52,566 bases of DNA from IMG/VR virus record IMGVR_UViG_3300044627_003899, positions 1-52,566 of that record; one strand, written 5' to 3'. Below the pieces are notes generated by a model. It was not told where the DNA came from and did not search any database. It saw nothing but the letters and a program-made list of their open reading frames with translations. Within the stretch, counting starts at the first letter, position 1. Each line of letters starts with the position of its first letter. Origin of the DNA: a virus. Taxonomy: Duplodnaviria > Caudoviricetes. Shown in pieces: positions 1 to 52,566 of the stretch. Position numbers and translations under genes: made by a program.

Positions 1-1302
1 TCCTTTAAGGATAACATTGATATCTTTGATTATCTTAGGTCTTTGGCGATCAGAAAGACCAACAAATCCACCGCAGTTTCTGCGGCGAAAGAGATTAAAA
101 AATACTCTATTCGCCGCACAATCCACAGGTCAGCCTTGGATGTTGCGGACAAGATGAAGAAGATCGCTCCTGACTCTTCTTATCAAAAGATTATTGAAGA
201 AGCTGATGGAGCTTTTAATAAAATAATTAATATTTACGAAAACAATGAAGAAAAACCTGTCAACATCTTTGAGGAGATGGAGAATGTCATTGAGGAGCGC
301 GGAAACAATCCAATCACTGAGTTTGGATTCATGGGTCCGTTTGCAACCGTCAATAAGGTCTATGGCTCTCTATTACGACCAGGCAATATTACCGTTATTG
401 TCGCTAGGTCTGGCGTAGGCAAAACATTGCTTGCCCTAAACTACACTACAAAAGTCTCGGCTCAATACGATGTTCCTGTCTTGCATTTCGACAATGGCGA
501 AATGAGCAAGGAGGAGGTTATTATGCGTCAATGCGCCGCCCTTAGTCATGTTCCAATGCACTTGCTTGAAACTGGACTTTGGCGCAAGGCTGGAGAAGAT
601 GTAGTTGAGAAGGTCCGCTCGACTTGGAATAAGATCAAGAATCTTAAGTTCTATTATTATAACGTCGGTGGGATGACCACCGATCAAATGATCAATAATC
701 TTAAGCGTTTTTATTATTCAAAGATTGGTCGAGGCAACCCCTTGATCTTTAGTTTTGATTATATCAAACCCTCCGCAGATGCGGAAGGCGGAAAGCCAGA
801 ATGGCAAGTCATTGGCGATATGCTTAATAGGTTTAAAAAAACCCTTCAGCGTGATATCACTCAAGATCAAAAGCCAATGATCACAATGTTCACCTCTATT
901 CAGTCCAATAGAAGCGGCATCACTACAAACCGAAATTCTGACGCGATCAATGACGATGAGGGCATCGTCTCAATGTCAGATAGAATTACGCATTATTGCT
1001 CGCATATGGCTATTCTACGGCCCAAGACTGCGGACGAGAGACAAGAAGAGGGAGCTATGTTTGGTTCTCACAAGCTAATCTTCGTCAAGAACCGCTTCCT
1101 TGGATCAGATGTGGCGGGGGCTGTCGAACTTGTCAGAATGCAAGACGGAACCTTGAAGAAGAACTTCATTAATCTTCAATTTGAGAATTTCGACATTAAG
1201 GAGCGAGGCGACCTAAGAGATATCGTAAATCAAGCGGATACTGGAGGAACAACACTGGAGCGTGCAAATGAGCAGGATGATGTCCCAGACTTCAACAATT
1301 GA
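1..1302 (+). CDS. dnaB: Replicative DnaB-like (SF4) helicase, N-terminus truncated by window edge
   Basis: Walker A ARSGVGKT, HFDNGEM, FDYIK (Walker B), SIQSNR, IFVKNRF motifs; frame is open from base 1. Confidence 0.9.
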   Translation, partial: SFKDNIDIFDYLRSLAIRKTNKSTAVSAAKEIKKYSIRRTIHRSALDVADKMKKIAPDSSYQKIIEEADGAFNKIINIYENNEEKPVNIFEEMENVIEERGNNPITEFGFMGPFATVNKVYGSLLRPGNITVIVARSGVGKTLLALNYTTKVSAQYDVPVLHFDNGEMSKEEVIMRQCAALSHVPMHLLETGLWRKAGEDVVEKVRSTWNKIKNLKFYYYNVGGMTTDQMINNLKRFYYSKIGRGNPLIFSFDYIKPSADAEGGKPEWQVIGDMLNRFKKTLQRDITQDQKPMITMFTSIQSNRSGITTNRNSDAINDDEGIVSMSDRITHYCSHMAILRPKTADERQEEGAMFGSHKLIFVKNRFLGSDVAGAVELVRMQDGTLKKNFINLQFENFDIKERGDLRDIVNQADTGGTTLERANEQDDVPDFNN

Positions 1303-2359
1303 TCCAACTGTCCTTAAATCTTCTCTTGAATCGTTGGGATATCAATTGAAAGATTATGGCAGTTATTGGAGAACTAGAGCCATTTATCGCGGTGGAGATA
1401 ATTCCACAGCTTTAAAGATCTATAAAAATAGCGGAGTATGGACAGACTTTGCCGAGACAAGCTCAAAAAGCTATCCGTTTCAAAGGCTCGTCGAATTGAC
1501 TTTGGATACCAAAGATTCACATATTGTAAATAAATATGTAAAATTTGATCCACAGAATATTATTCATGTCGAGATAAAGGAAAAGATCGAAATGGAAAAG
1601 ATATACCCAGAAGACATATTGAATAATCTTTTGCCTGAGCTTTCCTTTTATCAGAAAAAGCACATCAGCGACGATACTTTAAATTTTTATAAGTGCGGGT
1701 ATGCAACCTCTGGACAGCTTTTCCGCCGTATAGTTTTCCCTATCTACAATCAGTTTGGACAGATCCACGGCTTTTCTGGAAGAGCAGTATTCTGGGATAA
1801 GAGTTCAGAGTATCCTAAATGGAAGCATATCGGTAAACGTGCTGATTGGGTCTACCCTCTCTACATCAAGAGAAACGGGCGTGAAGAGATCAGAGAAGGC
1901 ATCGAAAAAGAAAAGAGCGTTATTATTGTAGAAAGCGTTGGTGACAGTATGGCCCTTTTTGAAAGAGGTTTTAAAAACACAATTGTTACCTTTGGTCTTG
2001 GAATCTCATCCAAAATTTGCTCTGCTCTAGTTGCTCTTGATCCAGACAAAATCATTATTGCGTCAAATAATGACTATGAAGGCGACATTAATCACGGGCT
2101 AGTTTCTGCTTGCAAAAGCTATCTTCAGCTATGCTCGATCTTTGATCCAGTTAAACTTGAGATTAGACTCCCTATTAAAAATGATTTTTTTGACATGCAT
2201 GTTTGCGAGTCAGAAGGCGAAGCTGGTCTTTTCTCACAGTGGGTTGACAAACGTGTGAATGCCAAACTACAGTCGGAAAGCATTCATAAAATCGCAGTAG
2301 AGAATAAATTTTCAGAAAACCTTATTAAAAAAGCCGAGTATATTTTAAATGAAATTTGA
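1277..2359 (+). CDS. DnaG-type DNA primase (TOPRIM); start approximate
   Basis: RIVFPIYN..GFSGR, KWKH, IIVES.GD, NNDYEGD; overlaps helicase end. Confidence 0.85.
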   Translation: MMSQTSTIDPTVLKSSLESLGYQLKDYGSYWRTRAIYRGGDNSTALKIYKNSGVWTDFAETSSKSYPFQRLVELTLDTKDSHIVNKYVKFDPQNIIHVEIKEKIEMEKIYPEDILNNLLPELSFYQKKHISDDTLNFYKCGYATSGQLFRRIVFPIYNQFGQIHGFSGRAVFWDKSSEYPKWKHIGKRADWVYPLYIKRNGREEIREGIEKEKSVIIVESVGDSMALFERGFKNTIVTFGLGISSKICSALVALDPDKIIIASNNDYEGDINHGLVSACKSYLQLCSIFDPVKLEIRLPIKNDFFDMHVCESEGEAGLFSQWVDKRVNAKLQSESIHKIAVENKFSENLIKKAEYILNEI

Positions 2360-2921
2360 CAAAGACTTATATCAAACCGTAGATGGATGGTGCAATTTTC
2401 AAAGCCTTTATGAGCGAGAAGTAGACGCTCATAACAATGCTAATTTTATAGAAATTGGATCTTGGAAAGGCCAAAGTGCTATTTTAATGGCATCGTTAAT
2501 AGCGAATAATGATAAAAATATCAAATTTTTTTGCGTTGATACATGGCAGGGCAGCGAGGAACATCAAAATGATTCTGATATATTAAATGACAGTCTTTTT
2601 AAAACTTTTCTAAAAAACATTGAACCTGTAAAAGATTATATTACTCCTATAAGAAAAACTTCAGTTGATGCTGCGAGCGGATTCCCTAATGAATTTTTTG
2701 ATTTTATTTTTATTGATGCAGCCCATGATTATGAAAATGTAAAAAATGATATTAACGCTTGGTATCCAAAATTGAAAAAGGGAGGAACTTTTGCTGGACA
2801 TGACTTTCACCCAACTTGGTCAGGCGTAATTCAAGCTGTATCAGAATGGAGCAATCAAAATAAAAAATATATATCTGTTGAAGGAACTTCGTGGGTTCAT
2901 TTTAAAAACTCTTCTAGTTGA
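2349..2921 (+). CDS. Class I SAM-dependent methyltransferase (Methyltransf_24-like)
   Basis: FIEIGSWKGQS, CVDTW, FDFIFIDAAHDYE, LKKGG..AGHDF. Confidence 0.85.
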   Translation: MKFDKDLYQTVDGWCNFQSLYEREVDAHNNANFIEIGSWKGQSAILMASLIANNDKNIKFFCVDTWQGSEEHQNDSDILNDSLFKTFLKNIEPVKDYITPIRKTSVDAASGFPNEFFDFIFIDAAHDYENVKNDINAWYPKLKKGGTFAGHDFHPTWSGVIQAVSEWSNQNKKYISVEGTSWVHFKNSSS

Positions 2922-3952
2922 AAATAGAAAATAAACATACCGCTCTTTCTGCGAGTAGGATAAAGACCCTAGAGAAATGTAGTTGGTCTTATTGGTGCAG
3001 CTATGTCTTAAAGCTTCCAGAGAAAAGTAATGATGGGGCCAACAGAGGGAACGTTGTCCACTTTACTTTGGATGTTCTAGCAAAAGCTAAAAGAAAGCAT
3101 TATGTTAAAACCATTTTAAAAGAAAAAGATGTATTTGTTATTCCTTCGGTTCGCAGGTTGATGCTTCGACACGCCAGAGATCATCGCGTATCAGATCCTG
3201 ATAATATTGAGATGATCAAGCAGATGACTCTAACTGCATTAGAGTATGATTTCTGGGGCGACTCTAAACTGAAGCCTATTAAAGATATTGGAGAAAGAGA
3301 TTTCGATATCACTGTAAACAAGGGCAAAAAGAAGTATAGGATCAAAGGATTTATCGATAGGCAGTTTATCTACGAAGACTTTACTTCTGTTGTTCGTGAT
3401 TATAAAACGAGCAAGGCGGTATTTGCGGGCAAGGACGCAGAGGATAACTTGCAGCATCTAATGTATACCCTTGCTACAAAAAAACTCGATCCAGAGCACA
3501 ACGTGTCGATGGAATTCTTGTTTTTAAAGTTTTCTCTTAAGGACAAAGGCAAGGGAAGTGGTCTTTTAAGAATGGACCCATTGTCCAAAAAAGATCTTAC
3601 CGATTTTGAGAACCATCTTACAGAAGTGCAAAAGGTGGTTGATAACTTTAGCGAGGCAGATGCTTATTCAAATTTTGCTGCGGATAAGCCTATGCCCTCA
3701 GATGGTTCCTTTACCGGAAAGCTTTCATGCGGCTTTGCGAAATACAAGGGCCAGCTAAAAAAAGATGGCAACCCAATGTGGCATTGTCCCTTTAAATTTG
3801 GTTTTAATTACTACGCTCTTAGAGACAAGGATAATAAGATTATCAAAACGTTTCTTGAAGACGATAAAGATGAAGCCTTTAAGTTAGCAAAGGTTGAGCA
3901 AAAAGTTACCAAAGAAACGTATCTTGGGTGTCCAAAGCACTTGACATCCTAG
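2918..3952 (+). CDS. PD-(D/E)XK exonuclease, RecB/AddB/Cas4-like
   Basis: LSASRI..C, G..VH, GFIDR, DYKTSK, Q..MY; N-terminal plus C-terminal cysteines. Confidence 0.8.
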   Translation: MKIENKHTALSASRIKTLEKCSWSYWCSYVLKLPEKSNDGANRGNVVHFTLDVLAKAKRKHYVKTILKEKDVFVIPSVRRLMLRHARDHRVSDPDNIEMIKQMTLTALEYDFWGDSKLKPIKDIGERDFDITVNKGKKKYRIKGFIDRQFIYEDFTSVVRDYKTSKAVFAGKDAEDNLQHLMYTLATKKLDPEHNVSMEFLFLKFSLKDKGKGSGLLRMDPLSKKDLTDFENHLTEVQKVVDNFSEADAYSNFAADKPMPSDGSFTGKLSCGFAKYKGQLKKDGNPMWHCPFKFGFNYYALRDKDNKIIKTFLEDDKDEAFKLAKVEQKVTKETYLGCPKHLTS

Positions 3953-3968
3953 CCATCCTTGGTAGGAT
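3941..3968 (+). promoter_or_regulatory. sigma70-type promoter, leaderless geometry
   Basis: TTGACA-N16-(TGn)TAGGAT, then 6 nt, then ATG 3975. Confidence 0.6.
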
Positions 3969-3974
3969 AGTGGT

Positions 3975-4709
3975 ATGATTCCACTATTCAAGTCCCACTT
4001 TTCTATCGGGAAAAGCATCTTGACTCTGGCAGAGCCAGAAAAGCAAAAGAAAGATGGGCCAGACAGTATCCTCTCTTTAGCCTTGGATAACGGGCTAAAG
4101 GAAATTTATCTTGTAGAGGACTCTCTTACAGGATTTTTGACCGCATTTAAGATTTGCCAAAAGTACGATCTGTCACTAAGGTTTGGGCTTAGAATCAGTA
4201 TCTGCAATGATTACCAGTCGATTGAATCTTCAAAAAGTAAGCTAGTCCTATTTGCTTTGAACGATCAAGGCTTCAAGGATATCAATAAAATCTATACTTT
4301 TGCTCATACAAAAAATGATGGCTTGATCTCTAATGACGATCTAGCATCCAGATTAAATCCAAACATCTTCGTTTGCGTGCCATTTTACGATTCTTATGTT
4401 TGGAATAATTATCATTATTTTAATAATTGCACTCCATTTTTTCTGGATAACGTCGATCACGCTTACTTGACAGAAAATAATAAGCTTCCTTTTGACCAGA
4501 TTATTTCGAAGATAATCGAATCAAAGGGAAAAGAAATCATGCCTGTCAAGTCAATCTATTATAAAAATAGAGAAGATTACGAGGCGTGGATTACTTATAA
4601 GATAGCTTGCAGTGGAACAATGGGAAGAAGCCGCACTTTATCGGCGCCAGATCTAAGTGACTGTGGTAGTAAAGAATTCTGTTTTCAATCTTGGAAGGAG
4701 GCTTCATGA
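3975..4709 (+). CDS. Stand-alone PHP domain of DNA polymerase III alpha (metal ligands degenerate)
   Basis: PLFKSHFSIGKSIL, YLVED, FGLRI, LVLFALNDQGFKDI, IYYKNRED match the DnaE N-terminal PHP pattern. Confidence 0.8.
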   Translation: MIPLFKSHFSIGKSILTLAEPEKQKKDGPDSILSLALDNGLKEIYLVEDSLTGFLTAFKICQKYDLSLRFGLRISICNDYQSIESSKSKLVLFALNDQGFKDINKIYTFAHTKNDGLISNDDLASRLNPNIFVCVPFYDSYVWNNYHYFNNCTPFFLDNVDHAYLTENNKLPFDQIISKIIESKGKEIMPVKSIYYKNREDYEAWITYKIACSGTMGRSRTLSAPDLSDCGSKEFCFQSWKEAS

Positions 4710-5332
4710 ATAGTCTTTTAAGGCAAAATCTAAATCAGAAGTTCGTCGTTTTTGACACAGAGACAGAAGGACTGTCTTTGACAGACTCTCGTCCTTGGCA
4801 ACTTTCTTGGATCGTCTGCAAAGGCGAAGAGATTCTAGAGCAGCACGATGAATTCGTTCTATATCCAGACTTGAACGTTTCTGCGGATGCAGCCAGAATC
4901 ACTGGTTTTAATTACGACACTTACCGCAGTAAGGCAAAGCCTCCTATCGAAGTCTGGAAAATGTTTGCTAATTATCTGTACAATGAAAACTACATTCTCG
5001 TTGGACAGAACATTTTGAATTACGATATTTATGTTTTGAATACCATGATGAGAACAATTGGCATCCAGAACAACTGGAGCTTTTTGCCGAGAATGATTGA
5101 CACTAGGGCGCTTGCCACCGCAATGTTCAAGGATATCAAGTTATCTGGAGATAGGCTTTCTTGGCAAATGAAGCTAATGCATTTTAGAGAAAAAGGTCTA
5201 AAGACCAATCAAGCTTTTCTTCTAAAGCATTTTAGTATTGATCACGATCCATCGAAACTGCACAATGCGTTATACGACATCACGATGAATTATAAGATTT
5301 TCCGCAAACTTATCATGGGGGTAGAGCTATGA
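4706..5332 (+). CDS. DEDDh 3'-5' proofreading exonuclease (DnaQ/epsilon-like)
   Basis: FDTETEG, GQNILNYD, IDT, HNALYD; ATG 4706 preceded by AAGGAGG and overlapping the PHP stop (ATGA). Confidence 0.85.
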   Translation: MNSLLRQNLNQKFVVFDTETEGLSLTDSRPWQLSWIVCKGEEILEQHDEFVLYPDLNVSADAARITGFNYDTYRSKAKPPIEVWKMFANYLYNENYILVGQNILNYDIYVLNTMMRTIGIQNNWSFLPRMIDTRALATAMFKDIKLSGDRLSWQMKLMHFREKGLKTNQAFLLKHFSIDHDPSKLHNALYDITMNYKIFRKLIMGVEL

Positions 5333-7896
5333 AAACATTCCAAACTTCGTTCGAAAAATATAAGAATCCTATACCTCCCGGTGTTCGTTTGCCAGAAATT
5401 AAGATCGAGCAGAGATATTATGCATCTCTCGGTATTGATCCAACCGTTTCAAATTTCGAGTTTCTACGTCAGCTTTGTCTAAGAGCTGTCAAAACAAAAG
5501 GTATAGATAAACTACAAAATAAAAAAGATTATTATGAAAGAGCTAAATATGAACTGGCAATCTTTGAAGAGCTTGGTTTCGTCGATTATGTTCTGCTTAA
5601 TTGGGACATTCTTAATTATGCTCATGAGCACGATATTCCTACTGGTTACGGTCGTGGGTCTGCGGCTGGCTCTTTGGTTCTTTTTCTGATTGGCGTCACT
5701 AATGTAGATCCAATCAAGAACGGACTATTCTTTGAACGGTTCGTGTCGAAAAGCCGCGCCAAGAAGATCATCGTTGATGGCATTACCTATCTTGATGGCT
5801 CTCTTATGCCTGATGTTGATAACGATATCGAATTCTCTAAGAGAGCAGAGGTAATCAACTACATCAAAGAAAAGTATAGCGGTAAGACCTGTAAGATTCT
5901 TACCATGAACACTTTAACTGGTAAACTCTGCATTAAAGAATGCGGCAAGATCGTTGCTGAAATGTCAGAGGACGAGGTAAATGCTGTAAGCGATGTGATT
6001 CCAAAGCAGTTTGGAAAGGTATTTGCATTAAAGGACGCCTACGATGAGAGCGAGCAGTTCAAAGCTTTCTGCGATAAGAATCCTAAAGTCTTTAAAATTG
6101 CAAAAAAAATCGAGGCTCTGAATAAGAATACCGGCGTTCACCCGTCTGGCATATCGATCTCTTATTACGATAATGAAGATATTATGCCACTCCAAAAGAC
6201 TGGAGATGGCGAAATCGTGTCTGCCTACGACATGAATAACGTTTCAGAAATTACAGTTAAGTTTGATATCCTTGGCCTCAGAACTCTTACTGTAGTTTAT
6301 GATACTTGCCAGCGCCTTGGTCTCGACTTCAAGAATCTTGATTTTGATAACTCATCAACTTATAAATTCTTGCAGGACTTGTCGAATCCAAAAGGACTCT
6401 TCCAAATTGAAGCAAACACAAACTTTCATGTTTGCAAAAAGGTAAAGCCGCGAAACATGCTTGAGCTTGCTTGTGTACTTTCTCTGGCAAGACCCGGAGC
6501 ATTAGACTTCTTGGAGCAGTACGCGACATACGTTAGGACTGGAGAATTCCAATCAGTTCACCCTTTCTTTGACGACATTCTCAGCATAACTGGAGGTATT
6601 CCAATCTTCCAAGAGCAGTTAATGAAGATGATCGTTAAGGTTGGATTCACTCTTGATGAAGCAGAAACGGTTCGTCGTATTGTAGGAAAAAAGAAGGTTA
6701 GCGAAATGCCTGCTTGGCAGCAGAAGATCAGAGAAAAGATTGCAGCTAATAATCTTGATCCTGCGATTGCTGATGTTCTTTGGAAGGTTGCCGAAGATAG
6801 CGCGAATTATTCATTCAATGCGTCTCACGCTTTTAGCTATGCAACCCTTAGTGCGCTGACGACTTATCTTAAGTTCAATCATCCAAAAGAGTTCTTCCTC
6901 GCTTTGCTTAGGTCATCTAGGCATGAGCCAAATCCACACGAAGAGATTGAGTCGATCTCGCAAGAACTCAGCTTCTTCGATATCCGTCTTTTGCCCCCAG
7001 ATCTCTCTAAGTCAAAGGCGGATTTTGAAATTCAAGGTAATGATATTCGCTTTGGATTAAATGCTATCAAGGGCGTTTCAGACAAAGTGCTTTCTCATTT
7101 GCTTGAGTTTAGAGATATTGAGTTCTCAAATAAAATCGACTGCTTCGATGCCGCCAAAGAAGCTGGCGTAAATATCGGCGTCGTCTCATCCTTGATTCAA
7201 GCTGGAACTCTTTCGAGCTTTGGCGATAAGAGATGCAGGCTTGTGCTTGAGGCTCAGACCTACAATATTCTTACTGATAGAGAAAAAAGAAACGTCAAAC
7301 TTTTGGCCCCAAAGCATAATTTTGACGTACTAAATACTATCGCTGAAACAGTTAAAAACAAAACCGTTGGGGACGATGGTAAGATTTTTATGAAAGACTC
7401 CAGATACGAGACTTTCAAAAACAAATATCAGGCGTACAAGAAGATCTATGATATGAATAAAAAATACGAGAAGTTTGCCAACTGGTTTTTTGAGCGACAG
7501 CTTCTTGGATATAGCTATACACACAAGCTTAAAGAAGTATTTTCTGAAGATGATTCTGATCGCCTGTCTACAACATACGAAGCTTCTCAAGTAGAAGTGC
7601 GCCAAAACGTCAAAATGGTAGGGGTGGTCAAAGAAGCGCGTAAGAAAGTTAGCAGAGCCGGTCGCCCTTATTTATTCGTAAAAATCTCTGACGAATATGG
7701 AGAAATGGTTTGCAGGCTCACAGATGGCGGAAGAGATGACAAGTTCACAATGTATTATGAAGGCGGCGGCAAAACCCCAAAGGAAGATGACATTGTTGTC
7801 ATTTATGGTTCTAAGGCCGAGGATTCTATTTTCCTAAATGGCTTGACAGTCTTGACCGAAAAGATTTATACAAAGATGTCACAAGTAGAATCTTAA
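5329..7896 (+). CDS. dnaE: DNA polymerase III alpha catalytic core lacking PHP domain
   Basis: GRGSAAGSLV, FERF, PDVDND, HPSG, KFDILGL, FQEQLM, YSFNASHA, IRFGLNAIKGV, C-terminal OB fold. Confidence 0.93.
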   Translation: MKTFQTSFEKYKNPIPPGVRLPEIKIEQRYYASLGIDPTVSNFEFLRQLCLRAVKTKGIDKLQNKKDYYERAKYELAIFEELGFVDYVLLNWDILNYAHEHDIPTGYGRGSAAGSLVLFLIGVTNVDPIKNGLFFERFVSKSRAKKIIVDGITYLDGSLMPDVDNDIEFSKRAEVINYIKEKYSGKTCKILTMNTLTGKLCIKECGKIVAEMSEDEVNAVSDVIPKQFGKVFALKDAYDESEQFKAFCDKNPKVFKIAKKIEALNKNTGVHPSGISISYYDNEDIMPLQKTGDGEIVSAYDMNNVSEITVKFDILGLRTLTVVYDTCQRLGLDFKNLDFDNSSTYKFLQDLSNPKGLFQIEANTNFHVCKKVKPRNMLELACVLSLARPGALDFLEQYATYVRTGEFQSVHPFFDDILSITGGIPIFQEQLMKMIVKVGFTLDEAETVRRIVGKKKVSEMPAWQQKIREKIAANNLDPAIADVLWKVAEDSANYSFNASHAFSYATLSALTTYLKFNHPKEFFLALLRSSRHEPNPHEEIESISQELSFFDIRLLPPDLSKSKADFEIQGNDIRFGLNAIKGVSDKVLSHLLEFRDIEFSNKIDCFDAAKEAGVNIGVVSSLIQAGTLSSFGDKRCRLVLEAQTYNILTDREKRNVKLLAPKHNFDVLNTIAETVKNKTVGDDGKIFMKDSRYETFKNKYQAYKKIYDMNKKYEKFANWFFERQLLGYSYTHKLKEVFSEDDSDRLSTTYEASQVEVRQNVKMVGVVKEARKKVSRAGRPYLFVKISDEYGEMVCRLTDGGRDDKFTMYYEGGGKTPKEDDIVVIYGSKAEDSIFLNGLTVLTEKIYTKMSQVES

Positions 7897-7902
7897 GTGT
7901 AA
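7897..7902 (+). promoter_or_regulatory. GTGTAA motif (putative phage-specific promoter element)
   Basis: AAGTGTAAAATG directly before the clpC-like gene; same hexamer upstream of six other genes. Confidence 0.35.
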
Positions 7903-7903
7903 A

Positions 7904-10315
7904 ATGAATAAAGTGCAAGAGATTAACTTTACTCCTAGAGTTAAGAGAGCATTGGATGTAGCCAAGCAGAGATGCTTGGAAAACAACTGGCATGAAATTA
8001 CTGATGAATTTTTATTGCATGCCGTTCTCTTTTCGGAGTCGATGATAGTAAACCTTGCCTTTCAAAGCGTTAAGATAGAAATAAAAGACGTAGTTTTAGC
8101 CCTTTCTAAAACCTTACCTACTGGCAAAAAGAAAGTTAGCGAAAAGCAAGTGCAGTTTAGCGCCACTGCAAAAGCTATCGTTGACAACTCTTACAAGATT
8201 TCTCAAAGCTTTAAGCAAAATTATACTGGAGTTGAGCATTTATTTCTCTCAATTCTTAGACATTCCCAAGGCGTTGCTAAGTTTTTCAAAAAGCACGGCT
8301 TAGACATAGCCTACTTTGCCGATAAAGTAGAAAAAGAATGCAAGCATCTTTCTAATCCAGTAAAGAAGCCTATAGAATCTCAGTCTTCAAAGTCGCAAGA
8401 CGCCCTATCTGAGTTCTGTGAAGACTATAATGAAAAGGCTGCTGCTGGAGACTTTGAGCATATCTTCTTCAGAGAAAAAGAAGTAGAGCAGCTTTCTGAG
8501 ATCCTTTGCCGTAAACAAAAGAGAAATCCAATACTTATTGGGCATCCGGGCGTTGGTAAAAGTGCAGTTGTCGGCTTAATTGCTAAGAAAATTGTTTCTT
8601 GCCAATGCACAGAGTTCTTGCTTAACAAAAGGATCATAAGTATTAATCTTGGCAACCTCATCGCTGGAACAAAGCTTAGAGGCGAGTTTGAAGAGCGCTT
8701 GACAAAGGTAATGGAGCAAATAAAAAAGATTGGCAATGTCATTGTGTTTATTGATGAGGTTCACAACTTAATCGGCCTTGGAAATGACGCAGGGTCAATG
8801 GATGGCGCAAATATTCTAAAGTCCTATTTAACATGCGAGGACATGTCTTTTATTGGAGCTACCACAGAAAAAGAATACGAAAATTACTTTGCAAAAGACG
8901 CAGCGATGAATCGCCGCTTTGAGCCTGTATTCATCAAAGAGCCCAATAAGGAACAGACTCTTGATATTCTGAAAAGACTGAAGGAATTCTACGAGTCATT
9001 CCATATGATTAAGTACCCAGACAATGTTCTTGTGGACATTATTAATGTATGCGATAAGTATCTTACCAGCAAACACTTTCCAGACAAGGCTATTGATTTG
9101 ATGGATCAAGTTGGCGCTAAGGTCAAAATTAAAGCGTTTGCGCGCCCACAAGAGATCAAGAACATGGAGAAGCTGATTTTGGAGTTTGAGAAGATCGCGC
9201 CAGAGAACATAAAAGAAGAGCACCTCGACGATATTATTAACGACTATCAAAAGAAATATGATGCTTGGGCAGAAGTAATAAAGAATAAAAAAGAAAAGGC
9301 GAGAACCAAAGATGTTTACCAAGCACTATCCGATAAGATTGGCAAAGTCATTGATTCTGAATCAGAGAACTCTGGGATCAAAAATATATATGCGAATCTT
9401 AAAAAGCATGTCTTTGGTCAGGACGATGTAATTAAAAAGATCTCTGACTGCGTGCTGCGTAGCTCTTTCGGCTTGGCTAAGAACTCTCGTCCTCTTGGCA
9501 ACTTCATGTTTATTGGCCCAACGGGTTCTGGCAAAACCCACTTAGCTAAAACATTAGCTAAAGAAGCTTTTGGAGATGAGTCGAACTTGTGCATCATTGA
9601 TATGTCCGAGTTTATGGAGAGTCATTCTGTATCTAAGCTCATTGGTGCTCCTCCGGGTTATGTCGGACACAGCAGTCCAAGCATGTTTTTCACCCAATTG
9701 CAGAAGCATCCATCAACAGTGTTTCTTTTCGACGAAGTAGAAAAGGCGCATCCAGATGTAGTAAATATTCTTCTCCAAATTATGGATCGCGGCGAGCTTA
9801 CTGATTCATTGGGCAATAAATTAAACTTTAAAAACTCTATTATTATTATGACTGGCAACGTAGGTTTCCAGATCAACGACAATAAGAAGATGGGTTTCGG
9901 AGCCGTTTCAAATCCAAAGCCCACTAAAGATACCATCATGGACAGCCTAAAGAGATTTTTTAGGCCAGAATTCCTTGCCAGATTGAATGAAATCGTTATC
10001 TTTCAAGAACTATCTGGAGAGAGCTTAGTCAAGGTAGTTCAAGCAGAATTAGATTCTATCAAAACATCCCTTGCAAGCAGCGGCACCACAATCTCCTTCT
10101 CTTCAGAAATTATTGATTACGTGATTGATAAGACAAAGGACTCCAACTCTGGAGCAAGAAAGATAGTATTCTTTATAGAGAATGAATTAAAAACTAAAAT
10201 AGTTGATGTTTTGTCTACTGGTAAGTATAATCAAATCAAAGTCTGCATTAAAGACGGAGAAATAGAAGTAGATGGAAAAGCAAAAAAACTTCTTGCAACA
10301 TACTGTAAGCAATAA
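7904..10315 (+). CDS. clpC: ClpC/ClpA-type AAA+ unfoldase
   Basis: Clp N-terminal repeats, GHPGVGKS, RGEFEERL, FIDEVH, PDKAIDL, GPTGSGKT, IGAPPGYVG, FDEVEKAH, MGF loop. Confidence 0.88.
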   Translation: MNKVQEINFTPRVKRALDVAKQRCLENNWHEITDEFLLHAVLFSESMIVNLAFQSVKIEIKDVVLALSKTLPTGKKKVSEKQVQFSATAKAIVDNSYKISQSFKQNYTGVEHLFLSILRHSQGVAKFFKKHGLDIAYFADKVEKECKHLSNPVKKPIESQSSKSQDALSEFCEDYNEKAAAGDFEHIFFREKEVEQLSEILCRKQKRNPILIGHPGVGKSAVVGLIAKKIVSCQCTEFLLNKRIISINLGNLIAGTKLRGEFEERLTKVMEQIKKIGNVIVFIDEVHNLIGLGNDAGSMDGANILKSYLTCEDMSFIGATTEKEYENYFAKDAAMNRRFEPVFIKEPNKEQTLDILKRLKEFYESFHMIKYPDNVLVDIINVCDKYLTSKHFPDKAIDLMDQVGAKVKIKAFARPQEIKNMEKLILEFEKIAPENIKEEHLDDIINDYQKKYDAWAEVIKNKKEKARTKDVYQALSDKIGKVIDSESENSGIKNIYANLKKHVFGQDDVIKKISDCVLRSSFGLAKNSRPLGNFMFIGPTGSGKTHLAKTLAKEAFGDESNLCIIDMSEFMESHSVSKLIGAPPGYVGHSSPSMFFTQLQKHPSTVFLFDEVEKAHPDVVNILLQIMDRGELTDSLGNKLNFKNSIIIMTGNVGFQINDNKKMGFGAVSNPKPTKDTIMDSLKRFFRPEFLARLNEIVIFQELSGESLVKVVQAELDSIKTSLASSGTTISFSSEIIDYVIDKTKDSNSGARKIVFFIENELKTKIVDVLSTGKYNQIKVCIKDGEIEVDGKAKKLLATYCKQ

Positions 10316-11264
10316 AAAGCTTCTTCCCATAGAAGAAGAATTTTTATCTGAGATCTCCAAAAGAATTGAATCAAAGCTTCAGTTTAAGATCTCTAATGTA
10401 TTTAAGCATCACTCCAGTCCGCTTTATGACTGTTTTTTTATTGCTGCCGATAATCGACCATTTTTTCTAAAGGTCAATCTTTCTCCAGACGCCCCAAATT
10501 CTTGGGATTTGCTAGTTCAAAATAATTTTGATTTTCATCCAATAATTTTAGACTCTTCGTCTCTAGAGGATGAATTTAAATTTATATTTTTTGAGCTTCC
10601 CAAAGGTACGTTTGCTAATGATATATCGAACTATCTTTTGAGTCCAAAGCTCAATTTAGCAAACTTATTCGCTAGGGACTATAATAAAATTCATTCTTTT
10701 AAATTCTCGGCTAACGATGAAACGTTATCTTTGCATGAATCTTTTTTGCCAAGAGATGCAATGAGAATTTACAGAAAATACCCAATAGTAGATTTGTTCT
10801 CTACTTTAAAAATAGTTTTTGAGGATATTTATAAACCCAATCCATCTCATTGTAATTTTTGCCATTTTGATCTTAATCTAGAAAATATTATATATACTGG
10901 ATCTGAATTTAAATTTATTAATTTTGAATACTCATCTAACGCTAATAAATATTTAGATATATGGCTCACTAAAACATTACTCAATTGCTCTGATAGTACT
11001 TTTTATAAATTTCTGCAAAACTACGATAAAGAAGATGTTGAAAAAATACTTCAATATGAAGACGCCTCAAATCATTTTATTTTTTCGTATTTTAATTCAA
11101 AAATAATTGCAGAATATATGACCTTTGGTTTACGTGATCCAGTAAAATTAAAGGATTGGATAAACCAGTCTAGTTTTTTTTATTCAAAAATTGCAAATAA
11201 ACTTTATATCGAAAAAGATATTGACAAATTGATAAGAGACTTTTATTATCTGTGGCAACAATAA
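10272..11264 (+). CDS. APH/choline-kinase-like phosphotransferase
   Basis: FFLKV, CHFDLNLENII (HxDxxxxN), FINFEY (DFE-like with D to N). Confidence 0.6.
   Translation: MEKQKNFLQHTVSNKKLLPIEEEFLSEISKRIESKLQFKISNVFKHHSSPLYDCFFIAADNRPFFLKVNLSPDAPNSWDLLVQNNFDFHPIILDSSSLEDEFKFIFFELPKGTFANDISNYLLSPKLNLANLFARDYNKIHSFKFSANDETLSLHESFLPRDAMRIYRKYPIVDLFSTLKIVFEDIYKPNPSHCNFCHFDLNLENIIYTGSEFKFINFEYSSNANKYLDIWLTKTLLNCSDSTFYKFLQNYDKEDVEKILQYEDASNHFIFSYFNSKIIAEYMTFGLRDPVKLKDWINQSSFFYSKIANKLYIEKDIDKLIRDFYYLWQQ
11221..11249 (+). promoter_or_regulatory. sigma70-type promoter
   Basis: TTGACA-N17-TATTAT upstream of ATG 11269. Confidence 0.7.
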
Positions 11265-11268
11265 AATC

Positions 11269-11487
11269 ATGACAAATCGAACAAACACCGCACTAAACGT
11301 AATCAGAAAGTCTGCTGGTCGCTACTTTGGACTTGAGACAAAGAATGAGACTATCAATGCCCGCTTTATTGGCGAGTCTATCGCTACAATTGTTGTAGAA
11401 GACCGTAATGCTGGCGAGGTCCGTCGAATTGCTAAGTCTAGCATTACGGCGGTCTCATTCCGAGGCTCACGAACTGTAGTCCGCTAA
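11269..11487 (+). CDS. Small basic hypothetical protein
   Basis: 72 aa ORF bounded by promoter and terminator. Confidence 0.75.
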   Translation: MTNRTNTALNVIRKSAGRYFGLETKNETINARFIGESIATIVVEDRNAGEVRRIAKSSITAVSFRGSRTVVR

Positions 11488-11492
11488 CCACC

Positions 11493-11520
11493 AAAACCCA
11501 CAGGAAACTGTGGGTTTTTT
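11493..11520 (+). terminator. Rho-independent terminator
   Basis: AAAACCCACAG-GAAA-CTGTGGGTTTT followed by TT. Confidence 0.85.
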
Positions 11521-11521
11521 A

Positions 11522-11527
11522 GTGTAA
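11522..11527 (+). promoter_or_regulatory. GTGTAA motif
   Basis: Immediately after terminator, 8 nt before ATG 11536. Confidence 0.45.
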
Positions 11528-11535
11528 AAATATAT

Positions 11536-11751
11536 ATGCCATTACCAACACCGAAAAAGAATCAAGAGGAGAGTGATTTCATTGCCTCTTGCATGGGCTC
11601 AGAGACAATGAACAAAGAGTATCCAAATCAAAAGCAAAGAGCCGCAATTTGTTATTCTCAATACAAAAGAAAGAAGAAGAAGTCAGAAGGCTCAATGGAC
11701 GAGAAAACAGAGTGGAAAGAAGAGGATGTTTCTAGAGTAATTATAGAGTAA
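11536..11751 (+). CDS. Hypothetical phage protein
   Basis: MPLPTPK..E..FIASCM..QRAAICYSQ, a pattern typical of small phage ORFs. Confidence 0.7.
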   Translation: MPLPTPKKNQEESDFIASCMGSETMNKEYPNQKQRAAICYSQYKRKKKKSEGSMDEKTEWKEEDVSRVIIE

Positions 11752-11770
11752 TAAATAGTTTAAAAGATAA

Positions 11771-11811
11771 AGGGCGCATTTATCATCCTAAAACGATGAT
11801 TTATGCGCCTT
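11771..11811 (+). promoter_or_regulatory. Stem-loop occluding the start codon of 11803..12255
   Basis: GGCGCATTTATCATC-CTAAAAC-GATGATTTATGCGCC; 13 of 15 pairs plus two outer pairs; ATG lies in the 3' arm. Confidence 0.6.
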
Positions 11812-12255
11812 AATTTTTATAAACCAAATAGATCGAATACAGGTACAGCCGTATCTTTTAATACGGTAGACAAGAAGGAAGAAAAGGGTATAGATCTCTA
11901 TGTCAGCTTTATCAAGCAAGCTGGCTGGAACGATCAGACAAAGAAAGGTTCTTTTAGCGAGAACGCAAAGAACCCAGAGAAGACGGCTTCTCTAAAATTT
12001 AACGAAGCTGAGGCAGCTTCTATTATCCGAGCAGTTCGTCTTGGATCGAAGTTTTCGACTGTTCACGCTTTTCAAGGCTCCACTACATCTATTATGTTTG
12101 GGCCTTATCAAAAGAAGAATGGCGACGCTGCGCTTTCTTTTTCTATTAAGAAAGGTGAGCAATCATTTCTTATTGGTTTTGAACTTGGAGAAGGTGAGCT
12201 TATTGCCCAGTACCTAGAGAACTATCTCCGTAAGTCGTTCGACCTTTCTGAATGA
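11803..12255 (+). CDS. Hypothetical protein, possible PC4/Whirly-like ssDNA-binding protein
   Basis: Twice-repeated beta-strands-then-helix pattern (SLKFNEAEAASI / IGFELGEGELIA); replication-module context; fold is inference. Confidence 0.5.
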   Translation: MRLNFYKPNRSNTGTAVSFNTVDKKEEKGIDLYVSFIKQAGWNDQTKKGSFSENAKNPEKTASLKFNEAEAASIIRAVRLGSKFSTVHAFQGSTTSIMFGPYQKKNGDAALSFSIKKGEQSFLIGFELGEGELIAQYLENYLRKSFDLSE

Positions 12256-14153
12256 AAAAGACTGTAGTTTTCCATAGCAATCACAGCCGAATGTTTACAG
12301 GATTCGGCAAGAATGCTAAAAATGTTCTCAGGTATCTTTATAAAACTGGCAAATACAATATTATTGAATTCGCCAACTCAAAGACTAAGAACGCCGAAGA
12401 TCTAAAGACGCTTCCTTGGCAAGCGTTTGGCACTCTTCCAGAGCAAGGAAAACTACAGGCTCTTGCCTCTGATCAAACAAAGATCAGAATGGCTAGTTAT
12501 GGGGTAATTGAAATTGATGAGCTTATCAAAGAGGCAAAGCCAGATTTCTATATTGGCACAGAGGACATCTGGGCTCTATCTCCTTTGGTCGATAAGAAAT
12601 GGTGGAATGAGAATTGCATGATATGGACAACCCTTGATTCTCTTCCTATCTATCCTGATGCGATCAACATCATCTCAAAAGTAAAACATTATTACGCTTG
12701 GAGTTCTTTCGTAGAAAAAGAAATCAAGCGACTTGGATACCCAGAAGGTTCAATAAAGACATTAAGAGGGGCAACAGAGACCTCCTCATTCTTTAGACTC
12801 AAGGACGAAGAGAAGAAGCTGTTGAGGAAAGAGTTTGGGCTTTCTGATGAATTCATCGTTGGGTTTGTTTTTAGAAATCAACTCAGAAAAAGCGTCCCTA
12901 ATCTAATGCAGGGCTTTAAGCTTTTCAAGGACAAGAATCCAAAACTTAAGCCTAAACTGCTTCTGCATACACATTGGTCAGAAGGTTGGGATATTCAAAG
13001 GTTGATCAAAGACAATGGGCTAGACAACTCCGACATTCTTACTACTTATTTTTGCAAAAAGTGCAAACAGTATGAAATCAAATCGTTTTCGGGTCAAAAG
13101 ATTGCTTGTAGATTTTGTGACGGCAAAGATACTGTAGAGACAACGAATATTCATAATGGCGTAAGCGAAGACCAGCTTAATGAAATTTATAATTTAATGG
13201 ATGTTTACTGCCATCCATTCACAAGTGGTGGTCAAGAAATTCCAGTAACAGAAGCAAAACTTACTGAGTTAATCACATTAGTCACGAACTATTCTTGCGG
13301 AGAAGATTTTTCCACTGAAGATAGCGGAGGAATGCCGCTTTCTTGGAAACCGTATTTTGAACCTGGCACAAACTTTATCAAAGCGACTACTCTTCCAGAG
13401 TCTATCGCAGATAAGCTTGAGAGAGTTGCCTATACTCCACTTTCTAAGCGAAGTGAAATGGGCAAAAAAGCCAGACAGTTCGTTTTGGATAATCTGTCTG
13501 CCGAGGTAATTGGAAAACAAATAGAAAAGATTATTGATAACGCCCCGAAAATTCAATGGAGTTACTCCTCTTCTTTTGAGCTTAGAAACCCAAACCATCA
13601 GCCAATTGAATCCACAAATGATACTGATTGGGTAGTTGATCTTTACAAAAACATTCTAAAGATGAATGTTGATTCAGAGGATAGTGGGGTAAAGGGCTGG
13701 GTTAACCAAATTAAAAATGGCGGCTCAAGAGAGTCGGTTTTGAATTATTTTAGGCAAACTGCCATAAAGGAAAATCAAGAGAATACCCGTGTTGAGCTTT
13801 CTGATCTGCTAGACAAAGACGACAAGGGAAGAAGAATACTTTTTGCAATTCCCCAAAGCGCGGGCGACGTTTTTCTTTGCACGTCGCTACTTCCATCCAT
13901 AAAGAAAACTTATCCAAATTATAATATATACTTTGCGACAAAACCTGAGTTTTTCGAGATTCTGGATTGCAATCCATATATTCATAAGAAAATTGTTTTT
14001 AGCCCATTCATGGAAAACCTATTAACTATGGAAGGCCATGCTGGTGGAGAAGGATATTTTGATATCGCATTTCTTCCTCACGTTGGCACTCAAAAGATAT
14101 TTGACTACCAGCATAACGGCAAAGATATAATACAATTCGATATAAAGGCATAA
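12252..14153 (+). CDS. GT-B (GT4-like) glycosyltransferase with CxxC..CxxC insert, helical DUF4214-like segment and C-terminal GT9 N-lobe
   Basis: TGFGKN, VFRNQLRKS, YNLMDVYCHPFTSGGQEIPVTEA; LYKNILKM..GVKGWV; QSAGDVFLCTSLL..NPYI. Confidence 0.8.
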   Translation: MKKTVVFHSNHSRMFTGFGKNAKNVLRYLYKTGKYNIIEFANSKTKNAEDLKTLPWQAFGTLPEQGKLQALASDQTKIRMASYGVIEIDELIKEAKPDFYIGTEDIWALSPLVDKKWWNENCMIWTTLDSLPIYPDAINIISKVKHYYAWSSFVEKEIKRLGYPEGSIKTLRGATETSSFFRLKDEEKKLLRKEFGLSDEFIVGFVFRNQLRKSVPNLMQGFKLFKDKNPKLKPKLLLHTHWSEGWDIQRLIKDNGLDNSDILTTYFCKKCKQYEIKSFSGQKIACRFCDGKDTVETTNIHNGVSEDQLNEIYNLMDVYCHPFTSGGQEIPVTEAKLTELITLVTNYSCGEDFSTEDSGGMPLSWKPYFEPGTNFIKATTLPESIADKLERVAYTPLSKRSEMGKKARQFVLDNLSAEVIGKQIEKIIDNAPKIQWSYSSSFELRNPNHQPIESTNDTDWVVDLYKNILKMNVDSEDSGVKGWVNQIKNGGSRESVLNYFRQTAIKENQENTRVELSDLLDKDDKGRRILFAIPQSAGDVFLCTSLLPSIKKTYPNYNIYFATKPEFFEILDCNPYIHKKIVFSPFMENLLTMEGHAGGEGYFDIAFLPHVGTQKIFDYQHNGKDIIQFDIKA

Positions 14154-14154
14154 C

Positions 14155-15360
14155 ATGCATATTTTAGATAGATACGCTTTATCTTGTGGAGTTAAAATCG
14201 ATAAGCCGTTTATAAATTTACATTACTACCCAATAACTCTAGAAAAATATATAGTATTTCAAACTAGCGGCAAAGGCAATTCTCGTCAGTACGATTACTG
14301 GCACAAAGTATTCTCCTTTATTAAGGAATATGCGCCTGATTATAAGATTGTCCATATTGGTGTGCCTTCTGATCAATCTGTTCATGGGATTGATATTGAT
14401 TTGCGCGGTAAAACTTCCATAAACCATTTAGCATATATAATCAAAAACTCTTCTATTTACGTTGGAGTTGACAGTCTATCAGTTCATTTAGCGAGCGCTA
14501 ATAACAAAAAGATAGTTGCTCTTTATTCTTACTGTTACGCGCAAAACTGTAGTCCAGTTTGGGGAGATCGCAAAGACCATACTTTGATAGAGGTTGATTG
14601 GGTAAAATACGGCAAGCCCTCATTTTCATTAAACGAGGAAAATAAAAAAATTAATAAAATTAATCCAGAGATTATCGCTAAATCTGTGCTGGATCAATTA
14701 GAAGTTCCTAATGATTTGGATAAAATCCAGACCATACACATTGGAGCGTCGTTTCATACTCCTGTTATTGAAATAATTCCAGACGATGGTCCGATCCCAG
14801 TTTTGATCAAAGAAAAGGTCTGCAATGTTAGGCTAGATTATCTTTTCAATGAAAAAAAGCTTCTCCAATTATCGTCAGTTTCGTTTTTGAATATTATTTC
14901 AAACAAGCCAGTTGACTTAGGGCTTCTAAATACAATCAAATCAAAAGTTTCTGGTATGACGCTTATCGTCGATGCGTCCTTTGATATTGATTATTTAAAA
15001 ACAGTAAAAAATTTCGGCTTCAAATTAACCTTGACTGCTCCAAATGACAACGGCTGGGGCGCGTTGGCAGAAAAGTTTTTTGATTTTGGGCTAGAAAAAG
15101 AAGAGGTCGTAACAAAGAATAGTGTGAAAGATTCAGATAAAGTAAGCGATCAGTGGATTTTCTCTTCGGAAAAAATCATAATTTCGAATGGGAAAATCTT
15201 TTCCAGTAAAGCGAGCTGGAAAAACAATCAGCCAAAGCTTGACAAGTACTCAAAAGTCATCGACACTCCTGACTTCTGGGAAGAATCTGAACATTTTCAT
15301 ATTTTAAAAGATGAACGACCAAACTGGAACAGCGCAAAAAATTCCCTCTCTCCGCGATGA
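14155..15360 (+). CDS. GT9 (heptosyltransferase-like) C-lobe plus unknown domain
   Basis: YIVFQT, IVHIG, DLRGKTSI, YVGVDSLSVHLASA..IVALY. Confidence 0.75.
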   Translation: MHILDRYALSCGVKIDKPFINLHYYPITLEKYIVFQTSGKGNSRQYDYWHKVFSFIKEYAPDYKIVHIGVPSDQSVHGIDIDLRGKTSINHLAYIIKNSSIYVGVDSLSVHLASANNKKIVALYSYCYAQNCSPVWGDRKDHTLIEVDWVKYGKPSFSLNEENKKINKINPEIIAKSVLDQLEVPNDLDKIQTIHIGASFHTPVIEIIPDDGPIPVLIKEKVCNVRLDYLFNEKKLLQLSSVSFLNIISNKPVDLGLLNTIKSKVSGMTLIVDASFDIDYLKTVKNFGFKLTLTAPNDNGWGALAEKFFDFGLEKEEVVTKNSVKDSDKVSDQWIFSSEKIIISNGKIFSSKASWKNNQPKLDKYSKVIDTPDFWEESEHFHILKDERPNWNSAKNSLSPR

Positions 15361-16093
15361 GAGAGGTCTAATCAAGAACGTTAATCATATCTTTAAAAAG
15401 GACGGAACCGTGGATTGGCGTGCGATGGTCAATCCCGCGCACCTTTATCCAAATAAAGACTGGTTTGCTCGCAGAAACGCAGCAGTCCCAGAATCATCTG
15501 AAGGTCTACGCGACGATCAGCTTTTAATTAAGTTGGCTGGAATCAAAGAAGTCGCAAAGCTTCGTGGATTCAATAGAGTAGCCTTTAACTTCCCAAAGCT
15601 TGATAATGATTATGTAGTTGCCACTTGCCAAATTGACTGGATCGAAAATTTTGAAACATCATTCGATCCAAATGCATTTACTATGATTGCCTCGATGGAC
15701 GTAGCGAACGCGACTTCTGAAAACACAGATGGATTTGGGCAAAAGTTTCTAGAGACTATCGCTGCGAACCGAGCTTTCGTTCGCACTGTTCGTAATTATC
15801 TTGGTATTCATATCGTTGGTGAAGACGAAATCGCCAAGGGTAATGGTACAAAAGCTCAAATTAACGAAGGTTCAGCCGACGTTTCTCCCCAAGGTATTTT
15901 AGCAAAGAAATTTGCAGATTCGCCTCATTGCAATTCTGGAACTGAATGGTCTGATTTTAAAGAATGGCTTAGACAGCTTTGGAAACAAGAAGCCTATCGA
16001 AACGAGTCTGCAAAAGAATGGAAATCTTGGAGCGATGTCCCTGCAAAGGAAGCTCGTACTCTTCTAAAGTTCATCAAGCAGACCAATGACTAA
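15311..16093 (+). CDS. Hypothetical protein, possible Rad52/Sak-like ssDNA annealase
   Basis: LIKLAGI..A, VATCQI, ETIAANRAFVRTVRNYLGI..EDEI resemble the Rad52-like core; inference. Confidence 0.5.
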   Translation: MNDQTGTAQKIPSLRDERGLIKNVNHIFKKDGTVDWRAMVNPAHLYPNKDWFARRNAAVPESSEGLRDDQLLIKLAGIKEVAKLRGFNRVAFNFPKLDNDYVVATCQIDWIENFETSFDPNAFTMIASMDVANATSENTDGFGQKFLETIAANRAFVRTVRNYLGIHIVGEDEIAKGNGTKAQINEGSADVSPQGILAKKFADSPHCNSGTEWSDFKEWLRQLWKQEAYRNESAKEWKSWSDVPAKEARTLLKFIKQTND

Positions 16094-16559
16094 AAGAATT
16101 ACTAGTGCCACAGAGCTTCGCCAAGCATTAGAAATAATGAAAAAAGGCGAAAGGTTGACTAAGGTTATCAGTCAGCAAAAACATATTGCAGGAGACTGGA
16201 ATCTTGATCATTTGCAAGATCAGTTAATCCAGCTTCTTTTAGTTTTTAAACAGAATGCGGTAATTTTTATTAACTACGAAACTAACAAGCAGCCAGTTTC
16301 TCTTTTTGCTGGAATGATCACAGAGGACTGGGCTTGTGGTAAGCTTGGGCTTAATGAAATTGCATGGGTTACTGTTGACAAGTCCCAACTTGGCGGCGTA
16401 AAAGTTCTACAGGCTGTAGAAAACCTTATCAAAGAATTAAATATAGATTTTCTATCTTGCAATTATATGTGCAATGGTGGAGATCCAAGAGTGCAAGCTT
16501 TTTATTTAAATAATGGGTTTAGATTGGATACACTTACTTTTGTAAAGAATTACAAATAA
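16086..16559 (+). CDS. GNAT-fold acetyltransferase-like protein
   Basis: EIAWVT..GGVKVLQAVE..FYLNNGF. Confidence 0.6.
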   Translation: MTKRITSATELRQALEIMKKGERLTKVISQQKHIAGDWNLDHLQDQLIQLLLVFKQNAVIFINYETNKQPVSLFAGMITEDWACGKLGLNEIAWVTVDKSQLGGVKVLQAVENLIKELNIDFLSCNYMCNGGDPRVQAFYLNNGFRLDTLTFVKNYK

Positions 16560-16585
16560 TTCCTAACCCAATTTTTTTCCTTTTT

Positions 16586-16614
16586 AGGCTTTACTAAAAC
16601 TGTAAAGCCTTTTA
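16586..16614 (+). terminator. Perfect 9-bp hairpin upstream of nrdA (terminator or regulatory)
   Basis: AGGCTTTAC-TAAAACT-GTAAAGCCT followed by a short T run. Confidence 0.55.
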
Positions 16615-16629
16615 CCTTATTTTACTTTT

Positions 16630-18930
16630 ATGAAAAAAACAATGTCTGTTAAGAAGAGAAGCGGAGAAGTCGTAAAGTTCGATGCTGACAAGATTAATAA
16701 AGTCTTGGCTTGGGCTTGCGAAGACATTCCAGACACCTCCTTTGAGGAGGTTGCGATGAACGCTAATCTTTCATTCTTTGACGGTATTTCTTCAAAGGAT
16801 ATCCACAATACCCTTATTGAAGCTGCCGCAGGCTTGATTTCGGAAGAAAAGCCTCAATATCAATACGTTGCGTCTAAGCTTCTTAACTTTCAGCTTAGAA
16901 AGGAAGTCTGGGGAGGAAAGAACGCCCCAAAACTTATTGATTTTGTCAAGGAGAATATCAAACTAAACGTTTATGATCCAGATATTTTAAATTGGTATGA
17001 CGAGCGCGAGTTCCATAAGCTCGACGAGTTCCTGCGCCATAATAATGATTTTAATTTCACCTATGCTGGCATTAAGCAGCTTTGTGAGAAATATCTGGTT
17101 CAAAATAGAACCACAAAGAAAATCTACGAGACTCCGCAGTTCGCTTATATGCTTATTGCTATGACATTCTTCAAGAGTTATAAGAACGACAGAATCAATT
17201 ATATTAAAAAGGCTTATAACTACTTCAGCCAGCACAAGATTAATTTGCCAACTCCAATTATGGCAGGGGTCCGCACAACGCTGAAGTCATATGCGTCTTG
17301 CGCCCTGTTTACTGTAGATGATGCTCTTGGTTCAATCTTTGCAAACAATAGCGCAATTGGCTTCGCTACTGGAAGTCGCTATGGCATTGGCATTAATGCT
17401 AGCCGTATTCGCGCCGTCAATAGCCCAGTAAAGGGCGGCATGGTCAGTCATACCGGCCCAGTGCCGTTCTTGAAGATGTTTGAGTCTACAGTAAAAAGCT
17501 GCCATCAAAATGGAATCCGAGGCGGATCTGCAACAGTTAACGTAGCTTGGTTCCATCACGATATCGAAGATATTCTTGTTCTAAAGAACAATGCTGGCAC
17601 AGACGACAATCGCGTTCGCAAGCTCGATTACTGCATTGGCTTTGATCGCCTGTTTTATGATCGCGCAATGGCAAACAAGAATGTTACTCTGTTTTCATAT
17701 CACGAAGTTCCTGAGCTTTGGAACAATTTCGGAATGCCAGAGTTTAAGGAGCTTTACGAAGCCGCAGAGAACAATCCCAAGATCAAGTTCAAAAAGATCG
17801 TAAACGCCAGAGAGCTTCTGTTTCTCTTCTCAAAGGAGCGTGTAGAGACTGGACGTATTTACGCGATGAATGTAGACCATGCAAACTCTCATGGCGCTTG
17901 GCTAGAACAAGTCGATACATCGAATCTTTGCCTTGAAGTAAATCATCCCTTGAAGGCAATCAATGATGTTAATGATCCAAATGGCGAAATCGGCGTCTGC
18001 ATTCTTTCTGCCGTTAATCTAGTAGAAGTTTCAGAAAACGAAATGGAATCAGTCTGCGATGTCATCGTGAGAATGCTTGACGAGCTTATTGATCACCAAG
18101 ATTATTTCGTTCCTGCCGCAGCAAACTTCGCAAAGAATCGCCGCAGTCTTGGCGTTGGCGTAACAAATCTCGCCGCTTACTTTGCCAAGAATAAGATTAA
18201 GTATTTTGACAAGCAGGCGCCAAATAAGGCCGCTGCCATAATGGAGCTTGTCAGCTACAATCTTATCAAGGCTTCCGTTGGTTTGGCAAAAGAAAAAGGC
18301 ACTTGCGCCAAATTTAATCTCACTAAATATTCAAAGGGCATCCTTCCTATCGACAATTACTGCAAGAGCGTCGATGAGTTTGTAAAGGAAAAGCTCCATT
18401 GTGATTGGGAGGCTCTTCGTCAAGATATCAAGCAATACGGAATGCGCCATAGCACTCTGACCGCTTTGATGCCCGTAGAGTCAAGCTCTGTGATTCAATC
18501 ATCGACTAACGGCATTGAGCCTCCACGCTCTCTTATCTCCTTCAAGAGATCAAAGGCTGGCGTAATGCCCGTTGTTGTCCCCGCTATCGATAAGCACAAG
18601 GATGACTATACTTTGGCATTTGAAATGCCCACCAACGAAGGGTATCTCAAGGTAGTCGCCGCTCTTCAGAAATTCGTTGACATGAGCATCTCAACGAATC
18701 TTTATTACAATACTACCAGATATCCAAACAAAATTCCTCCTCAGACCGAGCTTGTAAAGGATATTCTGCTTGCTTATAAGTACGGGATCAAGAATCTCTA
18801 TTACACAAATACGTTTGATGGGGACACTCAGACAGTTCTGCACACCAAAAAAGAAGTACAACAACCACAACCACAATCAGAACCGCAAGAAGAAACCGAA
18901 GGATGTGCCGGTGGAGCTTGCACATTATAA
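16630..18930 (+). CDS. nrdA: Ribonucleotide reductase class Ia alpha subunit with ATP cone
   Basis: VKKRSG ATP cone, PTPIMAG, SC, SNLCLE, STNGIEP, LYY, C-terminal CAGGAC. Confidence 0.96.
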   Translation: MKKTMSVKKRSGEVVKFDADKINKVLAWACEDIPDTSFEEVAMNANLSFFDGISSKDIHNTLIEAAAGLISEEKPQYQYVASKLLNFQLRKEVWGGKNAPKLIDFVKENIKLNVYDPDILNWYDEREFHKLDEFLRHNNDFNFTYAGIKQLCEKYLVQNRTTKKIYETPQFAYMLIAMTFFKSYKNDRINYIKKAYNYFSQHKINLPTPIMAGVRTTLKSYASCALFTVDDALGSIFANNSAIGFATGSRYGIGINASRIRAVNSPVKGGMVSHTGPVPFLKMFESTVKSCHQNGIRGGSATVNVAWFHHDIEDILVLKNNAGTDDNRVRKLDYCIGFDRLFYDRAMANKNVTLFSYHEVPELWNNFGMPEFKELYEAAENNPKIKFKKIVNARELLFLFSKERVETGRIYAMNVDHANSHGAWLEQVDTSNLCLEVNHPLKAINDVNDPNGEIGVCILSAVNLVEVSENEMESVCDVIVRMLDELIDHQDYFVPAAANFAKNRRSLGVGVTNLAAYFAKNKIKYFDKQAPNKAAAIMELVSYNLIKASVGLAKEKGTCAKFNLTKYSKGILPIDNYCKSVDEFVKEKLHCDWEALRQDIKQYGMRHSTLTALMPVESSSVIQSSTNGIEPPRSLISFKRSKAGVMPVVVPAIDKHKDDYTLAFEMPTNEGYLKVVAALQKFVDMSISTNLYYNTTRYPNKIPPQTELVKDILLAYKYGIKNLYYTNTFDGDTQTVLHTKKEVQQPQPQSEPQEETEGCAGGACTL

Positions 18931-18932
18931 AC

Positions 18933-19217
18933 ATGAACTTTAATAATCTATCAAAAATAAGCATAGCGACAAAACGCCAATGGCTTATAAAAAAAGGATA
19001 TAAGTCTGCTATTACTGCCGACAATGATTATATTAATAAACTTTTTGAACTTTATGTTCCTACATGGGCTTTAGAAGCAGAAAAGTTTAAAAAGCAAAAT
19101 AAGAAAAATAAAAATAAATATTCTGGAGCTTCTCCTAAAGAATGGGCCTCATGGGGAGGGACAAATAGACCACATCACTCAGGTGGACGAAAGCGCAATA
19201 CCAGAAACTATATCTAA
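18933..19217 (+). CDS. Basic hypothetical protein between nrdA and nrdB
   Basis: Fills the nrdA-nrdB gap; AT-rich, Lys-rich. Confidence 0.55.
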   Translation: MNFNNLSKISIATKRQWLIKKGYKSAITADNDYINKLFELYVPTWALEAEKFKKQNKKNKNKYSGASPKEWASWGGTNRPHHSGGRKRNTRNYI

Positions 19218-19222
19218 TAAAA

Positions 19223-20278
19223 ATGAAAACTGTTCTTAACACCGTTAATCTAGATTCGCTCAAGCAGCCGCTTTTCCTCGGAGAAGACTTGGCTATCCAG
19301 CGATATGATCGCCTCAAGTATCCTAAGTTTTACGAACTGTACGACCAGCAGATTAATTTTTTCTGGCGTCCACAAGAGGTGAATCTTACAAAGGATGCCG
19401 CCGATTACAAAACCCTTTCTCCAGAAGAGAAGTTCGTGTTTGATAGTAACTTGCGATTCCAAACAATGACAGACTCAATGCTGTCTCGCAGCATTAATTC
19501 GCTCTCGGATTACGTAAGTAACCCAGAGCTTGAGATCTGCATGAATGTTTGGTCTTTCTTTGAAACTATCCATAGCAACAGCTACACATACATTCTACAG
19601 AACATTCATCCAGACGCTACCAAATTTTTTGATTCGATTTTGGAAGATAAGGAAATTGTAAAGAGGGCTCAAGCTATCTCTAGCCGTTATGACGCCCTAC
19701 TTAACACAAAGAGTGATGATCCAAAGCAGCAGATATTTGAGGCTCTTCTTGCAACCCAGATCACTGAGGGTGTAACCTTTTACGTTTCCTTTGCCTGCTC
19801 TTTCTATTTTGGCTACCGTGGAAAGATGGAGGGCAACGCCAAGATCATTAATCTTATTTCCCGTGACGAAAATCTTCACGTTGCTATCACTCAAAATATC
19901 CTAAAAGCTCTTCGTGACCAACCAAAGGAAGGCTTCCAAGACATTATCAAAAAGAACGAAGATAAGATCTATGAAGCTTATAGAATGGCTGTTGAGTCCG
20001 AAAAGGAATGGGCTGATTATCTTTTCTCAAAGGGTAGTCTAATTGGTCTCACTGCTGATTCTTTAAAGCGTTACGTTGAATGGCTTGCTGATAATAGACT
20101 TACTTCAATGGGTTATAAAAAGATTTATAATGTCAAGGGTAACCCCCTTGCTGGCTGGCTAGACAGCTTCTACGACAGCAAAAAGATCCAAGTAGCACCT
20201 CAAGAGACAGAAATCTCTTCTTATGTCAAAGGTGTTGACAATAAGATTGACGAATCTGTCTTTGATATGAAGTTCTAA
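19223..20278 (+). CDS. nrdB: Ribonucleotide reductase class Ia beta subunit
   Basis: FFWRPQE, ETIHSNSY (radical Tyr), EGVTFYVSF, RDENLH, VAPQETEISSY. Confidence 0.96.
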   Translation: MKTVLNTVNLDSLKQPLFLGEDLAIQRYDRLKYPKFYELYDQQINFFWRPQEVNLTKDAADYKTLSPEEKFVFDSNLRFQTMTDSMLSRSINSLSDYVSNPELEICMNVWSFFETIHSNSYTYILQNIHPDATKFFDSILEDKEIVKRAQAISSRYDALLNTKSDDPKQQIFEALLATQITEGVTFYVSFACSFYFGYRGKMEGNAKIINLISRDENLHVAITQNILKALRDQPKEGFQDIIKKNEDKIYEAYRMAVESEKEWADYLFSKGSLIGLTADSLKRYVEWLADNRLTSMGYKKIYNVKGNPLAGWLDSFYDSKKIQVAPQETEISSYVKGVDNKIDESVFDMKF

Positions 20279-23200
20279 TTAGAGGCTAAGTAAATTACCT
20301 CTAGGGTCGAGCCATTCAGATTCATCTCTGACTAGCTCGGCCCTTTCGTTTGCCCTAATAATAGAGACGAGTCTTCCATTGGCTTCTTCAACATAAAGAG
20401 TGCTTTCGTTGCGTCTGCTTAAAATAGTAACTTTTGACCCTTCTGGAACATCAGAAGGCAATATTAATGTTGAGTCACTTGTTAAGGATACTAAAACAAG
20501 CGAATTTAAATAAGAAACTGGTAATTGAGTTTTTACTTCAACTCTTTTAACCTTGCCATTTAACCCACTCACAGTTCTGCCATTATAAATAAATTCAACT
20601 CCAAGAATTGCAGATTCTGAACCTATGGTAGTCCAATTTACATTTGATCCTGGATCACGAATTTGATATTTTCTACCTCTGATTAAGGAGGCTTGAGCAT
20701 GAATATTTATTAAATTATTTTCGCCTCTGCCTCCATCCATAGAAAGCCTGTTAGATACTGAAGGGGCTACGAAGTTTGGTTCCGCCTCCAAATACCCACT
20801 GACTACATTTGACATTTCTCCTTCTCCAAAGTCATCCCAAGGTCTAAATCTAAAGTAATACCATACTCCAGTTTGCAATCCTGCTCCTAATGTAATTGTA
20901 TTAGAATAGCCTCTTGTTTTATCAAGAGGCATATACATAAACATATTAGATAAAGTTGGAGAAACATCAGGAGTGAAACCAACAGAATCTCCTGTAAATA
21001 TATCAACCCCATACACATCTTTATTTGATGTCGCCGCATAGCAATTGAATATTATTTCGCCTTTGGATATATTTTCAGTTAGCGTTGTCAAAGCTATTCC
21101 AGAAAATCCTGTAGTATTTGGGGTAGTTATTTGGCTTAAATTAGCAATTCCAAGTGGATTATTTTTTGTTCTTGGTACGGTTCTGGGCTCGTTATTTCCT
21201 CCAATAACATTATTTATATAGTGCTGTTCTGCCCAAACTGCAAGCGGGATAGAAGGATTGATTACCTCCCTATAGTGTTTGATTAAATCATCGTAAGCAT
21301 AAGCGTAGGCTTCGTAATCAGGCTCACCTGTACCTCTAAAATTTATTCCAATTCCTCGTCTTGTTGCTGACGCCGTTGTGCCAGTTCCATTATATCCTGT
21401 TGCGCTTAAGAAAGCTCCAGAAATATCTTGGAAATATATTTCTCTTGATTCATCTTCGCTTCTTAACAAATAAGTTGCCCCACCAGTCCAATTTCTTAAA
21501 CCAGATCCAGATATTATACCAGTAGTACTCGCATTCTGAGGATTCCAAAGAGCAATTCCAGTAAATGTACTATTACCGTAATATCCAGAAAGTATATAAT
21601 AAGGAGAATTTTGATAAGAATCTATAACCTCAATATTTGTATATTGTGGGAGAATGTTGTATGCAAAAAATGTTCCAGTTTTTGTAAGATTAGTGTTATC
21701 CGTGACTGTTACTCTAAGACCAACGTATCTTTTAGCTTCTACGTCTCTTGGATTATCTTTTTCTCTGCTAAAAAGCTGCGCGTTTCTTCTCTTTGTCAAA
21801 GTATAAGAGAATCCTTGATATTCTTTGATTTCGTCAACAATGTTACCAGCTTCATCTAAAACGTGAAGAGTTACCTTTGGAGGTAAATCCATAAATGGAT
21901 TTTCAAGCATTTGCTCGACGCTGCCTATAACACCTCCAGTTGGATCAATATATTTCCAAAGAAATGTCACATCTGATGATGTAAAATTACCTGCGCCTCT
22001 GCCAGAATGAGTATTCTGATAAGTTAAAAGATAATATAAACTGTTTACATCTGCCGTATCAATGGTTAATCCGCTTGGTATTGTTGAAGTTAAATTAGCG
22101 CCTCCAATAGATAAAGTTGGCGATGGTAAAACCATTACCCCTGTTTGTACAGGATCTGTAGAAAGAAGTTTGTATTGAACCCCTTGAGAGTAAACATTTA
22201 TATCGTAAAGACCATAAATTCCACTTATTGGAACTGTTAATGCAGTAGTTCCAGATGGAACTGAATAAGCTTGGGTGATTGAATCAGATTCATTCGCCGT
22301 CGAATAGTCTGGTTTGCTGATATATACTTTATATCCTGTTATTGGGCTTGTGCTAGCATTCCAAGTAAAATATAAACCTGTTTCACCATAAATTCCGGTA
22401 GAGGTTATCGCGCTTGGCCGCTCAGGCTTAATAACTACATCATACGGACCCCTGACATAATAACTTGGAGAGGTATCAACAATATCTTTTTCTATAAAAT
22501 CTTCTTTGTTGGGTATATATTCAATGCCGACTACGCCATACTGATTAGACTCTTCCTCTTTTGTCGAAATTGTTTTGTACAATTTTGGTTCGACGCCAGA
22601 ACCGCTTAATACATAAAGAGAACCTTCTTGAATTAAATTAAGATTTCTAGGATCAGTGTCTACAGATAAATTATAAAATCCTCTTGGATAGCCTGTTCCA
22701 TAAATAAGTCCACTATAACCAATGCCATTAGCTTCTGCTAATGTTCTTAAGTCAGTTTGGCCCAGCGTACCACCTCCTACATAAACCTCTAGCCCTAAAG
22801 ATCTAAATGCATTTGATACATGTGTTGAGGTTAATGGAGTATCTAGATAAATTTTCTCTGAGCCATAAAAATTTTTAGGCAATCCTACTGTATAAAAACC
22901 AAGGTTATTGCCTAAACTCCATTTTGATTTTGCCGCACTATTTCCATCATAATCGTTGGCAAAATCACTGACTGAAGATGTATGAGCTTTTGTGCAAATA
23001 TACGGAACTGATTCTACTTTTACAATATCACCCACTGAATAGGCTCTTCCCTTTGCCCATTCAAGATGGCTTGATTCATTTCTGTTTCCAAAGTCTGCTT
23101 GAACAAAAGTATAGTATGGCCTTAGTCTGCTAAATGCCAAAAGATCTCTGTATGTAAATAAAATATTTCCATATTCACCTATAGTTTTTGACGCCCTTTC

Positions 23201-25909
23201 TAAAACTCTATATCCTCCTTTAATTAATGCACAGGCATAGCCATAATTATTTACATCAGAGCTAGTATCATCTTTACCTATTTTAAATATTTCTGTAGCT
23301 GCAAAAGATGCCCAAGTTGAATTTGGCACGAATTGATTGTTTACCGGCGTTCCTCTTGTGAACGCGATAACCACATCTCCATTACTTGCGCTATCATATA
23401 TAGGATTAGAAAATATTGCATTTAAATTAGCTATAGATCCAGAAGCTGTCACTGTGCCAGCCGGATTTATTCTTGCTGCATAAATTTGACTTGTGCTTAT
23501 CGATAAAGCTGTTGAGCTATTGATGTTAAATACCGAATTTGAAGAAATTGAATAAGCTATATTGCCTGTCCAATTTCCTTCGTTTCCGATTACCTGTCCA
23601 GTTCCATCAGCACCAAGAAAGTCAATGTCAATTTCAAAATCAGAAAGAACACCAGATACATCAGAAAATGTTAAAGAATCCCATCTTGGATTTCCGCCTG
23701 CGACAACGTGATCTGGAAAAACATAAGGGGCGCCAGTTAAAACTGTTTGTCCAGTATAGTTTGCTCCAGAAATTCTTCCCTCGACAGAATATACATCTGT
23801 TACGACACTTTGAAGACAAAAATCTCCAGTCAATGTAAGTGTAGCGCCGTAAGCATCGTCAGTTACCGTATGTATATTAAATTTTCTTGTTTGCTTTTGT
23901 CTTCTTGCTCTAATTTGTGCTAAAGTGCCAGTAAAATCACCATCGCTTCCCGTAAGCAAATTTAAATCAGAAACAGCAAAGTTACCAGATGGGATGTGAA
24001 TATATATACCAGAATCTAATCCATAAGGATCTTGCGCGGTTGGAGCTTTAAATTCTCCGTCTATTTTTATATTGTTAGATATTGAGTCAACAGATAAAAT
24101 TCTACCAAAAGTTCTACCAACATTCCTGATTTCATCACTTACCCCGAAAATATCTCCTGGTTGTAGATATGCCCCTTCTATACCAGCTATAAAGCTAACA
24201 GTATCCGCCTCAAACATCGAGCTAAATAAAATATAACGTCCAATTCTCTTAGCTTCTGATCTTGATGTGCATCCTGCGGCATTTACTTTGAATGGGTTTA
24301 TTCCATATTTTCTTATGCCATCCACATCTTCAACAAACTCCATTTTTGTTTTATAGTCGTCAAATCTATCGTTGTATACGATTTCAACTGTTGTGTAGCG
24401 TTTATTTCTTGCTGTTTCAGTATACTGAAAAGATCCGTCTCTGACATTAACATTTGCAAAGTACATCAGAGGATCTTTTGGCCTATCCGCAAAAAAAGAA
24501 AATCCTTCCGTATTCCAATATACAATGCCTTTAAAAATCGCAGCTACATCTTTTAATATATTATAAGCTTCGTCTTTATTAAAAAATATAATATTGCACG
24601 TATATCTTGGTTCAAGCCCGCCTTTGCCATCTGGAACACCCTTAAACTTTCCATCATCATCTACAGCGTCGCAGTAACGACCAATATCATAAAGAGTCCA
24701 TTTGTCAATTGAACCCAAATCTATAAGATTGCCAAGACCGTAGTTAAAATCTGTAATAATGTCGTATAAAATCCAAGCTGGATTATCTGTCCAAGCTATC
24801 TTAAATGTTCCATCCCAGTCTCCATAGTAAATTCTATTGCTATCGTAAAAATTTGTATCACAAAATTGCTGTAGCTTAGAATCAGAATCGTGAACAAGGC
24901 TAAACTTGGCCCCTCCAGTATCAATCGCCAGTTCTCTTAAAGTTCTTGTTCCAGAAAAATCTGGATCAGTATTTAAATAATAAATCTGGATTCCATTTTC
25001 TCTTGCTTGGTTTAAAAGAAGATTATAAGTGGTTTCCGCCATTACTTCTGGAGTAGAACCAGAAAAATAAATTAATTTTCTTACTGTATTTTGCCAAATA
25101 GTTTTCAGTAATGAAGCTTCAGAGGCTTTACCGACTTCATCAGTAATGCTGAATTGACTTTTTCTAAGAAAAAAATTCGCAATCATTGTTTCGTCTGGAT
25201 CTGTAACTGGATTTAATTTAGTTTCTGATAAAGCGGAATCAAGCAGTTTTAAAAGATTTGTTTGGTTTGCTCCTGTAGAGTCTGGAGTCTCTACCTCAAA
25301 AAATAAATAAGAATTATAATATGTAAAGCCATTAATCGTATCGCCTGTCGCTTCGTTTATTACTGTATCAATAGCGTCAGCCGCTGTTTGCCAAATAGAA
25401 AATCTAATATTAGTATATCCCGCGATTAGTTTTGTTACAAATGATTGTAAGTTTCTTTTTAGCAATAAACGTGTAGCAGAATTCATGTTCTGATCTACTA
25501 CAAAAATAACATCCAAAGTCGATGGATTTGCTGGGTAGTCTGGATTTGAGAATACGTACCGCCTATCCAATCCATCTCCTCCAATTGGGAAATAATTAGA
25601 AGGAACCTTAATCTTCTTCATTTTCACATCAAACTCTTTTGAAGGAATTTGAGGAAAGCTTCTTGAATCAAATTTCAATCCAACGTGAGCTGTAAGAGGA
25701 TAAGAAAAATTTCTATCCACTACTTCATAAACTGTATCAACCGTGACATCTCTTTTTATTAAAGGCGATATTGTTTCGGCTGTAATTTTTTCAATAGTAA
25801 TATATCTATCTTTACCGTTAATAGCCTCTGGCAAAACTATTTCATTAGAAGAAATTTGCAGAAATTGATCTACTACATTGCCGTCTTCTCCACCATTTGT
25901 ATTGCTCAT
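20279..25909 (-). CDS. Tail tip/host specificity protein (lambda J-like), C-terminal part with vWA, ILEI-like, CBM-like and FN3 additions
   Basis: YPLTAHVGLKFD, KVPSNY, WDGTFKIAWTDNPAWILYD, DKWTLYDIGRYCD, EPRYTCN, GCTSRSEAKRIG, LQPGDI. Confidence 0.88.
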   Translation of the reverse strand: MSNTNGGEDGNVVDQFLQISSNEIVLPEAINGKDRYITIEKITAETISPLIKRDVTVDTVYEVVDRNFSYPLTAHVGLKFDSRSFPQIPSKEFDVKMKKIKVPSNYFPIGGDGLDRRYVFSNPDYPANPSTLDVIFVVDQNMNSATRLLLKRNLQSFVTKLIAGYTNIRFSIWQTAADAIDTVINEATGDTINGFTYYNSYLFFEVETPDSTGANQTNLLKLLDSALSETKLNPVTDPDETMIANFFLRKSQFSITDEVGKASEASLLKTIWQNTVRKLIYFSGSTPEVMAETTYNLLLNQARENGIQIYYLNTDPDFSGTRTLRELAIDTGGAKFSLVHDSDSKLQQFCDTNFYDSNRIYYGDWDGTFKIAWTDNPAWILYDIITDFNYGLGNLIDLGSIDKWTLYDIGRYCDAVDDDGKFKGVPDGKGGLEPRYTCNIIFFNKDEAYNILKDVAAIFKGIVYWNTEGFSFFADRPKDPLMYFANVNVRDGSFQYTETARNKRYTTVEIVYNDRFDDYKTKMEFVEDVDGIRKYGINPFKVNAAGCTSRSEAKRIGRYILFSSMFEADTVSFIAGIEGAYLQPGDIFGVSDEIRNVGRTFGRILSVDSISNNIKIDGEFKAPTAQDPYGLDSGIYIHIPSGNFAVSDLNLLTGSDGDFTGTLAQIRARRQKQTRKFNIHTVTDDAYGATLTLTGDFCLQSVVTDVYSVEGRISGANYTGQTVLTGAPYVFPDHVVAGGNPRWDSLTFSDVSGVLSDFEIDIDFLGADGTGQVIGNEGNWTGNIAYSISSNSVFNINSSTALSISTSQIYAARINPAGTVTASGSIANLNAIFSNPIYDSASNGDVVIAFTRGTPVNNQFVPNSTWASFAATEIFKIGKDDTSSDVNNYGYACALIKGGYRVLERASKTIGEYGNILFTYRDLLAFSRLRPYYTFVQADFGNRNESSHLEWAKGRAYSVGDIVKVESVPYICTKAHTSSVSDFANDYDGNSAAKSKWSLGNNLGFYTVGLPKNFYGSEKIYLDTPLTSTHVSNAFRSLGLEVYVGGGTLGQTDLRTLAEANGIGYSGLIYGTGYPRGFYNLSVDTDPRNLNLIQEGSLYVLSGSGVEPKLYKTISTKEEESNQYGVVGIEYIPNKEDFIEKDIVDTSPSYYVRGPYDVVIKPERPSAITSTGIYGETGLYFTWNASTSPITGYKVYISKPDYSTANESDSITQAYSVPSGTTALTVPISGIYGLYDINVYSQGVQYKLLSTDPVQTGVMVLPSPTLSIGGANLTSTIPSGLTIDTADVNSLYYLLTYQNTHSGRGAGNFTSSDVTFLWKYIDPTGGVIGSVEQMLENPFMDLPPKVTLHVLDEAGNIVDEIKEYQGFSYTLTKRRNAQLFSREKDNPRDVEAKRYVGLRVTVTDNTNLTKTGTFFAYNILPQYTNIEVIDSYQNSPYYILSGYYGNSTFTGIALWNPQNASTTGIISGSGLRNWTGGATYLLRSEDESREIYFQDISGAFLSATGYNGTGTTASATRRGIGINFRGTGEPDYEAYAYAYDDLIKHYREVINPSIPLAVWAEQHYINNVIGGNNEPRTVPRTKNNPLGIANLSQITTPNTTGFSGIALTTLTENISKGEIIFNCYAATSNKDVYGVDIFTGDSVGFTPDVSPTLSNMFMYMPLDKTRGYSNTITLGAGLQTGVWYYFRFRPWDDFGEGEMSNVVSGYLEAEPNFVAPSVSNRLSMDGGRGENNLINIHAQASLIRGRKYQIRDPGSNVNWTTIGSESAILGVEFIYNGRTVSGLNGKVKRVEVKTQLPVSYLNSLVLVSLTSDSTLILPSDVPEGSKVTILSRRNESTLYVEEANGRLVSIIRANERAELVRDESEWLDPRGNLLSL

Positions 25910-25925
25910 TTATATATTATAAATT

Positions 25926-26498
25926 TTAAGCTGTTATCGTAAAGCTTCTAACGTTGTATGTGTATAAGTTTGTTGGATCTGTACCTGTTCCAGAAGCAGT
26001 TAATCTTACTGCTGGATTGTCTGGAGAAGTAGCATCAATATATATATAATGCGTTCCCAAGCTCAAAGTTCCTGTAACTGACGTTGGAATAGAAAAAGAA
26101 AAAGTTCCATCAACTCCAATCGACGCACCAGGGCATTGAACTAATTTTACTTCTGGTAAGAAAAATGGAGCCCCAACTCTGCCAACATCAATCCAAGCCG
26201 TAACGCTTAATGCGCTTTTTTCTTTTGTGGTTGCGCCATTAGTTTCTACATAGCTTGCTCTACCAGATAAAGCTATTGCAGAACCTCTTGAATACGAAGC
26301 ATTTATTGTATCAAAAACGCTATATCCACCCCCAAACCCAATTGGAGTTGAACTAACGATATTTTTTTCAAAAGCTACCGGAAAGTAATCTTTTTTCTCT
26401 CTTTTTCTTAAATTATAAATAATAGCTAAGACATCAGAATAATTTCTTGGTCTAATTTTCGATGCGAGAATTTCTTCTATTGTCTTTTGGTTTTGCAT
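25926..26498 (-). CDS. Hypothetical virion protein with Ig-like C-terminal region, lying between the two J parts
   Basis: DGTFSFSIP..LGTHYIYIDA beta-sandwich pattern. Confidence 0.65.
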   Translation of the reverse strand: MQNQKTIEEILASKIRPRNYSDVLAIIYNLRKREKKDYFPVAFEKNIVSSTPIGFGGGYSVFDTINASYSRGSAIALSGRASYVETNGATTKEKSALSVTAWIDVGRVGAPFFLPEVKLVQCPGASIGVDGTFSFSIPTSVTGTLSLGTHYIYIDATSPDNPAVRLTASGTGTDPTNLYTYNVRSFTITA

Positions 26499-26500
26499 TT

Positions 26501-27406
26501 TTATGAAGAAACTTGATTGGTAGTCGTTAATCTATCATCAAACATTATTGAGCTAAAGTAATCTCTAAAGCTGGTAAAAGATCCTCCAGTTGGACTGCGC
26601 GTTATTAATCCACCAGCGCCTCCTCCTCCAAGCGATCTGTAATTGTATGGTCCTCCAAATGTTGGAGCGAAAGGCTCTCCAAGAGTTAAGGCGAATGGAG
26701 CTTGCGCTGTTCCAGTTATTGGATATTCCTTAATAGAAAATGGAGCCGCTCCATCTATTCCAGTTTTGACCAATAGTCTTACAGTCGTTGATTTGCTCAA
26801 ACCGATATCTTCACCTTTGCCGCCGCGCCCAATATCTACCGTATCAAATAAAGCTTCAATCAACATACTTACTCTTACTTTTTTTACATCTTTGTTTCTT
26901 ATTTGATGAACAAACACAAACGGATCTTGTGATTGAGTAGGCCAACCGACAGCCCATTGAGAGAAATTTCTTCTGTCTTCAACTCCTTTTTCTCCGTTGC
27001 TATATCTTACGTCAATTGAACCGTCTGGAGTAAGTTGATTATTTATTGGCCCCAATAGCTTAAATCCAGCGGGTTTCATTATGTAAACATTCTTAAAGTT
27101 CGCTAAAGGTTTTTGATTTTCCGTTCCAAGGTTAATTTCCATCATGACGTTTCTGAAATTATATTCTCCATAGGCGTTCATCACTGGAGTTTTATTCAGA
27201 TAAATGCCCTTTAACATATCCAGTCCATAAATTTTTTTGCCAAATTTATCAACAAGACCATAGATTGGACCCTCGCAAAGAACATCAACGCTTTCAGAAA
27301 TTGAAATAGACCTTCTTAAATCTTGTCTTCTTGGCGGCATTAGCGCAGGAGTATCTGCCTCTCCTTTCCCTCCTCTATAAAATCTATATGGATTTAAAAT
27401 TTTCAT
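26501..27406 (-). CDS. Tail tip protein J, N-terminal part
   Basis: GGKG, DVLCEGPIYGLVD, IYLNKTPV, NF..V..GTENQ, VRVSMLIEAL. Confidence 0.8.
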   Translation of the reverse strand: MKILNPYRFYRGGKGEADTPALMPPRRQDLRRSISISESVDVLCEGPIYGLVDKFGKKIYGLDMLKGIYLNKTPVMNAYGEYNFRNVMMEINLGTENQKPLANFKNVYIMKPAGFKLLGPINNQLTPDGSIDVRYSNGEKGVEDRRNFSQWAVGWPTQSQDPFVFVHQIRNKDVKKVRVSMLIEALFDTVDIGRGGKGEDIGLSKSTTVRLLVKTGIDGAAPFSIKEYPITGTAQAPFALTLGEPFAPTFGGPYNYRSLGGGGAGGLITRSPTGGSFTSFRDYFSSIMFDDRLTTTNQVSS

Positions 27407-27407
27407 A

Positions 27408-30032
27408 TTAAACCAGATATTGAATTGGTGTAGTTCCTAAAGTAGTTCCTCTAGAAATTGATTGTACAGGAAGAAATCTTACGTTCATTCTAACAGGAGA
27501 AGAAACAAGGGTTGCTCTGTTCTTTACATTTGCTTTGCAAATATATCTTGATTTATATGTCGCGTAACCGTTGTCTCTTGATCCATTTACGACTCTTCTG
27601 TTAGCTACAAATCTTACAATTCTATTTGATTCTGCTGAAGTTTGCTGGGCATAATTTACAAAATCTTTTGTCACTATCGCATTAGCGTCGGAGGTGCCAA
27701 CGTTTGCACCGTTGTAATAAAAGACTGTCCCCGCTGCATTTGAAGCTGCCCCTAATTGGGTCCAAGAAGTAGCGCTTGGGACTATAATTTTATAACTTTG
27801 TCCACTCACCATCGTTTCTCCCGCACCATCTGCTGGAGTGATATATCCAGAAATGCCTTGGCTTAAAAATTTATTTTCTTTTGGAAACTGCAAGTCATCA
27901 AGAGAATAAAAAATCTTTTCTTTTGGAAGCGCAGTCCAAGGTGAATACGATCCATTTCTATCTGTATCGTATCTATAATATATGGTTATTCCTTCTGCTC
28001 CTCTAGAATCTTGAACTCTAGCATACAAACGATGATAACCAGCGGTTAAGTAAATTGGATTAACCGTTGAATGAAGAGCGTGTATTTCTCCTGTTGTTGG
28101 GGCTAGTGGATTTGCAAATCCAGAATACATTCCATGCCCACCGTAATACGCAGAAACTCCACTTTGGTCTATGTATAAATCTGCGGCATCATCAGAATCT
28201 AGCTTGAATTGAAACTCGGCTACTTGTGCTACTTTTCCATCACTATCGCCCTGTGCTGCGGTCTTATTAAATGTCATGCCTATCCTTGGGGTTAAGGGAG
28301 TTCCGCCTTGACCAGTTAGACCAACACTACTCCATTGACCAGTATTGCCAACTTTGATTACTTCATAAGTGCCCTGACTTGTTCCAAGTTCGTATACATT
28401 TTTTATTCTCCCTTCGATTGAAACATAGAAGTATCCAAGAAATTCCATTCCGTAATTATCTAAATTTGAATTTACGCCTTGAATGGCAGGCTCATTCAAT
28501 CCATCAAAATTTCCAATATGAAGAAATTGTTTATTGTCAGCATAAGCTGGATAATCTCTGAAAAGAGTATTCATTTGATCAGTATTGGAAGGAGATTCTA
28601 CTCTCGTCCAAATATTGCTTTCTGCGACTGGCGCTCCGTTTACATCTAACGCGCCAGTGGTTGGCAAATGACCAGAATTAGCCGCGACGCACTTATACAA
28701 ATACTCTAATGTTGGAGGCAAAACTTTTCGCCAATACAATGAATTAATAACGCCACCCTCTCCTGTTGGCAGAACCCCAGAAAATCCAGTTCGATTATCC
28801 TCTTTAGCCTGAAAATAAGTATTGGTCTCTGATCCAGTTGGGTAATCAACCATTTCTCCGCTAAAATATTGATATCCGTTATCCCAAGAATTAAATCTAA
28901 ATCTATAAAACTGCTGTGGCCCGAACTTTATTAGTTGCCCAACTTCATACGATGCGAAATATCCCGGATATGTATTTTTTATATTATCGTAGTAATTAGT
29001 TACTTTGAAGTCTGGAACATGATAAGACCTTAAAATTATTCCGCTTTTAAAAGAATATGGGTTTTCTATTCTAACTTGTCCTCTTGAAGCGTCAGTGCTC
29101 ACCTCTTCCCATTCGTATTTTATATCTGCATCGTAAGTAGGTAAATCAGGGTTTGATACTATTTCTGAATTTTTTCTCAAAACAACTTCAACTGGTCTGG
29201 ACGCTACTTTTTCAGCACTATTGGTTAATATATCTATATAAGAGTTTAATACATTGATATAATAAATATTCAAGGGCTCTTCAAATGTAGCGGCCTGATT
29301 TGTAGAAAATGAATCTTGCTGCGTCAGTTCTTGTTCGTTTGCGAACTCTAGTTGAATATAATCATTTATAGGCTTGTCAACAGGGGTCATTAGCTGTTTG
29401 ACATCAGCGTTGATAGCATAATGGTCAACGCTAGAACTTATTTGAGAGGAGCCTATTTTTAGTCTTCCATACCCAACTGGGATAGCTTGACCCTGCGAAG
29501 TATTGGACGGCTTATTTCCGAATAAATAAGATTTTCCTCCAGCTTGAATTTCCTGATTAAAGTCAGGTTTTGGAGGCGGAAAAAGCAGACTCATTACTCC
29601 TTGGAGAGCTATCGAAGCTCCAATCATACCTACAAATCCTGCTGCTCCAGCTAAAGAACCGCCAGCAGCAAAAGCTCCCATTGCCGCTGGTCCCCCAATT
29701 GCAGCAAGACCTCCCGTCATAACAACCAAGGCCAATCCAACTACAAGCATTCCTATAGCCGCTCCATTTTTACCCGCCCCCCAAACTACTGGGACAATAT
29801 GAACTTCTTTTGGAGCTTTTGCAACTAAAAGCTGCTTTTCCTTTTCGATCACTTCATCATCAACTATTATTCTGTAAAATATACCTTTTGCGGCCAATTT
29901 CTTAATTTCATCTAAAAATCCTTTTCTATTTGCATTTACAGCCAAAAAAACTTCTTTTGGAGAACTTATATTAAATTTAAATTCATCTCCAAATTTATTT
30001 CTTAATTCTCCATATAAAAATACATTAGTCAT
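27408..30032 (-). CDS. Tail assembly protein I-like fused to CBM-like and PA14 domains
   Basis: VFLYGELRNKFG, VHIVPVVWGAG, Gly/Ala hydrophobic stretch, SYLFG..QGQAIPVGYGRL; PA14 DSDDAADLYID..GYHRL. Confidence 0.82.
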   Translation of the reverse strand: MTNVFLYGELRNKFGDEFKFNISSPKEVFLAVNANRKGFLDEIKKLAAKGIFYRIIVDDEVIEKEKQLLVAKAPKEVHIVPVVWGAGKNGAAIGMLVVGLALVVMTGGLAAIGGPAAMGAFAAGGSLAGAAGFVGMIGASIALQGVMSLLFPPPKPDFNQEIQAGGKSYLFGNKPSNTSQGQAIPVGYGRLKIGSSQISSSVDHYAINADVKQLMTPVDKPINDYIQLEFANEQELTQQDSFSTNQAATFEEPLNIYYINVLNSYIDILTNSAEKVASRPVEVVLRKNSEIVSNPDLPTYDADIKYEWEEVSTDASRGQVRIENPYSFKSGIILRSYHVPDFKVTNYYDNIKNTYPGYFASYEVGQLIKFGPQQFYRFRFNSWDNGYQYFSGEMVDYPTGSETNTYFQAKEDNRTGFSGVLPTGEGGVINSLYWRKVLPPTLEYLYKCVAANSGHLPTTGALDVNGAPVAESNIWTRVESPSNTDQMNTLFRDYPAYADNKQFLHIGNFDGLNEPAIQGVNSNLDNYGMEFLGYFYVSIEGRIKNVYELGTSQGTYEVIKVGNTGQWSSVGLTGQGGTPLTPRIGMTFNKTAAQGDSDGKVAQVAEFQFKLDSDDAADLYIDQSGVSAYYGGHGMYSGFANPLAPTTGEIHALHSTVNPIYLTAGYHRLYARVQDSRGAEGITIYYRYDTDRNGSYSPWTALPKEKIFYSLDDLQFPKENKFLSQGISGYITPADGAGETMVSGQSYKIIVPSATSWTQLGAASNAAGTVFYYNGANVGTSDANAIVTKDFVNYAQQTSAESNRIVRFVANRRVVNGSRDNGYATYKSRYICKANVKNRATLVSSPVRMNVRFLPVQSISRGTTLGTTPIQYLV

Positions 30033-30387
30033 AGTTCTTCCTTAATATTTCAATAAACTCTTTATTTACGTGAGGTTTTCTTGGAACGATTAAATTAAAT
30101 TTTTGCGTCTCTTTGCTATAAATAAGATAAGGAACACAAGAGTTTTCACAATTAAATCTATCAAATTTTGATTCTTGTTCTCCGCAAGTTGGGTGCGTAT
30201 GGTAAATGGCCGCTAGTTTCCCACTTCTAATTTTACGCATAATCTCTAATGGGTGTATTTCAAATATCTCATCTTGGTATGAAGCTATATTTTTAGCTGG
30301 TTCGCTTTTTAAAACTCCATCCTCAACCAAAATAAATCCACAAACTTCAATTTCAGACGTATTCGCGTGTTCGATAATAGATTTCAT
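30025..30387 (-). CDS. JAB/MPN domain protein (lambda K N-domain-like, no NlpC/P60)
   Basis: EVCGFI, IYHTHP..S.FD, PYLI. Confidence 0.85.
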   Translation of the reverse strand: MKSIIEHANTSEIEVCGFILVEDGVLKSEPAKNIASYQDEIFEIHPLEIMRKIRSGKLAAIYHTHPTCGEQESKFDRFNCENSCVPYLIYSKETQKFNLIVPRKPHVNKEFIEILRKNYD

Positions 30388-31910
30388 TATTGATTTATTG
30401 CGTATTCTTCTGTTCCAGGAAAGCCACCAAAAGGAAGCGCATCGTTGCTTCCAAATCTAAGCTTACAACCATTTATTGATTTTGAACACTGATCCGTAGC
30501 CCAAAATTCTCCATTGAAAGATGGATGCTTTGAGCCGGTTGCGGTGTGTGTTTTTTTGCACATATAAAATTTCAATAACGGCGTCCAGTTTGGTATTTCA
30601 TTTATATTTTTTTTAGCAACTTTTATATGTGGGTTTTCTATATAAACATAATCTCCAACTTTATAATTACTATCAACTTTCCATAAACCTTTATTTAGGT
30701 TGTTTCTTAAAGCTTTGATTTCGATGGTTACCCATGCGTCTAATGGCGAAGATGAGAAAAATCTTTGAAGATTTGTTAACAAATTTCTTTCTGACGCATC
30801 GTAATACCATCTTGCGCTTGGAACAGAAACCCAAGTTGAAGACGCAGGGACTTTATAATAAATAGTCAAACCTTGTGGGTTTGGATTTTGAGCACCCGCG
30901 TTTTCATAAAAACGGATTAGTACGCGATGATAGCCTTCTTTTAAAATTATAGATCCTGTTGTGCCTTGAGGGGTTGTACCTGTTTGCGGCCCTTTGCCAT
31001 AATCTCCTGCAATTAATTTACCATCTATAAATATTTCAGCAGCATCGTCTGGATCAACGCCAAAATAATATTCTCCGCCCTCTGAAGAGTCAACCTTAAA
31101 ATAACCAAGATATTCAAGGTAATAATTATCTTGGCTATAAACCGAAACGGAAGTGACTACATCTTCTCCACCAGGGGTTTGAAATTGAGCCGCCGCTATT
31201 TTACTAGTAAATTGAGCGCTATTATTTGGCTCAACCGCATCAGTGGTATTATATTTTCTTCTTATCAAACCAGGAGTAAATGTAATTTCTTTAGCCAGTA
31301 ATGTTTTATCGTTTTCATCAGCTACTGGCGGGCCTACATAACGACATCCATTTCCACGGTAATGGAAACCGCAATATCTTGCCATCACTGTTCTTCTTGG
31401 GAAAGTTACGCTATCTATTTCTAAAGGAGAAGCTAATTCAAATTCTACTAAAGATCTATTTTCATTCGCTCTTCTTAAAATAAAAAATACTTGATCTTCT
31501 AAACCCGCTGTTGAATCAGCGGAGCCATATGGATTTAAACCATCAGAAAAGTTAACATTGTCTAAAAACTTTACAAACGTTCTTTTTCTTACAATTTTTG
31601 CTCCAACAAGATTATTATACCTTCTAATTAAATTAGAAATAAAGAAGTCTTGATTAGATACGGCGAGCTTGGGCCTTGGCAAACCTCCATCCCCTTTTGC
31701 CTCAAATCCAGAGCTTTGAATTGGAAACGGAAGGTATTCTTGGCCTTGCCAATAAATAGAGCCATTAATTCCATTAGTTCCGCCATGAATGTAAAGTTTA
31801 TCATCTGGACGATTAATGTAATCGTAATAAATAATGAAAAACTCTAACAAAGCCGTTGGCTCAAGCGAAAAAAGCTCTGTATTGACTTTTTGATTTGCCC
31901 CTCTTGACAT
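30387..31910 (-). CDS. Minor tail protein L-like with PA14 and CBM-like inserts
   Basis: WQGQEY.PFPIQ.SGFE, PRPKL, VEFELASP, C.F.YRG.GC.Y, DQCSKS..GCKLRF, PFGGFPG; PA14 DPDDAAEIFIDG. Confidence 0.9.
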   Translation of the reverse strand: MSRGANQKVNTELFSLEPTALLEFFIIYYDYINRPDDKLYIHGGTNGINGSIYWQGQEYLPFPIQSSGFEAKGDGGLPRPKLAVSNQDFFISNLIRRYNNLVGAKIVRKRTFVKFLDNVNFSDGLNPYGSADSTAGLEDQVFFILRRANENRSLVEFELASPLEIDSVTFPRRTVMARYCGFHYRGNGCRYVGPPVADENDKTLLAKEITFTPGLIRRKYNTTDAVEPNNSAQFTSKIAAAQFQTPGGEDVVTSVSVYSQDNYYLEYLGYFKVDSSEGGEYYFGVDPDDAAEIFIDGKLIAGDYGKGPQTGTTPQGTTGSIILKEGYHRVLIRFYENAGAQNPNPQGLTIYYKVPASSTWVSVPSARWYYDASERNLLTNLQRFFSSSPLDAWVTIEIKALRNNLNKGLWKVDSNYKVGDYVYIENPHIKVAKKNINEIPNWTPLLKFYMCKKTHTATGSKHPSFNGEFWATDQCSKSINGCKLRFGSNDALPFGGFPGTEEYAINQ

Positions 31911-31933
31911 TTCCTTTTACCTTTAATTATATT
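31904..31933 (+). promoter_or_regulatory. sigma70-type promoter overlapping the start codon of gene L
   Basis: TTGACA-N18-TATATT-N6-ATG 31940. Confidence 0.5.
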
Positions 31934-31937
31934 ACAC
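31932..31937 (-). promoter_or_regulatory. GTGTAA motif heading the tail operon
   Basis: CAGTGTAAT on minus strand, 21 nt before ATG 31910. Confidence 0.45.
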
Positions 31938-31939
31938 TG

Positions 31940-32431
31940 ATGGGCACTAAAAACCAAATAAAAATAGACTCCTTTGAAATTCGCCCGTTAAGAACTAACG
32001 ATATTCCAGAGGTTCTTAGGTTAGCTGTAAAAGCTCAAGGGTCGTTTGGCATCACATCCACCGTATCTCCTTCTATGTTTTTAAAAGAGATGGCGGTTGG
32101 CATACAAAACAACTCAAAAACAACGATGGTCTTTGTCGCGCCTAATCTTGCAATTTTTTGCGTATTTGTATTTAGGCATCTAACTAGTGTTTCGGCAGAA
32201 TTGAGTTATGTATTTTCTGATCCTAGAGTAATTCAAACAGAAAAATTGAAAAAATCAGCTTACGATCTATTTGCTAATTGCGGATACAGAGAGGTTTACG
32301 TAAATGTTTTCAAAAAACGAAAAAGACTGAATTCGTTTTTAAAAATTTTAAAAACCTATGGCTTTTCAGAGGTTATGGAAGATAACGACTCTTTTCTAAA
32401 ATTGAAGTTCAAAAAGCTTGACAACCCTTGA
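31940..32431 (+). CDS. GNAT-like hypothetical protein
   Basis: EIRPLRTNDIPEV, AELSYVF, LKTYGFSE. Confidence 0.55.
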   Translation: MGTKNQIKIDSFEIRPLRTNDIPEVLRLAVKAQGSFGITSTVSPSMFLKEMAVGIQNNSKTTMVFVAPNLAIFCVFVFRHLTSVSAELSYVFSDPRVIQTEKLKKSAYDLFANCGYREVYVNVFKKRKRLNSFLKILKTYGFSEVMEDNDSFLKLKFKKLDNP

Positions 32432-32452
32432 GAAAGCGTATTCCCGTAGGGA

Positions 32453-32827
32453 ATGAAGTTTGAGAGATTGGTTCAGATAGCCAGAAGCCTAATCATCTAT
32501 GATGGGGTTGACTTGCGTTGCCGTCACTTCGCATTCATCTTAAACAAAAACAAAATTGTTTCGATTGGAAAGAACTCTAAGAAGTCGCACCCAATCAACC
32601 AAAAATATGGTTACTTTGATGGGAGTGGACTACACGCAGAAGCTTGTGCGGTCATTAAATCTGGCAAAGTTGATCATACCAAGAATACTTTGGTTACATT
32701 TCGAATCGATAGGAACGACAATTTGGCAATGGGGAAACCTTGCAAACACTGCCAAAAGCTATTGAAAGATGTTGACTTCAAAGAAATATACTATACCAAC
32801 GAGCAAGGAAACTTTTGTAAAGCATGA
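32453..32827 (+). CDS. Zn-dependent cytidine/dCMP deaminase-family protein
   Basis: HFAFI..IVSIGKN, LHAE, KPCKHC. Confidence 0.88.
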   Translation: MKFERLVQIARSLIIYDGVDLRCRHFAFILNKNKIVSIGKNSKKSHPINQKYGYFDGSGLHAEACAVIKSGKVDHTKNTLVTFRIDRNDNLAMGKPCKHCQKLLKDVDFKEIYYTNEQGNFCKA

Positions 32828-33822
32828 ATATTTTAATTATCGAAGCTACAAGCAAACGCAAGCCCCTTGCCGAAGATTACAGTGATACCTCTATTGTTCA
32901 CTGCCGTAATAGCCTCATCCTAAAGCGCGCTCTTGGCGCAGACCTTCTTGATGGCGAATATGCGCTACCACAAGTGCTTGCCAAGCAGTATGATGTGATC
33001 ATTTGTGCCTATGCTTCGCCCTATATGCCTCACGTACCTTACAGGCAAATTCTTGAGAAAAACCCAAAGGCGCGTTATGTTTGGCTCGTAAACGATCACG
33101 ATGTTGAAGACAATCAGCTTTTGCGCTGGGGCGTAATCAATATGGGCTTAGTGTACGATATGATCTGCAACAATCCAAGAGAAGGGTATCGCCATTGGAT
33201 CTTGAACAAGAATATCGCAAATAGAAAACTTAATGATTTCATCCACAAGTGGCTCACAGTTAATTTAAACTCTTTGATTATTGATCCAGACAGAACCCCA
33301 GTAAACCACTCAGATAAAAATGGGGTTATTTATTATGGAACTTATCGCAAGTGGCGGGCAGAATCTTTTAAGAAGTTCTTGACAAAGGGCGTTTTTCTTT
33401 CAGCCTCTAGCAAGAACTGGAAAAAGTTCCAAGCTCTTGGTTGCGATTGCAATTATATGCCAAAGCTTGAATGGCAAAAGAACAATGAAGACCTCCGCAA
33501 GTTTAAATATTCAATTTATATGGAAGACGAGCATACTCACACTAACTATGCTTTTCTTGCCAACCGTTTCTATGAAGCTTTGATGTCTGACGTTGTGATG
33601 CTGTTCGATGCCGACTGCGCTAATACGATCCAGAAATGCGGCTACAAGATCCCAGACAACCTAATCATCACCAATGACAAACTTAAAGATGGCTTAGTTA
33701 CCTACGCAGATTCATTAGCTTTTCAAACCAATCTTATGTATCAGCAGCTTTTCTTTGACAAAGCCGTGGAAGAAAAGAATGAAGCTGTCTCGCAAATCAA
33801 AAAATTCTTAAACGTAACATGA
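32824..33822 (+). CDS. GT-B glycosyltransferase resembling T4 DNA beta-glucosyltransferase
   Basis: VIYYGTYRKWRAES and NRFYEALMSDVVMLFD parallel T4 BGT VIYGGSFRSGQRES and LRVWETMASDAVMLID (recalled, not aligned computationally). Confidence 0.7.
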   Translation: MNILIIEATSKRKPLAEDYSDTSIVHCRNSLILKRALGADLLDGEYALPQVLAKQYDVIICAYASPYMPHVPYRQILEKNPKARYVWLVNDHDVEDNQLLRWGVINMGLVYDMICNNPREGYRHWILNKNIANRKLNDFIHKWLTVNLNSLIIDPDRTPVNHSDKNGVIYYGTYRKWRAESFKKFLTKGVFLSASSKNWKKFQALGCDCNYMPKLEWQKNNEDLRKFKYSIYMEDEHTHTNYAFLANRFYEALMSDVVMLFDADCANTIQKCGYKIPDNLIITNDKLKDGLVTYADSLAFQTNLMYQQLFFDKAVEEKNEAVSQIKKFLNVT

Positions 33823-34112
33823 AATATAAAGCTCGTTTCGTTATTCCGAATGTTTCCGCTGAAAAAGTTGGCGTCAACCTGACTTCGACTTATTTAGTCG
33901 ATGTCGTTTCCTATAAAAACCCATTTCTTTATGTTACGATTCTAGATGGCGAACTAAAAAATACTTGCCTTCTTGTAGAACAGCAGGGAAATGTTTTCAA
34001 GGAATATTGCCTTGTTATTTCTGGCTGGATGAACCATAACTATTGGACCCAAGACTCTTACCTCTTTCAAGGCGCAATTGAACTATTCTCCACAAATGAT
34101 AAAGTACTATAA
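33819..34112 (+). CDS. Hypothetical protein
   Basis: ATGA-coupled ORF. Confidence 0.65.
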   Translation: MKYKARFVIPNVSAEKVGVNLTSTYLVDVVSYKNPFLYVTILDGELKNTCLLVEQQGNVFKEYCLVISGWMNHNYWTQDSYLFQGAIELFSTNDKVL

Positions 34113-34317
34113 GCCAACCTCGACTTTCTCAGTCCTCGCTGACAACCCAAAGCTTGGACTTCCTTATCAAACCATCACCCTTTACAAAGATGAACCCTTC
34201 TCTGTAGAGAATAAACAGAAAGATCTTTTTGATTCCTCAATCGAATATTGGACAAATGTCCAAGGCTGGGTTCTCAAAATCACTCAAAACGAATTAGATA
34301 ATCTAATTCACGCCTAA
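34096..34317 (+). CDS. Hypothetical protein
   Basis: ORF in tightly packed operon. Confidence 0.6.
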   Translation: MIKYYKPTSTFSVLADNPKLGLPYQTITLYKDEPFSVENKQKDLFDSSIEYWTNVQGWVLKITQNELDNLIHA

Positions 34318-34318
34318 T

Positions 34319-34987
34319 ATGATGACCAAAAAAGAACAGGAAGAGAAAGTATTCTCTGAACTGTCAAAAATTAAAACCGATGTCGAAGATTTTGTCGGCA
34401 AGAAAATCACCCGAAAGAACTTCAAAAAAGTTATCGTTCAGCTAACTCAAAAAATCGCCAGTTCAGAAGACGAGTCTTCTACACCCGAAGAATTTCAGAA
34501 AAAGGTTTCAAACTTTTTTGAGGTTTGTCATAGCTGTTTAGGAGACGTTATCTGGTCAGAGCTTAAAGAAAAAGGTCTTATTGTTAAGATTTGCTATGGA
34601 GATGAGGTAATGTCTGTTTGGAATATTCCAATAAAGACATTTTTTGTCAGCCAAGATAACTTCACCACTACTACAACTTTGATGGCAAAAAGTTTACTTG
34701 ATTGCATGGTAGCGTTTTTCCTCAGTCCTAATCTGCGCTCCTTAGTGATGGAGGGCGACCAAGAAGCTATCAAGACCCTTTATAATTCTTTTAATCGCCC
34801 ATCTGCAAGTTCGACCATCATTAATTTAAAGTTAATGCGAGACAACTTCCCAGAATTCTACGAGCACATCACAACAAAGCTTGATGTGATGACAGTAGAG
34901 GGAATGGAAAAGTATGCTAAAGATAAGCTGAAGCAAGAAAAGCGCACTAATGTCAGAAAGAAAAGTCGTTCTGTCAACAGAGCCTAA
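34319..34987 (+). CDS. Hypothetical protein
   Basis: 222 aa ORF. Confidence 0.7.
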   Translation: MMTKKEQEEKVFSELSKIKTDVEDFVGKKITRKNFKKVIVQLTQKIASSEDESSTPEEFQKKVSNFFEVCHSCLGDVIWSELKEKGLIVKICYGDEVMSVWNIPIKTFFVSQDNFTTTTTLMAKSLLDCMVAFFLSPNLRSLVMEGDQEAIKTLYNSFNRPSASSTIINLKLMRDNFPEFYEHITTKLDVMTVEGMEKYAKDKLKQEKRTNVRKKSRSVNRA

Positions 34988-35864
34988 CTGGTTTGGGCTG
35001 GGTGACACTATTTGGTTTTTGCCTACAGTAAAAAGGCTTAGTTTAACTTTTAAACAAAAAATCAGTATCGTCACTCAGTACCCACAGTTATTCAAAAATA
35101 ATCCTTATGTTGGCGATATCTTTTCGCTGAAGGACTTTGACTTTTCTTCTCAAGCGGCAAATCCATTTTGCTTTCGCCCTCTTAATGGGGCAAATCCATT
35201 CTGGTTTGGCATAAACATTAAACAGTACATCGCAAATAAATGCGGATTTTCTCTTCTGCCAGAGGAAGAGGAGATTTTTTTCTTTCGGGAAAAACCCATC
35301 AAAAGAGAGTTGCCCAAAGACTATGTTTTGATTAACGCCTCAAAGCGAGGGGTAGATAGAGACTTAGGGCAAGAGGGCTGGCAAAAGATCGTAGATATTT
35401 TAAATAAAAAAGATATTCCTGTTGTTGTGGAAGGTCCGACACAACACACTTACGATCTCCAAATAAATAATGGATTAAATTTACGAGGAGCCGTTGACTC
35501 AATCAGTGAATCTTGGCATCTGATAAATGATTCATTTTGCTACTTGACATTCGACACAGGAATGTACATTCTCGCTGGAACAACAGAGGCTCAAATATTT
35601 TTAGTCAATTCTTATTTCGAAAACCATTGGCACAAGCCTTATAGAAACAATTCTTATGATTATAAATTATCAGTGATAGAAGGAAGATGCATTGAAAAAT
35701 GCCTTGGTAATTTAAAATACTATGTAACACCGAATGGTTTAAGCCAGTTCAGAGTTCAAACTTGTCCATTAAATATAAATTTCCGCTGTATTCCAAGCCC
35801 AGAAACAATTTCAGAAAGGATAATAAATTATTATGTCTCTCGAAAAAGCAATAAAGCACAATAA
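34950..35864 (+). CDS. GT9-like glycosyltransferase (intact two-lobe form)
   Basis: GLGDTIWFLP, LFKNNPYV, YVLIN, NLRG, LTFDTGMYILAG. Confidence 0.8.
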   Translation: MSERKVVLSTEPNWFGLGDTIWFLPTVKRLSLTFKQKISIVTQYPQLFKNNPYVGDIFSLKDFDFSSQAANPFCFRPLNGANPFWFGINIKQYIANKCGFSLLPEEEEIFFFREKPIKRELPKDYVLINASKRGVDRDLGQEGWQKIVDILNKKDIPVVVEGPTQHTYDLQINNGLNLRGAVDSISESWHLINDSFCYLTFDTGMYILAGTTEAQIFLVNSYFENHWHKPYRNNSYDYKLSVIEGRCIEKCLGNLKYYVTPNGLSQFRVQTCPLNINFRCIPSPETISERIINYYVSRKSNKAQ

Positions 35865-36030
35865 AGAAAAGCGTAAGGCATATTGGGGCTCCAAAGCTTT
35901 TGATACGTCTTGCCGAAATCATGGAAGCTGCTCTTGGTGCGAGGGCAATAGATTTTATTCAGAAAAAAAGCGCAAGGCTTCTGCCAAAGATCAGCTTGAT
36001 CGTTACTACGATTACTACGACGAACAATAA
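35833..36030 (+). CDS. Small Cys/His hypothetical phage protein
   Basis: SCRNHGSCSWCEGNR. Confidence 0.7.
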   Translation: MSLEKAIKHNKEKRKAYWGSKAFDTSCRNHGSCSWCEGNRFYSEKKRKASAKDQLDRYYDYYDEQ

Positions 36031-36698
36031 TGCCTTACCTTAACGCAAATATTCCTGTTTTTACCGCTTATTTAAAAAGCGACTTTCTTTATAACGAAGA
36101 AAATAAGACCACAGATTATGTTCTGTGCGAGGTTCTTGGCATTACAAGCTTAACAAGACGATGCCTAACCTTTCAAATAATGACAGAGTATGGCTCTCGT
36201 CATGACAGAGTGCCCATTCACTATCTTGTAAATGATCCAGTCCACCAAAATTATCCCTTAGATTGGCTCCAGCTTTGGGACTGCTATTCTAATTCTCTAT
36301 CAGTCACAAGATACGAGTACCATAAAAATTCAGCAGTCAAGATACAGCTAAAGAATCGTGAATGGGTAAATGGCAAATATTTGTTTACCGTTGATTGGCA
36401 CGACAACCCAGATGCTCCATACGGCTACTCTGAAATGGCAGGAGGTCACAAGTGCGGGCATCTAATATGGGGACTGTCAACCAGCAACGGCGAACCTGTA
36501 AACCAACTGTTTTTCCAGCCAAATAATAGAATACTCTGGAAAGATGGCGGTGCATTTATTTCAAAGAAATTCGACAAGAGGCCAGACTGGAAAGTTTTTG
36601 ATAAAGAGTTTTCTTGTGAAGGCTCCAGCAAATGGCAAGCCGAAGATAATTGGGACTATTTCTACCAGTTCAATCATGAACAAGAATCTGATAAATAA
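36030..36698 (+). CDS. Hypothetical phage protein
   Basis: MPYLNANIP, LQLWDC, YLFTVDW, HKCGH, QPNNRILW. Confidence 0.75.
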   Translation: MPYLNANIPVFTAYLKSDFLYNEENKTTDYVLCEVLGITSLTRRCLTFQIMTEYGSRHDRVPIHYLVNDPVHQNYPLDWLQLWDCYSNSLSVTRYEYHKNSAVKIQLKNREWVNGKYLFTVDWHDNPDAPYGYSEMAGGHKCGHLIWGLSTSNGEPVNQLFFQPNNRILWKDGGAFISKKFDKRPDWKVFDKEFSCEGSSKWQAEDNWDYFYQFNHEQESDK

Positions 36699-37161
36699 GA
36701 TAGTAGTATGCGCCTTGCTAGCTTTGTTGGTTTTTGTTTACTTTTATAAACCAAAGAAGACTCAATACGAAGTTTTTTATTTTAATAGCGAGCAAGAGCT
36801 AGCCGTTTCATTGCAAATAAAATCACTTCAAGCTGGAGGGCGTCCAGTCTTGGTCTTGCCCACAGGATCAATGCGCCCGACTGTACAAGACTACGATTAC
36901 GTTATCATTATCCCCCCTTCTGAACAGCCGTATGACACCATCAAAGAAGGCGACATCGTGATGTATAAGGCTGAATGGACTACTCAAGATATTCCAGTTT
37001 TGCACCGAGCAGTAACTAAAGATCGGTGGGGTTGGATAATGAAAGGCGACAACCCAAATAATTCTTACGAAAATAAAAGTAGAGTCACAGCGCAGAATTA
37101 TCTTGGCAAACTGCATTCGATCTATAGGCTAAAAACGAATGATCGAAGTCCAAATAACTAA
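36676..37161 (+). CDS. Signal peptidase I, S26B (Ser/His, SipW/SEC11-type)
   Basis: N-terminal TM helix, TGSMRPT, GDIVMY, VLHR, KGDN. Confidence 0.85.
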   Translation: MNKNLINKIVVCALLALLVFVYFYKPKKTQYEVFYFNSEQELAVSLQIKSLQAGGRPVLVLPTGSMRPTVQDYDYVIIIPPSEQPYDTIKEGDIVMYKAEWTTQDIPVLHRAVTKDRWGWIMKGDNPNNSYENKSRVTAQNYLGKLHSIYRLKTNDRSPNN

Positions 37162-37627
37162 AGATATGGTCAGCGAAGCCCTTGACAGGGCGGCGCAAGT
37201 ACCTTTGCTGAGAAATTCTGACACTAATGGTCACGGGCAAAAGATCGCAGCCCTGAGTGATCTTATGGTTCAGAAGACTTGGGGCGGCAGAATTATGTCC
37301 AACAAAAGCTACGATTTTGATTGGATCTCTCCCAAGTTATTTTTATTTGAAATAAAAGCCAAGGAGCGGAACGTTGTTCCCCAACCTTGGCACAACTGCG
37401 CGGTCAAAGAATACAATACTAAACAGCAATGCGATTACTATCTTTTTACCAGCATCTTTGGCGATTACAGCAGAGGCTGGATTCTCGGCCACATTAAGAA
37501 AGAAAAGTTTTTTGATTTAGCTGAATTTTATAAGAGTGGAGAAGTTGACCCCGATCCTCGCGGAGACAAATACGTTTTCCCCTCAAGCTGCTACAATTTA
37601 AAAATCGAACAGTTAACTTCTAATTAA
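37139..37627 (+). CDS. Hypothetical protein, PD-(D/E)XK-like
   Basis: YDFD..EIKAK, CDYYLF, GWILG. Confidence 0.6.
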   Translation: MIEVQITKDMVSEALDRAAQVPLLRNSDTNGHGQKIAALSDLMVQKTWGGRIMSNKSYDFDWISPKLFLFEIKAKERNVVPQPWHNCAVKEYNTKQQCDYYLFTSIFGDYSRGWILGHIKKEKFFDLAEFYKSGEVDPDPRGDKYVFPSSCYNLKIEQLTSN

Positions 37628-37635
37628 TAAAAAAA

Positions 37636-38028
37636 ATGGGCCACTACATTCCAACTAGATACAAGTATATTCACAATAAATTTTTCAATAGGCAGTTTAA
37701 AAATATTGATCAATCAAAAATCTTTTTTTCTCCAGAAGATGAAGATTTGAGGTCGCATTTAGCCGATTTGATAAATGATGACGGATTCTTGCACCTAAGA
37801 TGCCAACAGGATTTTTTGTTTGCTGTTCATTTGGAAATTGCGGACAGAATGGGATGGAATCCCGAAAGAAGCAGAAGATTTTGCGTAACCCACATCAATG
37901 GCAACAGAATGGACAACCGTAGAGAAAATTTAAAATTAGTCACTCGGTCAGAACTTAAAGCGATAGCTAAGGAAAGAAAAAATAATCAAAAAAATCTATT
38001 GACAGAAGCACATTCTTGCGTAACTTAA
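37636..38028 (+). CDS. HNH-like endonuclease, probably degenerate
   Basis: VTHINGNRMDNRRENLKLVT; terminal Asn replaced (RSEL). Confidence 0.65.
   Translation: MGHYIPTRYKYIHNKFFNRQFKNIDQSKIFFSPEDEDLRSHLADLINDDGFLHLRCQQDFLFAVHLEIADRMGWNPERSRRFCVTHINGNRMDNRRENLKLVTRSELKAIAKERKNNQKNLLTEAHSCVT
37999..38026 (+). promoter_or_regulatory. sigma70-type promoter, leaderless geometry
   Basis: TTGACA-N16-TAACTT-N7-ATG 38034. Confidence 0.55.
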
Positions 38029-38033
38029 CCAGT

Positions 38034-38954
38034 ATGCAACTCTCACTTTGCTGCATCTCCAACGTTCTTGCCGAGCGCGGAATCAAGTTCCAGACTATGA
38101 CCCTGACTCGTTTCCTTGCGCTCCCTCGCGCCGAGGCTATTCGCACTCTCAGCGAGCGCATCCTCAACAACTTCATCGTTACCAATGCAACTATTCAATA
38201 CTGCGCCAATTGCGGTATTGCTGGCTATCGCTTGTCGTCCTCTCTTGCCCCTGTCATCGACCATCCTGACGTTAACTTACGTCTGCAAGATTTGCCTAAT
38301 TGGTCTGACCTTCGCGCTGCTCTCGACGCCATCTCTCGCACCATCAAGCTTACCGGCGTTCGCGTCTCTGCTCACCCTTCAGAGTACATCACCTTGACCA
38401 GCAATGACGCCTCCGCAGTCAACAACAGCATCACCGATCTTGCTTCACACGCTGATCTGTTCGACTTGCTCGACTTGCCTAACGACTACCGCTCTCCCCT
38501 CAACATTCACTGCCGTCAAGACGGCGATCCTGCCGAGGTTTCGCAGCGTTTCCTTTCCAACTTCAATCGCCTGCCCAGCAACGTTCGTTCTCGCCTTGTG
38601 CTAGAGGTCAACGACAACGTTAACGGCACTTGGTCCGTCTCTAACCTTCACAAATATTTCTTTCTGACCGCAGGAATTCCAATCACTTACGATTCCTTGC
38701 ACCGTCAGTTCTGCAATCACGGCAACGATGACCGCGCTGACTTCGACCTTGCCTACTCTACTTGGCCCACAGTTCCTCTTTTTCATTACTCAGAAGGTAT
38801 TGACAATACTCGTAAGCACGCTCTCATGCCTTCTAGCGTCCCTAACTCTTACGGTCGCCCTGTATTTTTCGACGTAGAACTCAAGAACAAAGACTATGCC
38901 ATCTATCAAATCCTCCGCAACATCCAAGCTCCAAAGCCAATTAATAACGATTAA
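38034..38954 (+). CDS. uvsE: UV damage endonuclease
   Basis: LCCIS, YRLSS, RVSAHPSEY, LNIH, LVLEVND, ITYDSLH, PLFHYSE, H, DVELKNKD. Confidence 0.92.
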   Translation: MQLSLCCISNVLAERGIKFQTMTLTRFLALPRAEAIRTLSERILNNFIVTNATIQYCANCGIAGYRLSSSLAPVIDHPDVNLRLQDLPNWSDLRAALDAISRTIKLTGVRVSAHPSEYITLTSNDASAVNNSITDLASHADLFDLLDLPNDYRSPLNIHCRQDGDPAEVSQRFLSNFNRLPSNVRSRLVLEVNDNVNGTWSVSNLHKYFFLTAGIPITYDSLHRQFCNHGNDDRADFDLAYSTWPTVPLFHYSEGIDNTRKHALMPSSVPNSYGRPVFFDVELKNKDYAIYQILRNIQAPKPINND

Positions 38955-39252
38955 AAATCAGGTCGAGGAGACTTTATCGCAAAAGAATTTGCGCTTTGAG
39001 AGCGCACCTTTAGAAATCGAAAACGAAACAGAAGACGAAAAGATTATCGGCTATACGATAAAGACATCTCAAATCTCTGCGTCGATCATTCCAAATTTTA
39101 GAAACAGAAAAATAGAATTTCTTGTTCTGAACGAGAAGATGATCGAGCACCTTTTGCAAGAAGGCTTCTCTGACGAAGAGATTATGGCTAATGGTAGAGT
39201 TTGGTTTCACTTGAAGAAGAAGAGCGACTTTTTAAAATTGGTCTCAAATTAA
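38896..39252 (+). CDS. Hypothetical protein
   Basis: 118 aa ORF. Confidence 0.6.
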   Translation: MPSIKSSATSKLQSQLITIKNQVEETLSQKNLRFESAPLEIENETEDEKIIGYTIKTSQISASIIPNFRNRKIEFLVLNEKMIEHLLQEGFSDEEIMANGRVWFHLKKKSDFLKLVSN

Positions 39253-39262
39253 TTCATAAAAA

Positions 39263-39499
39263 ATGAAGTTCAATCCAATCTTTAGCTCAAAGGATGTCAA
39301 AGAGGTCTACGAGATGTACAATCTACTCAGCGAGGGATTTTTAAAGAATTTTAAATACCAAGCTGAGTTCAGAATTACTACCTCTTCTTTTAAGAGCGAC
39401 TTTGTTCTGAGTGCCGAATACTCCTCGGAAATCGAGCGTAAGTGGCTGGAAGATAAGGTTCTGGAGATTTCTTCAGAAAAAGTTAAGAAAACCTCTTGA
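39263..39499 (+). CDS. Hypothetical protein
   Basis: 78 aa ORF. Confidence 0.6.
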   Translation: MKFNPIFSSKDVKEVYEMYNLLSEGFLKNFKYQAEFRITTSSFKSDFVLSAEYSSEIERKWLEDKVLEISSEKVKKTS

Positions 39500-39524
39500 C
39501 GAACGCTGTGCCTTGTGGCACATT
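39496..39524 (+). promoter_or_regulatory. sigma70-type promoter for rIIA
   Basis: TTGACG-N17-(TGn)CACATT. Confidence 0.5.
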
Positions 39525-39547
39525 AGGCGTGTAATCAAATTGCTCCA

Positions 39548-41599
39548 ATGATTGTCAAATCCATCCAAAAGAACGTCGTCGAGTCTCACGACTTCCGTAG
39601 CGAAATCGCTACCATTGATCAGCAGGAGATGAGATACGTCTCCTCTCTCCTGCGGAACAACTATTCTGAGCCGATTCTCGCTACGGTTCGTGAGATCGTC
39701 GCCAATGCGCTCGATGCGAATCGCGGCTCTTCGCAGCCTATTTCCATTCAGTGTCCCACTAGGCTTGAGCCTGTCTTCAAGGTCCGAGACTTTGGGACTG
39801 GGCTTTCTGAAGCTGATCTCTTTGGCCTCTACACCAAGTATGGTCGCTCGACCAAGCGTTCTGACAACGCTTGCATTGGCGGGTTTGGTATCGGTCGCTT
39901 TGCGCCCCTGTCTTACACCGATTCTTTTACGGTTATCTCTTATCACGGCGGCGAGGCTTTGACCGTGATGGTTTACGTTGACGAGCACGGCGACACTCGT
40001 TTTTCGATGCTGAATCGCTGTAAGTCTAATGAGCCGTCTGGCTTGGAGATCAATATTGCGGTTAAGTCTGATGACGTTAGCTCTTTTCACACTGCGCTTA
40101 ACAACGTCTTGCGCTTTCAAGACTGCAATTCGTATACTGTTAATCTACAGGTTAATCAAATTAACTGGTTGATTAAGACCGATAAGTGGGCGGTATCGAG
40201 CCTTACAGAGAATTTCATTGTGATGGGCGGCATCTCTTATCCCATCAAGATCGACGCTTGCATTCCGTTGGATCACCCTATGCTCAAAGACTGGTCTTAT
40301 ACCGTTGGACTGGTTCTTTTCGCTCCGGTTGGTTCTGTTCCCCTGCACCACTCCAGAGAGTCGCTTGAGTATACCGAGCACTGCAAGAAGTATATTGCTA
40401 CTCGGATCAATCTTTTTATTAGCGAACTCGCAGCTTCTGTTCAGAAAGAGCTTGATTCTTTTTCTGATGGATTGGGCTTTATGAATAAGCTGTTTTCTGT
40501 GATGAGGCACAGGCTTACTAGGGTTCTCTCTGACCACGCTTTTTATTTCAATAAAAACCGCAAGGCAGTCCGCTCGTTCTCTTTGCCCGATGATTCTTAC
40601 AAGGCTTACACTCTGAACAGGAACAAGAACATCAGACCGCTGAAGAAGAGTTCTTTTCGCGTTGAGCCTATTGGCTTTGGATCGAGCGACTATGCTCTTC
40701 TGGTTGATGAAGGCGATAAGGGTAGCCTGACGCAAAAGGCTGAGACTATTCTCCGCGAGAATAAGACTCAATCCGTTGTTGTTGTGAGTAAGGAAGCTGC
40801 GACGGAACATTTCTTCATCGACACTTTCTCTTCTGACAAGGTTTTTTATACCTCCAAGGTAGAGGCTTTTACCAAGGAAAAGAAGCAGAAGGCTGGTAAT
40901 GTTCGCCTGCTTTCCCAAAAGGATACCCATCACGTTGACTTCTACAATAAGATTGGTGCCCCTGACACTGATTTTTATTACATTAAAATCTCTGTGCCTA
41001 GCACCGGAGGCCGCTCTAACAAGGGTACGGCTAAGTTTGGAATCCAGAGTGAAGTTGAAAAGTTTGAGGTCTACAAGGTTTTCAGTGCTTGCGAAGCAGT
41101 TGGCGTCACCGGAGTTGACAAGATTTACGGCGTGATTGACGACTCGTCTTTGCCCAGCAATGCCAAGAATCTTTCTGATCTCTTCCTCGCTGCTTGCGAA
41201 AAGAAGATGGAAGACATTAATGCTGAGTTGTCCCTGTATGCAAAGAAGAGAGCTTATCTCAGCTTGTGCTCTTATCGCACTCCACTCGTTGCTCTTGCAG
41301 ATTCTGGCAAACTTCCGAAAGACAACATTGTTTGCAAGTATGCGTCGAACATGACTTTAAAAAACGACAGTTCAGATGCACAGCTTGCCTGCACCAGACT
41401 GATCGAACAGATTGGAACCTTCTGGTTCAATCCTGCCGAAAAGTTTGATTTCACCAAGGAAGCTACTGAGGCAATGGCCCAGATCGATGCCAAGTATCCT
41501 CTTCTTAACATTGTTATTAATGGCCGATATGGCTATGCCGACCAAGCTACTATCGACAAGGTAATCGACTACATTAATTTTATCGACAAAAACTCTTGA
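39548..41599 (+). CDS. rIIA: RIIA-like protein (GHKL ATPase N-domain)
   Basis: YSEPILATVREIVANALDA, VRDFGTGL, YG.STK, IGGFGIG, YTDSFTV, VMGGISYPI, SRESLEY; followed by rIIB. Confidence 0.88.
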   Translation: MIVKSIQKNVVESHDFRSEIATIDQQEMRYVSSLLRNNYSEPILATVREIVANALDANRGSSQPISIQCPTRLEPVFKVRDFGTGLSEADLFGLYTKYGRSTKRSDNACIGGFGIGRFAPLSYTDSFTVISYHGGEALTVMVYVDEHGDTRFSMLNRCKSNEPSGLEINIAVKSDDVSSFHTALNNVLRFQDCNSYTVNLQVNQINWLIKTDKWAVSSLTENFIVMGGISYPIKIDACIPLDHPMLKDWSYTVGLVLFAPVGSVPLHHSRESLEYTEHCKKYIATRINLFISELAASVQKELDSFSDGLGFMNKLFSVMRHRLTRVLSDHAFYFNKNRKAVRSFSLPDDSYKAYTLNRNKNIRPLKKSSFRVEPIGFGSSDYALLVDEGDKGSLTQKAETILRENKTQSVVVVSKEAATEHFFIDTFSSDKVFYTSKVEAFTKEKKQKAGNVRLLSQKDTHHVDFYNKIGAPDTDFYYIKISVPSTGGRSNKGTAKFGIQSEVEKFEVYKVFSACEAVGVTGVDKIYGVIDDSSLPSNAKNLSDLFLAACEKKMEDINAELSLYAKKRAYLSLCSYRTPLVALADSGKLPKDNIVCKYASNMTLKNDSSDAQLACTRLIEQIGTFWFNPAEKFDFTKEATEAMAQIDAKYPLLNIVINGRYGYADQATIDKVIDYINFIDKNS

Positions 41600-41630
41600 T
41601 AAACCTCAACCGTAAATAATCATAAATAAC

Positions 41631-42746
41631 ATGAACAAGCCCGCCTACATCATGCAGGACAATTCCATCACGGTCTTCGTTGATGGGAAGCCTCACACGA
41701 TCAACAATACGCACATCAATTTTGCCGATCTTCGTAAGGCGATTTTGAATGCGGATTACGATGCGATTTCCTCGCTGGTCTCCGTTACCAGCAGAATCCA
41801 GAACGCCAGCTTTGGCAACCTTACCGTAAAGAACGGCGAGGTCTTCTACAAGAACCATCAGCTTCACGGTGTAGTTGTCGAGAAGCTCTTGGCTATGCTC
41901 TCACAGGGAGCAAAGGACGTTCAGAGCTTGATCAATTTTATTGATCGTCTGATGGCGAATCCTTCCGCCAACTCCGTTAACGAACTTTATTCCTTCTTGT
42001 CCTACAAGAGCCTGCCCATCACCGCTGATGGAAAGTTCTTGGCCTACAAGGGAGTTGATAATACTTTTTATTCCAAGCAGGGCAACAAGGACACGCTTGT
42101 TGTGAGCGGCAAGGTTGCCGAAAACGGTTCTATCTACAATGGCGTTGGCGAGACTATTGAAGTCGCTCGCCGCTCTGTTGACGACAACAAGGATAATCAC
42201 TGCTCTTTTGGTCTGCACGTTGGCAGCTACGACTACGCCAATAATTGGGCTGGTAACAATGGGCGTCTCCTTGTGGTTGAGGTTGACCCCGCTGATGCTG
42301 TCAGCGTGCCGACCGATTGCAGCTTCCAGAAGCTGCGCGTCTCCAAGTACAAGGTGATTTCTGATATCACTCCTGAGCGCAAGGAGATTCCCAGCGCGGT
42401 TTATAATGACATCGAGGGCACTGATAGCATCGATCCCACCATCAAGGATTCTTCAAGCGACTGCGACTTCTGCGACGATCCAGAAAACTGCGATTTCTGC
42501 GATTCAGTTCCGACCAATGTTCTTCTTCTCAAGATGACGAACTATGTCGAAAACTTTTTCGAAGATAATGGTCACTATCCGACCGTTAAGCAGATTCAGA
42601 GCCGCATGAAGGATTACGATCTGTCTTGTGAGCAGATTTTCCATATCCTCCGTGATAATGATTATATCTTTGAGTGCTCCGACGACAACGGCGCGCTTCC
42701 AATCTCCCAATACTTCATCGTTGGGCGCGAAGTCAATTTTGATTAA
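41631..42746 (+). CDS. rIIB: RIIB-like protein with acidic/Cys linker and C-terminal HTH-like segment
   Basis: RLMANPS..ELYSFL, LPITADGKFLAYKGV, CSFGLHVGSYDYA, VDPADAVSVPTD..KLRVSKYKV. Confidence 0.88.
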   Translation: MNKPAYIMQDNSITVFVDGKPHTINNTHINFADLRKAILNADYDAISSLVSVTSRIQNASFGNLTVKNGEVFYKNHQLHGVVVEKLLAMLSQGAKDVQSLINFIDRLMANPSANSVNELYSFLSYKSLPITADGKFLAYKGVDNTFYSKQGNKDTLVVSGKVAENGSIYNGVGETIEVARRSVDDNKDNHCSFGLHVGSYDYANNWAGNNGRLLVVEVDPADAVSVPTDCSFQKLRVSKYKVISDITPERKEIPSAVYNDIEGTDSIDPTIKDSSSDCDFCDDPENCDFCDSVPTNVLLLKMTNYVENFFEDNGHYPTVKQIQSRMKDYDLSCEQIFHILRDNDYIFECSDDNGALPISQYFIVGREVNFD

Positions 42747-42748
42747 CC

Positions 42749-43015
42749 ATGAACAATCCACTAACTGCTAAACTTAGCAATGCTAACGAAACGGAACTTG
42801 ATGTTGCTTTTGCGCTCCTCAAGTACCGAGAGATCGGGGTTTATCGCAAGATCAAGGCTCTTTGCCTTGCTTTTGATCTAAACTTTGAGGAGGTCGTTAA
42901 GACCTTGCCTCAAGAGAACGGGCGTCTGCTGGACAGCCAGACTCGCCACTTCATCCACGATTTCATGCTTGCTCGCGCAAAGCAGCTTTACACAGCAGGA
43001 AACACAAACAACTAA
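42749..43015 (+). CDS. Hypothetical protein
   Basis: 88 aa ORF in operon. Confidence 0.65.
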   Translation: MNNPLTAKLSNANETELDVAFALLKYREIGVYRKIKALCLAFDLNFEEVVKTLPQENGRLLDSQTRHFIHDFMLARAKQLYTAGNTNN

Positions 43016-43016
43016 T

Positions 43017-43313
43017 ATGCAAGCAGCATCTCTTACTCAAGGGTTTGAAACCAACAAGCATTGGTTTGAAGTTTGGTCTATTGAAACAAGTGGCTCACTC
43101 GACAAGTGCATCAATTTTTATGATGCCGCATTCGATAATGTCGCTGCTTGGGTCGCCAATTGCTTGAAACTGGAGAGTGATCGAACAGAAGACACGTTGG
43201 TAGTCATTCACGCATCTGTTCAAGACGGTGCAATCAGCCGCACTATCTTGCCCAGCACGCAAGGCGAAACTGTCTTCCAGACGGTCAAAAAGTTCCGGTC
43301 CACCCTCATTTAA
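43017..43313 (+). CDS. Hypothetical protein
   Basis: ATG 43017 right after the previous stop. Confidence 0.6.
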   Translation: MQAASLTQGFETNKHWFEVWSIETSGSLDKCINFYDAAFDNVAAWVANCLKLESDRTEDTLVVIHASVQDGAISRTILPSTQGETVFQTVKKFRSTLI

Positions 43314-43323
43314 ATTATTTAAA

Positions 43324-43650
43324 ATGACACGCGACCAACTGTTCGCCCATCATAATCATCTGTGCGCTAAGGCGTTCGATATTATGAAGACCAAGAACAA
43401 TGATTATGCTGGCAGCAAGGGCGATACCCCCTTTGCAAATTTCCAACGCTGCGAGGCAATGGGAGTTTGCTCTGTTGAGCAGGGGTTCTTGGTCCGAATC
43501 GTAGACAAGGTTTCTCGCCTTTCTACCTTCGCCGCTGACGGCAAGCTGGCAGTCAAGAACGAGACGTATGAGGATGCGATTCTAGACATCCTTAACTACT
43601 GCGTTCTTATGTCAGCTTACGTTAAGGATAAGACGGAAAAGGCTAACTAA
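43324..43650 (+). CDS. DUF1599 / nucleotide-modification-associated all-alpha protein
   Basis: KNNDYAG..PFANF, RIVDKVSRL, ETYEDAILDILNY. Confidence 0.75.
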   Translation: MTRDQLFAHHNHLCAKAFDIMKTKNNDYAGSKGDTPFANFQRCEAMGVCSVEQGFLVRIVDKVSRLSTFAADGKLAVKNETYEDAILDILNYCVLMSAYVKDKTEKAN

Positions 43651-43906
43651 TAGCTATTCCTGTTAAACGATAACCGGCATCGTAGGGCTTGATAAGCAGC
43701 CCTGTAGGCATACCAAGCTCTACGATTTTGCCATTAAACTCTCTGATTAAATGATCGGAGAAGTCTCCAAAAGTAGCATTGCCAGACGCTGCATAACCAG
43801 TGGCAGAGTACAATCCAGTAATTTCTGTCTTGTATGCCGCCCAATCGCCAGAAGCGGTACTAAAATTACTGTGTATCTCGGCTTGAAGTAAACGGGGGCT
43901 TTCCAT
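43643..43906 (-). CDS. Hypothetical protein (TG/SG-rich, possibly virion-associated)
   Basis: 87 aa; GTGTAA (43915-43920) 8 nt upstream. Confidence 0.65.
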   Translation of the reverse strand: MESPRLLQAEIHSNFSTASGDWAAYKTEITGLYSATGYAASGNATFGDFSDHLIREFNGKIVELGMPTGLLIKPYDAGYRLTGIAIS

Positions 43907-44000
43907 ATTTTATTTTACACTTAATGTTTATTTTTAGCTTTGCATTATTTATCATATTGACGATCAAACTTTTGCTAAAACCTAACTATTTCAAAAACAA

Positions 44001-44366
44001 ATGAATACGCGCAAAATCGCTATTAGCCGTGAATACGGCGGTTTCTTTCTCCCTCACCAAGCCATCGAAAGCTTCTTGAACAAGAAAGGAATCGCTTATG
44101 AGAAGAAACTAAGAGCCCATAATTTTTTTGGATCAAAATATTATTTCACTGTTAACAGTGAGTATTTTTCCTGCGGAGACATTGCAAGAGATGACCCAAT
44201 TCTAATCGAAACAATTGTTGAATTGGGCTTGGATAAGCCGTTGCAGGAAATGGGTCTGTATGATACTGCATTGAAGATTGTTGAAATCCCCGCTGACGTT
44301 GATTGGGTATTGATGGAATATGATGGCTGCGAATGGGTCGCAGAAAAACACCGTACTTGGCAGTAA
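44001..44366 (+). CDS. Hypothetical phage protein
   Basis: YGGF, RDDPILI..VELG, LKIVEIP.DVDW..EYDG.EWVAEKHRTW. Confidence 0.8.
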   Translation: MNTRKIAISREYGGFFLPHQAIESFLNKKGIAYEKKLRAHNFFGSKYYFTVNSEYFSCGDIARDDPILIETIVELGLDKPLQEMGLYDTALKIVEIPADVDWVLMEYDGCEWVAEKHRTWQ

Positions 44367-44367
44367 T

Positions 44368-44583
44368 ATGTCTGAAGACGCTCACGCCCCAACAATTGTT
44401 ATCTGTCAGTGCTGCGAGAATCAATTCAACCCAGAAGTAGAAGCTTGTAGGCAGGACGTTGACATTGGTTATGTTTGCGCCGACTGTTACGTTCAATTAA
44501 AATGGTCTTCTGCCATTTTAAAAGTAAATGGAATGCCCCGCTGCACAAAAGGCTTCAACGGTAGATTAAAAGATAATTTTTAA
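44368..44583 (+). CDS. Small CxxC zinc-finger-like protein
   Basis: CQCC..VCADC. Confidence 0.6.
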   Translation: MSEDAHAPTIVICQCCENQFNPEVEACRQDVDIGYVCADCYVQLKWSSAILKVNGMPRCTKGFNGRLKDNF

Positions 44584-45201
44584 TTACCTGACAATCAACT
44601 GCATCGTTTCACTCGAAACAGAGCCAGCACGATTAGAAACGCTAACAGAGTAAAGTCCAGCATCTGAACTCTTGAGGCTCAAAAGCTTCAAGGTTGAGCT
44701 TTGAACGCCAGATATAACCCTACCGTTCTTGCGCCAAACGAAAGTGAATGGCCCAGTGGCCTTATCATCAACGTTTGCTCTTAGGGTTATATCCTCATTC
44801 AAGTAAGCGTTTATTTCTGTACTGTAAAGGTCTCCAGACGCTACCCAGATATTTCGTCCTAAGTGAGTCAAGCTCCATTGAGAGCCGTAGGAGGAAACCA
44901 TAAAAGAATTTTCTGGGCTAATCAAAGTTGCATCATCTTTTGCTGATAGTTTGATAGGAACATCTGTCAAAGCTAAAAAATTAATTTTCGCACCAACTGG
45001 GAAACCGCCCCTAGAAGGCGCAATATAAACATTTAAGCTTTTAGATTTACCTTCAGAAAAAACGACCATCCCATTTAAATCAGAAACGTTTACCGTATAA
45101 TCCGTCTGACGATAAACAACTTTTGATTGAGCCAAAACAGGCGAGTTTAATGCAAAAATTAAAAACAAAATAACTGACGCTAGTACATTTTTGACTTTCA
45201 T
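44584..45201 (-). CDS. Secreted protein with signal peptide and C-terminal I-set Ig domain
   Basis: MKVK-hydrophobic-VLA/QS; FVWRKNG..STLKL..DAGLYSVSVSNRAGSVSS. Confidence 0.8.
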   Translation of the reverse strand: MKVKNVLASVILFLIFALNSPVLAQSKVVYRQTDYTVNVSDLNGMVVFSEGKSKSLNVYIAPSRGGFPVGAKINFLALTDVPIKLSAKDDATLISPENSFMVSSYGSQWSLTHLGRNIWVASGDLYSTEINAYLNEDITLRANVDDKATGPFTFVWRKNGRVISGVQSSTLKLLSLKSSDAGLYSVSVSNRAGSVSSETMQLIVR

Positions 45202-45246
45202 AGCATCTTTTAAATTATTTATTAACTTTACACCGAAATTTTAAAA

Positions 45247-45543
45247 ATGAATTTTAAACCACTGTCCGCCGAACTTAAAAATCACGGCATGACCATGAAG
45301 CTAATTAAGCGCACAGAAAAAGTCGCAATGTATTCAAAGTGCGGAGGTTACGAAGTTGTGCTTGTTCAGCGGCATGACGGCTACGAGATCAAGGGTGCCA
45401 AGGTTGAGGCCGCAGAATATTTGCCCAAGGACGAAGATTTCGGCAGCAAGGGTTGGCATTTCTCTGGCCCGCAAGGACTTGCGATGGCTGAAAAAAAGTA
45501 CCTCGATCTGCAAAAAAGTGTTGACGAGAAGAGCAAGATTTAG
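45247..45543 (+). CDS. Hypothetical protein
   Basis: YEVV..EYLPKDEDFGSKGW. Confidence 0.7.
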   Translation: MNFKPLSAELKNHGMTMKLIKRTEKVAMYSKCGGYEVVLVQRHDGYEIKGAKVEAAEYLPKDEDFGSKGWHFSGPQGLAMAEKKYLDLQKSVDEKSKI

Positions 45544-45549
45544 TACCTT
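45521..45549 (+). promoter_or_regulatory. sigma70-type promoter
   Basis: TTGACG-N17-TACCTT. Confidence 0.6.
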
Positions 45550-45570
45550 AGCATCATCACCACAACCACA

Positions 45571-45897
45571 ATGACTGAACAACTACATCACCAAGAAGCA
45601 ATGCACGTTTACGTGCTCGATAACAAGAAGCAACGGATCGGAGTATTCGCCGCTACCAACAACATCACTTTCCCCGATACGATTTATATCGGCTGGTCGC
45701 TTTGCAACTTCGCTGCTGGCGACCGATTTGATACTGATCTTGGAGTCGAGATCGCCTACCAGCGTTCTTTCAAGGGCTCCATCGCCCCGATCCCGCTGTC
45801 TATGCTTTCTGTTCGCCGCCGTGATGGCACAACTGTTTACGATCACTTCAAGATGCGTTGCGAGAGGTATTTTAAAGGCAAGACGGTTGTTGGTTGA
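45571..45897 (+). CDS. Hypothetical phage protein
   Basis: IGWSLC..DRFD..G..IA..R. Confidence 0.7.
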   Translation: MTEQLHHQEAMHVYVLDNKKQRIGVFAATNNITFPDTIYIGWSLCNFAAGDRFDTDLGVEIAYQRSFKGSIAPIPLSMLSVRRRDGTTVYDHFKMRCERYFKGKTVVG

Positions 45898-45918
45898 TAA
45901 CCCTCAATAACTCTTACA

Positions 45919-46230
45919 ATGGACGAGCGCACTCCCATTGCTCAAAGCTCCGTTGACTCTTACGATGGCAATGCTCCTTCTGCCACCGCCTCTTCAACGA
46001 TGAAGACGTACAACTTCATCTTAAACAAGTATCGGGCCGAGTTTGAAAGGGCGCTAACTTATGACGAATCGAAGGACCGCAAGCATCAGAAGGACATGCG
46101 TAAGTTAGCAAGAGAAAAGCAGCGTCAGGCAGAAATCGATCAGATCGAAAGAGATAATGCTGCAAAGCAAAACTTTGAAGATTTCAAAGAACGGGTAAAA
46201 CAAAAAGGCATCGTTACTAATTTTTATTAA
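45919..46230 (+). CDS. Hypothetical coiled-coil protein
   Basis: 103 aa ORF. Confidence 0.65.
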   Translation: MDERTPIAQSSVDSYDGNAPSATASSTMKTYNFILNKYRAEFERALTYDESKDRKHQKDMRKLAREKQRQAEIDQIERDNAAKQNFEDFKERVKQKGIVTNFY

Positions 46231-46237
46231 TTTAAAC

Positions 46238-46314
46238 GCGAGGATAGCTCAACTGGATAGAGCAACAGTTTTCTAAACTGTCGGTTCCGAGTTCGATTCT
46301 CGGTCCTCGCGCCA
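46238..46314 (+). tRNA. tRNA-Arg(UCU)
   Basis: GCGAGGA/TCCTCGC acceptor, ACAGT-TTTCTAA-ACTGT, GTTCGATTC, encoded CCA. Confidence 0.95.
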
Positions 46315-46319
46315 CTTTC

Positions 46320-46391
46320 GGGCGAATAGCTCAATGGTAGAGCAAACAACTCATAATTGTTAGTGTGCAGGTTCGACCCCTGTTTCGCCCA
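46320..46391 (+). tRNA. tRNA with CAU anticodon (Ile2 or elongator Met), no encoded CCA
   Basis: GGGCGAA/TTCGCCC, AACAA-CTCATAA-TTGTT, GTTCGAC. Confidence 0.9.
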
Positions 46392-46757
46392 TTATTTTTT
46401 ATTATGACTCGGATGATGAAGCTCCATATGACAATTCAAGCACAGCAGTTCGCATTTTTCAGCTTCCTCAATCAATCGCTCCCATTTTTTGTTCGATAGA
46501 TTTCTAAGATCGAGCGAAAACAATTTTGTTTTAGGATTTTTATGGTGAAATGAAAGTGAAGCATAATTCTTGTCATAAGAGCAGCATTTACATTTCCCGC
46601 CAAACATTTGTACCAATTTAATTTTTCTTTCGACGCCTCTTTTTTGTTGCATTTCGTAGTTTTGATGGGCATGGTTCAAAGCAGTTGATTTACATTGCAA
46701 AGAACAATATTTAGTTTGACGCCCAATTAACTCTTGACTGCACATTAAACATTTCAT
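46392..46757 (-). CDS. HNH endonuclease (Zn-binding), antisense, abutting the tRNA-CAU 3' end
   Basis: GGKCKCCSY..LSFHHKNP..KCELLCLNCHMELH; N-terminal CLMC..YCS..C. Confidence 0.85.
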   Translation of the reverse strand: MKCLMCSQELIGRQTKYCSLQCKSTALNHAHQNYEMQQKRGVERKIKLVQMFGGKCKCCSYDKNYASLSFHHKNPKTKLFSLDLRNLSNKKWERLIEEAEKCELLCLNCHMELHHPSHNKK

Positions 46758-46762
46758 ATAAT
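46734..46762 (+). promoter_or_regulatory. Near-consensus sigma70 promoter inside the 5' end of the HNH gene
   Basis: TTGACT-N17-TATAAT. Confidence 0.75.
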
Positions 46763-46803
46763 CATATTACACTTATTATGAAGAAATTCATAATCTTTTT
46801 TAA

Positions 46804-46992
46804 ATGAACATCACTCAAAAAGTCTTGATCGCCCTTGTCATCATCTCCAATGTCTTCTTTGCTGTCGCTTTCGGTTATGAGCTTGGCAAAAGAAATGTTC
46901 GCCAAGAAGCACTTTTGAATGGACACGCAGCTTATATCTACGACAGTGAAGGCGTGCCCCACTTTAAGTGGAGCGAGTGCATTCAATTTTAA
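46804..46992 (+). CDS. Small membrane-anchored hypothetical protein
   Basis: N-terminal TM segment. Confidence 0.6.
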   Translation: MNITQKVLIALVIISNVFFAVAFGYELGKRNVRQEALLNGHAAYIYDSEGVPHFKWSECIQF

Positions 46993-47006
46993 TTGATTAA
47001 AAAATT

Positions 47007-47273
47007 ATGAAAAAAGGTTACGTTATCGAATACAATGTTCGTTGCATTAAGACTGGCAAGCGGTTTCCAGACAACATTATTCCTTCAGAGATGTTTGGTG
47101 ACACCTTCACAGATATTATGAATGATAGCAAGATTGGCGACACTTCTATCGTTGAGAACATTGAAGGTATTTATTCTGAAGGGGCAGGAATTGGAAATCG
47201 TATGCTTTCAACACTTCTATTGGACACTACGGTTCCCGTAATGTATGACCAAATGTTTGTGGTAACTAACTAA
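47007..47273 (+). CDS. Hypothetical protein
   Basis: 88 aa ORF. Confidence 0.6.
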   Translation: MKKGYVIEYNVRCIKTGKRFPDNIIPSEMFGDTFTDIMNDSKIGDTSIVENIEGIYSEGAGIGNRMLSTLLLDTTVPVMYDQMFVVTN

Positions 47274-47279
47274 CTTTTT

Positions 47280-47354
47280 GGTGCTATAGCTCAATGGTAG
47301 AGCAGCGTCCTTTTAAGTCGTTGGTTGTGGGTTCAAATCCCACTGGCACCACCA
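47280..47354 (+). tRNA. tRNA-Lys(UUU)
   Basis: GGTGCTA/TGGCACC, GCGTC-CTTTTAA-GTCGT, GTTCAAATC, CCA. Confidence 0.92.
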
Positions 47355-47361
47355 ATTTTAT

Positions 47362-47437
47362 CGTCCCGTAGCTTAACGGTTAGAGCAAGCTCTTTATAAG
47401 GGCTAGGTTCTGGGTTCAAATCCCAGCGGGACTACCA
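47362..47437 (+). tRNA. tRNA-Ile(UAU)
   Basis: CGTCCCG/CGGGACT, AGCTC-TTTATAA-GGGCT, GTTCAAATC, CCA. Confidence 0.9.
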
Positions 47438-47820
47438 ATTTTATTCAGATCAATTAAGCCAGCATGAACTTCACAATGGCAGTTCTTGCAGAGTAAAACG
47501 CATTTATCTAACTCTCCTTTTAAAGATTCAAAAGAATTACTTTTCATCGTAGCTATTCCAAAATCTTTTTCTTTTGGATCAACATGATGGAAGTCCAGAG
47601 AGCCTTGAAATTTATTGTAGCCACAAACAAAACATTTGCCGCCCTTGTACTCAACGCATTTGCGCTTAATATTCTTTCTTAAAATCTTGTCTTGTTTGGC
47701 ATCGCATTTCTTGCAACTATAAATTTTGTTTTTTATACGAGATGGATAAAAGTCGTGAGTTTCTTCCTTGCAGTGCCTACAGATGATATATTTGTTTACT
47801 GCCTCTTGACTAATTTCCAT
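47416..47820 (-). CDS. HNH endonuclease (Zn-binding), antisense, overlapping the tRNA-Ile 3' end
   Basis: YKGGKCFVCGY..LDFHHVDP..KCVLLCKNCHCEVH; N-terminal CRHC..CKKC. Confidence 0.85.
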   Translation of the reverse strand: MEISQEAVNKYIICRHCKEETHDFYPSRIKNKIYSCKKCDAKQDKILRKNIKRKCVEYKGGKCFVCGYNKFQGSLDFHHVDPKEKDFGIATMKSNSFESLKGELDKCVLLCKNCHCEVHAGLIDLNKIGSPAGI

Positions 47821-47862
47821 TTTGAATGATTATATTTTTGTTATAAATGATTTACACATAAT

Positions 47863-48510
47863 ATGAAAATCGTCGCCTTATCAGATACTCATGGCTTGCA
47901 CCTCAATGTTAAAAACATCCCAGATGGCGACGTTTTAATTCACTGCGGCGATTTTTGCTCTTGGGGCAACTTAAAAGATACGCAAAAATTCTTGCATTGG
48001 TTTAACGCAATGCCCCACAAGCATAAAATTTTCATTGCGGGCAATCATGATGTTCTATTTGAAAAAAATAATGGCATCGCTAAGGCATTGGTCAAAGAAT
48101 GCCCAGAGCTAATTTACTTGGAAGATAGTGGCGTTTCTATTGATGGCGTGAACTTTTGGGGTTCTCCGGTAACGCCGACCTTTTTCAATTGGGCGTTCAA
48201 CCGCAATCGCGGCTCTGCTATCCGTAAACATTGGGAAGCTATTCCCGATGATACTGATGTTCTGATTAGTCATGGCCCACCGCATAAGATTTGTGATACA
48301 GTTCTGAGAGATCGCGGCTTTCCTGACGAAGTTGGCTGCGAAGAACTTGCCAAGAGAGTTCAGCAACTGAAGCTGAAACTTCATTTGTTTGGTCACATCC
48401 ACTTTTCTGGCGGATCTGAAAAGACCTTTGGCAGCACAATCTTTTCCAATGTTTGTCTCTGCAATGAAGATTATCGAATTGTGAACGAGCCCAAGGTTTT
48501 TATCATATAA
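47863..48510 (+). CDS. Calcineurin-like metallophosphoesterase
   Basis: SDTHG, HCGDF, AGNHD, SHGPP, FGHIH. Confidence 0.92.
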   Translation: MKIVALSDTHGLHLNVKNIPDGDVLIHCGDFCSWGNLKDTQKFLHWFNAMPHKHKIFIAGNHDVLFEKNNGIAKALVKECPELIYLEDSGVSIDGVNFWGSPVTPTFFNWAFNRNRGSAIRKHWEAIPDDTDVLISHGPPHKICDTVLRDRGFPDEVGCEELAKRVQQLKLKLHLFGHIHFSGGSEKTFGSTIFSNVCLCNEDYRIVNEPKVFII

Positions 48511-48513
48511 AAA

Positions 48514-48705
48514 ATGAAAGACACCTTTTTAAGCCTAATCACAATGCCAGTCAGACTCGCGGTAGCATTGGCAGTTGTTACGTTTTTTGCAATACCCTGC
48601 GCCATATATTTAATTCTTTACCCTAACTGGTCTTTCTTTATGGAATCGGTGCCAAACATTTATCAGTTTGTAAGGTACGGACATTTTGACGAATATTCAG
48701 ATTAA
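48514..48705 (+). CDS. Small membrane protein
   Basis: Long hydrophobic segment. Confidence 0.6.
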   Translation: MKDTFLSLITMPVRLAVALAVVTFFAIPCAIYLILYPNWSFFMESVPNIYQFVRYGHFDEYSD

Positions 48706-48708
48706 CAC

Positions 48709-48736
48709 TTGACATTTCTCCCAACACTTATACTTT
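48709..48736 (+). promoter_or_regulatory. sigma70-type promoter, leaderless geometry
   Basis: TTGACA-N16-TACTTT-N7-ATG 48744. Confidence 0.55.
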
Positions 48737-48743
48737 TTCTCCT

Positions 48744-49070
48744 ATGAAAGACGTTATTCAAAGAATCGCCGTAAGTTTTATTGCTGGCACGGCCTTGGGC
48801 ATTACAATAATTGCGATTACAAAGCTGCCAGCACAAGAACAAGATGCGCCACAGCACGAAGAGCGTGAGTTCCAGAATCTCATGCGCCCGCACGACGCAG
48901 AAAGCATCTTGTCTATCATCGATACCGAAGGCTTCGATGCTGCGTTCAGACACTATTCTAATTACCGCGACATCAGCGATCCTCAGTTCCATCAACTGAA
49001 GGCGAATTACATTGATGCTGCCCGCGAACTTCTCGACTACGTACAACAAGCCAACCAAAAGACCGATTAA
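48744..49070 (+). CDS. Membrane-anchored hypothetical protein
   Basis: N-terminal TM; EGFDAAFRHYSNY..DPQFHQL. Confidence 0.7.
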   Translation: MKDVIQRIAVSFIAGTALGITIIAITKLPAQEQDAPQHEEREFQNLMRPHDAESILSIIDTEGFDAAFRHYSNYRDISDPQFHQLKANYIDAARELLDYVQQANQKTD

Positions 49071-49082
49071 AACTATTAAATT

Positions 49083-49298
49083 ATGAGCGAAAACACATCC
49101 AAACTCGTTATCAAGAAGAAGTATCAGAAGCGAATCAAGAATTTTAAGGATATGATTCTGAAGAGCCAGCTTAGGCAAGACAAGCGTTTTGATCGCATCG
49201 CTGCTTCAATGGGGCTTTCCGAAGAAGAAAGCCAGATTCTTTGGGATCATGTCTACAACGACACAGAATGGACAGTAGAAATGGAAGGAGCCGAGTAA
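49083..49298 (+). CDS. Hypothetical protein
   Basis: 71 aa ORF. Confidence 0.6.
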   Translation: MSENTSKLVIKKKYQKRIKNFKDMILKSQLRQDKRFDRIAASMGLSEEESQILWDHVYNDTEWTVEMEGAE

Positions 49299-49299
49299 T

Positions 49300-49722
49300 A
49301 TGCTTTACGAATACAAAGCTGATTTAATTAAGGTTATTGACGGCGACACAATCGAAGTTGATTTTGATTTGGGCTTTGGCGTTTGGCTCAAAAAGCAAAG
49401 AATCCGCTTGGCTGGTATTGACACCCCAGAAATTAGAACCTCTGATAAGGAGATGAAAGCTATGGGCAAAGCAGCACTGGCAGGCTTGATTGACGTTCTT
49501 GATGACTATTCTGGTTCACTTATCATTCGCACAGAGCTTGATCCCGACGACAAGTTTGGGCGAATCTTGGGTCATGTCCAAACAGGGGGCGGAATTGATG
49601 TGAATAAGTGGATGATTGAACGCAACTATGCTGTTGCTTACGATGGCAAGAGCAAGGTTAACCTTGAACAACTGCACAGGGCAAACGCCACTAAGCTCAG
49701 AGAAAGGGGCGAGATACTTTAA
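49300..49722 (+). CDS. Thermonuclease (SNase-like)
   Basis: VIDGDTI, IRLAGIDTPE, DKFGRILG, YAVAY. Confidence 0.9.
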   Translation: MLYEYKADLIKVIDGDTIEVDFDLGFGVWLKKQRIRLAGIDTPEIRTSDKEMKAMGKAALAGLIDVLDDYSGSLIIRTELDPDDKFGRILGHVQTGGGIDVNKWMIERNYAVAYDGKSKVNLEQLHRANATKLRERGEIL

Positions 49723-49726
49723 TTTT

Positions 49727-49948
49727 ATGAAAATTAAAATCGAAGTTGACGAAGACATGATGGACGGCATCATCGTTTCCAGCATCACTAATTCCATTGA
49801 TTGTATTGAAACCGAGATCAAACGGCTCAAAAGTAAGAAAGGTCTCAAGGCATACGAAAAGGAAGACTTGAAGTACCACGTTTTGAATCTTGACTCTCTT
49901 AAAAGGACTAGATACTATTTCGGTGGGCAAAAGTATTATTACGAATAA
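49727..49948 (+). CDS. Hypothetical protein
   Basis: ATG 49727. Confidence 0.6.
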   Translation: MKIKIEVDEDMMDGIIVSSITNSIDCIETEIKRLKSKKGLKAYEKEDLKYHVLNLDSLKRTRYYFGGQKYYYE

Positions 49949-49953
49949 AAAAT

Positions 49954-50226
49954 ATGGCGACCAAATTCGACGAAAAGCTAATCAAAGAAATCGTTGGTTC
50001 GCCACATAATTATTGGCTTACCGTCAAAGCGTCAAAAGATATCAAGGTTGAGATTGACATTTGTAGAGTTGTAGATTGGAATTGGGACTTGCCCAAGGCC
50101 CGCCCAACACTAAAGCAAGCAATGCAAGATATCGTTGCTCACGCTTACTGGATGGGGCGACAAGAAGAAAGAAAGCTTTATTCCAATACTTTAAAGAGAA
50201 TGATTGATGGCAAACTTGACACTTGA
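49954..50226 (+). CDS. Hypothetical protein
   Basis: 90 aa ORF. Confidence 0.6.
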   Translation: MATKFDEKLIKEIVGSPHNYWLTVKASKDIKVEIDICRVVDWNWDLPKARPTLKQAMQDIVAHAYWMGRQEERKLYSNTLKRMIDGKLDT

Positions 50227-50259
50227 CGTTCTATAAAAACAGTCATAGCGTCATATACT

Positions 50260-50496
50260 ATGAAAATCAAAGTCATTTCCAACTACGATGGCTGTGTTGA
50301 AGTAAAAGATATGGATGTAAGCAAAGCCGTATTCAAAGATAATAAGCGTTTGTGGAAAGCTTGGCTGGAAACTAGCGGTGATCTACCCAGATACAGCAGA
50401 GAACTGAAGTATTGGCATAATACGCGATCCAAAGGCGTATTCGTCGTCAGTTATGATGATGACAGTTTTTCGTTTGTCCCCACAGAAGTATCTTAA
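50260..50496 (+). CDS. Hypothetical protein
   Basis: 78 aa; TTGACG-N17-TAGCGT upstream. Confidence 0.6.
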   Translation: MKIKVISNYDGCVEVKDMDVSKAVFKDNKRLWKAWLETSGDLPRYSRELKYWHNTRSKGVFVVSYDDDSFSFVPTEVS

Positions 50497-50531
50497 ATTT
50501 TTATAAAAAGCAGTCATAGTATAAGCATAAT

Positions 50532-50720
50532 ATGAAAACTCCTCAAAAAGATATTGATTGGGCATTGAGCGTTGAGAAGAACCTCAAGCCAGAACATCGT
50601 GAAAGATATTTGGAATATCTGAATAACAAGCCTATGAGCACACGCAAGACAGACCAAGAAGTCCGAGATGGATGTATCTTGACTGGATTGTTTGTTCGTT
50701 GGCGTGATGAAGTATTTTGA
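50532..50720 (+). CDS. Hypothetical protein
   Basis: 62 aa ORF. Confidence 0.6.
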   Translation: MKTPQKDIDWALSVEKNLKPEHRERYLEYLNNKPMSTRKTDQEVRDGCILTGLFVRWRDEVF

Positions 50721-50722
50721 TT

Positions 50723-50848
50723 ATGAAAGCAACATTGGAGTTTAATCTTCCCGAAGAAAGAGATGAGCATCTTCGTGCTGTTCAAGCAAATTATGCTTGG
50801 GCTGCATTACACGATATTGATTATATGGAAAGTGAAAGAAAATTTTGA
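50723..50848 (+). CDS. Short MKATLEFNLPE-type phage ORF (41 aa, possibly truncated), not in the ORF track
   Basis: Translated by hand: MKATLEFNLPEERDEHLRAVQANYAWAALHDIDYMESERKF. Confidence 0.55.
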   Translation: MKATLEFNLPEERDEHLRAVQANYAWAALHDIDYMESERKF

Positions 50849-50875
50849 TTTAAATTTTGACTTATATTAACGACA

Positions 50876-51373
50876 ATGAAAAAGAAAACAGACGCAGAAA
50901 CTATCGAGTATTACAAGAACGAAGTTAAGCGGCTTCATCATCAGATTAATTTTAAGTTTCAATCTGATCCAGTGGCTTGCAGAGCTTCTATCAAAGAAGA
51001 TCAACGGCTTTATCGTAAGGTAGGTAAGAAGTTCATTCCTGACAATGACCCTTATGCTTATGATGGGCTTCGTAATGGCTTTTGGCTGATTCACATTAAG
51101 GATGGTTCCACTTCTATTCGCCAAGCGATTTATCCAGATAAGGCGCACATCTCTGCTGCTGCTCGCGTAATGGAAGATAAGCTGGTTGAAATTATTCGTA
51201 AGGCTGGAGAGGCTCGGCCCACAAAGACTCCTCTTACTCAGGAGCAAAAGAAGGACTGGGATAAGTTTATCAAGAAGCACGGCGAAGCTTTCAATATGCT
51301 TACTTATCCTTCTATTCAAGAGAATGCTGAAAAGATCGTTGCAGCTTTGCTGCAAACCCGTAATAATCTGTAA
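50876..51373 (+). CDS. Hypothetical protein
   Basis: 165 aa; LYRKVGKKF. Confidence 0.7.
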   Translation: MKKKTDAETIEYYKNEVKRLHHQINFKFQSDPVACRASIKEDQRLYRKVGKKFIPDNDPYAYDGLRNGFWLIHIKDGSTSIRQAIYPDKAHISAAARVMEDKLVEIIRKAGEARPTKTPLTQEQKKDWDKFIKKHGEAFNMLTYPSIQENAEKIVAALLQTRNNL

Positions 51374-51382
51374 TATAAAATC

Positions 51383-51760
51383 ATGAGTGATACACCAAGA
51401 ACAGACGCTAAAGCACAATTTTTCGGATTCAATCCAGACGAGGGCGAAGAGTTCGTGCAGGCTGATTTTGCCCGCGAGTTGGAGCGCGAGAACGCCGCGC
51501 TGCGGGAGGAACTGAAATCATCACGAAAGCTAGTCGATGCGCTGATTATCAAAGCCGATGCGTTCGACTATCTGGCGTGGCTGGAAAAGAAACGCGGCGA
51601 GGAGGAGGGATTGCAGGGCGCGGATTTCCTGTGCCTAGCAAGCGACGGAACAACGTGCTGGGGCAAAACGTATCTGGAGGCCGTGCGGATTGCCGAACAG
51701 CAAGACCGCATTGCATTTGATAGCGCCGCCATCGACGCCGCACGAAAGGAGCAGCCGTGA
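51383..51760 (+). CDS. Hypothetical protein (MSDTPRTDA type), GC-richer than surroundings
   Basis: ADFARELERENAALRE..AAIDAARK. Confidence 0.7.
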   Translation: MSDTPRTDAKAQFFGFNPDEGEEFVQADFARELERENAALREELKSSRKLVDALIIKADAFDYLAWLEKKRGEEEGLQGADFLCLASDGTTCWGKTYLEAVRIAEQQDRIAFDSAAIDAARKEQP

Positions 51761-52089
51761 GATATAGTACTAATACTAACGCAATTAGTTTATTAGAACC
51801 GAACTCCAAGCAGGAAATAAAATTCTGCATTGGTGATGAAGTAATGCTGCGACTGACTAAGGATGGCTTTCACTACCAAAATCGTATCATAAATGATGAG
51901 GGCGAAGCTTATTGCCTTTTCATCAAATGGATGCAGGACACTCAAAAATTCCAATGGCCTACTCTGGAAGACCGAATTAAAAACAAATTAAATTCTACGG
52001 AAGAGGCTATCCGCCAATTAAAAAACACTGTGGAGATTTCTTCCCTTGCCCAAGAGATTTTGGATCGCGCAGAAGACAAAAAAGATTAA
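51757..52089 (+). CDS. Hypothetical protein
   Basis: GTGA-coupled ORF. Confidence 0.6.
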   Translation: MRYSTNTNAISLLEPNSKQEIKFCIGDEVMLRLTKDGFHYQNRIINDEGEAYCLFIKWMQDTQKFQWPTLEDRIKNKLNSTEEAIRQLKNTVEISSLAQEILDRAEDKKD

Positions 52090-52109
52090 AATCAATTTTA
52101 GATATAAAT

Positions 52110-52196
52110 GGCCGTATGGTGGAACTGGCTATACACTACAGACTTAAAATCTGTCGCCCATTGGGATTGAGGGTTCAAATCCCTCTGCGGCTACCA
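52110..52196 (+). tRNA. tRNA-Leu(UAA)
   Basis: GGCCGTA/TGCGGCT, ACAGA-CTTAAAA-TCTGT, long variable arm, GTTCAAATC, CCA. Confidence 0.93.
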
Positions 52197-52200
52197 ATTT

Positions 52201-52416
52201 ATGAATCATTCAATTAGAAATCAACCTATCTTCAGACCAGAGACTAACAGGGAAGTCCATATGGAAGATGTGACGCGAATGAAGCTCGCTCTTATGAAAG
52301 AGATGGCTTGTTCAAATATCAGTATGGACATCGAAAACGAAAACAAATTTTACAATAGCTTATCTTTTTTTCTGGAAGAGTCTTTCAATTGGCCCGATTA
52401 TAAAAGATTCAATTAA
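52201..52416 (+). CDS. Hypothetical protein
   Basis: 71 aa ORF. Confidence 0.55.
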   Translation: MNHSIRNQPIFRPETNREVHMEDVTRMKLALMKEMACSNISMDIENENKFYNSLSFFLEESFNWPDYKRFN

Positions 52417-52418
52417 TT

Positions 52419-52566
52419 ATGGGATGCGATAAATATTACCTCAATGATAATCTCATGATGTTCTCTGAGCTAAATGATGATGTTGGCTGTCTTTGCACTT
52501 TTGCAAATGACAGCAGTTATACCTTAGCTCCAGAAACAGTTCGTTCGCTTGCTTATCTCGGCGCAA
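52419..52566 (+). CDS. Hypothetical protein, truncated by window edge
   Basis: MGCDKYYLND.. open to end of window. Confidence 0.5.
   Translation, partial: MGCDKYYLNDNLMMFSELNDDVGCLCTFANDSSYTLAPETVRSLAYLGA

Follow-up and report, generated by a model that had tools for sequence, protein, structure and literature searches.

The closest described relatives in lifestyle of the locus studied here are free-standing endonuclease genes of phage tRNA clusters. SegB of phage T4 targets a site based on the conserved T-loop motif GGTTCRANTCC; in mixed infection its gene is passed on along with the neighbouring tRNA genes, and segB is absent from close relatives of T4, as far as the sections of the report available to us go (PMC2330249). 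SegB homologues were found to be statistically linked to tRNAs, according to excerpts of a further study (PMC13096335). Remodelling of phage tRNA genes by SegB has recently been shown. The F-Tfl endonucleases of phage T5 are named homing endonucleases of the tRNA cluster in the available text of the T4 report (PMC2330249). Besides, the accessible parts of three papers describe HNH homing endonucleases as the most widespread protein-coding genes within or next to tRNA arrays, which they may spread (PMC5966550, PMC6409571, PMC8421152). The genome paper of phage Felix O1 lists six HNH genes and, in the part available, states no link to tRNAs (PMC3185647), and no HNH-tRNA linkage was found in the corresponding extracts of two other articles (PMC7344957, PMC3017599).

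The locus described here lies on a lake-phage sequence of 52,566 nt (IMG/VR record IMGVR_UViG_3300044627_003899), hereafter the window. A small tRNA cluster is opened by tRNA-Arg(UCU) (46238..46314, + strand), followed by the 72-nt tRNA-Met(CAU) of type A (46320..46391, +), which may be an elongator Met or a lysidine-type Ile tRNA. Next comes HNH1 (46392..46757, - strand, 121 aa), then ORF62 (46804..46992, +), a small protein without Pfam or PHROG match, and ORF88 (47007..47273, +), which has no assigned function. The cluster continues with tRNA-Lys(UUU) (47280..47354, +), tRNA-Ile(UAU) (47362..47437, +) and HNH2 (47416..47820, -, 134 aa) and is bordered by a metallophosphoesterase gene (47863..48510, +; Pfam PF00149, E 2e-14), the conserved right-hand neighbour. 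Another tRNA gene, tRNA-Leu(UAA), is located at 52110..52196 (+). Among the five tRNAs of the window, all detected by ARAGORN, four encode their CCA (Arg, Lys, Ile and Leu) and tRNA-Met alone does not. Its 3' end reads ...TTCGCCCA, then TTATTT, and the HNH1 stop TAA corresponds to the + strand TTA at 46392-46394, directly past the discriminator A46391. HNH2 runs 22 nt into tRNA-Ile (47416-47437), the last 22 nt of which are read antisense, and takes its stop TGA from the + strand TCA at 47416-47418 within the T-loop TTCAAAT. An earlier reading of the DNA, made from the sequence only, had described both junctions and the single CCA-less tRNA, and the ORF and tRNA coordinates agree with it. A DNA search of a phage collection with the whole region as query returned tRNA-sized matches only, thus there is no close cultured relative.

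Both proteins match the 'HNH endonuclease' profile PHROG 2255, HNH1 with E 1e-17 over residues 3-120 and HNH2 with E 9e-30 over residues 6-124. Pfam PF01844 gave a sub-threshold hit for HNH2 (E 0.052) and none for HNH1, and an NCBIfam search delivered no useful match. In their C-terminal halves the two are related, as had been proposed, with 32/70 identical residues (BLASTP E 6e-17). Across 25 family members C63, C66, H78, H79, C111, C114 and H119 are invariant and N113 and H115 nearly so, and HNH1 and HNH2 possess all of these catalytic or zinc-binding residues (CxxC...HH...CxxCH...H plus N). An AlphaFold2 model of HNH2 reached a mean pLDDT of 83 and a pTM of 0.72; its Foldseek comparison against the PDB gave nothing at E <= 0.001, and the weak top rows were nearly all HNH nucleases (Cap5, Cas9 HNH, McrA, Gme HNH). 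A sequence profile search of the PDB pointed to McrA as well (6ghc, E 0.004). Both proteins are predicted to share one architecture, an N-terminal zinc ribbon followed by a McrA-like HNH nuclease. Of the suggestion that they carry different N-terminal zinc fingers, what stands is that these parts could not be aligned by BLAST; two kinds of finger they are not. We found no published enzymatic or genetic work on members of this family.

To compare alleles, relatives were gathered via the phosphoesterase neighbour among IMG/VR and JGI metagenome contigs, where each collected locus or contig received an L number. Eight contigs, the window included, carry a 95-99% identical phosphoesterase and span the interval from tRNA-Met to tRNA-Lys. 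HNH1 is present in three of them (window, L005, L089) and absent in five (L003, L004, L006, L007, L092), so that the empty alleles expected of a mobile gene do exist. On either flank L092 is 91-97% identical to the window, with 46319-46803 replaced. ORF62 starts 5-7 nt past the tRNA-Met CCA in the HNH1-less L003 and L092 and 412 nt away in the window, and L004, L006 and L007 possess ORF88 without ORF62 and HNH1. Hence close relatives differ in their mosaic ORF62/ORF88 content, as they do in carrying three different tRNA-Met alleles. The link between tRNA-Met allele type and nuclease is not a strict one, as L003 has a type-A-like tRNA-Met and no HNH1. All these relatives are metagenome contigs, in which assembly may wrongly join variants at identical tRNA sequences, and tRNA-Lys is indeed 100% identical among the variants. 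However, each arrangement recurs in several contigs. Four lake-water DNA runs mapped onto the window produced short contigs that break at tRNAs; one contig of 976 nt from run X1 spans 46340-47315 with a single mismatch. A joint of 46391 to 47279 in the same run was discarded as an empty allele, its shorter side comprising 38 letters that are 88% alike and maybe stem from another organism's tRNAs.

The extent of the HNH1 insert is indicated by an unrelated phage contig, L035. Compared with the window by blastn, it shows homology only at 46320-46799 (80.7% over 481 nt), a block that begins at the first base of tRNA-Met and comprises this tRNA, HNH1 and 42 nt of its 5' flank. In contrast to the window's copy, tRNA-Met of L035 retains its CCA. 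Past the block follows TTCAAGTCCCTCACCGCCCACCA, a 23-nt tRNA-Met 3' remnant from T-loop to CCA, in which Rfam detected no tRNA. It is identical at 22/23 positions to the 3' end of the type-B tRNA-Met of L004 and at 15/23 to L035's own tRNA-Met. HNH1-type genes come to within 0-6 nt of the 3' ends of three different tRNAs: tRNA-Met in the window's clade and in L035, a decayed tRNA-Met-like pseudogene which they overlap by 6 nt in L036-L039, and tRNA-Gly at a gap of 2 nt in L041/L042. In the 5' flank of HNH1 lies the palindrome ATTATGAA-N4-TTCATAAT (46775..46794), near the right end of the block. It has a single exact copy in the window and is exact in 13/13 locus entries whose HNH1-type gene is at least 61% identical, against 0/308 other loci; its loop varies (GAAA, GTAG, TAGA) and its arms are constant. 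The palindrome marks HNH1-type cassettes. As an intrinsic terminator it was rejected, since a hairpin of merely about -5 kcal/mol makes this role unlikely. Judged from these comparisons, HNH1 is clearly a mobile insert, and probably a recently mobile one, absent from some close relatives and carried by an unrelated contig. Its mobile unit probably consists of the type-A tRNA-Met, the antisense HNH1 and the 42-nt palindrome-bearing 5' flank, from 46320 to about 46799.

HNH2 behaves differently. It is present in 12/12 close relatives (10 whole, 2 cut by contig ends) and no HNH2-less allele was seen among phosphoesterase relatives in IMG/VR or the JGI metagenome contigs. An exact 34-nt word of tRNA-Ile occurs in four IMG/VR contigs, every one with HNH2, and more distant phosphoesterase relatives mostly lack tRNAs. 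The expectation of empty alleles is thus borne out for HNH1 and not for HNH2, which, being found in all 12 close relatives, may no longer be mobile. Past ...GLIDLN the protein's tail varies (IGSPAGI* in the window and LRDDKIIK* in L088; that of L003 is longer) and seems to be whatever the flank encodes. A relative of only 50% identity (L242) has the identical 22-nt overlap with an antisense tRNA-Ile(UAU); the HNH2-type genes of L165 and L166 lie antisense to such a tRNA at 34 and 123 nt. Beside HNH2 genes that are 94% identical stand two tRNA-Ile(UAU) genes that differ strongly. In three contigs (L006, L007, L092), DNA identity is as low as 27-50% over the 40-50 N-terminal codons of HNH2, with 100% identity of the adjoining tRNA-Ile and 63-93% of the catalytic half. 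N-terminal parts are therefore replaced among HNH2 alleles, in keeping with the notion of swappable specificity domains, which does not extend to HNH1 and HNH2 themselves as these share one architecture.

Beyond the window's clade, we surveyed the best 80 of at least 574 confirmed IMG/VR relatives. A tRNA was present in the locus, within 3 kb, for 69/80, and within 100 nt for 56/80 and within 50 nt for 45/80, distances being approximate because the ORF boundaries in this count are crude; by clusters at 70% identity the linkage holds for 42/48. For comparison, any tRNA was found in 2/26 loci of more distant HNH genes and in 4/28 loci of phosphoesterase relatives, both sets containing near-duplicate contigs. 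The members of this family live almost exclusively within phage tRNA gene clusters, and the tie to tRNA genes claimed by the sequence-only reading is upheld by these distances. Its other generalisations fared less well. Antisense docking is true for HNH1 and HNH2 but is a minority arrangement in the family: where a tRNA begins no more than 60 nt from the HNH stop, 31 share the strand of the HNH gene and 4 are antisense to it, in addition to 4 loci of the window's clade. Full-length relatives in two cyanobacterial genomes (L277, L300) lie antisense beside tRNA-Arg(UCU). As a general rule, docking on tRNAs that may decode AUA found no support, since relatives adjoin tRNAs for Asn, Arg, Glu, Gly, Asp, Trp, Cys and others.

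From this evidence we consider it quite probable that HNH1 and HNH2 are free-standing homing-endonuclease genes of one tRNA-cluster family, HNH1 recently mobile and HNH2 older and fixed. Family membership, the intact catalytic residues, presence or absence among relatives, the limits of the block, the tRNA remnant and the linkage to tRNAs across the family are observed, whereas nuclease activity, the cut site and homing itself are inferred. During co-infection, the HNH nuclease would cleave a related phage's tRNA gene that lacks the HNH insert, within or close to the T-arm or the 3' end. Donor-templated recombinational repair would then introduce the nuclease gene along with the tRNA allele of the donor, and such repair would replace resident tRNA alleles and shuffle neighbouring small ORFs. 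The T-loop is a candidate cut site of HNH1, to which the single remnant in L035 and one decayed tRNA (L036-L039) point. HNH2 would stem from an earlier insertion of this type at the tRNA-Ile(UAU) 3' end and be fixed in the clade by now, with a DNA-binding N-terminal part that was probably exchanged in some members. The abutting or overlapping HNH stops would result from inserts that terminate precisely at the tRNA, and the reading frame would continue until the antisense strand of the tRNA supplies a stop.

One might speculate further that type-A tRNA-Met, antisense HNH1 and palindrome act as a composite mobile unit, in which a cleavage-immune tRNA allele travels with a nuclease that drives it by T-arm cutting and overwriting. 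We regard this extension as possible but doubtful. If it were true, tRNA genes of lake phages would turn over much faster than their neighbours; the phages with the three tRNA-Met alleles mentioned have an adjacent phosphoesterase in common at 95-99% identity. Such a drive could also supply tRNA variants that escape tRNA-cutting host defences, and the same logic would extend to the pairs of tRNA-Ile(UAU) with HNH2 and of tRNA-Arg(UCU) with an HNH gene in unrelated contigs. With a similarly tentative standing, the nucleases, especially the fixed HNH2, might be domesticated helpers, kept since cutting at tRNA genes benefits the phage. The benefit could be amplification or exchange of tRNAs against tRNA-targeting defences, or exclusion of the tRNA region of competitors. 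This idea overlaps with homing as such. It fits the presence of HNH2 in all close relatives, the tRNA-Ile(UAU) overlap kept in L242 and the occurrence in the cluster of tRNA-Lys(UUU), a known target of anticodon nucleases. Amplification of tRNA genes and further anti-defence genes is reported for SegB, which is said to have been 'repeatedly domesticated', according to the available excerpts (PMC13096335). However, no tandem amplification of the tRNA region was seen in the window or its relatives, and an old selfish insert left with no empty sites would equally be expected to be fixed in one clade. We consider it quite improbable that tRNAs are not targeted at all, tRNA clusters being permissive dumping grounds for small mobile genes and the tight junctions a product of genome compaction. 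Many small ORFs without known function do reside in phage tRNA regions (the T5 region; ORF62 and ORF88 here), and unrelated nuclease families are found there too, such as the T5 heg genes and the GIY-YIG protein SegB. A mere dumping ground, though, is hard to reconcile with the 56/80 family members within 100 nt of a tRNA against 2/26 more distant HNH loci with any tRNA, with a block in L035 that begins at base 1 of one tRNA and is followed by a T-loop-to-CCA remnant of another tRNA allele, and with HNH1-type genes at three different tRNA 3' ends.

The sequence-only reading had further proposed that each insert brings a GTGTAA promoter of its own and an outward + strand TTGACT promoter that re-drives downstream genes, such that insertion avoids polarity. 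The letters are there, but no promoter beyond chance emerged, and we consider this proposal unlikely. What speaks for it is that ORF62 lies 5-7 nt past tRNA-Met-CCA in HNH1-less contigs and 412 nt away in the window, and that the insert carries two candidate sites directed toward ORF62, TTGACT-17-TATAAT (46734..46762, +; sigma-70-like, 11/12, overlapping the HNH1 start codon) and ATTACA-17-CATAAT (9/12). On either strand the palindrome's arms read CATAAT and could form a two-way -10 element. In HNH2, TTGACT occupies 47806..47811 (+) within the first codons and is kept in all aligned relatives, including L006 and L007 with their replaced N-terminal coding DNA; at both genes it is part of the 9-mer CTCTTGACT, whose only two copies in the window lie at the HNH1 and HNH2 5' ends, the one at HNH2 being kept in L006/L007. 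Against it, the TTGACT site in HNH2 is a 9/12 promoter match, the chance level of the scan, and the -35 element of HNH1 is TTGATT in L035 and not kept in L036. Sigma-70-like sites are not enriched, with 18 versus 27 +/- 5 in shuffles at 10/12 or better and 3 versus 2 expected at 11/12 or better, where 84/100 shuffles contain at least one. GTGTAA (- strand, 46767-46772 and 47852-47857) lies at unequal distances of 9 and 31 nt from the HNH1 and HNH2 ATGs, is missing upstream of HNH2 in L006/L007 and occurs 14 times in the window versus 16.6 +/- 4.0 in shuffles, hence we reject it as a shared promoter box. A loose Shine-Dalgarno word precedes only 9/49 window genes, thus the host may not use signals of the E. 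coli type. Chance expectation accounts for the TTGACT and GTGTAA motifs, except perhaps for the shared 9-mer.

Phage tRNA genes are now regarded as counter-measures to host tRNA-cutting defences. The locus is a well-documented example of an already known kind of element: the general link of HNH genes with tRNA arrays and the T-loop targeting by T4 SegB are in print, and nothing is overturned. What it adds is a second nuclease family, unrelated to SegB and so far uncharacterised, that is about as tightly tied to tRNAs. In addition, it provides naturally occurring alleles with and without the insert, a remnant pointing to the position of the DNA cut, and a means of examining whether phage tRNA alleles turn over fast because of such elements.

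Compared with known systems, HNH1 and HNH2 are alike in genomic position to the HNH genes of bacterial, plasmid and mycobacteriophage tRNA arrays, on which the papers are descriptive. As in phage T5, where F-TflI and F-TflII as well as F-TflIV (heg genes) are HNH-type genes between tRNA genes and hegC and hegD extend with their 3' ends into the next tRNA gene (NC_005859 annotation), they stand among tRNAs. However, the T5 proteins are longer (193-227 aa) and encoded on the tRNAs' strand. As relatives of HNH2 they were dismissed: BLASTP gave a 21-residue match to hegA around CxxCH (E 4e-4) and nothing significant for hegC and hegD. Members of the same family are found in Felix O1 (ORF44, 45, 47), in Certrevirus (PcCB7V, CR3) and in Schizotequatrovirus vibriophages, with 41-58% identity by tblastn. 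In Felix O1, Pectobacterium phage PcCB7V and Vibrio phage TCU-VP04-AIR2 they are located between tRNA genes, wedged in with spacers of 0-15 nt or short overlaps. Unlike in the window, they share the tRNAs' strand and lie with their 3' end against the 5' end of the next tRNA. Apparent tRNA 3' remnants beside the HNH genes of Felix O1 and PcCB7V, picked up by a motif scan, turned out with Rfam to be whole, weakly scoring, unannotated tRNAs. With T4 SegB, finally, HNH1 and HNH2 have in common that a free-standing nuclease gene resides within a phage tRNA cluster, and the T-loop site of SegB recalls the remnant in L035, which breaks at the T-loop. In contrast, SegB has the GIY-YIG fold and segB lies on the tRNAs' strand, whereas neither protein of the window has a GIY-YIG domain and both are HNH proteins by PHROG 2255 and the invariant residues. 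HNH1 and HNH2 would thus resemble SegB only in their niche and in their presumed way of working.

The viral fragment of 52.6 kb (G+C 39.5%, record estimated to be 36% complete) belongs to a large lytic phage, since it encodes a DNA polymerase, a ribonucleotide reductase, a Lon-like protease, rIIA/rIIB and tail proteins. Its DNA is present in at least 17 lake-water runs. A small tRNA cluster spans positions 46238-47437, while a fifth tRNA starts outside of it at 52110. Two ORFs on the minus strand lie against tRNA 3' ends of this cluster: the stop codon of HNH1 (46392-46757, -) begins at the base that adjoins the discriminator of tRNA-Met, and HNH2 (47416-47820, -) overlaps tRNA-Ile(UAU) by 22 nt, its TGA being the antisense of the T-loop. 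CCA is encoded in four of the five tRNAs and is missing from tRNA-Met alone. ORF and tRNA calls thus agree with the sequence-only reading, which had described both ORFs as lying antisense at tRNA 3' ends with these very junctions. In four lake runs, summed contig depth reached 79-219 for tRNA-Lys (47258-47331) and 32-86 for tRNA-Arg (46222-46295) against 4-10 for neighbouring genes, and many differing continuations followed the two sequences; therefore exactly these tRNA sequences are common to many other genomes of the same waters.

Both proteins match PHROG 2255 'HNH endonuclease' over nearly their full length (HNH1 E 1e-17, HNH2 E 9e-30), while Pfam HNH gave a sub-threshold match for HNH2 and none for HNH1. 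They are 46% identical across the C-terminal 70 residues. An alignment with 23 database relatives delivered a common layout of an N-terminal CxxC...CxxC zinc ribbon, a basic helix and an HNH core, in which C63, C66, H78, H79, C111, C114 and H119 are invariant and N113 and H115 nearly so; HNH1 and HNH2 carry all of these residues. AlphaFold2 modelled HNH2 with confidence (pLDDT 83). A Foldseek search with this model found no strong PDB match, the weak top rows being nearly all HNH nucleases, and McrA was matched by sequence profile at E 0.004. Because many longer relatives bear additional helix-turn-helix domains (Pfam), HNH1 and HNH2 are minimal members of the family.

For comparison, contigs with a phosphoesterase 95-99% identical to that of the window (47863-48510, +) were gathered from IMG/VR and JGI metagenomes. 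Eight distinct contigs, the window included, cover the region between tRNA-Met and tRNA-Lys (L005 and L094 are the same contig, as are L006 and L093). HNH1 occurs together with two small ORFs, ORF62 (46804-46992, +) and ORF88 (47007-47273, +), in three of them (window, L005, L089). The other five are the empty alleles that were sought: ORF62 stands alone in L003 and L092, where it starts 5-7 nt past tRNA-Met-CCA, and ORF88 alone in L004, L006 and L007. L092 is 91% identical to the window upstream and 97% in ORF62, with the stretch 46319-46803 replaced. Three quite different versions of the tRNA-Met gene were found at this locus, the window having type A. The most informative contig, L035, encodes an HNH1 78% identical to that of the window, and its nucleotide similarity to the window is limited to 46320-46799 (80.7% over 481 nt). 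Starting with the first base of tRNA-Met, this stretch comprises the tRNA gene, HNH1 and a 42-nt 5' flank. Directly after this block follows a 23-nt piece that equals the T-loop-to-CCA end of the type B tRNA-Met at 22 of 23 positions, but the tRNA-Met of L035 itself at only 15; Rfam detected no tRNA at this piece. In the simplest reading, the resident tRNA-Met would have been broken in its T-loop and then overwritten by a donor block with its own tRNA-Met. Since the tRNA-Met within the L035 block retains CCA, the HNH1 frame there extending 35 nt into the tRNA, absence of CCA in the window, L005 and L089 is a later loss of 3 nt and not a feature of the insert. The same junction is seen in more distant HNH1-type genes (53-61% identical), which overlap a decayed tRNA-Met-like gene by 6 nt at its CCA end (L036-L039) or stop 2 nt short of a tRNA-Gly 3' end within a cluster of 20-22 tRNAs (L041/L042). 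The empty alleles and the L035 block support HNH1 as a mobile insert.

HNH2 is an old, fixed family member. An empty allele was found neither among the 12 close relatives with sequence there, all of which contain HNH2 (10 whole, 2 cut by contig ends), nor by an exact-word search for tRNA-Ile, which met this tRNA in no context other than HNH2. In L006, L007 and L092 the DNA of HNH2 residues ~10-50 is just 27-50% identical to the window, while identity reaches 100% in tRNA-Ile and 63-93% in the catalytic half, pointing to a real N-terminal exchange in this sub-clade. The proposal of swappable N-terminal domains is partly supported, by HNH2 of one sub-clade, but HNH1 and HNH2 share the layout of zinc ribbon and HNH core. 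The same three contigs carry ~250 bp of extra DNA between tRNA-Lys and tRNA-Ile (L006:3221-3473, L007:4457-4709, L092:1757-2009). In L003 and L091, HNH2 is 92-94% identical, yet lies against a very different 90-nt tRNA(UAU). Anticodon-UAU tRNAs of this kind, extended to 90-94 nt by a long variable arm (a class-II shape that is uncommon among isoleucine tRNAs), stand in for the ordinary 76-nt tRNA-Ile(UAU) beside HNH2-type genes in several contigs (L003:4381-4470 (-), L067:2559-2648, L165:3431-3521, L166:3517-3610).

In contig L088, tRNA-Ile and HNH2 are separated by an inserted acetyltransferase-like ORF of 185 aa with hexapeptide repeats (L088:283-860). Behind this ORF comes a 20-nt copy of the spacer plus the first 14 nt of tRNA-Ile, which looks like the scar of illegitimate joining at this hot spot. 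HNH2 ends there in LRDDKIIK before the stop and in the window in IGSPAGI; because the tail changes with the flank, the conserved coding sequence ends at ...GLIDLN and borrows its stop from whatever flank follows. In L242, a relative just 50% identical, gene and tRNA-Ile(UAU) likewise overlap antisense by 22 nt, and L165 and L166 are likewise paired with tRNA-Ile(UAU).

A profile-guided scan of IMG/VR delivered at least 574 confirmed relatives, of which the best 80 loci, four of them from the window's own clade, were examined. Among these 80, a tRNA lies within ~3 kb in 69, and the nearest one is at most 100 nt from the ORF in 56 and at most 50 nt in 45; when the relatives were clustered at 70% identity, tRNAs occurred in 42 of 48 clusters. 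Among more distant HNH genes any tRNA was found at 2 of 26 loci, and among phosphoesterase relatives at 4 of 28, a contrast that is large although these sets were not dereplicated and ORF ends are crude. Judged from sequence, a mobile, tRNA-linked endonuclease family is thus supported for HNH1 as well as for the family as a whole. The antisense orientation is true of the window's clade, but most members among the best 80 share the strand of their tRNAs: 31 tRNAs starting at most 60 nt from the stop are on the same strand and 4 antisense, a count that leaves out the four window-clade loci, skipped by the filter. A link to tRNAs that may decode AUA, suggested for both genes, was not supported, as many isotypes adjoin the members among these 80. 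In the cultured phages Felix O1, PcCB7V and a KVP40-like vibriophage, family members are likewise located between tRNA genes. For Felix O1 and PcCB7V, Rfam gave weakly scoring tRNA-like genes that the records do not annotate, directly upstream of HNH genes and partly beneath annotated CDS starts (L082:2419-2497, L082:3097-3183, L081:1405-1491). In bacterial genome bins, tRNAs occur at 18 of 80 loci; Patescibacteria contribute many matches, which comprise the catalytic half only and mostly do not adjoin tRNAs, while full-length matches do, including an antisense tRNA-Arg(UCU) in two cyanobacteria. ARAGORN further called a tRNA with anticodon UUA, corresponding to the stop codon UAA, within a tRNA cluster beside a phosphoesterase relative (L070:5740-5810).

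The promoter cassette that the sequence-only reading assigned to each gene was not borne out. GTGTAA occurs at chance frequency in the window (14 observed, 16.6 expected), lies at unequal distances from the two ATGs (9 and 31 nt) and does not precede HNH2 in L006/L007. Across the window, sigma-70-like sites were not enriched against shuffles (18 versus 27 +/- 5 at >=10/12, 3 versus 2 at >=11/12). The host may use signals other than those of the E. coli type, because even a loose Shine-Dalgarno word precedes just 9 of 49 crude gene starts. Upstream regions of the window's genes are A-rich; together with the few Shine-Dalgarno words this is a hint that the host is not dependent on such pairing. 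In the genome collection, HNH2 matched best to a short contig from a Flavobacterium bin. Two points still speak for the cassette: the best local promoter match lies within the inserted DNA, directed toward ORF62, and CTCTTGACT occurs in the window at the two HNH 5' ends only. A palindrome, ATTATGAA-N4-TTCATAAT (46775-46794, single copy in the window), is a better-supported candidate cis element than these promoter motifs: all HNH1-type loci with an identity of 61% or more contain it and the other 308 loci lack it, its arms being constant and its loop variable. As RNA it would form a weak hairpin.

Elements of this kind have been described before. T4 SegB is a GIY-YIG homing endonuclease within a tRNA cluster that recognises a T-loop motif and carries neighbouring tRNA genes along (PMC2330249). 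For SegB homologues, another study reports statistical linkage to tRNAs and an ability to amplify tRNA genes, leading to escape from defence (PMC13096335). Several surveys report that, among the protein genes found within tRNA arrays of phages, plasmids and bacteria, those for HNH proteins are the most frequent (PMC6409571, PMC5966550, PMC8421152). Literature searches turned up no biochemical work on PHROG 2255-type proteins, although supplements to the cited papers may list such proteins. The tRNA region of T5 likewise contains HNH genes, but these are not close relatives of the present family. The HNH1/HNH2 locus is thus a well-documented new example of an already known element type.
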